DNA of 10,495 bases. Source: Candidatus Wolfebacteria bacterium RIFCSPLOWO2_01_FULL_38_11. Its GTDB lineage: Bacteria; Patescibacteriota; Minisyncoccia; UBA6257; UBA9933. Below, in pieces: positions 1 through 10,495 of the stretch. The notes below the pieces were generated by a model. It was not told where the DNA came from and ran no database searches. It saw only the letters and a list, made by a program, of their open reading frames with translations. Within the stretch, counting starts at the first letter, position 1; each line of letters begins with the position of its first letter. The stretch spans positions 1 through 10,495 of the forward strand of contig MGIQ01000004.1 of assembly GCA_001793825.1 (NCBI GenBank). Reading direction: 5' to 3'. The translations under genes and the position numbers were made by a program.

Positions 1-8
1 GAAATTGG

Positions 9-33
9 CCGCGCGGAGCGCGGAAAGGTTTTT
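9..33 (+). terminator. GC hairpin (CCGCGC-GGA-GCGCGG) followed by T-tract; possible terminator of an upstream out-of-window gene
   Basis: The stem is 6 bp, all G/C (9-14 pairs with 18-23), followed by aaagg and TTTTT at 29-33. The 3-nt loop is tight, so this is a weak call. Confidence 0.3.
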
Positions 34-34
34 A

Positions 35-52
35 AATTAATATAATTGAAAT
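35..52 (+). promoter_or_regulatory. candidate -10 (TATAAT at 41-46) in AT-rich tract upstream of cupin gene
   Basis: A perfect TATAAT hexamer lies 29-34 nt upstream of the first ATG (75). No convincing -35 is present; the -35 position is GCGCGG. Confidence 0.3.
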
Positions 53-74
53 TATCGCCACAATTTATTATTCT

Positions 75-416
75 TTGGGTATGGATATTAAGGAGTATAA
101 ACAATCAGCCAAGCTTATAAGGGACAATGAGATTTATAAAGTTTACGACTTGTCCGACCTGAATCATTTAACGGTTTCTTTGACCGAGCTGTATCCGCAA
201 AAATCCACAACTGGCCATTCTCACAACAATGCCGATGAGGTTTACGTTTTTATTGACGGCGAAGGTTTAATAGAGGTGGCTGATCGAAAAATTCAAGTTA
301 AGGCCGGGGATATAATGCTTGTGCCTGCCGGCGATTTTCACAGGGTTTATAATCAGGGAGGAAAAACTCTTAGTTTTTGGACAATTTTTGAAAAATACGA
401 GGGCAGAGGCAAATAA
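75..416 (+). CDS. cupin-domain protein (cupin_2, metal-binding)
   Basis: The 113-aa ORF carries both canonical cupin motifs. Motif 1 is HxH-x4-E-x6-G (HSHNNADEVYVFIDG). Motif 2 is G-x5-PxG-x2-H-x3-N (GDIMLVPAGDFHRVYN). The start could be ATG 75 or ATG 81; there is no clear SD. Confidence 0.85.
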   Translation: MGMDIKEYKQSAKLIRDNEIYKVYDLSDLNHLTVSLTELYPQKSTTGHSHNNADEVYVFIDGEGLIEVADRKIQVKAGDIMLVPAGDFHRVYNQGGKTLSFWTIFEKYEGRGK

Positions 417-440
417 ACTCTTGCTTTATCAGTTAGAAAA

Positions 441-473
441 CAAAAAGCCCCAATATTGGGGCTTTTTGTTTTA
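441..473. terminator. bidirectional rho-independent terminator between convergent genes
   Basis: AAAAA-AGCCCCAAtaTTGGGGCT-TTTTTGTTTT. The stem is a perfect 7-8 bp palindrome with an A-tract on the 5' side and a T-tract on the 3' side. It serves the + gene ending at 416 and the - gene ending at 488. Confidence 0.8.
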
Positions 474-487
474 ATTTGCTTTATAAA

Positions 488-1165
488 TTATTCTAATTTC
501 TCCTTAAAACGGTTGATAAGGGAAGAAGCATAATCTTTGCCTCCCAAACCAAAGGCGATTCCGCCTGCCAGTGCAAGCATAGCAACCAAGCCGGTGATTA
601 AGGTATTAAGAAGCATTGGAGCAATGCCTAATTGGATTAAGGCAGCTACAAAGCCGAAAATTACCGTGGCATACCAAGCCAAAGCGGCCAAAAAACCAGA
701 AGCATGAAGCTTAGCTCCCATAACAGAAGCTTTTACTACTGACTTCAGGGCATTGGCGACGATAACGGTTGCGAGCATTATCAAAGCCGCAACAATTATT
801 TGCGGAATATAGCTGACAACCTGCCTTAGGAACTGGGACAATCCTTCAAGCTTGAGAATATCGGCTGCGGCCAAAATAAAAACAATGACTAAAAACCAAT
901 AAACCAAAGCGCCGAAGAATTTTCCGGCATTAACTCTTATGCCGGCGCGTTCAAAGTAGGTTTCCAAACCGAGGCGGCGCAATAAATTGTCGACTTTCGC
1001 AATATTAATAACTCTTTCAACCAATGAACCCAAGCCGGCGGCTACGATTAAGCCGACTATTAAAACTATTAAAGCGCCTATTAAAAACGGCAAGAAACCA
1101 ATAACGCCTCCCCAAACATTAAGGAGAGAATTGACTGTGGCATCTGCCAAATTTTGAACTACCAT
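488..1165 (-). CDS. polytopic membrane protein with two conserved-TM-helix repeats (PF05552 / MscS-N-terminal-like module)
   Basis: The 225-aa protein is highly hydrophobic. There is an internal repeat: residues ~10-60 (LLNVWGGVIGFLPFLIGALIVLIVGLIVAAGLGSLVERVINIAKVD) resemble residues ~110-160 (FLRQVVSYIPQIIVAALIMLATVIVANALKSVVKASV). This pattern matches the 'conserved TM helix' family recalled from memory; no search was run. Confidence 0.55.
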   Translation of the reverse strand: MVVQNLADATVNSLLNVWGGVIGFLPFLIGALIVLIVGLIVAAGLGSLVERVINIAKVDNLLRRLGLETYFERAGIRVNAGKFFGALVYWFLVIVFILAAADILKLEGLSQFLRQVVSYIPQIIVAALIMLATVIVANALKSVVKASVMGAKLHASGFLAALAWYATVIFGFVAALIQLGIAPMLLNTLITGLVAMLALAGGIAFGLGGKDYASSLINRFKEKLE

Positions 1166-1326
1166 TTTTTCTTATCTTATTTATAATAATTAAATCGACC
1201 TTTGGATTTTTCTTTAATTAATTATAGCAAATTAAGGCAATAAGCCAAGATTTAAGTGTGGATAAGTTGTGTTATTGGCAAAAAGGAGCGTTTTTGCATT
1301 ATTTAAAAGAAAAACATTGGATTTTT

Positions 1327-1335
1327 TGCTATAAT
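1327..1335 (+). promoter_or_regulatory. extended -10 promoter element TGcTATAAT for the DUF360-secG-SBP operon
   Basis: TGCTATAAT at 1327-1335 matches TGnTATAAT. TTGCAT at 1294-1299 is 30 bp upstream, too far for a -35. The ATG at 1352 is only ~10 nt from the predicted transcription start site (TSS), giving a near-leaderless mRNA with no SD. Confidence 0.4.
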
Positions 1336-1351
1336 AGATAAAAGCAAACTT

Positions 1352-1720
1352 ATGGTGAATTTAATTGGAAGATTAATTTTTCTTTTTATTTCCAATGTTT
1401 TGGCGCTTTGGCTGGTAAATCATTTTGTAGCGGGGTTTGAAATTTCTTCAAATTACATCAAATTCGCCACAGTGGCGGGGATTTTTACGGCAATTAACAT
1501 ATTTATCAAACCGGTTTTGAAGCTGATTTTAAGCCCTTTTATTATTATAACTTTGGGATTGGGAATAATCTTGATTAACGCGGCAATTCTTTATTTTTTA
1601 GACAGCTACTCGGCGGATATTTCCATTACTGGACTAAATTCCCTATTCTATGCTACTATCATTATCGGAGCGGTTAATTTTGTAACCAGCTTTATTTTTA
1701 AAAGATTACACAAAGATTAA
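1352..1720 (+). CDS. DUF360 / phage holin family 4-like (Phage_holin_4_2, YvlD-like) small membrane protein
   Basis: The 122-aa protein has 4 predicted TM segments. The pattern GF-x-I...AINIFIKPVLKLILSPFIIITLGLGIILINAAILYFL matches the conserved PxL...P..I.TLGLf.LviNa core of the PF04020 family, recalled from memory. Confidence 0.6.
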   Translation: MVNLIGRLIFLFISNVLALWLVNHFVAGFEISSNYIKFATVAGIFTAINIFIKPVLKLILSPFIIITLGLGIILINAAILYFLDSYSADISITGLNSLFYATIIIGAVNFVTSFIFKRLHKD

Positions 1721-1745
1721 TTTGGATTAATTTGGGATTAATTTC
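1704..1745 (+). repeat. four GATTA cores at 10-11 bp phasing, last three as full GATTAATTTG(G) tandem direct repeats
   Basis: GATTA starts at 1704, 1715, 1725 and 1736. Full units: GATTAATTTG (1715-1724), GATTAATTTGG (1725-1735), GATTAATTTC (1736-1745). The array spans the stop codon of the upstream gene and ends 2 nt before the secG ATG. Confidence 0.7.
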
Positions 1746-1747
1746 AT

Positions 1748-1963
1748 ATGTATATTTCAATCGCGCAAGTTGTTGTTTCCGTCATTTTAATAGCTTTGAT
1801 TTTGCTTCAAGAAAGGTCTTCTGGGCTTTCCGGTGTTTTTGGCGGTTCAGAGAGCGGCTTTTATCAGACCAGAAGAGGCTTGGAAAAGGTGATTTTTGGA
1901 GCAACTATTGTTTTAATTATAGTCCTTGTCGGGCTTTCTTTAGTAAATCTTCTCTGGAAATAG
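1748..1963 (+). CDS. secG: preprotein translocase subunit SecG
   Basis: The 71-aa protein has two TM helices flanking the hallmark LLQ-x3-SGLSG-x-FGG-x-E motif (LILLQERSSGLSGVFGGSESGF...RRGLEKV). This is very close to Bacillus SecG (LLQSSKSAGLSG..GGAEQLFG...RGL). The overlapping 87-aa ORF at 1732-1995 in another frame is spurious. Confidence 0.85.
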   Translation: MYISIAQVVVSVILIALILLQERSSGLSGVFGGSESGFYQTRRGLEKVIFGATIVLIIVLVGLSLVNLLWK

Positions 1964-1994
1964 CTTTATTAGCTTTAATCCTGCTTTATTATTG

Positions 1995-3665
1995 ATGATA
2001 TTATTTGGTTTCTTTAGACAATTATTTAAATCTTTTTCTTCTAAGGAGTGGGCGTTCTTAGGAGTTTCTTTGGTTATTTTTTTAACAGCTTTTTCTTTAT
2101 TGGCTGCGAAATTCGTCCGGGAGAATACCCAAATTGTGCCAGTGGCCGGAGGAAATTATATTGAAGGCGTGGTTAGCCAGCCGAGTTTCATCAATCCAAT
2201 ACTGGCGGCTAACGACGCTGACCGGGATTTGACGGAATTAGCTTTTGACGATCTTTCGGAGTTGGCCGAAAGCTATAAAATGGAAGATAACGGGAAAAAG
2301 TGGCGTTATCGCTTAAAAGAGGGAATTTTTTGGCATGACGGCGAGAAAATAACCACTGACGATATAATTTTTACGGTAGAAACAATAAAAAATCCCGATG
2401 TTTACTCCCCTCTTTATTCCAATTGGCAGAGCATTGAAACGTCGAGAGTAAGCGAGCGGGAATTGGAATTTAAGCTGCCGGCGCCTTATGTTTTTTTTGA
2501 GGACACCTTAAAAAATTTAAAGCCGGTTCCAAAGCATATTTTTGGCAATATTCCGGCAACTAACATCAAACTTTCCAATTATAATTTTGAGCCAATCGGC
2601 AGCGGACCTTTTAAATTTAAATCATTTAGCAGGCGAGCGGATGGATATATAAGTTCTTATGTTTTTGAAAAAAATGAAGCATACCAGAAATTTGTTTATT
2701 TGAAGAAAATAAGCTTTAATTTTTATACTAATGAAGTGGAAACAATTAACGCTTTTAATATGGGTGAGGTTGACGGTTTTGGATTAGCAAATCCGGAAAA
2801 TTTGGGGAAAATCGCTTTTTCACACAAGGTATTTCCAATTAGAATGCTGAAGTATTACGCAATTTTCTTAAATCAATTATCACACCCGGCTTTAAAAGAC
2901 AAAAATGTGCGTTTGGCTATGACTATGGCGATTGATAAAATGGAAATTATCGAAAAAGTTTTTAACGGACAGGCAGTTTTGGCCGCGGGTCCCTTGGTAG
3001 AAGGAATGGAAGGATTTGATAAGCAGGTTTATTCAGAAAATGTTTTTTCGGCGGAGAAAGCCAATCAGATACTTGAAAGTATGGGCTGGGAATGGAATAA
3101 TGAGGAAAATGTCAGGGAAGGGCAGATTAATGACGAAATAGTAAAACTGGAATTTAATTTGTCGGTGCCGGAAATTTCATTTTTAATAGAAACCGCGAAT
3201 TTAATTAAAGGACAGCTGGCAAAAATCGGAGTGAAAATTAATTTGTCAATTGCTCCTATTTCGGAAATCAACAATAAGACAATTAAAAATAGGGATTATC
3301 AGATAATTTTGTTTGGAAATATTTTGGGAGACAGCCCTGACTTATTTTCGTTTTGGCATTCTTCGGGAAGTTTCTATCCTGGGCTTAATTTATCGCTTTA
3401 CGGAAGCAAAACAGCAGATAGTTTAATTGAAACAATAAGAAAAGATTTTGACGAACAAAAAAAACAATCAGAACTTTCTTCTTTACAATATTTGATTATC
3501 GGAGATTATCCAGCTATTTTTCTTTATTCGCCTAATTATCTTTATATCGGCAAGAAATCATTTTCCGGGTTTGAAGATTCATTTATTTCTTTTTCGAGCG
3601 AACGGTTGAAAAGTATTGAAAATTGGTATACAAAAACAGCGAGAAGTTTAAAAAATAGAAACTAA
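1995..3665 (+). CDS. ABC transporter substrate-binding protein, family 5 (SBP_bac_5; Opp/Dpp/Nik-like), N-terminally membrane-anchored
   Basis: The protein is 556 aa from ATG 1995; the track starts at TTG 1992. There is an N-terminal TM anchor (FLGVSLVIFLTAFSLLAA). The family-5 signature region is W-x-DG-x-x-T-x-D-x-x-F (IFWHDGEKITTDDIIFTVET). Size and conservation pattern are typical of cluster-C SBPs. No permease or ATPase genes are adjacent. Confidence 0.7.
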   Translation: MILFGFFRQLFKSFSSKEWAFLGVSLVIFLTAFSLLAAKFVRENTQIVPVAGGNYIEGVVSQPSFINPILAANDADRDLTELAFDDLSELAESYKMEDNGKKWRYRLKEGIFWHDGEKITTDDIIFTVETIKNPDVYSPLYSNWQSIETSRVSERELEFKLPAPYVFFEDTLKNLKPVPKHIFGNIPATNIKLSNYNFEPIGSGPFKFKSFSRRADGYISSYVFEKNEAYQKFVYLKKISFNFYTNEVETINAFNMGEVDGFGLANPENLGKIAFSHKVFPIRMLKYYAIFLNQLSHPALKDKNVRLAMTMAIDKMEIIEKVFNGQAVLAAGPLVEGMEGFDKQVYSENVFSAEKANQILESMGWEWNNEENVREGQINDEIVKLEFNLSVPEISFLIETANLIKGQLAKIGVKINLSIAPISEINNKTIKNRDYQIILFGNILGDSPDLFSFWHSSGSFYPGLNLSLYGSKTADSLIETIRKDFDEQKKQSELSSLQYLIIGDYPAIFLYSPNYLYIGKKSFSGFEDSFISFSSERLKSIENWYTKTARSLKNRN

Positions 3666-3727
3666 CGAATAAGGATTAGCGAAGAGCAAATAGTTCTTTC
3701 ACTAAAAAATATGCCCCCGTGGCGGAA

Positions 3728-3757
3728 CCCCGTATAACAGCAAAGCTGTATACGGGG
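3728..3757 (+). promoter_or_regulatory. stable RNA hairpin (13-bp stem, 1-nt bulge, AAA loop) between SBP gene and tRNA-Leu; no T-tract
   Basis: CCCCGTATAaCAGC-AAA-GCTGTATACGGGG. Four G-C pairs close each end. It lies 31 nt upstream of the tRNA 5' end. It is not a canonical intrinsic terminator because CAAGTTGGCAG follows. It may be a 3'-end stabiliser or processing determinant. Confidence 0.5.
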
Positions 3758-3788
3758 CAAGTTGGCAGATTTATCCTGTACAGCTGGT

Positions 3789-3874
3789 GGGCGGGTGGTG
3801 AAATGGCAAACACGTAGGCTTCAGGAGCCTATGGCCGAAAGGCTTTGAGGGTTCAAGTCCCTCCTCGCCCACCA
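3789..3874 (+). tRNA. tRNA-Leu (anticodon CAG), type II with long variable arm, CCA encoded
   Basis: The tRNA is 86 nt. The acceptor stem GGGCGGG pairs with CTCGCCC, including one G-U pair. It has U8, a 3-bp D-stem (GTG/CAC) with a long D-loop typical of bacterial tRNA-Leu, and an anticodon stem TAGGC/GCCTA. The anticodon loop is TTCAGGA, giving anticodon CAG with U33 and G37. The variable arm is 15 nt (TGGCCGAAAGGCTTT). The T-arm is GAGGG-TTCAAGT-CCCTC, the discriminator is A, and the 3' end is CCA. Confidence 0.9.
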
Positions 3875-3877
3875 CTT

Positions 3878-3900
3878 GTACGGGACGCGTACGTTTTCTC
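3878..3900 (+). terminator. weak intrinsic terminator after tRNA-Leu(CAG)
   Basis: A 5-bp stem GTACG/CGTAC with loop GGACG is followed by GTTTTCTC. The stem is short. Confidence 0.35.
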
Positions 3901-4005
3901 GGGAGCACCAAAATTACATTAAATAAAAATAATAAACATTAAAACTCTTTTTTAATTAAATTTTATTAATTTTTAAAGGTTTTTATTTGTTTAATAAATT
4001 AAATT

Positions 4006-5727
4006 ATGTTCAAAACAAGAACAACAAAAATATTAAAAACAAGGAAAGCGGTTTTGGGAGAAAAAGGAGCGGTGCGGTTTGCCGCTTTGGGAGGATTGGG
4101 AGAAATCGGCCGGAACATGATGTTTTTCGAATATGAAGATGAAATCATTATTATTGACGCCGGTTTGCAATTTCCCGAAGAAACAACTCCGGGCATTGAT
4201 TTTATAATCCCGAATGTTTCGTATTTGGGAGGAAAGAAAAAAAACGTTAAAGCATTGGTAATTACTCATGGCCATTATGACCATATCGGCGCTATTCCCT
4301 ATATAATGGAGCAAATCGGCAATCCAACGATTTACGCTACTTCAATCACCAAAGAGATTGTGGCGAGAAGACAAGAAGAATTTCCCAATGCGCCGAAACT
4401 GGATTTTGAAATGATTAAAGCTGGAGAAACCCATCAATTATCAAAAAATTTCAAAGCTCATTTTTTTGGAGTAACTCATAATATCCCCGAAGGCGTGGGG
4501 ATGATGCTGGAGACGCCGGTCGGCAATATTGTCCATCCGGGAGAATTTAAATTTGATTATGATTTAGAAGGAAAGCCGAAGGATTTGGAAGTTTGGGAAA
4601 AATTGGGAGAGCAGAAGATTCATACGCTTTTGCTTGATTCAACCGGAGCAGAAGAGCCGGGATATTCAATTTCAGAAAGAATAGTGGAAGCAGAACTGGA
4701 AAAATTATTTAAGCAAGCGGAGGGACGGATTATTCTCGGCACCTTTGCTTCGCTTTTAGACAGATTGGCGGAAATTATTAAAATAGCTGAACGGCTGGGG
4801 AAAAAAGTGGCAGTAAGCGGTTCGTCAATGAAAACCAATATCCAAATTGCGCGGAATCTGGGTTATATGAAAATAGGAAAAGATGTTTTAATACCATTGG
4901 AAGAGATAGGAAAATATCGAGATGATAAAATTTTAGTACTTTGCACCGGAGCGCAAGGCGAACCGCAGGCGCAACTGATGAGGATTGCGAGCGGAGAACA
5001 TCGCTATATCCAAGTAAAAAAAGGAGATACGGTTATTCTTTCTTCGTCCGTAATTCCGGGTAATGAACGGAGTGTGCAGATTTTGAAAGATGATTTGGCG
5101 CGGCAAGGCGCTTTGGTTTATCACTATAAAATGGTGGATATCCATTCTAGCGGTCATGCGCCACAGGAAGAGCTTAAAAGCGTAATGAAAATGGTAAAGC
5201 CTAAATTTTTTATTCCTATTCACGGATATTATTTTATGCGCTGGAGAAACGCTAAATTGGCGCAGGACGCTATAAAATTAAAACCAGAAGAAACAGTATT
5301 GCTTGATAACGGCCAAGTGGCTTTGATCAAGAAAGATTCGGTTGAGATTTCCGGAGAAACCGTGCCGGCTTATTATGTGATGGTTGACGGATTGGGAGTG
5401 GGAGACGTGGGAGAAGTGGTATTAAGAGACAGAAGAGTATTGGCGCAGGAAGGAATGGTGGTAATTATCTCGACATTAGACAGGCAAACCGGCAGGTTTT
5501 TGAAGAACCCGGATATTATTTCCCGCGGATTTATTTATTTGAAAGAAAACAAAGAATTAGTGGAAGAAGTGAGAAAAAAAATCAGGCATTTAATTTCATC
5601 GGTTCCGCGCCATCAGCAGCCGGATGCTGATTACATCAAGGGGACAATTAGAGATCAAATCGGCCAATATCTTTATAAGAAGACAAAAAGAAGGCCGATG
5701 ATTTTGCCGGTGGTGATTGAAGTATAA
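4006..5727 (+). CDS. rnj: ribonuclease J (metallo-beta-lactamase / beta-CASP RNase)
   Basis: The 573-aa protein has the N-terminal consensus FAALGGLGEIGRNMMFFEYEDEIIIIDAGLQFPEE, typical of RNase J. It carries the MBL motif HGHYDHIG (HxHxDH), the downstream beta-CASP region and a C-terminal domain. The length matches RNase J1/J2 (~555 aa). It is preceded by an ~105-nt AT-rich leader of more than 85% AT. Confidence 0.9.
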   Translation: MFKTRTTKILKTRKAVLGEKGAVRFAALGGLGEIGRNMMFFEYEDEIIIIDAGLQFPEETTPGIDFIIPNVSYLGGKKKNVKALVITHGHYDHIGAIPYIMEQIGNPTIYATSITKEIVARRQEEFPNAPKLDFEMIKAGETHQLSKNFKAHFFGVTHNIPEGVGMMLETPVGNIVHPGEFKFDYDLEGKPKDLEVWEKLGEQKIHTLLLDSTGAEEPGYSISERIVEAELEKLFKQAEGRIILGTFASLLDRLAEIIKIAERLGKKVAVSGSSMKTNIQIARNLGYMKIGKDVLIPLEEIGKYRDDKILVLCTGAQGEPQAQLMRIASGEHRYIQVKKGDTVILSSSVIPGNERSVQILKDDLARQGALVYHYKMVDIHSSGHAPQEELKSVMKMVKPKFFIPIHGYYFMRWRNAKLAQDAIKLKPEETVLLDNGQVALIKKDSVEISGETVPAYYVMVDGLGVGDVGEVVLRDRRVLAQEGMVVIISTLDRQTGRFLKNPDIISRGFIYLKENKELVEEVRKKIRHLISSVPRHQQPDADYIKGTIRDQIGQYLYKKTKRRPMILPVVIEV

Positions 5728-7095
5728 TTAAAAAAGTTTAGCTTGGGTTTCTGGTTCTTTGCCTGATTTTTTAGGCGATTTTTTCTTTATTTCTTTTGTT
5801 TTTCCGAAAATGCTTATTTTTCCGTATTCGCCGTCAAAGCCCGGTTCGATTTTTACTTTTCCTCCTCTTACCAACTTAATGGCTTCGGCAATTTTAGGGT
5901 GAGCGGATTTTTCAAGGTCGCTGATTTCTGTTTCCAAAAGAATTTTTAATTCACTGCCAAAAGTTTTAATGAGATTTTCGTATTCGGCTTTAGCTTTTTT
6001 GGAAATGGCGGAAGTCTCCAAAGCTTCACTAATGATTCCGTCTAAAGTAATAAGATTATAATAAGGAACAAAATTATTGAAAGAGCGATAGTTGCCGTTT
6101 TTTTCGATTTTTATTTGGCGGTCAGCGAGCTGGTCTACGCGATTTACAACGCCGATGGTAAGCGGCCGGCCGCATTTGGGGCAAATATTTTTGTGTTTTT
6201 TAGAATCTTGGGGAGAAAAAACAACACCGCAATTTCTATGGCCGTCAAAATGATATTTGCCTTCTTCGGGGAAAAATTCAATAGTGGCAACAAAGTTAGG
6301 TTCTATGTTTTGGGTTTTATGTTTTAGGTTTTTTCTAAAATTAGGGATACCGCTTTTTATTGCGTCAAATATCCCCTGATAAGACAATTTTGTGTCAAAT
6401 ATATTGGCCTCTCGACCGATTTTTGGCAAAGAATGGGAATCAGAATTGGAAATCAAAGCAAGATTGTCTAATTTTGACAGGCGCCAGTTCATCTCCGGGT
6501 CGCTGGAAAGTCCAGTCTCTATGGCAAAAATATTTTTTGAATATTTGCCAAAACATTCTTCAATAGAATCAAAGCCGGACATTGAGCCGAAAATGGCAAA
6601 CCAAGGAGTCCAGGCATGAGCGGGAATGATAACCGCCTCGGGATTGATGTTAAAGACAATTTCCGCAAGTTTTTCCGCGTCCAAACCTAAAATTGGACGG
6701 CCGTCGGATTTTAAATTTCCAACAAGAGAAAGGTGAGTGTTGATGGCTTCGGCTGTTTTAAAATCCGGCGCGAAAACCAAATTATGAATGCGGCGGACGC
6801 GGCCGGCTTTGGAATAAATACCGGAAATTTCCACGCTTAACAAAAATCTAGTATCAGCAAAAGTTCCTTTAAGGGTTTTTTTCTTAAATTCTTTTTTTAA
6901 TTGGAAAAGGCCGGGTTCGGCCGGCTCTAATTTTTCTTTTATTTCTTGGAAATAAAGAGGGTGGGTGAAATCCCCTGTTCCCATAACTTGAATACCTTTA
7001 TCGTCAGCCCAGTGGTCTAAGTCAGCAATGTTCATATCAGGGCTGGTGGCGCGGGAATAATGGGAATGAATATGGAGGTCGGAGATGAATCTCAT
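5728..7095 (-). CDS. PHP-domain nuclease, endonuclease Q-like (TIGR00375-type family) with CxxC zinc knuckle
   Basis: The protein is 455 aa from ATG at 7095 (CAT at 7093-7095 on + strand). It begins MRFISDLHIHSHYSRA, the PHP motif I (HxH). Later PHP His/Asp motifs are present: IIPAHAWTPWF and SNSDSHS. It has a zinc knuckle, H-x2-NC...CPKCG, and a Lys-rich low-complexity C-terminal tail. The track ORF started at 7188, but codons 1-31 of that are antisense of tRNA-Leu, so the start was trimmed. The endonuclease Q family assignment is from memory of its N-terminal DLHIHS..YSRA motif plus Zn finger. Confidence 0.6.
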   Translation of the reverse strand: MRFISDLHIHSHYSRATSPDMNIADLDHWADDKGIQVMGTGDFTHPLYFQEIKEKLEPAEPGLFQLKKEFKKKTLKGTFADTRFLLSVEISGIYSKAGRVRRIHNLVFAPDFKTAEAINTHLSLVGNLKSDGRPILGLDAEKLAEIVFNINPEAVIIPAHAWTPWFAIFGSMSGFDSIEECFGKYSKNIFAIETGLSSDPEMNWRLSKLDNLALISNSDSHSLPKIGREANIFDTKLSYQGIFDAIKSGIPNFRKNLKHKTQNIEPNFVATIEFFPEEGKYHFDGHRNCGVVFSPQDSKKHKNICPKCGRPLTIGVVNRVDQLADRQIKIEKNGNYRSFNNFVPYYNLITLDGIISEALETSAISKKAKAEYENLIKTFGSELKILLETEISDLEKSAHPKIAEAIKLVRGGKVKIEPGFDGEYGKISIFGKTKEIKKKSPKKSGKEPETQAKLF

Positions 7096-7109
7096 AAATT
7101 TATTTTTAA

Positions 7110-7194
7110 TGGTGCCGAGGGTGGGATTTGAACCCACATGCCTTGCGGCGCTAGCTCCTAAAGCTAGTGCGTCTGCCAATTTCGCCACCTCGGC
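7110..7194 (-). tRNA. tRNA-Leu (anticodon UAG), type II, CCA encoded
   Basis: On the minus strand the tRNA is 85 nt. The acceptor is GCCGAGG/CCTCGGC. It has U8 and G9, a 3-bp D-stem (GCG/CGC) with an 11-nt D-loop, and an anticodon stem CTAGC/GCTAG. The anticodon loop is TTTAGGA, giving anticodon TAG that reads CUA. The variable arm is 13 nt. The T-arm is GTGGG-TTCAAAT-CCCAC, the discriminator is A, and it ends in CCA. The overall sequence closely resembles bacterial tRNA-Leu (GCCGAAGTGGCGAAAT...). Confidence 0.9.
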
Positions 7195-7203
7195 AATGAA
7201 AAC

Positions 7204-7232
7204 ATCATACTAAAGTTCAAAAAAAGCGGCAA
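7204..7232 (-). promoter_or_regulatory. sigma70-type promoter for tRNA-Leu(UAG) and downstream PHP nuclease gene
   Basis: On the minus strand: TTGCCG, a 17-nt spacer, then TATGAT, followed by 9 nt (GTTTTCATT) before the mature tRNA 5' end. This predicts a very short tRNA leader. Confidence 0.55.
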
Positions 7233-7253
7233 GAGCTAAGGAATGCAATTTAA

Positions 7254-7282
7254 TTGACGTCTATATAATTTTATGATATAAT
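7254..7282 (+). promoter_or_regulatory. near-consensus sigma70 promoter (TTGACG-17-TATAAT with TGn extension) for the SPFH operon
   Basis: TTGACG at 7254-7259, an exact 17-bp spacer, and TATAAT at 7277-7282. The -10 is preceded by TGA (TGaTATAAT), an extended -10. The predicted TSS is ~7289, giving a ~68-nt 5' UTR that contains a strong SD (GGAGGA) 6 nt before ATG 7358. Confidence 0.7.
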
Positions 7283-7357
7283 ATCGGCGTTCTTTGAGAA
7301 GTTAATAAGGTATAAAAAAATAAAAACAAACTGGCCAATGGCCGAAGGAGGACGAAG

Positions 7358-8575
7358 ATGAGTGTAGAAAGGATGACAAAGTGGATTTTTTTAAGCGTTG
7401 CAGTAATTCTCAATTTTTTTCTTATCATTGTTGAATATGTCTGGCTTTCAAAATATTCAATAATGATTGGCGAGTGGGAATGTAATTTGGGTTGGGCTAC
7501 TTTTTTTGCTCAGCTTCTTTATAATATTCTTAGTTTTCGAATAGTCGGACCAACAGAGCTTGGAGCATTGCTTTTCTTTGGTAGGCCCATACGCGATGTG
7601 GATTCTGGGTTGAGATTTGTTCCGTTTCTTGTATGCCGGTTGGCAAGGAATACAAAAAATGCTATTGAGATTGAACTTCCGGCCCGGCCTGAACTAATAT
7701 ACAGGGCTGAGCGAGGGAAAGAAGAGGTTGTACCGGAAAATCTTCTAAAGCTCGGATTCAGGCCTCCAATCAGAGTTCAATTTGGGTGGCCAGGAATTAA
7801 ACTAGAGACAGAAGATCTCGGGGGTAAAATCAAAGATCCTAAAACAAAAGAAGAGGAACGCGAAAAAGCTATAAAAACTAAAGAACTCTACGACGCCTTG
7901 AATAAACTTATAATAGGCGAAATCTTTGAGGGTGATCCATTAAATGTCCGTATGACTGTGGAAACCCCCCTTGTAGTTCGGCTGAAAATCAGCAGTCTCG
8001 TTAATTTTTTGGAAGTATTCGGCTCGATAGAGAACGCAGAAGACCATATACAAGACATCGCGGTAGCGATGCTTAACCGGGAATTTTCAAAAATCACTCC
8101 CGCAGTAGCGCAACATCATCTCGGAACGTTTAGCAATTTAATAAAAGATGATGTTATCGAAAGAATAAGAAGCGACAAAGGGAGTGATTGTGGCGTAAAT
8201 ATTATGACAGTACTCTTACGCCCCTTTGTTTACAGCCACGAGTTTAATGCGGCTATTCAAGAGCCAGCCGAAGAGCGAGCGAAAAAACAGGCAACTGTTA
8301 CTGCCGCTGAAGCCCAGAAGCGAAAAGATATCCTTGAAGGAGAGGGTCAAGGAGCAAAAGAAAAAGCCATAATTGATGGCCGAACAAAAGGCCTTACGAA
8401 TATGGCAAAAGAACTTGGTGTTTTGCCCTTAGCTGTATTGAGCGCAGAAACAGCGCGAGCAATTACGGCAAATCCAGGCCAAAAGACAATTATTGCCGGC
8501 ACAGCTGGTTTTAACGATCTGATGGCTGTGGGTGCTGCCCTTGGAGAAGTCTTTAGAAAGGAGGATAAAAAATGA
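7358..8575 (+). CDS. SPFH / band-7 domain protein (stomatin/HflC-like), membrane-anchored, with atypical ~85-aa charged insertion
   Basis: The 405-aa protein has an N-terminal TM helix (IFLSVAVILNFFLIIVEYVW). The SPFH beta-start is GALLFFGRPIRDVDSGLRFVPFLVCRLAR, corresponding to GPGLHF.IPFID.V. The SPFH core is VRMTVETPLVVRL...AVAMLNREF...GVNIMTVLLRPFVYSHEFNAAI. The typical C-terminal coiled-coil is AEAQKRKDILEGEGQGAKEKAI. The SD is AGGAGG. GC content (~45-53%) is clearly above the window background (~37%). Confidence 0.75.
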   Translation: MSVERMTKWIFLSVAVILNFFLIIVEYVWLSKYSIMIGEWECNLGWATFFAQLLYNILSFRIVGPTELGALLFFGRPIRDVDSGLRFVPFLVCRLARNTKNAIEIELPARPELIYRAERGKEEVVPENLLKLGFRPPIRVQFGWPGIKLETEDLGGKIKDPKTKEEEREKAIKTKELYDALNKLIIGEIFEGDPLNVRMTVETPLVVRLKISSLVNFLEVFGSIENAEDHIQDIAVAMLNREFSKITPAVAQHHLGTFSNLIKDDVIERIRSDKGSDCGVNIMTVLLRPFVYSHEFNAAIQEPAEERAKKQATVTAAEAQKRKDILEGEGQGAKEKAIIDGRTKGLTNMAKELGVLPLAVLSAETARAITANPGQKTIIAGTAGFNDLMAVGAALGEVFRKEDKK

Positions 8576-9123
8576 AGTTCCCACTGGTTGTATTTTTCTT
8601 GATTCTGGCAATAGTCATTTTTATGAAATGGCGTCAGAGTCAGGATCAGTTAGCGTCAGTGATAAAGGGAAAAGAACCAGGTAAAGGCGGACAGAAAAAA
8701 CCGGCGCGGAAAATCCCAAAAATCGGTTACGCGATTTTATTCATTATTCTTGTTTCCGTGATTTCGATTTTTTATAAATCGGAAATAAGAGAGTGGATAG
8801 AATCCAGGCCAGCGAAAACTGTTCTTGCGGCGCAGATAGTTTATCCCGCGTGTTATGACGCGCAAGATATAATGGCCAGGGGAGCAAGTGAGATAATTGC
8901 GAGACCGAATTGCTGGTCTGGCAATATCTCCATTCCGCCGCAGAGCTGGTTTCGAATCGTGCCTTCTGGGAAAGTGACGATTCGGACTTGGGCTGGCAGA
9001 GTGATTCGCGACGGCCCCGGGCAAGCCAACTGGCTGGGAGACGATATCCGAGACGGCAATTTCCGGATAATCTCGGACGAAAGCCAACCGGTTAAAGTCG
9101 CAATCCTTTCTCGGCCAAAATGA
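8572..9123 (+). CDS. uncharacterised 2-TM membrane protein with Lys-rich cytoplasmic loop and Cys-containing extracytoplasmic C-terminal domain; SPFH operon partner (NfeD-like role hypothesised)
   Basis: The 183-aa protein starts at an ATG overlapping the upstream stop (ATGA at 8572-8575), so the two genes are translationally coupled. The SD is AGGAGGAT, 6 nt upstream. TM1 is residues 4-18, followed by a K/R-rich loop (KGKEPGKGGQKKPARKIPK). TM2 is ~51-68. The ~115-aa C-terminal domain has 2 Cys (YPACYDAQ...RPNCWSG) and is Arg/Gly/Asp-rich (GRVIRDGPGQANWLGDDIRDGNFRII). GC content is ~52-55%. No family was recognised. Confidence 0.7.
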   Translation: MKFPLVVFFLILAIVIFMKWRQSQDQLASVIKGKEPGKGGQKKPARKIPKIGYAILFIILVSVISIFYKSEIREWIESRPAKTVLAAQIVYPACYDAQDIMARGASEIIARPNCWSGNISIPPQSWFRIVPSGKVTIRTWAGRVIRDGPGQANWLGDDIRDGNFRIISDESQPVKVAILSRPK

Positions 9124-9160
9124 GAGCGAAAGAATAAATTTAATAAAGGAGGTGAAAACC

Positions 9161-9194
9161 AAAACCCCGCTTGAGTTAAGAGCGGGGTTTTTTA
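9161..9194. terminator. bidirectional rho-independent terminator
   Basis: AAAA-CCCCGCT-tgagttaag-AGCGGGG-TTTTTT. The 7-bp GC-rich stem has a T-tract on the + strand and an A-tract that reads as a U-tract for the - strand. It lies between convergent genes ending at 9123 (+) and 9216 (-). Confidence 0.8.
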
Positions 9195-9215
9195 TGTTAT
9201 TTATTTTACTAAAAT

Positions 9216-9602
9216 TTATTGTCCAGTTGAAACGAATGATTTAACAATTAGATTTATGCTAACTGCCAATAAAGCAACGACGATTGCAACAACAGCGTAA
9301 ATAATTTGATTTTTAGCTGAACCAACTTTTTCCGGATCACCGCCTGATGTCAAATAAGTGAAAGCGGCGAATAAAATCATTATGCCGGCAATAATGAAAA
9401 AGATGGTATATATCCATTGGAAGGCATAAATTATCAATCCAACAACTCCGCCTATGTTTTCTGACGGAAGAATTTGATTAATGCCAAGATCGCCTGACCC
9501 CGGGATTTCTCCCTTAGTGATGGCAAAAGCGGTATTTGTTATAAGGCCAGACATTATAATCATTAATGATAGGCCGATAATTATTAATAAATTAAATTTC
9601 AT
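9216..9602 (-). CDS. small secreted 2-TM protein, paralog 3 of tandem pilin-like family (VirB2/TrbC-type topology)
   Basis: The 128-aa protein has an N-terminal signal peptide with an AxA site (TNTAFA|ITKG). The mature protein has a short variable N-terminus (GEIPGSGDLGINQILPSEN), then TM1 (LIIYAFQWIYTIFFIIAGIMILFAAFTYL), a conserved loop TSGGDPEKVGSAKNQ, and TM2 (IIYAVVAIVVALLAVSINLIV). It is ~65% identical to paralog 2 over the TM core. Confidence 0.75.
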   Translation of the reverse strand: MKFNLLIIIGLSLMIIMSGLITNTAFAITKGEIPGSGDLGINQILPSENIGGVVGLIIYAFQWIYTIFFIIAGIMILFAAFTYLTSGGDPEKVGSAKNQIIYAVVAIVVALLAVSINLIVKSFVSTGQ

Positions 9603-9665
9603 GATTATTTTGTTTTAATTTACGACCTTTTTGTTTATTATATTTAATTTTAGCAAAAAATAAAA

Positions 9666-10025
9666 TTAATTTCCTGTGGATATAAAATTAGAAATAATGG
9701 CGGTAAAACTGACGGATAAAAGAGCAATAATAATGGCAATGACGGCATATAAAATTTGCTTGTTGGCAGTTTTAATTTTTTCAGCATCGCCTTGGGCGGT
9801 AAGATATGCGAAAGCGGCGAGAATTATAAAAATGGCGGCAACAATAAAGAAAATCGTATACATCCATTTAACGACATTTACCAGTATTCTAATTATATCA
9901 TTAACGCTTTTTACCGGCGTATCAACATCTGCCGCAAAAACATTCAACGGAACTAAAAAGGAAATTAGGAAATTGACGGAAATTAAGAGACCTATCGAAG
10001 TCAGCAAGAATTTATTTGATTTCAT
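9666..10025 (-). CDS. small secreted 2-TM protein, paralog 2 of tandem pilin-like family
   Basis: The 119-aa protein has a signal peptide with cleavage site NVFA|ADVD. It shares the core WMYTIFFIVAAIFIILAAFAYLTAQGDAEKIKTANKQILYAVIAIIIALLSVS with paralogs 1 and 3. It lies 9 nt downstream of paralog 1's stop with no SD, suggesting coupled translation. The 120-aa + strand ORF at 9676-10038 is its antisense shadow. Confidence 0.75.
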   Translation of the reverse strand: MKSNKFLLTSIGLLISVNFLISFLVPLNVFAADVDTPVKSVNDIIRILVNVVKWMYTIFFIVAAIFIILAAFAYLTAQGDAEKIKTANKQILYAVIAIIIALLSVSFTAIISNFISTGN

Positions 10026-10034
10026 AAATTTTCA

Positions 10035-10415
10035 TTAAATTTTGCCGGATAAATTAGCGCCTAAAATTTCTCCGACAATATAAATAATGCCGTAACTGCA
10101 AATAATTATAGCATATCCGATAACCGCCCATTTAATAGTATTTTGGCCACTTTTGACTTTTTCCGGGTTGTCGCCAGCGGTTAAAATTTGAAAAGCTCCG
10201 TAAATGACCATAATTACGAGAATCGGAGCGCCGATTTTAATAAGATAGCCAATAATACCCTTGAGAAGATCGGTAAAGCTGTCGTATTTAAGAGGATTTG
10301 CAAAGCCGCCGGTTCCACCGCCTATATCAGCAAGCGAAAAACTCGTGGAAATAATAAACAAGAGCGGAATAAACAGAAAGAGAAGAGCAAATTTATTTTT
10401 TAATAATTTAATCAT
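10035..10415 (-). CDS. small secreted 2-TM protein, paralog 1 (most divergent) of tandem pilin-like family
   Basis: The 126-aa protein has a signal peptide with cleavage site SFSLA|DIGGG and a Gly-rich mature N-terminus (DIGGGTGGFANPLKYDSF). Its core IYGAFQILTAGDNPEKVKSGQNTIKWAVIGYAII retains the A-F-x-x-L-T-x-G-D-x-E-K-V...Q/K-x-I loop signature of the family. Confidence 0.7.
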   Translation of the reverse strand: MIKLLKNKFALLFLFIPLLFIISTSFSLADIGGGTGGFANPLKYDSFTDLLKGIIGYLIKIGAPILVIMVIYGAFQILTAGDNPEKVKSGQNTIKWAVIGYAIIICSYGIIYIVGEILGANLSGKI

Positions 10416-10495
10416 TTTAACTGCAATTAATCACAGAGGCGGGATTCCACCATTGGATGGAACTTTTACTTAGCAATTGTATAAGTATATCAACG

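What the first reader, a model, noticed from the sequence alone, without database searches (positions are those of the whole stretch)
7254..9194. Compositionally foreign two-gene membrane module (SPFH + unknown partner) under a consensus promoter, a candidate horizontally acquired system
From about 7600 to 9123, GC rises to ~45-55%, sampled in 60-nt blocks, against ~37% elsewhere. Codon choice shifts too (GGC, GCC, CTC, CGG become frequent). The unit is self-contained. It has a near-perfect TTGACG-17-TGaTATAAT promoter, a strong SD, ATGA translational coupling, and its own bidirectional terminator. It sits directly beside a tRNA gene. The products are an SPFH scaffold and a 2-TM protein with a disulfide-capable extracytoplasmic domain matching no family recognised here. 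SPFH proteins almost always work with a dedicated partner, either an NfeD-type protease/OB-fold protein or FtsH. Here the partner is downstream and novel. That suggests an undescribed SPFH-partner pairing, possibly an envelope-stress, membrane-microdomain or phage-exclusion module imported from a higher-GC donor.
Basis: partly seen in the sequence, partly recalled or inferred. Interest (0 to 1): 0.7.

Follow-up and report, generated by a model that had tools for sequence, protein, structure and literature searches.

The report
Native SPFH–partner operon beside pilin array
This is not imported DNA but an old, vertically inherited two-gene membrane operon of ultra-small Patescibacteria: an SPFH scaffold protein plus an undescribed membrane-anchored partner that always sits next to the VirB2-like pilin gene array, which suggests it helps build or manage that pilus.

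Summary
The anatomy is real. There is a best-in-window promoter (7254-7282), a Shine-Dalgarno site, an SPFH gene (7358-8575), an ATGA-overlapped 2-TM partner gene (8572-9123), a terminator (9161-9191) and tRNA-Leu(UAG) upstream.

The "foreign, higher-GC import" reading fails:
- Raw GC is only 0.45 against 0.376 for the rest of the window.
- With amino-acid composition controlled, SPFH GC3 is below expectation (z -2.4). The partner is +1.8, inside the native spread.
- The named codons are not enriched, and no att repeats or integrase are present.
- The block tRNA-Leu / SPFH / partner / T4SS_pilin array / SBP_bac_1 / gyrA recurs in Patescibacteria relatives down to about 50% GyrA identity. The promoter is conserved too.

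The partner abuts a pilin array in 20 of 20 informative loci. Two unrelated SPFH types, or non-SPFH proteins, fill the upstream slot.

Best reading: a lineage-specific envelope module serving the VirB2-like pilus. The function is inferred from gene context only.

The parts
7110..7194 (-). tRNA-Leu(UAG). It is the ancestral left neighbour of the operon, not an integration scar for it.
   Evidence: ARAGORN and Rfam. The same tRNA lies just upstream of the SPFH gene in L004, L012, L013, L014, L017, L019, L020, L021 and L023, and upstream of the slot in L005. Its 5' end faces the operon. In L004 a serine-recombinase island sits on its 3' side.
7254..7282 (+). Sigma-70-type promoter TTGACG-N17-(TG)TATAAT
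   Evidence: Best match in the window, 11/12 plus extended -10. TTGAC and TG-TAT are invariant in the aligned upstream regions of L004, L012, L013, L014 and L020.
7331..7357 (+). Conserved 5'-UTR end: GGCCAATGGCC palindrome followed by the Shine-Dalgarno GAAGGAGGA
   Evidence: Sequence. Near-identical motif in L014, L020 and L004. No consensus RNA structure was predicted.
7358..8575 (+). ORF1, 405 aa: N-terminal TM helix, conserved amphipathic helix, SPFH/Band 7 domain with a ~40-60 aa insertion, then a ~60-residue coiled-coil helix
   Evidence: Pfam PF01145 at 31.3 bits, above the cutoff. A profile of 25 homologues hits stomatin, QmcA and prohibitin in the PDB. The AF2 model matches only SPFH cage proteins. 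There are 82 homologues, nearly all Patescibacteria.
8572..9123 (+). ORF2, 183 aa: TM1 (3-19), basic cytoplasmic loop (20-51), TM2 (52-69), extracytoplasmic C-terminal jelly-roll domain (about 92-183) with Cys94/Cys114
9161..9191 (+). Intrinsic terminator hairpin shared with the convergent pilin operon
   Evidence: 12-bp stem with 6 G-C pairs and a T tail. It lies 38 nt after the ORF2 stop and 25 nt after the stop of the first pilin gene. Function on the minus strand is inferred; the scan did not list it there.
9216..9602 (-). VirB2-like pilin gene 1 (T4SS_pilin)
   Evidence: PF18895, E 4e-10, 40.1 bits against a 26.6 cutoff.
9666..10025 (-). VirB2-like pilin gene 2
   Evidence: PF18895 at 30.4 bits; TrbC hit is weak.
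10035..10415 (-). VirB2-like pilin gene 3. The array continues beyond the window with a fourth pilin, SBP_bac_1 and gyrA.
   Evidence: PF18895 at 43 bits. Contig context from L007.

Best explanation
The window comes from Candidatus Wolfebacteria RIFCSPLOWO2_01_FULL_38_11. The two genes form a native, vertically inherited operon that is part of a conserved Patescibacteria (Paceibacteria-type) chromosomal block: tRNA-Leu(UAG) | SPFH -> partner -> <- VirB2-like pilin array, SBP_bac_1, gyrA.

Shown:
- ORF1 is an SPFH-family protein with a membrane anchor and a long coiled-coil helix, the architecture of cage-forming SPFH scaffolds.
- ORF2 is a bitopic or hairpin membrane protein. Its conserved parts are the first TM helix and a small non-enzymatic jelly-roll domain exposed outside the membrane.
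- The partner always lies tail-to-tail with a pilin array.
- In some lineages the same positional partner carries a VirB1-like lytic transglycosylase (SLT) domain.

Inferred mechanism:
- The SPFH protein oligomerises into a ring or cage that delimits a membrane patch.
- The co-translated partner is its client or adaptor within that patch.
- The partner's outward-facing jelly-roll domain binds cell-wall glycan or pilin subunits at the site where the VirB2-like pilins are stored and extruded. The SLT domain, where present, cuts the wall.
- The pair would thus act as an envelope assembly or quality-control platform for the VirB2-like pilus rather than as a stand-alone stress or defence island.
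For: Identity and origin:
- ORF1 and ORF2 are 100% identical to A2999_01320 and A2999_01325.

Nativeness:
- GC3 controlled for amino acids gives z -2.4 for ORF1 and +1.8 for ORF2, against +3.5 for gyrA.
- Third-position identity between partner orthologues is only 0.36-0.54 at 76-81% amino-acid identity.
- No flanking direct repeats.

Synteny:
- The block recurs in L011, L012, L013, L016, L018, L019, L020, L023, L024, L025 and L029, with GyrA identity between 79% and 50%.
- tRNA-Leu(UAG) is conserved upstream and the promoter is conserved.

Pairing:
- A partner-type ORF follows the SPFH gene, with overlap or a short gap, in every locus that has downstream sequence.
- The C-domain profile detects 16-17 of the 23 downstream ORFs.
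- Two mutually unrelated SPFH types occupy the same upstream slot. The window type and the L004/L025 type are 38% identical to each other within the second type, and the second type is not hit by the profile of the first.

Link to pilins:
- The partner abuts PF18895 genes in 20 of 20 loci with downstream sequence. This includes loci that lack an SPFH gene (L005, L006, L027, L030) and L013, where part of the array is inverted.

Cell-wall link:
- P0093 and P0100 have the layout TM + SLT (E ~1e-30) + C-domain, and P0093 sits in the identical block.

Folds:

Topology:
- The 9:2 basic loop follows the positive-inside rule.

Literature:
- VirB2-like pilin arrays are widespread in Patescibacteria and were reported essential in one cultivated strain. 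Most such genomes lack a recognisable VirB1. SPFH is not mentioned (PMC12102498).
Against: - The functional link to pilins rests on gene adjacency alone. The conserved block also contains housekeeping genes (gyrA, and beyond it S1), so some of the adjacency may simply reflect a stable gene order in reduced genomes.
- The operon and the pilin array are convergent and are not co-transcribed.
- No VirB4 or other T4SS machinery lies within the 18.6-kb or 17-kb contexts examined.
- SPFH orientation (cytoplasmic or extracytoplasmic) is unresolved. The ORF1 model is only moderate (pLDDT 70.5, with residues 61-100 below 50).
- No complex prediction could be run.
- The two Cys residues are conserved only in a subgroup of the family.
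- SPFH is absent from the upstream slot in about a quarter of partner loci, so the SPFH-partner pairing is frequent but not obligatory.
Confidence: 0.5

Rival explanations
1. A generic SPFH membrane-microdomain or quality-control pair, functionally analogous to SPFH-NfeD or HflK/C-FtsH. The partner only regulates or is enclosed by the SPFH cage. The neighbouring pilin array is a coincidence of conserved gene order.
For: - SPFH operons with a small membrane partner are common; the QmcA-YbbJ and HflK/C-FtsH structures appear among the fold hits.
- The conserved block extends to gyrA, S1 and other housekeeping genes, so synteny alone is not specific.
- The pilin operon is on the opposite strand.
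- An FtsH gene exists about 9 kb away on the same contig.
Against: - The partner stays next to pilins when the SPFH gene is replaced by unrelated proteins (L005, L006, L027, L030) and when the pilin array is partly inverted (L013).
- SLT-bearing partner variants point to the cell wall, not to SPFH regulation.
- The partner's conserved domain is extracytoplasmic and a jelly-roll, not an NfeD OB-fold.
- The HflK and HflC equivalog scores are far below their cutoffs.
Confidence: 0.3
2. The partner primarily belongs to the pilin system, as a VirB1-position or pilus-base accessory protein. The SPFH gene is an interchangeable, non-essential upstream passenger with no direct interaction with it.
For: - Partner-pilin adjacency is 20 of 20, whereas an SPFH gene is upstream in about 17 of 23 loci.
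- The upstream slot holds three kinds of unrelated proteins.
Against: - Translational coupling (ATGA or adjacent stop/start) between SPFH and partner is conserved in many loci.
- Two independent SPFH lineages were recruited to the same slot. That is hard to explain without a functional reason for having an SPFH protein there.
Confidence: 0.15
3. One reading: a recently acquired, compositionally foreign island from a higher-GC donor, possibly a phage-exclusion or envelope-stress module inserted at a tRNA.
For: - Raw GC of 7600-9123 (0.450) is the highest 1.5-kb window of the contig.
- ORF2 C-domain GC3 is z +2.0.
- The unit lies next to a tRNA.
- In relative L004 a serine-recombinase element does sit at this same tRNA.
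- SPFH identity is partly discordant with GyrA identity (L012 64% against 54%; L016 40% against 73%).
Against: - ORF1 GC3 is below expectation, and ORF2 lies within the native spread.
- The named codons are not enriched.
- The same locus, promoter and tRNA are conserved across relatives.
- All homologues are Patescibacteria.
- Synonymous sites are saturated.
- No att repeats or integrase.
- The unit lies on the 5' side of the tRNA, while the L004 element is on the 3' side.
- No PADLOC or PHROG hits.
- Partner genes are slightly GC-richer than their locus in most relatives too.
Confidence: 0.03

Closest known systems
SPFH-NfeD operons (e.g. E. coli QmcA-YbbJ, B. subtilis FloA/NfeD2 and FloT/YuaF, Pyrococcus stomatin PH1511 with the NfeD protease PH1510)
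   Same: - A two-gene, translationally coupled operon of an SPFH scaffold and a small membrane-anchored partner with a compact all-beta C-terminal domain.
- ORF1 has the SPFH domain plus a long coiled-coil helix and matches QmcA, stomatin and HflK/C structures.
   Different: - The partner has no NfeD (PF01957) match.
- Its domain is a jelly-roll/double-stranded beta-helix, not an OB-fold.
- The domain is predicted to face outside rather than the cytoplasm.
- The partner is encoded downstream rather than upstream of the SPFH gene.
- The partner is locked to a pilin array.
HflK/HflC-FtsH
   Same: - A variable charged N-terminal tail, a single clear TM helix, then SPFH and coiled coil.
- HflK/C structures are the top fold hits.
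- An SPFH cage that encloses a client's extracytoplasmic domain is a plausible analogy.
   Different: - Only one SPFH gene, not a paralogous pair.
- TIGR01933 and TIGR01932 score 17.1 and 12.9 bits against cutoffs of 159 and 134.
- FtsH is not adjacent; it is about 9 kb away.
VirB2-like pilin arrays and the T4SS of Patescibacteria (PMC12102498)
   Same: The downstream genes are PF18895 T4SS_pilin paralogues in a tandem array, exactly the kind of array that paper describes.
   Different: - The paper does not mention SPFH, the partner family or the gyrA linkage.
[quoted passage not shown]
- Here the array has a conserved neighbour whose variants carry an SLT domain.
VirB1-type lytic transglycosylases of T4SS
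   Same: Positional orthologues P0093 and P0100 carry a Pfam SLT domain (E ~1e-30) between the membrane anchor and the C-domain, next to pilin genes.
   Different: The window's ORF2 has no SLT domain. Only the anchor and the jelly-roll domain are shared.
Cupin / double-stranded beta-helix superfamily, including non-enzymatic members (PA-IL lectin, CBM_E1, CENP-C/Mif2 cupin)
   Different: - 6-20% sequence identity and no Pfam cupin hit.
- No histidine at all in the window's domain, and no conserved metal ligands.
- It is therefore a binding or structural module, not an enzyme.

Membership tests
SPFH / Band 7 (PF01145), for ORF1 | Sequence match to the SPFH domain above the curated threshold | tested here: met
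   31.3 bits against a 23.6 cutoff, E 2.7e-7. Only profile positions 59-176 match, because of an insertion. A family profile hits stomatin, QmcA and prohibitin chains.
SPFH / Band 7 (PF01145), for ORF1 | N-terminal membrane anchor, followed by an alpha/beta SPFH domain and a long coiled-coil helix | tested here: met
   Hydrophobic helix 9-30. The model has a TM helix 2-30, an alpha/beta core and a helix 294-353. The top 47 Foldseek PDB hits are all SPFH proteins.
SPFH / Band 7 (PF01145), for ORF1 | Assembly into a large ring or cage oligomer on the membrane | not testable with these tools
   Only monomer prediction was available.
NfeD (PF01957), for ORF2 | C-terminal OB-fold NfeD domain | tested here: not met
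NfeD (PF01957), for ORF2 | Membrane-anchored protein encoded in an operon with an SPFH gene | tested here: met
   Two TM helices, and an ATGA overlap with ORF1. This is a resemblance in operon logic only.
HflK/HflC-FtsH modulators | Equivalog-level match to HflK or HflC, and a pair of paralogous SPFH genes | tested here: not met
   17.1 and 12.9 bits against cutoffs of 159.4 and 134.4. There is a single SPFH gene in the locus.
Genomic island / recent horizontal acquisition | Codon usage or GC3 deviating from the host once amino-acid composition is controlled | tested here: not met
   ORF1 z -2.4 and ORF2 z +1.8. Native genes range from -2.3 to +3.9.
Genomic island / recent horizontal acquisition | Integrase and flanking att direct repeats at a tRNA 3' end | tested here: not met
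   No recombinase ORF in the window. No bracketing repeats. The operon lies on the 5' side of the tRNA.
Genomic island / recent horizontal acquisition | Patchy presence among relatives, or best hits in another phylum | tested here: not met
   The same block occurs in more than 15 Patescibacteria loci with 50-79% GyrA identity. Homologues are named Wolfebacteria, Terrybacteria, Parcubacteria or Patescibacteria. In-situ replacement of the SPFH type in some relatives shows that older exchange did occur.
Known anti-phage defence systems | Match to a PADLOC-DB defence protein model | tested here: not met
   No hits at E <= 0.1 for either protein. No PHROG hits.
Cupin superfamily, for the ORF2 C-domain | Double-stranded beta-helix fold | tested here: met
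Cupin superfamily, for the ORF2 C-domain | Conserved His/Glu metal-binding motifs | tested here: not met
   No His in the window's domain. The conserved columns are W, S, P, G, W, G and F only. No Pfam cupin hit in 30 members.
VirB1-like lytic transglycosylase | SLT domain (PF01464) | tested here: not met
   Absent from ORF2. Present in positional orthologues P0093 and P0100.
T4SS_pilin (PF18895), for the downstream genes 9216-10415 | Match above the curated threshold; small protein with two hydrophobic helices; tandem array | tested here: met
   40.1, 30.4 and 43.0 bits against a 26.6 cutoff. A fourth copy lies on the contig.

The most novel reading that the evidence does not exclude
The SPFH protein and the jelly-roll (sometimes SLT-bearing) partner are dedicated, lineage-specific components of the Patescibacteria VirB2-like pilus apparatus. 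An SPFH cage would corral the membrane pool of pilins, and the partner would tether or open the cell wall at the assembly site. This would supply the 'missing VirB1/accessory' functions of a T4SS-derived organelle reported as essential for epibiotic growth. It would be the first SPFH scaffold assigned to a type IV secretion or pilus system, and the first SPFH partner with an extracytoplasmic non-OB domain.
Probability: 0.3. Interest if true: 0.7.

Novelty: new variant of a known kind. Interest (0 to 1): 0.5.

Why it matters
Patescibacteria make up a large share of bacterial diversity and live attached to host cells. Their VirB2-like pilin arrays and T4SS genes are among the few systems reported as essential for that lifestyle (as summarised in PMC12102498), yet how the pilins are handled is unknown, and most genomes lack a recognisable VirB1.

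A conserved, strongly promoted SPFH-partner operon locked to the pilin array gives two concrete, testable candidates for that missing biology. It also defines a new partner class for SPFH scaffolds, whose clients are known in only a handful of cases.

The result is also a caution about method. A local GC rise beside a tRNA looked like an island, but it came from amino-acid composition inside an ancient syntenic block.

Tried and rejected
- A single-protein scan of genome contigs with ORF1 found nothing because the patterns were too specific. The alignment-based rescan worked.
- My first GC3 simulation timed out. I replaced it with an analytic expectation.
- A BFVD viral fold search of the C-domain gave no hit at E <= 1e-3, only generic cupin-like folds.
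- Pfam scans of 30 C-domains gave no consistent family.
- PADLOC and PHROG searches were empty.
- An Rfam scan of the window found only the two tRNAs.
- RNAalifold on the conserved 5' UTR predicted no structure.
- Pfam scans of the non-SPFH upstream proteins of L005, L006 and L027 gave only sub-threshold noise.
- I considered recent transfer of the highly conserved C-domain (75-81% identity although L001's SPFH is only 34% identical). I rejected it because synonymous sites are near saturation.
- I considered that the Cys pair defines the family. I rejected this because the second Cys is Q/K/R/E in most members.
- Literature searches for SPFH together with Patescibacteria/CPR, or with T4SS pilins, returned nothing relevant.
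- I did not run the third large homology search or the metagenome scan, because 20 or more loci already answered the synteny question.
Full report
**What is in the sequence**

The window matches a Candidatus Wolfebacteria MAG, RIFCSPLOWO2_01_FULL_38_11. ORF1 is 100% identical to A2999_01320 and ORF2 to A2999_01325.

- TTGACG-17-TATAAT with an upstream TG at 7254-7282, the best promoter-like match in the window. Such matches as a class are not enriched.
- A GAAGGAGGA Shine-Dalgarno site before the ATG at 7358.
- ORF1 at 7358-8575 (405 aa).
- ORF2 at 8572-9123 (183 aa), starting in an ATGA overlap with its own AAGGAGGA.
- A 12-bp G+C-rich hairpin with a T tail at 9161-9191.
- tRNA-Leu(UAG) at 7110-7194 on the minus strand.

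ORF1 matches Pfam Band_7 above threshold. ORF2 has two hydrophobic helices, a loop between them with 9 K/R against 2 D/E (hence cytoplasmic by the positive-inside rule), two cysteines in the C-terminal part, and no hit in Pfam, NCBIfam, PADLOC or PHROGs.

**Composition**

The GC claim is only partly right, and the inference drawn from it is wrong. GC of 7600-9123 is 0.450 against 0.376 for the rest of the window. This is the top 1.5-kb window of the 18.6-kb contig, but the next best reaches 0.432.

The excess sits in codon positions 1 and 2. ORF1 has GC1 0.547 but GC3 0.347.

I took synonymous codon usage from the 18 other genes of the contig and conditioned on each gene's amino acids. ORF1 GC3 is then lower than expected (0.348 against 0.403, z -2.4). 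ORF2 is 0.492 against 0.431 (z +1.8; C-domain alone +2.0). Undoubtedly native genes reach +3.5 (gyrA) and +3.9 (an unknown 152-aa gene).

GGC, GCC and CTC are not enriched in the pair; only CGG in ORF2 is (4 of 13 Arg codons). Partner genes are also somewhat GC-richer than their surroundings in most relatives. That is a property of the family, not a trace of import into this genome.

**Conservation of the locus**

ORF1 has 82 homologues in the clustered protein collection. Nearly all named ones are Patescibacteria (Wolfebacteria, Terrybacteria, Parcubacteria). A single 'Spirochaetota' MAG label is probably a binning error.

An alignment-based scan of GTDB genomes gave 14 loci, and exact-protein look-ups gave more.

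tblastn with the window's and the contig's proteins shows a recurring block:

- SPFH -> partner -> <- three to five T4SS_pilin genes, SBP_bac_1, (methyltransferase), gyrA.

| Locus | GyrA identity to the window's contig |
|---|---|
| L013 | 79% |
| L011 | 76% |
| L005 | 76% |
| L016 | 73% |
| L020 | 73% |
| L006 | 72% |
| L012 | 54% |
| L018 | 53% |
| L023 | 52% |
| L019 | 50% |

(GyrA identities.)

tRNA-Leu(UAG) lies just upstream of the SPFH gene in nine of these loci. In the more distant ones it is part of a Cys-Leu-Lys-Leu-Gly tRNA cluster.

The promoter (TTGAC-N17-TG-TAT) and a GGCCAATGGCC-plus-SD motif are conserved in five relatives. No direct repeats bracket the operon. The operon lies on the 5' side of the tRNA. 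In relative L004 a large serine-recombinase element sits on the 3' side of the same tRNA. That is where an integrated element would be expected.

The module is ancestral and native.

**The partner family**

BLAST-level relatives of ORF2 are few. A profile of the C-terminal ~100 residues finds 66 representatives (22 below 1e-10) among 1.84 billion proteins, and the domain is always at the C-terminus.

In the fetched loci the ORF immediately downstream of the SPFH gene always has the same layout: a conserved N-terminal TM helix (MxxPLIxFxxxLAxxIFxxWRQ), a K/E/P-rich linker, one to three (or about six) further TM helices, and a ~90-residue beta-rich C-terminal domain. The profile recognises 16-17 of these 23 ORFs.

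There is no histidine in the window's domain and no conserved metal ligand. The near-invariant positions are W, S, P, G, W, G and F. It is therefore a binding or structural module. It is not an NfeD OB-fold. The Cys pair is confined to one subgroup.

The window's C-domain is 76-81% identical in protein to those of L001, L004, L005 and L006, yet third codon positions are only 36-52% identical. This indicates strong purifying selection over long divergence, not recent transfer.

**Clues to function**

- **Partner-pilin adjacency is invariant.** In every locus with sequence downstream of the partner (20 of 20), the next genes are PF18895 T4SS_pilin genes. They are normally convergent. In L013 the array is partly inverted but still adjacent.
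- **The upstream slot is variable but biased to SPFH.**
  - Most loci carry the ORF1 type, including a 474-aa version in L029.
  - L004 and L025 carry a different Band_7 type. These two are 38% identical to each other and invisible to the ORF1-family profile.
  - L005, L006, L027 and L030 carry small, unrelated helical proteins.
  - Recruitment of two independent SPFH lineages to the same translationally coupled position argues that an SPFH protein is functionally wanted there.
- **Some partners carry an SLT domain.** P0093 and P0100 have a lytic-transglycosylase SLT domain (E ~1e-30) between the anchor and the C-domain. P0093 sits in exactly the same block: Band_7, partner, five pilins, SBP_bac_1, methyltransferase, gyrA, Lactamase_B_3, S1. 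This is the domain of VirB1, the wall-opening accessory of T4SS.
- **Literature.** The only systematic study found (PMC12102498) describes VirB2-like arrays as widespread in Patescibacteria and essential in a cultivated strain. It notes that most such genomes lack VirB1 and does not mention SPFH. I found no paper linking SPFH to these arrays, within the limits of the held library.

**ORF1**

The model is moderate (pLDDT 70.5). It shows a TM helix (2-30), a conserved amphipathic helix (44-59), an SPFH alpha/beta core with an inserted helical segment, and a 60-residue helix (294-353).

The significant Foldseek PDB hits are all SPFH cage proteins: HflK/C, prohibitin, stomatin, erlin, flotillin and QmcA.

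HflK and HflC equivalog scores are far below their cutoffs, and there is no second SPFH paralogue.

Orientation is unresolved. Homologues have long K/E-rich N-termini, which suggests N-in. Helix 44-59 is too short and polar for a standard TM helix, which would put the SPFH domain outside as in HflK/C. A stomatin-like hairpin with a cytoplasmic SPFH domain cannot be excluded.

**Most likely mechanism**

This is inferred, not shown. The SPFH protein forms a ring or cage that defines a membrane patch. The co-translated partner is its client or adaptor. The partner's outward jelly-roll domain binds wall glycan or pilin subunits where VirB2-like pilins are stored or extruded, and the SLT domain, where present, cuts the wall.

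I put about 0.5 on this envelope/pilus-platform reading and about 0.3 on a generic SPFH-client pair whose pilin neighbourhood is only conserved gene order. The reading in which the partner belongs to the pilin system and the SPFH gene is an interchangeable passenger gets about 0.15. The horizontally acquired or defence-island reading gets about 0.03.

The conclusion that the operon is native, vertically inherited and conserved as a pair is much firmer, above 0.9.

**Verdict**

A new SPFH partner is real. Foreign origin is not supported.

In kind, this is a new variant of a known theme, the SPFH-plus-partner operon. The partner family is undescribed, its domain has a different fold and location, and the link to VirB2-like pilin arrays has not been reported. 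Interest is moderate (0.5), because all functional inference rests on gene context and structure prediction.

Noticed in passing
window 8572-8622; public annotation A2999_01325 (P0083): The deposited protein is 166 aa and starts at Met18, which removes most of the first TM helix. The 183-aa start has a strong SD and the ATGA overlap, and the N-terminal helix is conserved in homologues. The public start is probably wrong.
   Followed up: yes
window 5728-7188 (-): The mechanical 486-aa ORF reads through tRNA-Leu (its N-terminus MAKLADALALGASAARHVGSNPTLG is translated tRNA). The real gene is the PHP/MJ0043_C-family protein, starting near 7095. It is 71% identical to its L004 counterpart.
   Followed up: partly
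L004 2788-6841: In a relative, three unknown genes plus a large serine recombinase (Resolvase/Recombinase/Zn_ribbon_recom) are inserted between the PHP gene and the 3' end of the same tRNA-Leu(UAG). This tRNA is a real integration site, but on the side away from the SPFH operon.
   Followed up: partly
L004 7008-8000; L025 6962-7999: A second Band_7 protein type (330-345 aa; the two are 38% identical to each other; no detectable similarity to ORF1 by BLAST or profile) occupies the same slot upstream of the partner. In L004 it sits behind the same conserved promoter and 5' UTR. This looks like in-situ replacement of one SPFH lineage by another.
   Followed up: partly
L005 1028-1919; L006 4541-5756; L027 24-350; L030 3-362: Where no SPFH gene is present, the upstream slot holds small helical proteins with no Pfam family. 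L005 u179 and L030 u119 are weakly similar to each other. In L005, L006 and L030 (304-319 aa) the partner then has about 5-7 TM helices; the L027 partner P0100 (424 aa) is also a long multi-TM protein.
   Followed up: partly
window 7331-7357 and homologous positions in L014, L020, L004: A GGCCAATGGCC palindrome directly before the Shine-Dalgarno site is conserved, as are an upstream GATAAAAAC-like stretch and TTCTTTGA. No consensus RNA structure and no Rfam hit.
   Followed up: partly
window 9216-10415 (-); continuing in L007 10506-14635: Four divergent VirB2-like pilin genes are preceded by an SBP_bac_1-family gene, which overlaps the first pilin gene by 4 nt, and by gyrA. SBP_bac_1 is conserved with the array in all relatives, so it may belong to the pilin system rather than to a transporter.
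   Followed up: partly
L007 16979-17437 (outside the window): A 152-aa ORF with no Pfam hit is the real compositional outlier of the contig (GC 0.467, GC3 0.546, z +3.9).
   Followed up: no
L021 7001-8804: In a distant relative the SPFH and partner genes have GC3 of 0.60 and 0.66 in a locus of 0.39 GC. This is a much stronger anomaly than in the window and is unexplained.
   Followed up: no
P0132 (352 aa): A weak family member (E 3e-5) fuses an FGE-sulfatase domain to the C-terminal jelly-roll domain. P0104 has an extra unassigned domain of about 100 residues.
   Followed up: no
window 437-472: A strong 16-bp-stem hairpin with T and A runs on both sides lies between the convergent cupin and MscS-like genes. 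It is probably a bidirectional terminator.
   Followed up: no
L012 versus L016, compared with the window: SPFH identity is discordant with GyrA identity (L012: SPFH 64%, GyrA 54%; L016: SPFH 40%, GyrA 73%). Partner C-domain identity is discordant with both. This hints at old recombination or exchange of alleles within the conserved slot.
   Followed up: partly

What the first reader, a model, noticed from the sequence alone, without database searches (positions are those of the whole stretch)
8572..9123. Uncharacterised SPFH-operon partner: 2-TM anchor, polybasic cytoplasmic loop, Cys-pair ectodomain
The topology follows the positive-inside rule. TM1 is followed by the KGKEPGKGGQKKPARKIPK loop, then TM2, then a ~115-aa exterior domain with two Cys (YPACYDAQ … RPNCWSG) and an Arg/Asp/Gly-rich beta-like C-terminus (GKVTIRTWAGRVIRDGPGQANWLGDDIRDGNFRIISDESQPVKVAIL). 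The C-terminal ~55 residues are loosely reminiscent of the OB-fold beta-barrel of short NfeD proteins such as YbbJ/YuaF, which partner SPFH proteins. The extra ~60-aa Cys-containing segment and the downstream gene order are atypical. No confident family assignment is possible by eye, so this is a good candidate for a new SPFH-associated protein family.
Basis: partly seen in the sequence, partly recalled or inferred. Interest (0 to 1): 0.6.

Follow-up and report, generated by a model that had tools for sequence, protein, structure and literature searches.

The report
New SPFH-partner protein beside pilin genes

Summary
The ORF at 8572-9123 (+) is real. It has a strong ribosome-binding site, its ATG overlaps the stop of an upstream SPFH/Band_7 gene (ATGA), and it has two TM helices, a basic loop and two Cys, as described.

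The conserved unit is the C-terminal ~91 aa (residues 93-183). A profile of it finds 64 credible representative proteins. In all of them the module ends the protein behind 1 to ~7 TM helices, and none hits Pfam, NCBIfam, PHROGs or PADLOC over it.

Four members insert an SLT lytic transglycosylase before the module, and the two Cys co-occur (15/16 versus 7/50), so the module lies outside the cell.

In 12-13 of 15 loci an SPFH gene lies immediately upstream. The partners form three mutually unalignable types, so the SPFH is swapped while the pairing is kept. All 19 loci with downstream sequence have a convergent VirB2-like pilin array. DNA homology between related loci begins at the module boundary and runs into the pilins.

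Best reading: an SPFH-scaffolded, outward-facing binding module linked to the pilin or cell-wall apparatus. It is a new family; the function is inferred.

The parts
7254..7282 (+). Promoter-like site (TTGACG, 17 nt, TATAAT with TG) ahead of the SPFH gene; probable start of the two-gene operon
   Evidence: 11 of 12 consensus matches. This is a consensus match only, not shown to function.
7358..8575 (+). SPFH/Band_7 partner gene (405 aa, 'type A'): two N-terminal hydrophobic segments, a divergent SPFH domain with a probable insertion, and a coiled-coil C-terminus
   Evidence: Pfam Band_7 31.3 bits against a cut-off of 23.6. No PDB sequence relative. Type A relatives occur in L001, L007, L018 and L021.
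8558..8565 (+). Shine-Dalgarno sequence AAGGAGGA, 7 nt before the ATG of the target
   Evidence: Sequence read directly.
8572..9123 (+). Target gene (183 aa plus stop); its ATG overlaps the SPFH stop codon (ATGA), implying translational coupling
   Evidence: The same -4 to 0 nt junction occurs in 12 loci.
8578..8622 (+). TM1 (residues 3-17), with the N-terminus predicted outside
   Evidence: Hydropathy. Conserved in homologs P0002, P0006, P0009, P0024 and P0034. Dropped by the GenBank start at M18.
8623..8721 (+). Basic low-complexity loop (residues 18-50), predicted cytoplasmic
   Evidence: 10 K/R against 2 D/E. In nine 2-TM members the loops total 60 K/R against 26 D/E.
8722..8772 (+). TM2 (residues 51-67)
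   Evidence: Hydropathy.
8773..8847 (+). Variable linker (residues 68-92), low model confidence
   Evidence: No conservation in A1. pLDDT 40-53.
8848..9120 (+). Conserved C-terminal module (residues 93-183): predicted extracytoplasmic cupin-like jelly-roll β-sandwich. Cys94 (8851-8853) and Cys114 (8911-8913) are a probable disulfide.
9161..9191 (.). GC-rich hairpin with an A-run before it and a T-run after it: a terminator-like site shared by the convergent operons
   Evidence: 12-bp stem with 6 GC pairs. Sequence. The scan called it on the + strand; the bidirectional reading is an inference from the flanking A and T runs.
9216..9602 (-). VirB2-like pilin gene 1 (T4SS_pilin), convergent with the target
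   Evidence: PF18895 E = 4.1e-10. DNA homology with L005 and L006 runs from the module into this gene.
9666..10025 (-). VirB2-like pilin gene 2
   Evidence: PF18895 E = 4.1e-7.
10035..10415 (-). VirB2-like pilin gene 3. A fourth follows on the fully identical metagenome contig L008.
   Evidence: PF18895 E = 4.8e-11. L008 pilins.

Best explanation
The gene encodes a bitopic, hairpin-anchored membrane protein. It has a very short N-terminus outside, TM1, a basic cytoplasmic loop, TM2, a flexible linker, and a ~90-aa extracytoplasmic β-sandwich module. The module has a small cupin-like jelly-roll fold and, in this subgroup, is stapled by a Cys94-Cys114 disulfide. It founds an unannotated family so far named only in Patescibacteria (Wolfebacteria, Lloydbacteria).

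The proposed mechanism has three steps:
1. The protein is made in fixed proportion with a cytoplasm-facing SPFH scaffold through translational coupling.
2. Its TM hairpin and basic loop are held in the membrane patch organised by the SPFH oligomer.
3. The module projects into the wall zone as a non-enzymatic binding domain. It serves the adjacent VirB2-like pilin apparatus and/or local peptidoglycan remodelling. In four family members the same module follows an SLT lytic transglycosylase, which resembles VirB1 (SLT plus the pilus-promoting VirB1* fragment).

Shown here: the gene, the domain boundaries, the family, the fold class (by prediction), the absence of a metal site, the SPFH pairing and the pilin adjacency. 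Inferred: the topology, the disulfide, physical contact with the SPFH protein, and the ligand.
For: - **Gene and coupling:**
- **Family:** 64 credible representatives, with the module always at the extreme C-terminus behind TM helices. No hit in Pfam, NCBIfam, PHROGs or PADLOC.
- **No metal site:** no conserved His (maximum 20 of 66 in any column), and five conserved aromatic columns.
- **Outside location:** SLT fusions P0012, P0018, P0067 and P0068; basic loop; Cys co-occurrence with 20-24 residue spacing, Fisher p = 9e-9, not corrected for phylogeny.
- **SPFH pairing:** 12 Pfam-confirmed plus 1 probable of 15 loci. The partners fall into three groups with no BLAST similarity between them. 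P0002 and P0003 have modules 77% and 71% identical to the target's, yet follow type A and type B SPFH genes respectively. The window and L004 are syntenic on the far side (PHP gene, tRNA-Leu) but carry different SPFH types.
- **Pilin link:** a convergent T4SS_pilin array in all 19 loci with downstream sequence, although outer flanks differ: ribosomal operon and FolD in L017, IF-2/RbfA in L016, an integrase in L018. DNA homology between loci starts at the module boundary and runs through the terminator into the pilins. L013 reads SPFH, then TM-SLT-module, then five convergent pilins.
- **Literature:** VirB2-like pilin arrays are a described and, in Southlakia, essential feature of Patescibacteria (10.1101/2025.01.22.634366; PMC10633639). 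Neither paper mentions SPFH. VirB1 is SLT plus a C-terminal fragment required for T-pilus formation (PMC3202754).
Against: - No experiment and no co-fold supports contact with SPFH or with pilins.
- The pilin genes are on the opposite strand, so they are not co-transcribed. The family is narrow, so shared ancestry (conserved synteny with the pilin-SBP_bac_1-gyrA block) could explain part of the adjacency.
- The SPFH domain is inferred to be cytoplasmic and the module exterior, so they cannot touch directly. Only the TM hairpin and the loop could.
- Two long multi-TM forms (L005, L006) lack any SPFH neighbour.
- No virB4 or virB6-like gene lies within 10 kb in L023.
- In Agrobacterium, T4SS localisation to detergent-resistant membranes does not need SPFH proteins (PMC8656257).
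- Cys94 lies in the low-confidence start of the model, so the disulfide is not seen structurally.
Confidence: 0.45

Rival explanations
1. It is a general cell-wall-binding (CBM-like) anchor and a client of the SPFH microdomain. It has no functional tie to the pilins, and the pilin adjacency is inherited synteny only.
Against: The adjacency holds in 19 of 19 loci even where the far side of the array differs (L017 has FolD instead of SBP/gyrA). Recombination breakpoints keep the module with the pilins while replacing everything upstream.
Confidence: 0.25
2. It is a divergent NfeD-type partner: a membrane-anchored OB-fold domain that binds the SPFH protein on the cytoplasmic side.
For: It shares an operon with an SPFH gene, and it is small and membrane-anchored with an all-β C-terminal domain.
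Confidence: 0.04
3. It is a membrane-anchored cupin enzyme (a metal-dependent isomerase, epimerase or oxygenase) acting on an envelope substrate.
Against: No conserved His or other cupin metal-ligand motif. No cupin Pfam hit in any member. At ~80 aa the core is at the minimum for the fold. Non-enzymatic cupins (CENP-C, the GGCX lumenal domain) score equally well.
Confidence: 0.05
4. The SPFH pairing is incidental, and the protein works alone or with its own multi-TM anchor.
For: L005 and L006 have the module without any SPFH gene. The module is shuffled onto unrelated anchors.
Against: There is a 4-nt start/stop overlap in most loci, and three unrelated SPFH types have been recruited to the same position. 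That is hard to explain without selection for the pairing.
Confidence: 0.08

Closest known systems
NfeD proteins (YuaF/NfeD2, YbbJ, PH0471/PH1510 C-terminal domain; Pfam PF01957)
   Same: A small membrane-anchored protein with an all-β C-terminal domain, encoded in a two-gene operon with an SPFH protein. It may play an analogous role as the dedicated partner of an SPFH scaffold.
   Different: No sequence match. The predicted fold is a cupin-like jelly-roll rather than a five-stranded OB barrel. It has two rather than three hydrophobic segments. The domain is predicted outside the cell rather than cytosolic. The gene lies downstream rather than upstream of the SPFH gene (PMC2636767, PMC11222466).
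VirB1 of Agrobacterium-type T4SS (SLT domain plus the C-terminal VirB1* fragment needed for T-pilus formation)
   Same: Four family members have SLT followed by the module, and they are encoded next to VirB2-like pilin genes. A C-terminal non-catalytic part beside a lytic transglycosylase is the VirB1 layout (PMC3202754).
   Different: The window protein itself has no SLT domain. It is TM-anchored rather than secreted. No similarity to VirB1* was tested. No virB4 cluster was seen nearby.
Small non-enzymatic cupin/β-sandwich modules (CENP-C/Mif2 cupin dimerisation domain, GGCX lumenal domain, CBM_E1, PA-IL-type lectins)
   Different: No detectable sequence relationship. The module has a different context (a C-terminal ectodomain on a bacterial membrane anchor) and a subgroup-specific disulfide.
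HflK/C-FtsH and related SPFH cages that enclose TM clients
   Same: An SPFH oligomer paired with a specific membrane-protein client. This is the model for how the anchor could be corralled.
   Different: The client here is a small binding protein rather than a protease. The SPFH domain is inferred to be cytoplasmic, unlike the periplasmic HflK/C. The complex is not demonstrated.

Membership tests
NfeD (PF01957) | Sequence match to the NfeD profile | tested here: not met
   No PF01957 hit for the target at E<=1, or for any of the 68 sequences scanned at E<=0.01.
NfeD (PF01957) | C-terminal five-stranded OB-fold β-barrel (PH0471 2EXD, YuaF; PMC2636767, PMC4208085) | tested here: not met
NfeD (PF01957) | About three N-terminal hydrophobic stretches, total length ~140-150 aa | tested here: not met
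   The target has two hydrophobic segments in 183 aa. The family ranges from 1 to ~7.
NfeD (PF01957) | Soluble domain on the cytoplasmic side, binding the SPFH protein (PMC11222466) | tested here: inconclusive
   The positive-inside rule, the SLT fusions and the Cys pair all place the module outside. This is an inference with no experimental topology.
NfeD (PF01957) | Operon with an SPFH gene | tested here: met
   ATGA overlap with a Band_7 gene. 12-13 of 15 loci show the pairing.
Cupin superfamily (double-stranded β-helix) | Jelly-roll/DSBH fold | tested here: met
Cupin superfamily (double-stranded β-helix) | Conserved His/Glu metal-binding motifs | tested here: not met
   No column has His in more than 20 of 66 sequences, and no His is among the conserved positions.
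Cupin superfamily (double-stranded β-helix) | Sequence match to a cupin family profile | tested here: not met
   No cupin Pfam family among the hits of the 68 sequences scanned. The PDB profile search gives only summed hairpin matches to designed propellers.
VirB1-like T4SS assembly factor | SLT lytic transglycosylase domain | tested here: not met
   Absent from the window protein. Present in family members P0012, P0018, P0067 and P0068.
VirB1-like T4SS assembly factor | Encoded with VirB2-type pilin genes | tested here: met
   Three PF18895 genes lie immediately downstream in convergent orientation. The same holds in all 19 loci with downstream sequence.
VirB1-like T4SS assembly factor | Homology of the C-terminal part to VirB1*; requirement for pilus formation | not tested
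   No VirB1* sequence or profile was available here. The function needs genetics.
VirB1-like T4SS assembly factor | Located in a virB4-containing T4SS cluster | tested here: not met
   No VirB4 or VirB6-type Pfam family within ±10 kb in L023, or ±5-6 kb in the other loci.
SPFH/Band_7 (the partner gene 7358-8575) | Match to PF01145 above the gathering score | tested here: met
   31.3 bits against 23.6. Partners in 11 other loci also pass (precomputed; direct scan).

The most novel reading that the evidence does not exclude
The SPFH gene, the module protein and the convergent VirB2-like pilin array form one previously unrecognised envelope unit of Patescibacteria. The module, fused to SLT in some lineages, is a VirB1*-like factor that nucleates or anchors the pilin polymer at a wall opening. 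The interchangeable SPFH scaffold (or, alternatively, a multi-TM anchor) fixes the assembly site in the membrane. That would supply a missing assembly component for the pilin arrays that are essential for the epibiotic lifestyle.
Probability: 0.2. Interest if true: 0.75.

Novelty: new variant of a known kind. Interest (0 to 1): 0.55.

Why it matters
SPFH scaffolds occur throughout life, but their dedicated bacterial partners are essentially limited to NfeD and FtsH. A second, structurally unrelated partner family that faces outward would widen the picture of what SPFH microdomains organise.

The constant adjacency to VirB2-like pilin arrays also matters. These arrays are essential in the one genetically tractable Patescibacterium, and their assembly is not understood. 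The adjacency gives a concrete candidate accessory factor, a defined domain to express and test, and a ready HMM for annotating a protein family that is currently 'hypothetical'.

Tried and rejected
- **Family libraries.** Pfam, NCBIfam, PHROGs and PADLOC scans of the target and the whole family found nothing over the module.
- **PDB sequence searches.** The single sequence gave nothing. The profile gave only designed β-propellers (Cake, Bagel) through summed weak hairpin matches with no stretch significant on its own, plus the CPAP G-box at E 0.04-0.1. I judged these spurious, like the repeat proteins P0041 and P0047 in the profile search.
The full-length model was shallow (pLDDT 65) and every hit was at E>0.01. 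The domain model superseded it.
- **BFVD viral structures.** Only generic small cupin-like hits, none at E<=0.001.
- **tblastn against phage and plasmid records.** No match. No relative in viral contigs either. A phage or plasmid origin is therefore not supported.
- **afdb50 fold search.** Not available.
- **The search for related loci with the broad alignment.** Failed for lack of a conserved stretch. The tighter alignment found only 1 genome locus and 8 metagenome loci.
- **Local SPFH HMM iteration.** It recovered only type A partners and was replaced by Pfam scans.
- **High GC of the module as a sign of horizontal transfer.** Rejected: the module is GC-enriched in 10 of 13 homologous loci, so this reflects its amino-acid composition.
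- **Rfam and tRNA scans.** No RNA gene inside the finding.
- **The antisense ORF 8737-9162.** Treated as a by-product of the GC-rich stretch and not pursued.
Full report
**1. Observation.**

The ORF at 8572..9123 (+) exists and encodes 183 aa. An AAGGAGGA Shine-Dalgarno sequence (8558-8565) precedes the ATG by 7 nt. The ATG overlaps the TGA of the upstream gene as ATGA.

Hydropathy gives two hydrophobic segments, residues ~3-17 and ~51-67. They are separated by a loop with 10 K/R and 2 D/E. C94 and C114 and the quoted C-terminal sequence are all present.

A promoter-like site at 7254-7282 (11 of 12 consensus positions) lies ahead of the upstream gene. A strong hairpin at 9161-9191, with an A-run before it and a T-run after it, follows the target. 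The unit is therefore a two-gene operon that ends at a terminator shared with the convergent genes downstream.

The window comes from Candidatus Wolfebacteria RIFCSPLOWO2_01_FULL_38_11. GenBank annotates the protein as hypothetical and starts it at M18, giving 166 aa. Homologs conserve TM1, so the 183-aa form is preferred.

**2. What is conserved.**

The word-indexed search of 5.8 billion proteins found only five relatives. They share only the last ~91 residues, at 71-77% identity. Their N-terminal regions have 2, 4 or ~7 TM helices and are unrelated to one another.

A profile of that module, searched against 1.84 billion representatives, found 66 proteins at E<=1e-3 and 21 at E<=1e-10. Two of the 66 are repeat-protein artefacts. 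In the other 64 the module lies within 0-7 residues of the C-terminus. In nearly all it follows one to several TM helices.

None of the 68 sequences scanned has a Pfam hit over the module. NCBIfam, PHROGs and PADLOC are also silent. There is no match in phage or plasmid records or in viral contigs. Source names exist only for Wolfebacteria, Lloydbacteria and 'Patescibacteria group'.

**3. Fold.**

No NfeD or OB-fold entry is in the top 60. No column of the alignment conserves His (at most 20 of 66). The conserved positions are W115, S116, P122, F127-R128-I129, G133, W140, G142, P149, W154, G156, F164, S168 and V176. The module is therefore a cupin-like β-sandwich without the cupin metal site. 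That points to a binding or assembly domain rather than an enzyme (inference).

**4. Topology.**

Three independent observations put the module outside the cytoplasm.

First, in nine members with the same 2-TM layout, TM1 starts at the N-terminus. The inter-TM loops carry 60 K/R against 26 D/E. The post-TM2 linkers are neutral, with 48 K/R against 44 D/E.

Second, four members (P0012, P0018, P0067, P0068) insert a bona fide SLT lytic transglycosylase between the anchor and the module, with Pfam E-values down to 1.9e-31. A peptidoglycan enzyme must be exterior.

Third, the two Cys co-occur. 15 of 16 members with Cys at the 'CWSG' position have a second Cys 20-24 residues upstream. Only 7 of 50 other members have any upstream Cys. 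Fisher p = 9e-9, uncorrected for relatedness. This fits a disulfide that ties the N-terminal extension to the first core strand. Cys94 lies in the low-confidence start of the model, so the bond is not seen directly. The Cys pair is specific to a subgroup; most members have Q, R or K at position 114.

**5. The SPFH partner.**

The upstream gene (7358-8575) passes the Pfam Band_7 threshold, 31.3 against 23.6 bits. It is too divergent for any PDB sequence hit.

Of 15 distinct loci with upstream sequence, 12 have a Pfam-confirmed Band_7 gene immediately upstream on the same strand, with a gap of -4 to 0 nt. One more (L022) has a 407-aa protein that matches L020's SPFH by BLAST only.

The partners form three groups with no BLAST similarity between groups:
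- A: window, L001, L007, L018, L021.
- B: L004, L013, L015, L019.
- C: L016, L017, L020, L022.

Close module relatives sit behind different types. P0002 (module 77% identical to the target) follows type A. P0003 (71%) follows type B. The window and L004 share the flanking PHP-family gene and tRNA-Leu, yet the window carries type A and L004 type B. The SPFH gene has therefore been replaced while the pairing was kept. That argues for selection on the pairing rather than inheritance alone.

N-terminal charge patterns suggest that the SPFH domains face the cytoplasm. For example, L018 has 24 K/R in its 65-residue N-tail, followed by two hydrophobic segments. This is a moderate-confidence inference. 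If it is right, the SPFH domain and the module are on opposite sides of the membrane, and only the TM hairpin and basic loop can contact the scaffold.

Two long multi-TM forms (L005, L006) have no SPFH gene. An unrelated 179- or 200-aa helical protein lies upstream instead.

**6. The pilin neighbours.**

Directly downstream, in convergent orientation, the window has three T4SS_pilin (PF18895, VirB2/TrbC-like) genes. All 19 loci with downstream sequence have such an array of 2-5 genes. In many, the array continues into SBP_bac_1 and gyrA on the same strand.

The outer flanks differ between loci:
- Ribosomal protein operon and FolD in L017.
- IF-2/RbfA in L016.
- An integrase in L018.
- CysS in L019.

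BLASTN between related loci shows that homology begins at window nt 8848 or 8851 for L005 and L006, which is the first codons of the module. For L004 and L001 it begins at 8879 and 8887. For L004, L005 and L006 it continues through the terminator into the pilin genes. L014 and L015 share 83% identity over 1,299 nt from the module start through the pilins, but they have unrelated anchors. The conserved block is therefore module plus pilin array. The variable cassette is the anchor plus SPFH or its substitute.

L013 shows SPFH (type B), then TM-TM-SLT-module, then five convergent pilins.

VirB2-like arrays of 2-11 genes are a described feature of Patescibacteria (10.1101/2025.01.22.634366). They are essential in Southlakia (PMC10633639). 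Neither paper mentions SPFH, flotillin or stomatin, and a search for SPFH together with Patescibacteria found nothing relevant. No virB4-type gene lies within ±10 kb in L023.

**7. Mechanism.**

Best-supported reading, confidence 0.45 for the whole chain: translational coupling delivers the hairpin-anchored protein together with a cytoplasm-facing SPFH oligomer. The oligomer holds the anchor in a defined membrane patch. The exterior β-sandwich binds an envelope partner.

The SLT fusions and the conserved module-pilin block make peptidoglycan and/or the VirB2-like pilins the leading candidate partners. The layout recalls VirB1, whose N-terminal lytic transglycosylase is followed by VirB1*, a fragment required for T-pilus formation (PMC3202754). 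This is an analogy only; homology was not tested.

Cautions:
- The pilins are on the other strand.
- The family is phylogenetically narrow.
- In Agrobacterium, T4SS localisation to detergent-resistant membranes is independent of SPFH proteins (PMC8656257).

**8. Comparison with known families.**

NfeD is defined by the following features (PMC2636767, PMC4208085, PMC11222466):
- About 140-150 aa.
- Three hydrophobic stretches.
- A C-terminal five-stranded OB barrel that is cytosolic and binds flotillin.
- A gene usually placed first in the operon.

Here only the operon feature is met. The profile match, the fold and the TM count fail, and the domain location is predicted to be the opposite. The protein may act as an SPFH partner in the way NfeD does, but it is not an NfeD.

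It belongs to the cupin fold class by prediction, but it lacks the cupin sequence motifs and metal site.

**9. Verdict.**

It is a new, unannotated family, which I class as a new variant of the 'SPFH operon partner' kind. Its function is inferred, not shown.

Noticed in passing
window 8572-8622 (versus GenBank start at 8623): The public annotation (P0001, A2999_01325, 166 aa) starts at M18 and omits TM1. The upstream ATG has a strong SD sequence and overlaps the SPFH stop, and homologs conserve TM1.
   Followed up: yes
window 7110-7194 (-) and 3789-3874 (+): Two tRNA-Leu genes (anticodons tag and cag). The mechanical ORF 5728-7188 reads through the first one (N-terminus '...GSNPT...'). The real start of that PHP-family gene is probably the Met at about 7095.
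   Followed up: partly
L004 about 415-4787: Between the PHP-family gene and the tRNA-Leu, which are adjacent in the window, L004 has a ~4.3-kb insertion. It carries three unannotated genes and a large serine recombinase, so it is probably an integrated mobile element next to the tRNA.
   Followed up: partly
window 8848-9123: The module DNA is 54% GC against 38.7% for the window, the sharpest GC peak in the window. The same enrichment is seen in 10 of 13 homologous loci, so it reflects the G/R/P/W/D-rich composition rather than recent transfer.
   Followed up: yes
L005 1380-1919; L006 5154-5756: Where the module sits on a multi-TM anchor, the SPFH gene is replaced by an unannotated 179- or 200-aa helical protein. 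The two appear similar to each other by eye and have no family hit. They may be an alternative partner.
   Followed up: partly
window 7358-8575: The Band_7 match covers only residues 200-321 (profile positions 59-176). The typical SPFH start ('FRIVGPTELG...FGRP', residues ~60-78) lies ~120 residues earlier. This suggests a ~100-aa charged insertion inside the SPFH domain of type A partners.
   Followed up: no
window 9216-10415 (-); L021, L022, L023: In relatives the pilin genes are the distal part of a minus-strand gyrA-SBP_bac_1-pilin operon with 4-nt overlaps. In L023 the block is about 10 kb from parB. Housekeeping gyrA co-transcribed with pilins is an odd combination.
   Followed up: no
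P0049 (352 aa) and its cluster member P0078 (638 aa, Euryarchaeota 'TPR protein'): A weak family hit (E = 3.6e-5) joins an FGE-sulfatase domain to the module without any TM helix. It shares a 90% cluster with an archaeal protein, so the module may reach beyond Patescibacteria.
   Followed up: no
window 488-3665 versus L023 18062-20444: The same gene set (MscS-like, Phage_holin_4_2, SecG, SBP_bac_5) lies upstream of the SPFH operon in the window, but beyond gyrA on the other side in L023. This shows rearrangement around a stable SPFH-module-pilin core.
   Followed up: no
alignment A4, extreme C-terminus (window residues 181-183): The module always ends the protein. 35 of 66 members end in a P[KRN] motif within the last six residues, most often 'RPK'. 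A free C-terminus may matter for function.
   Followed up: partly

What the first reader, a model, noticed from the sequence alone, without database searches (positions are those of the whole stretch)
9216..10415. Tandem array of three paralogous signal-peptide + 2-TM genes, a pilin-like (VirB2/TrbC topology) subunit family with diversified exposed N-termini
Three consecutive minus-strand genes of 126, 119 and 128 aa share a conserved two-helix core. The core is W-x-YTIFFI-x-A-x-I-x-I-x-AAF-x-YLT-x-x-GD-x-EK-x-x-x-A/G-x-x-Q-I-x-YAV-x-AI-x-x-ALL-x-VS, and the inter-helix loop GD(P/A)EK is invariant. Each has a cleavable AxA signal peptide followed by a short mature N-terminal segment that is completely different among paralogs (GEIPGSGDLGINQ… / DVDTPVKSVNDI… / DIGGGTGGFANPLKYD…). 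Signal peptide, a short variable tip and two TM helices with a small basic loop is the architecture of VirB2/TrbC-type conjugative or type-IV-secretion pilins. The tandem paralogy with tip diversification looks like subunit or antigenic variation. Genes 1 and 2 are separated by only 9 nt, so they are co-translated. The cluster continues beyond the window end, so secretion-apparatus genes may lie immediately upstream (>10495). For a small-genome, potentially episymbiotic organism, a multi-pilin surface or secretion apparatus would be a key host-interaction system.
Basis: partly seen in the sequence, partly recalled or inferred. Interest (0 to 1): 0.75.

Follow-up and report, generated by a model that had tools for sequence, protein, structure and literature searches.

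The report
VirB2-like pilin gene array, Wolfebacteria
These are four (not three) tandem genes for small VirB2-like "type IV secretion pilin" membrane proteins in an ultra-small groundwater bacterium; such arrays are already described in this bacterial group, here coupled to a solute-binding-protein gene rather than to the secretion machine.

Summary
The three minus-strand genes are real and are significant paralogues. A fourth paralogue starts just beyond the window, and its last 25 codons lie at 10417-10494. All four score above the Pfam gathering cut-off for PF18895 (T4SS_pilin). Each has a Sec-type signal peptide followed by a confidently modelled two-helix hairpin.

[quoted passage not shown] Arrays of 2-11 divergent VirB2-like pilins in Patescibacteria are published (Wang 2023; Quinonero-Coronel 2025). 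That survey includes this assembly and scores it VirB4-positive.

Two sub-claims fail:
- No secretion ATPase lies upstream. The order is gyrA, a membrane-anchored SBP_bac_1 protein, then the pilins. No T4SS gene was found within about 10 kb of the array in any related genome locus examined.
- The paralogues are old, ordered orthogroups (Cys-tip g0, then g1, then a variable number of g2/g3 type), not a fast-varying cassette set.

The one possibly new point is a near-universal, often translationally coupled pairing of the SBP gene with the Cys-tip pilin gene.

Verdict: a new member of a known kind, of modest interest.

The parts
10417..10494 (-). 3' end (last 25 codons plus the TAA stop at 10419..10417) of g0, a fourth pilin paralogue of 132 aa with a Cys-rich tip. 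The rest of g0 lies beyond the window.
   Evidence: The translation VDILIQLLSKSSIQWWNPASVINCS* matches the end of L001:9601-9999. g0 scores 27.8 bits for PF18895 against a cut-off of 26.6. In L001 its start overlaps the stop of the upstream SBP_bac_1 gene by 4 nt.
10035..10415 (-). g1, a pilin paralogue of 126 aa (GenBank OGM91798.1). It has a signal peptide (predicted cleavage SLA|D29), a Gly-rich tip with an NPL motif, and a two-helix hairpin with the loop GDNPEK.
   Evidence: ORF. PF18895 43.0 bits; PF04956 24.4 bits, E 3.4e-5. AF2 helices 47-78 and 84-117 with pLDDT above 90. Signal-peptide and transmembrane rules. It forms a distinct orthogroup in 18 species.
9666..10025 (-). g2, a pilin paralogue of 119 aa (OGM91797.1). 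It has a signal peptide (VFA|A31), the core WMYTIFFI...AYLT and the loop GDAEK. It starts 9 nt after the g1 stop.
   Evidence: ORF. PF18895 30.4 bits; PF04956 20.5 bits. 47% identical to g3, E 2e-29. It belongs to the g2/g3-type orthogroup, whose copy number varies from 1 to 5 among species.
9216..9602 (-). g3, a pilin paralogue of 128 aa (OGM91796.1; called as 115 aa from an internal Met in some databases). It has a signal peptide (AFA|I27), the core WIYTIFFI...TYLT and the loop GDPEK.
   Evidence: ORF. PF18895 40.0 bits. An exact 128-aa match exists in GenBank. Signal-peptide and transmembrane rules.
9161..9191 (.). G+C-rich hairpin (12-bp stem with 6 G-C pairs) flanked by A and T runs. It is a likely bidirectional intrinsic terminator that closes the pilin operon and the convergent 183-aa/SPFH operon.
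   Evidence: The terminator scan on L001 places it at 11225-11255, which equals window 9161-9191. The sequence was read. Three such sites were found against 3.8 expected, so the scan itself is not significant. The call rests on the strength of the stem and its position.

Best explanation
The locus is the distal part of a chromosomal operon in Candidatus Wolfebacteria. The gene order is (gyrA)-SBP_bac_1-g0-g1-g2-g3. It encodes four divergent VirB2-like pilins of the Patescibacteria type IV secretion system (Pfam PF18895).

**Proposed mechanism**
1. Each precursor is exported by Sec and cut by signal peptidase I. This leaves a mature protein of about 90-105 aa.
2. The mature protein sits in the cytoplasmic membrane as a two-helix hairpin. 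The variable N-terminal tip and the C-terminus face outward, and the short charged loop (GDxEK) faces the cytoplasm.
3. A VirB4-type T4SS encoded elsewhere in the genome extracts the subunits from this membrane pool. It assembles them into the channel or pilus that these monoderm epibionts are thought to use at the host interface.
4. The paralogues are not interchangeable variants. g0 (disulfide-capable Cys tip, always next to the SBP gene) and g1 (Gly-rich tip) are ancient specialised subunits. The g2/g3 type is the copy-number-variable subunit, possibly the major or host-facing one.

**Shown here**
- Family membership, topology and hairpin fold.
- Conserved array order.
- Coupling of the SBP gene to the first pilin gene.
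- Absence of T4SS genes nearby.

**From the literature**
- virB4 is present in this assembly.
- An in-cluster pilin array is essential in a saccharibacterium.

**Inferred**
- Export and cleavage.
- Assembly by the T4SS.
- The division of labour among paralogues.
For: - **Family.** PF18895 scores above the gathering cut-off for all four genes. PF04956 TrbC/VirB2 matches g1 and g2 at E 3.4e-5 and 5.6e-4 over about 90% of the model. NF045849, a Mycoplasma ICE pilin-like conjugal transfer protein, matches at 28-31 bits, E about 1e-6, below its cut-off of 40.
- **Fold.** The AF2 hairpin has pLDDT above 90, in both the full-length and the mature-only model.
- **Topology.** Signal peptide plus two transmembrane helices by rule-based analysis.
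- **Homologues.** All homologues returned carry PF18895 except two short or partial hits. One is named 'pilin' by NCBI, in Paceibacterota.
- **Organism.** The proteins are identical to Wolfebacteria RIFCSPLOWO2_01_FULL_38_11. Table S1 of PMC12102498 scores that assembly VirB4 = Yes, as it does every other Wolfebacteria row seen.
- **Published precedent.** 441 VirB2 arrays of 2-11 genes, mean identity 25% and maximum 54%; here the paralogues are 24-38% identical. Six PF18895 pilins are essential in S. epibionticum.
- **Conserved organisation.** The order g0-g1-(g2/g3)n holds over 18 species.
Against: - No VirB4, VirD4, VirB6, VirB3 or VirB8 gene lies within about 10 kb of the array in this genome, or in any related genome locus examined. 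Linkage to the machine therefore rests on family membership and on literature presence/absence data.
- The PF04956 scores are below Pfam's curated cut-off. hhalign against Agrobacterium VirB2 itself shows nothing (probability 0.8%).
- No pilus of this type has been visualised in Patescibacteria, as far as the papers read here say.
- In S. epibionticum the one PF18895 gene outside the T4SS cluster (SEML1_0024) was non-essential.
Confidence: 0.68

Rival explanations
1. The hairpin proteins work with the co-encoded membrane-anchored SBP_bac_1 protein as a T4SS-independent envelope module. One possibility is an oligomeric hairpin ring or channel, or a membrane platform, that receives a ligand captured by the SBP. 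It would stand in for the missing ABC permease.
For: - The SBP gene is followed by a pilin gene in 14 of 14 genome loci, with gaps of -11 to +42 nt.
- The same holds in all 73 metagenome loci that have room: 64 within 150 nt, many with a 4-nt overlap, and the other 9 within 173-776 nt.
- The first pilin after the SBP has at least 2 Cys in its tip in 88 of 94 loci. None of the later pilins matches the strict tip motif.
- No ABC permease or ATPase gene and no T4SS gene lies in the neighbourhood.
- When the array is split or inverted, g0 stays with the SBP gene (L010, L017, L021).
Against: - gyrA sits directly upstream of the SBP gene just as consistently (49 of 52 loci). Tight synteny in this clade therefore does not by itself prove shared function.
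- The same Pfam family lies inside the T4SS cluster of Saccharibacteria and is essential there.
- The assembly does encode VirB4.
- No precedent for such a module was found in the searched literature.
Confidence: 0.15
2. The paralogy exists mainly for antigenic or host-range variation. Under this reading the subunits are interchangeable major pilins with diversifying exposed tips, expressed alternately or mixed to evade or match different hosts.
For: - The tip is the least conserved mature segment: 7% identity among the paralogues and 28% among g1 orthologues, against 68-79% for the helices and loop.
- The copy number of the g2/g3 type varies from 1 to 5 between species.
- The published survey proposes host-strain adaptation by analogy with Bartonella and Anaplasma.
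Against: - g0 and g1 are ancient orthogroups in a fixed order, each scoring about twice as high with its orthologue as with any paralogue.
- The g0 tip carries a conserved Cys-rich motif, GLVPCG..C.[FW]C[DH]L in the closest relatives.
- The signal peptide and C-tail are as variable as the tip (21-26% identity), which fits relaxed constraint rather than positive selection.
- There are no DNA repeats or silent cassettes between the paralogues.
- Six sister contigs carrying the locus, from different samples, are 99.9-100% identical across the array. They show no within-population tip variation.
Confidence: 0.12
3. The genes encode unrelated small membrane proteins (a holin, a bacteriocin or immunity protein, or type IV pilus (T4P) pilins), and the Pfam name is misleading.
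For: - A two-helix hydrophobic hairpin is a very common fold. The top structural matches are ATP synthase subunit c and T3SS needle proteins.
- A Phage_holin_4_2 gene exists elsewhere in the window.
Against: - No holin, bacteriocin or immunity family hit appears in Pfam, NCBIfam or PHROGs. The only PHROG hit is of unknown function, E 0.006.
- There is no match in phage or plasmid collections.
- There is no class III (G|FxxxE) prepilin motif, read directly from the sequences.
- The hits that are significant all point to conjugative or T4SS pilin families.
Confidence: 0.04

Closest known systems
VirB2-like pilin arrays of Patescibacteria (S. epibionticum SEML1_0014-0019, Wang et al. 2023, PMC10633639; 441 arrays surveyed by Quinonero-Coronel et al. 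2025, PMC12102498)
   Same: - Same Pfam family (PF18895, with or without PF04956) and same phylum-level group.
- Tandem genes of about 110-165 aa with a signal peptide and a two-helix hairpin.
- Very low identity between paralogues: 24-38% here, against a published mean of 25% and maximum of 54%.
- The genome encodes a VirB4.
   Different: - Here the array is not inside or beside the T4SS cluster. It sits in a gyrA-SBP_bac_1-pilin operon among housekeeping genes.
- In S. epibionticum the array lies within the T4SS cluster SEML1_0006-0019.
- The survey found such arrays most abundant in Microgenomatia and Saccharimonadia, whereas this one is in Paceibacteria.
- The SBP coupling and the fixed order g0-g1-g2/3 are not mentioned in the papers read.
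TrbC/VirB2 conjugative pilins of Gram-negative T4SS (Pfam PF04956; e.g. Agrobacterium VirB2)
   Same: - Signal peptide, short mature N-terminus, two hydrophobic helices and a short polar loop.
- Similar size of about 120 aa.
- Statistically significant profile match for g1 and g2 over about 90% of the model.
   Different: - Scores fall below Pfam's gathering cut-off.
- There is no detectable similarity to A. tumefaciens VirB2 by hhalign.
- The host is a monoderm, and the genes are not adjacent to virB3/virB4 as in the Ti plasmid (compare).
- Cyclisation, lipid co-assembly and pilus formation are untested.
Mbov_0395/MMCAP2_0565 pilin-like conjugal transfer proteins of Mycoplasma ICEs (NCBIfam NF045849)
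   Same: Small hairpin proteins of monoderm conjugation systems. g1, g2 and g3 match 70-73 of the model's 80 positions at E about 1e-6 to 1e-7.
   Different: The scores of 28-31 bits are below the equivalog cut-off of 40. g0 does not match. These genes are chromosomal housekeeping-context genes, not part of an ICE.
Tandem VirB2 paralogues of Bartonella and Anaplasma T4SS (as cited in PMC12102498)
   Same: Multiple divergent virB2 copies in tandem, with a proposed role in surface variation or host interaction.
   Different: Those arrays belong to effector-translocating Gram-negative systems in animal pathogens, and their paralogy is read as antigenic variation. Here the paralogues are ancient, ordered orthogroups with no recombination substrate.

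Membership tests
Pfam PF18895 T4SS_pilin | HMM score at or above the curated gathering cut-off (26.6 bits) | tested here: met
   g1 43.0, g2 30.4 and g3 40.0 bits; g0 27.8 bits. Of the 95 homologues returned, 93 carry a precomputed PF18895 hit.
Pfam PF18895 T4SS_pilin | Architecture of an N-terminal signal peptide followed by a two-helix hydrophobic hairpin with a short polar loop | tested here: met
   Hydropathy and (-3,-1) rules. AF2 helices 47-78 and 84-117 with pLDDT above 90. SignalP and DeepTMHMM were not available, so cleavage is predicted by rule only.
TrbC/VirB2 (Pfam PF04956) | HMM score at or above the gathering cut-off (27.9 bits) | tested here: not met
   g1 24.4 bits (E 3.4e-5), g2 20.5 bits (E 5.6e-4) and no hit for g3. 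The matches are significant but sub-threshold. Some orthologues do carry a precomputed PF04956 hit.
TrbC/VirB2 (Pfam PF04956) | Detectable similarity to an archetypal VirB2 (A. tumefaciens C58) | tested here: not met
   hhalign of the 26-sequence profile against VirB2 gave probability 0.8%, with 14 aligned columns. Only a single target sequence was used, so this is a weak test.
TrbC/VirB2 (Pfam PF04956) | Gene lies in a T4SS cluster next to virB3/virB4/virB6 | tested here: not met
   The neighbours are an SBP_bac_1 gene, gyrA, SPFH and other housekeeping genes. No T4SS family appears within about 10 kb here or in about 25 related genome loci. None appears among the large ORFs of the shorter metagenome loci either.
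TrbC/VirB2 (Pfam PF04956) | Polymerises into an extracellular conjugative pilus (with phospholipid); N-terminal processing or cyclisation | not testable with these tools
   This needs cryo-EM or cryo-ET and proteomics. The fold search was uninformative for a simple hairpin.
Patescibacteria VirB2-like pilin array (sensu PMC12102498) | At least 2 PF18895/PF04956 genes in tandem (or separated by one gene) in a Patescibacteria genome that encodes VirB4 | tested here: met
   Four tandem genes. The organism is Wolfebacteria RIFCSPLOWO2_01_FULL_38_11. VirB4 = Yes for GCA_001793825.1 in the paper's Table S1, which is a literature result not recomputed here.
Patescibacteria VirB2-like pilin array (sensu PMC12102498) | High divergence between array members (published mean 25%, maximum 54% identity) | tested here: met
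   Pairwise identity is 24-38% over the aligned length and 47% over the 83-aa core for g2/g3.
Type IV pilus (T4P) pilins | Class III signal peptide with a G|(F/M)xxxE cleavage motif and an N_methyl domain | tested here: not met
   No such motif appears in any of the four sequences, and there is no PF07963 hit.
NCBIfam NF045849 Mbov_0395 pilin-like conjugal transfer protein | Score at or above the equivalog cut-off (40 bits) | tested here: not met
   Scores are 30.7, 27.8 and 28.2 bits, and g0 has no hit. The proteins are related but not members.
   None in Pfam or NCBIfam. PHROGs gave only an unknown-function hit at E 0.006.

The most novel reading that the evidence does not exclude
The membrane-anchored SBP_bac_1 protein and the Cys-tip pilin g0 may form a dedicated, co-translated pair that links ligand capture to the VirB2-like filament or channel. 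In Paceibacteria this part of the T4SS apparatus would then serve uptake or recognition of a host-derived molecule rather than DNA or effector export. The SBP would act as a pilus-associated or channel-associated receptor, filling the place of the missing VirB5 or adhesin.
Probability: 0.15. Interest if true: 0.7.

Novelty: new member of a known kind. Interest (0 to 1): 0.3.

Why it matters
Patescibacteria make up a large part of uncultured bacterial diversity. Their T4SS with VirB2-like pilins is the only T4SS known to be essential for its bearer. What it transports is unknown.

This locus adds a Paceibacteria example in which the pilin genes are separated from the machine. They are organised as conserved specialised subunits: a Cys-tip pilin, a Gly-tip pilin and an expandable type. 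They are also co-transcribed with an orphan solute-binding protein. If that pairing is functional, it gives a concrete and testable handle, a candidate ligand-binding partner, on what the apparatus does at the host interface. If it is not, the locus is simply one more annotated instance of a published gene family whose GenBank entries still read 'hypothetical protein'.

Tried and rejected
- **Sequence search of PDB** with the family profile gave 0 hits.
- **hhalign against A. tumefaciens VirB2** gave no match. RP4 (BN000925) is not in the plasmid collection.
- **tblastn of g1 against plasmids and phages** gave no match, so there is no sign of a mobile-element origin.
- **Apparent strain variation of the upstream gene.** The 111-aa version in L002 turned out to be a scaffold N-run artefact.
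- **Promoter scan of the operon.** Nine sites were found against 10.5 expected, so no usable signal.
- **Search for DNA repeats or cassettes between paralogues.** Only short AT-rich chance matches were found.
- **First SPFH synteny estimate.** The single-sequence search gave 2 of 30 and was too insensitive. The iterative search gives 18 of 30.
- **Is the pilin-adjacent gene SEML1_0023 of S. epibionticum an SBP?** It is an STT3/PglB-like glycosyltransferase, so there is no SBP-pilin pair at that site in that organism.
- **dN/dS of tip versus core.** This was not feasible. Orthologues are at most 64% identical (saturated), and the sister contigs are 99.9-100% identical.
- **First attempt at a collection scan.** The 26-sequence alignment was too diverse. 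It was repeated with 17 sequences.
Full report
**1. What is in the window**

- g1, 10415..10035, 126 aa
- g2, 10025..9666, 119 aa
- g3, 9602..9216, 128 aa

Nine nucleotides separate g1 from g2, and 63 separate g2 from g3. The genes are true paralogues. g2/g3 are 47% identical over 83 aa (E 2e-29). g1/g3 give E 2e-9 and g1/g2 give E 5e-7.

g1 is a more distant member, 25-29% identical to the others, and its loop reads GDNPEK rather than GD(P/A)EK.

All three proteins have a basic n-region, a hydrophobic h-region and a small-residue (-3,-1) site: SLA|D29, VFA|A31 and AFA|I27. Two further hydrophobic helices follow.

A strong hairpin at 9161-9191 lies between g3 and the convergent 183-aa gene and looks like a bidirectional terminator.

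**2. Beyond the window**

The window is 100% identical to two longer ENA scaffolds, L001 and L002. The three proteins are identical to OGM91796.1, OGM91797.1 and OGM91798.1. [quoted passage not shown]

Upstream of g1 there is no secretion ATPase. Instead:
- A fourth paralogue, g0 (132 aa), ends 1 nt before the g1 ATG. Its last 25 codons are window 10494..10420 and its stop codon is 10419..10417.
- The g0 start overlaps by 4 nt the stop of a 422-aa protein. That protein has an N-terminal membrane anchor and an SBP_bac_1 domain (68 bits).
- gyrA comes before the SBP gene.
- Further upstream are Lactamase_B_3, an S1-domain protein and FtsH.
- Downstream are SPFH, RNase J, SecG and similar genes.

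**3. Family assignment**

| Gene | PF18895 T4SS_pilin (cut-off 26.6 bits) | PF04956 TrbC/VirB2 (cut-off 27.9 bits) |
|---|---|---|
| g1 | 43.0 | 24.4 (E 3.4e-5) |
| g2 | 30.4 | 20.5 (E 5.6e-4) |
| g3 | 40.0 | no hit |
| g0 | 27.8 | no hit |

All four genes exceed the PF18895 cut-off. The TrbC/VirB2 matches to g1 and g2 are significant but sub-threshold, and they cover almost the whole model.

NCBIfam gives only sub-threshold hits to the Mycoplasma ICE 'Mbov_0395 pilin-like conjugal transfer protein'. No holin, bacteriocin or phage family matches. Nothing similar lies in the plasmid or phage collections.

AlphaFold2 gives a signal-peptide helix plus a two-helix hairpin (47-78 and 84-117) with pLDDT above 90, and a disordered tip.

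Structure comparison cannot distinguish this hairpin from hundreds of others. A profile comparison with Agrobacterium VirB2 alone finds nothing. The link to canonical VirB2 is therefore a profile-level one.

The family is very large: 72,509 cluster representatives at 50% identity match at E up to 1e-3.

**4. Comparative genomics**

A scan of species-representative genomes found 16 loci. They come from Wolfebacteria, Harrisonbacteria and other Paceibacterota. Every locus carries an array of 2-7 pilin genes.

*Array order.* I assigned each gene to the window paralogue it resembles most. This shows a fixed order over 18 species: g0, then g1, then one to five genes of the g2/g3 type. The g0 and g1 types score about twice as high with their orthologues as with any paralogue. 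The duplications are therefore ancient, and only the g2/g3 type changes in copy number.

*Conservation by segment.*

| Segment | Identity among g1 orthologues |
|---|---|
| Helices and loop | 68-79% |
| N-terminal tip | 28% |
| Signal peptide | 21% |
| C-tail | 26% |

Among the four paralogues of this genome the tip is 7% identical.

*Cys-rich tip of g0.* In the closest relatives the mature N-terminus of g0 reads GLVPCG..C.[FW]C[DH]L. At least 2 Cys occur in the tip of the first pilin after the SBP gene in 88 of 94 loci. None of the later pilins matches the strict tip motif.

*SBP-pilin pairing.*
- The SBP gene is followed directly by a pilin gene in 14 of 14 genome loci, with gaps of -11 to +42 nt.
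- I scanned metagenomes with an SBP alignment, which found more than 534 relatives. All 73 of the 80 kept loci that had room downstream carry a pilin: 64 within 150 nt, often with a 4-nt overlap, and 9 within 173-776 nt.

*Limits of the synteny argument.* gyrA is directly upstream of the SBP gene in 49 of 52 loci. An SPFH gene lies downstream in 18 of 30. The whole neighbourhood is conserved in this clade, so synteny alone does not prove a functional SBP-pilin link.

*No T4SS genes nearby.* In about 25 distinct related genome loci no VirB4, VirD4, VirB6, VirB3 or VirB8 family appears within about 10 kb. The large ORFs of the shorter metagenome loci also show none.

**5. What is already known**

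- Wang et al. 2023 (PMC10633639) found a series of predicted pilins inside the T4SS cluster of Southlakia epibionticum. They annotated six genes, SEML1_0014-0019, as PF18895 and found them essential by Tn-seq. A seventh PF18895 gene outside the cluster, SEML1_0024, was non-essential.
- Quinonero-Coronel et al. 2025 (PMC12102498) searched 3,035 Patescibacteria genomes with PF18895 and PF04956, among other profiles.
  - VirB2-like pilins occurred in 1,948 VirB4-positive assemblies and lay near virB4 in 1,135 of them.
  - There were 441 arrays of 2-11 genes, with mean identity 25% and maximum 54%.
  - The authors suggested adaptation to different host strains.
  - Their Table S1 lists this very assembly with VirB4 = Yes, as it does all ten Wolfebacteria rows I saw.
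- A 2025 review calls these systems unique among monoderms for their potential to make conjugative pili.
- None of these papers, and no paper in the searchable library, mentions a solute-binding protein in this context.

**6. Most likely mechanism**

Shown here: family membership, signal peptide plus hairpin topology, an ordered and conserved array, co-orientation with very short or overlapping intergenic distances from the SBP gene to g2, and a terminator after g3.

From the literature: a VirB4 in the same assembly, and essentiality of in-cluster homologues in a saccharibacterium.

Inferred:
1. The precursors are exported by Sec and cleaved by signal peptidase I.
2. The mature hairpins of about 90-105 aa accumulate in the membrane. 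Tip and C-terminus face outward, and the GDxEK loop faces inward.
3. The T4SS encoded elsewhere extracts and assembles them.
4. The conserved specialisation argues for distinct structural roles rather than interchangeable variants. g0 has a Cys tip and is SBP-coupled, g1 has a Gly-rich tip, and g2/g3 is expandable.

I put this at about 0.68.

**7. Rivals**

- *T4SS-independent SBP-hairpin module (0.15).* It is favoured by the near-universal coupling and the absence of both ABC and T4SS partners nearby. It is weakened by the equally conserved gyrA adjacency and by the family's place inside T4SS clusters elsewhere.
- *Antigenic or host-range variation as the reason for the paralogy (0.12).* This is compatible with a pilin role. 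It fits poorly with ancient ordered orthogroups, the conserved g0 tip, the lack of recombination substrates and the lack of any variation among sister contigs.
- *Holin, bacteriocin or T4P readings (0.04).* These have no support.

**8. Verdict**

That is a good call from raw sequence. But the kind is published, and this genome was part of the published survey. The prediction of adjacent secretion machinery is wrong.

The parts that may be new are the gyrA-SBP-pilin operon, the SBP/Cys-tip-pilin pairing and the fixed subunit order in Paceibacteria. They are worth a note but are so far only comparative-genomic correlations.

- Novelty: new member of a known kind.
- Interest: 0.3.

Noticed in passing
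window 1352-3874: The gene string Phage_holin_4_2 (1352-1720), SecG (1748-1963), SBP_bac_5 (1992-3665) and tRNA-Leu(CAG) (3789-3874) recurs in the distant saccharibacterium S. epibionticum as SEML1_0636-0633. There the holin-family protein, SecG and the peptide SBP are all scored essential by Tn-seq. It also recurs in L111. A 'phage holin' family protein that is conserved next to secG and essential deserves a look.
   Followed up: partly
proteins P0025, P0029, P0148: Many of the best family matches in the 1.8-billion-protein library are single polypeptides with 2-16 tandem pilin hairpin units behind one signal peptide. Examples are P0025 (606 aa, 7 units) and P0148 (1775 aa, 16 units). Of the top 150 hits, 105 are at least 190 aa long. 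These look like fused 'poly-pilins'. Whether they are real proteins or gene-call fusions was not checked.
   Followed up: partly
L001:8336-9604 (just outside the window, upstream of g0): This is an orphan, membrane-anchored SBP_bac_1 protein with no ABC permease or ATPase gene nearby. It forms a large orthogroup (more than 534 metagenome relatives) that is almost always sandwiched between gyrA and a Cys-tip pilin gene.
   Followed up: yes
window 10444-10490 vs L003: A sister contig (L003) is 99.9% identical to the window. Ten of its 12 differences fall in the last 50 nt, the 3' end of g0, right at that contig's end. This is either strain variation in the g0 C-tail or an assembly-end artefact.
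   Followed up: no
window 5728-7194: The 486-aa ORF on the minus strand (PHP_C / MJ0043_C family) overlaps tRNA-Leu(TAG) at 7110-7194 at its 5' end. Gene callers use a shorter 483-aa start. The true start is therefore downstream of the tRNA.
   Followed up: no
window 7358-9123: The SPFH/Band_7 gene (7358-8575) overlaps by 4 nt a 183-aa membrane protein gene (8572-9123) that matches no family. The pair is convergent with the pilin operon. An SPFH gene is kept downstream of the array in 18 of 30 related loci.
   Followed up: partly
L002:3071-3406 and L001:8336-9604: Runs of N in the public scaffolds truncate or interrupt the g0 and SBP gene calls. One result is a false '111-aa' variant. This is a caution for anyone who reads these records.
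   Followed up: yes
L010 and L109 (relatives): In some relatives the pilin array is immediately followed by rnpA-yidC-jag, which are origin-proximal genes, and then by type IV pilus genes (PilB/PilC). This echoes the published observation that Patescibacteria T4SS genes tend to sit near the replication origin.
   Followed up: no
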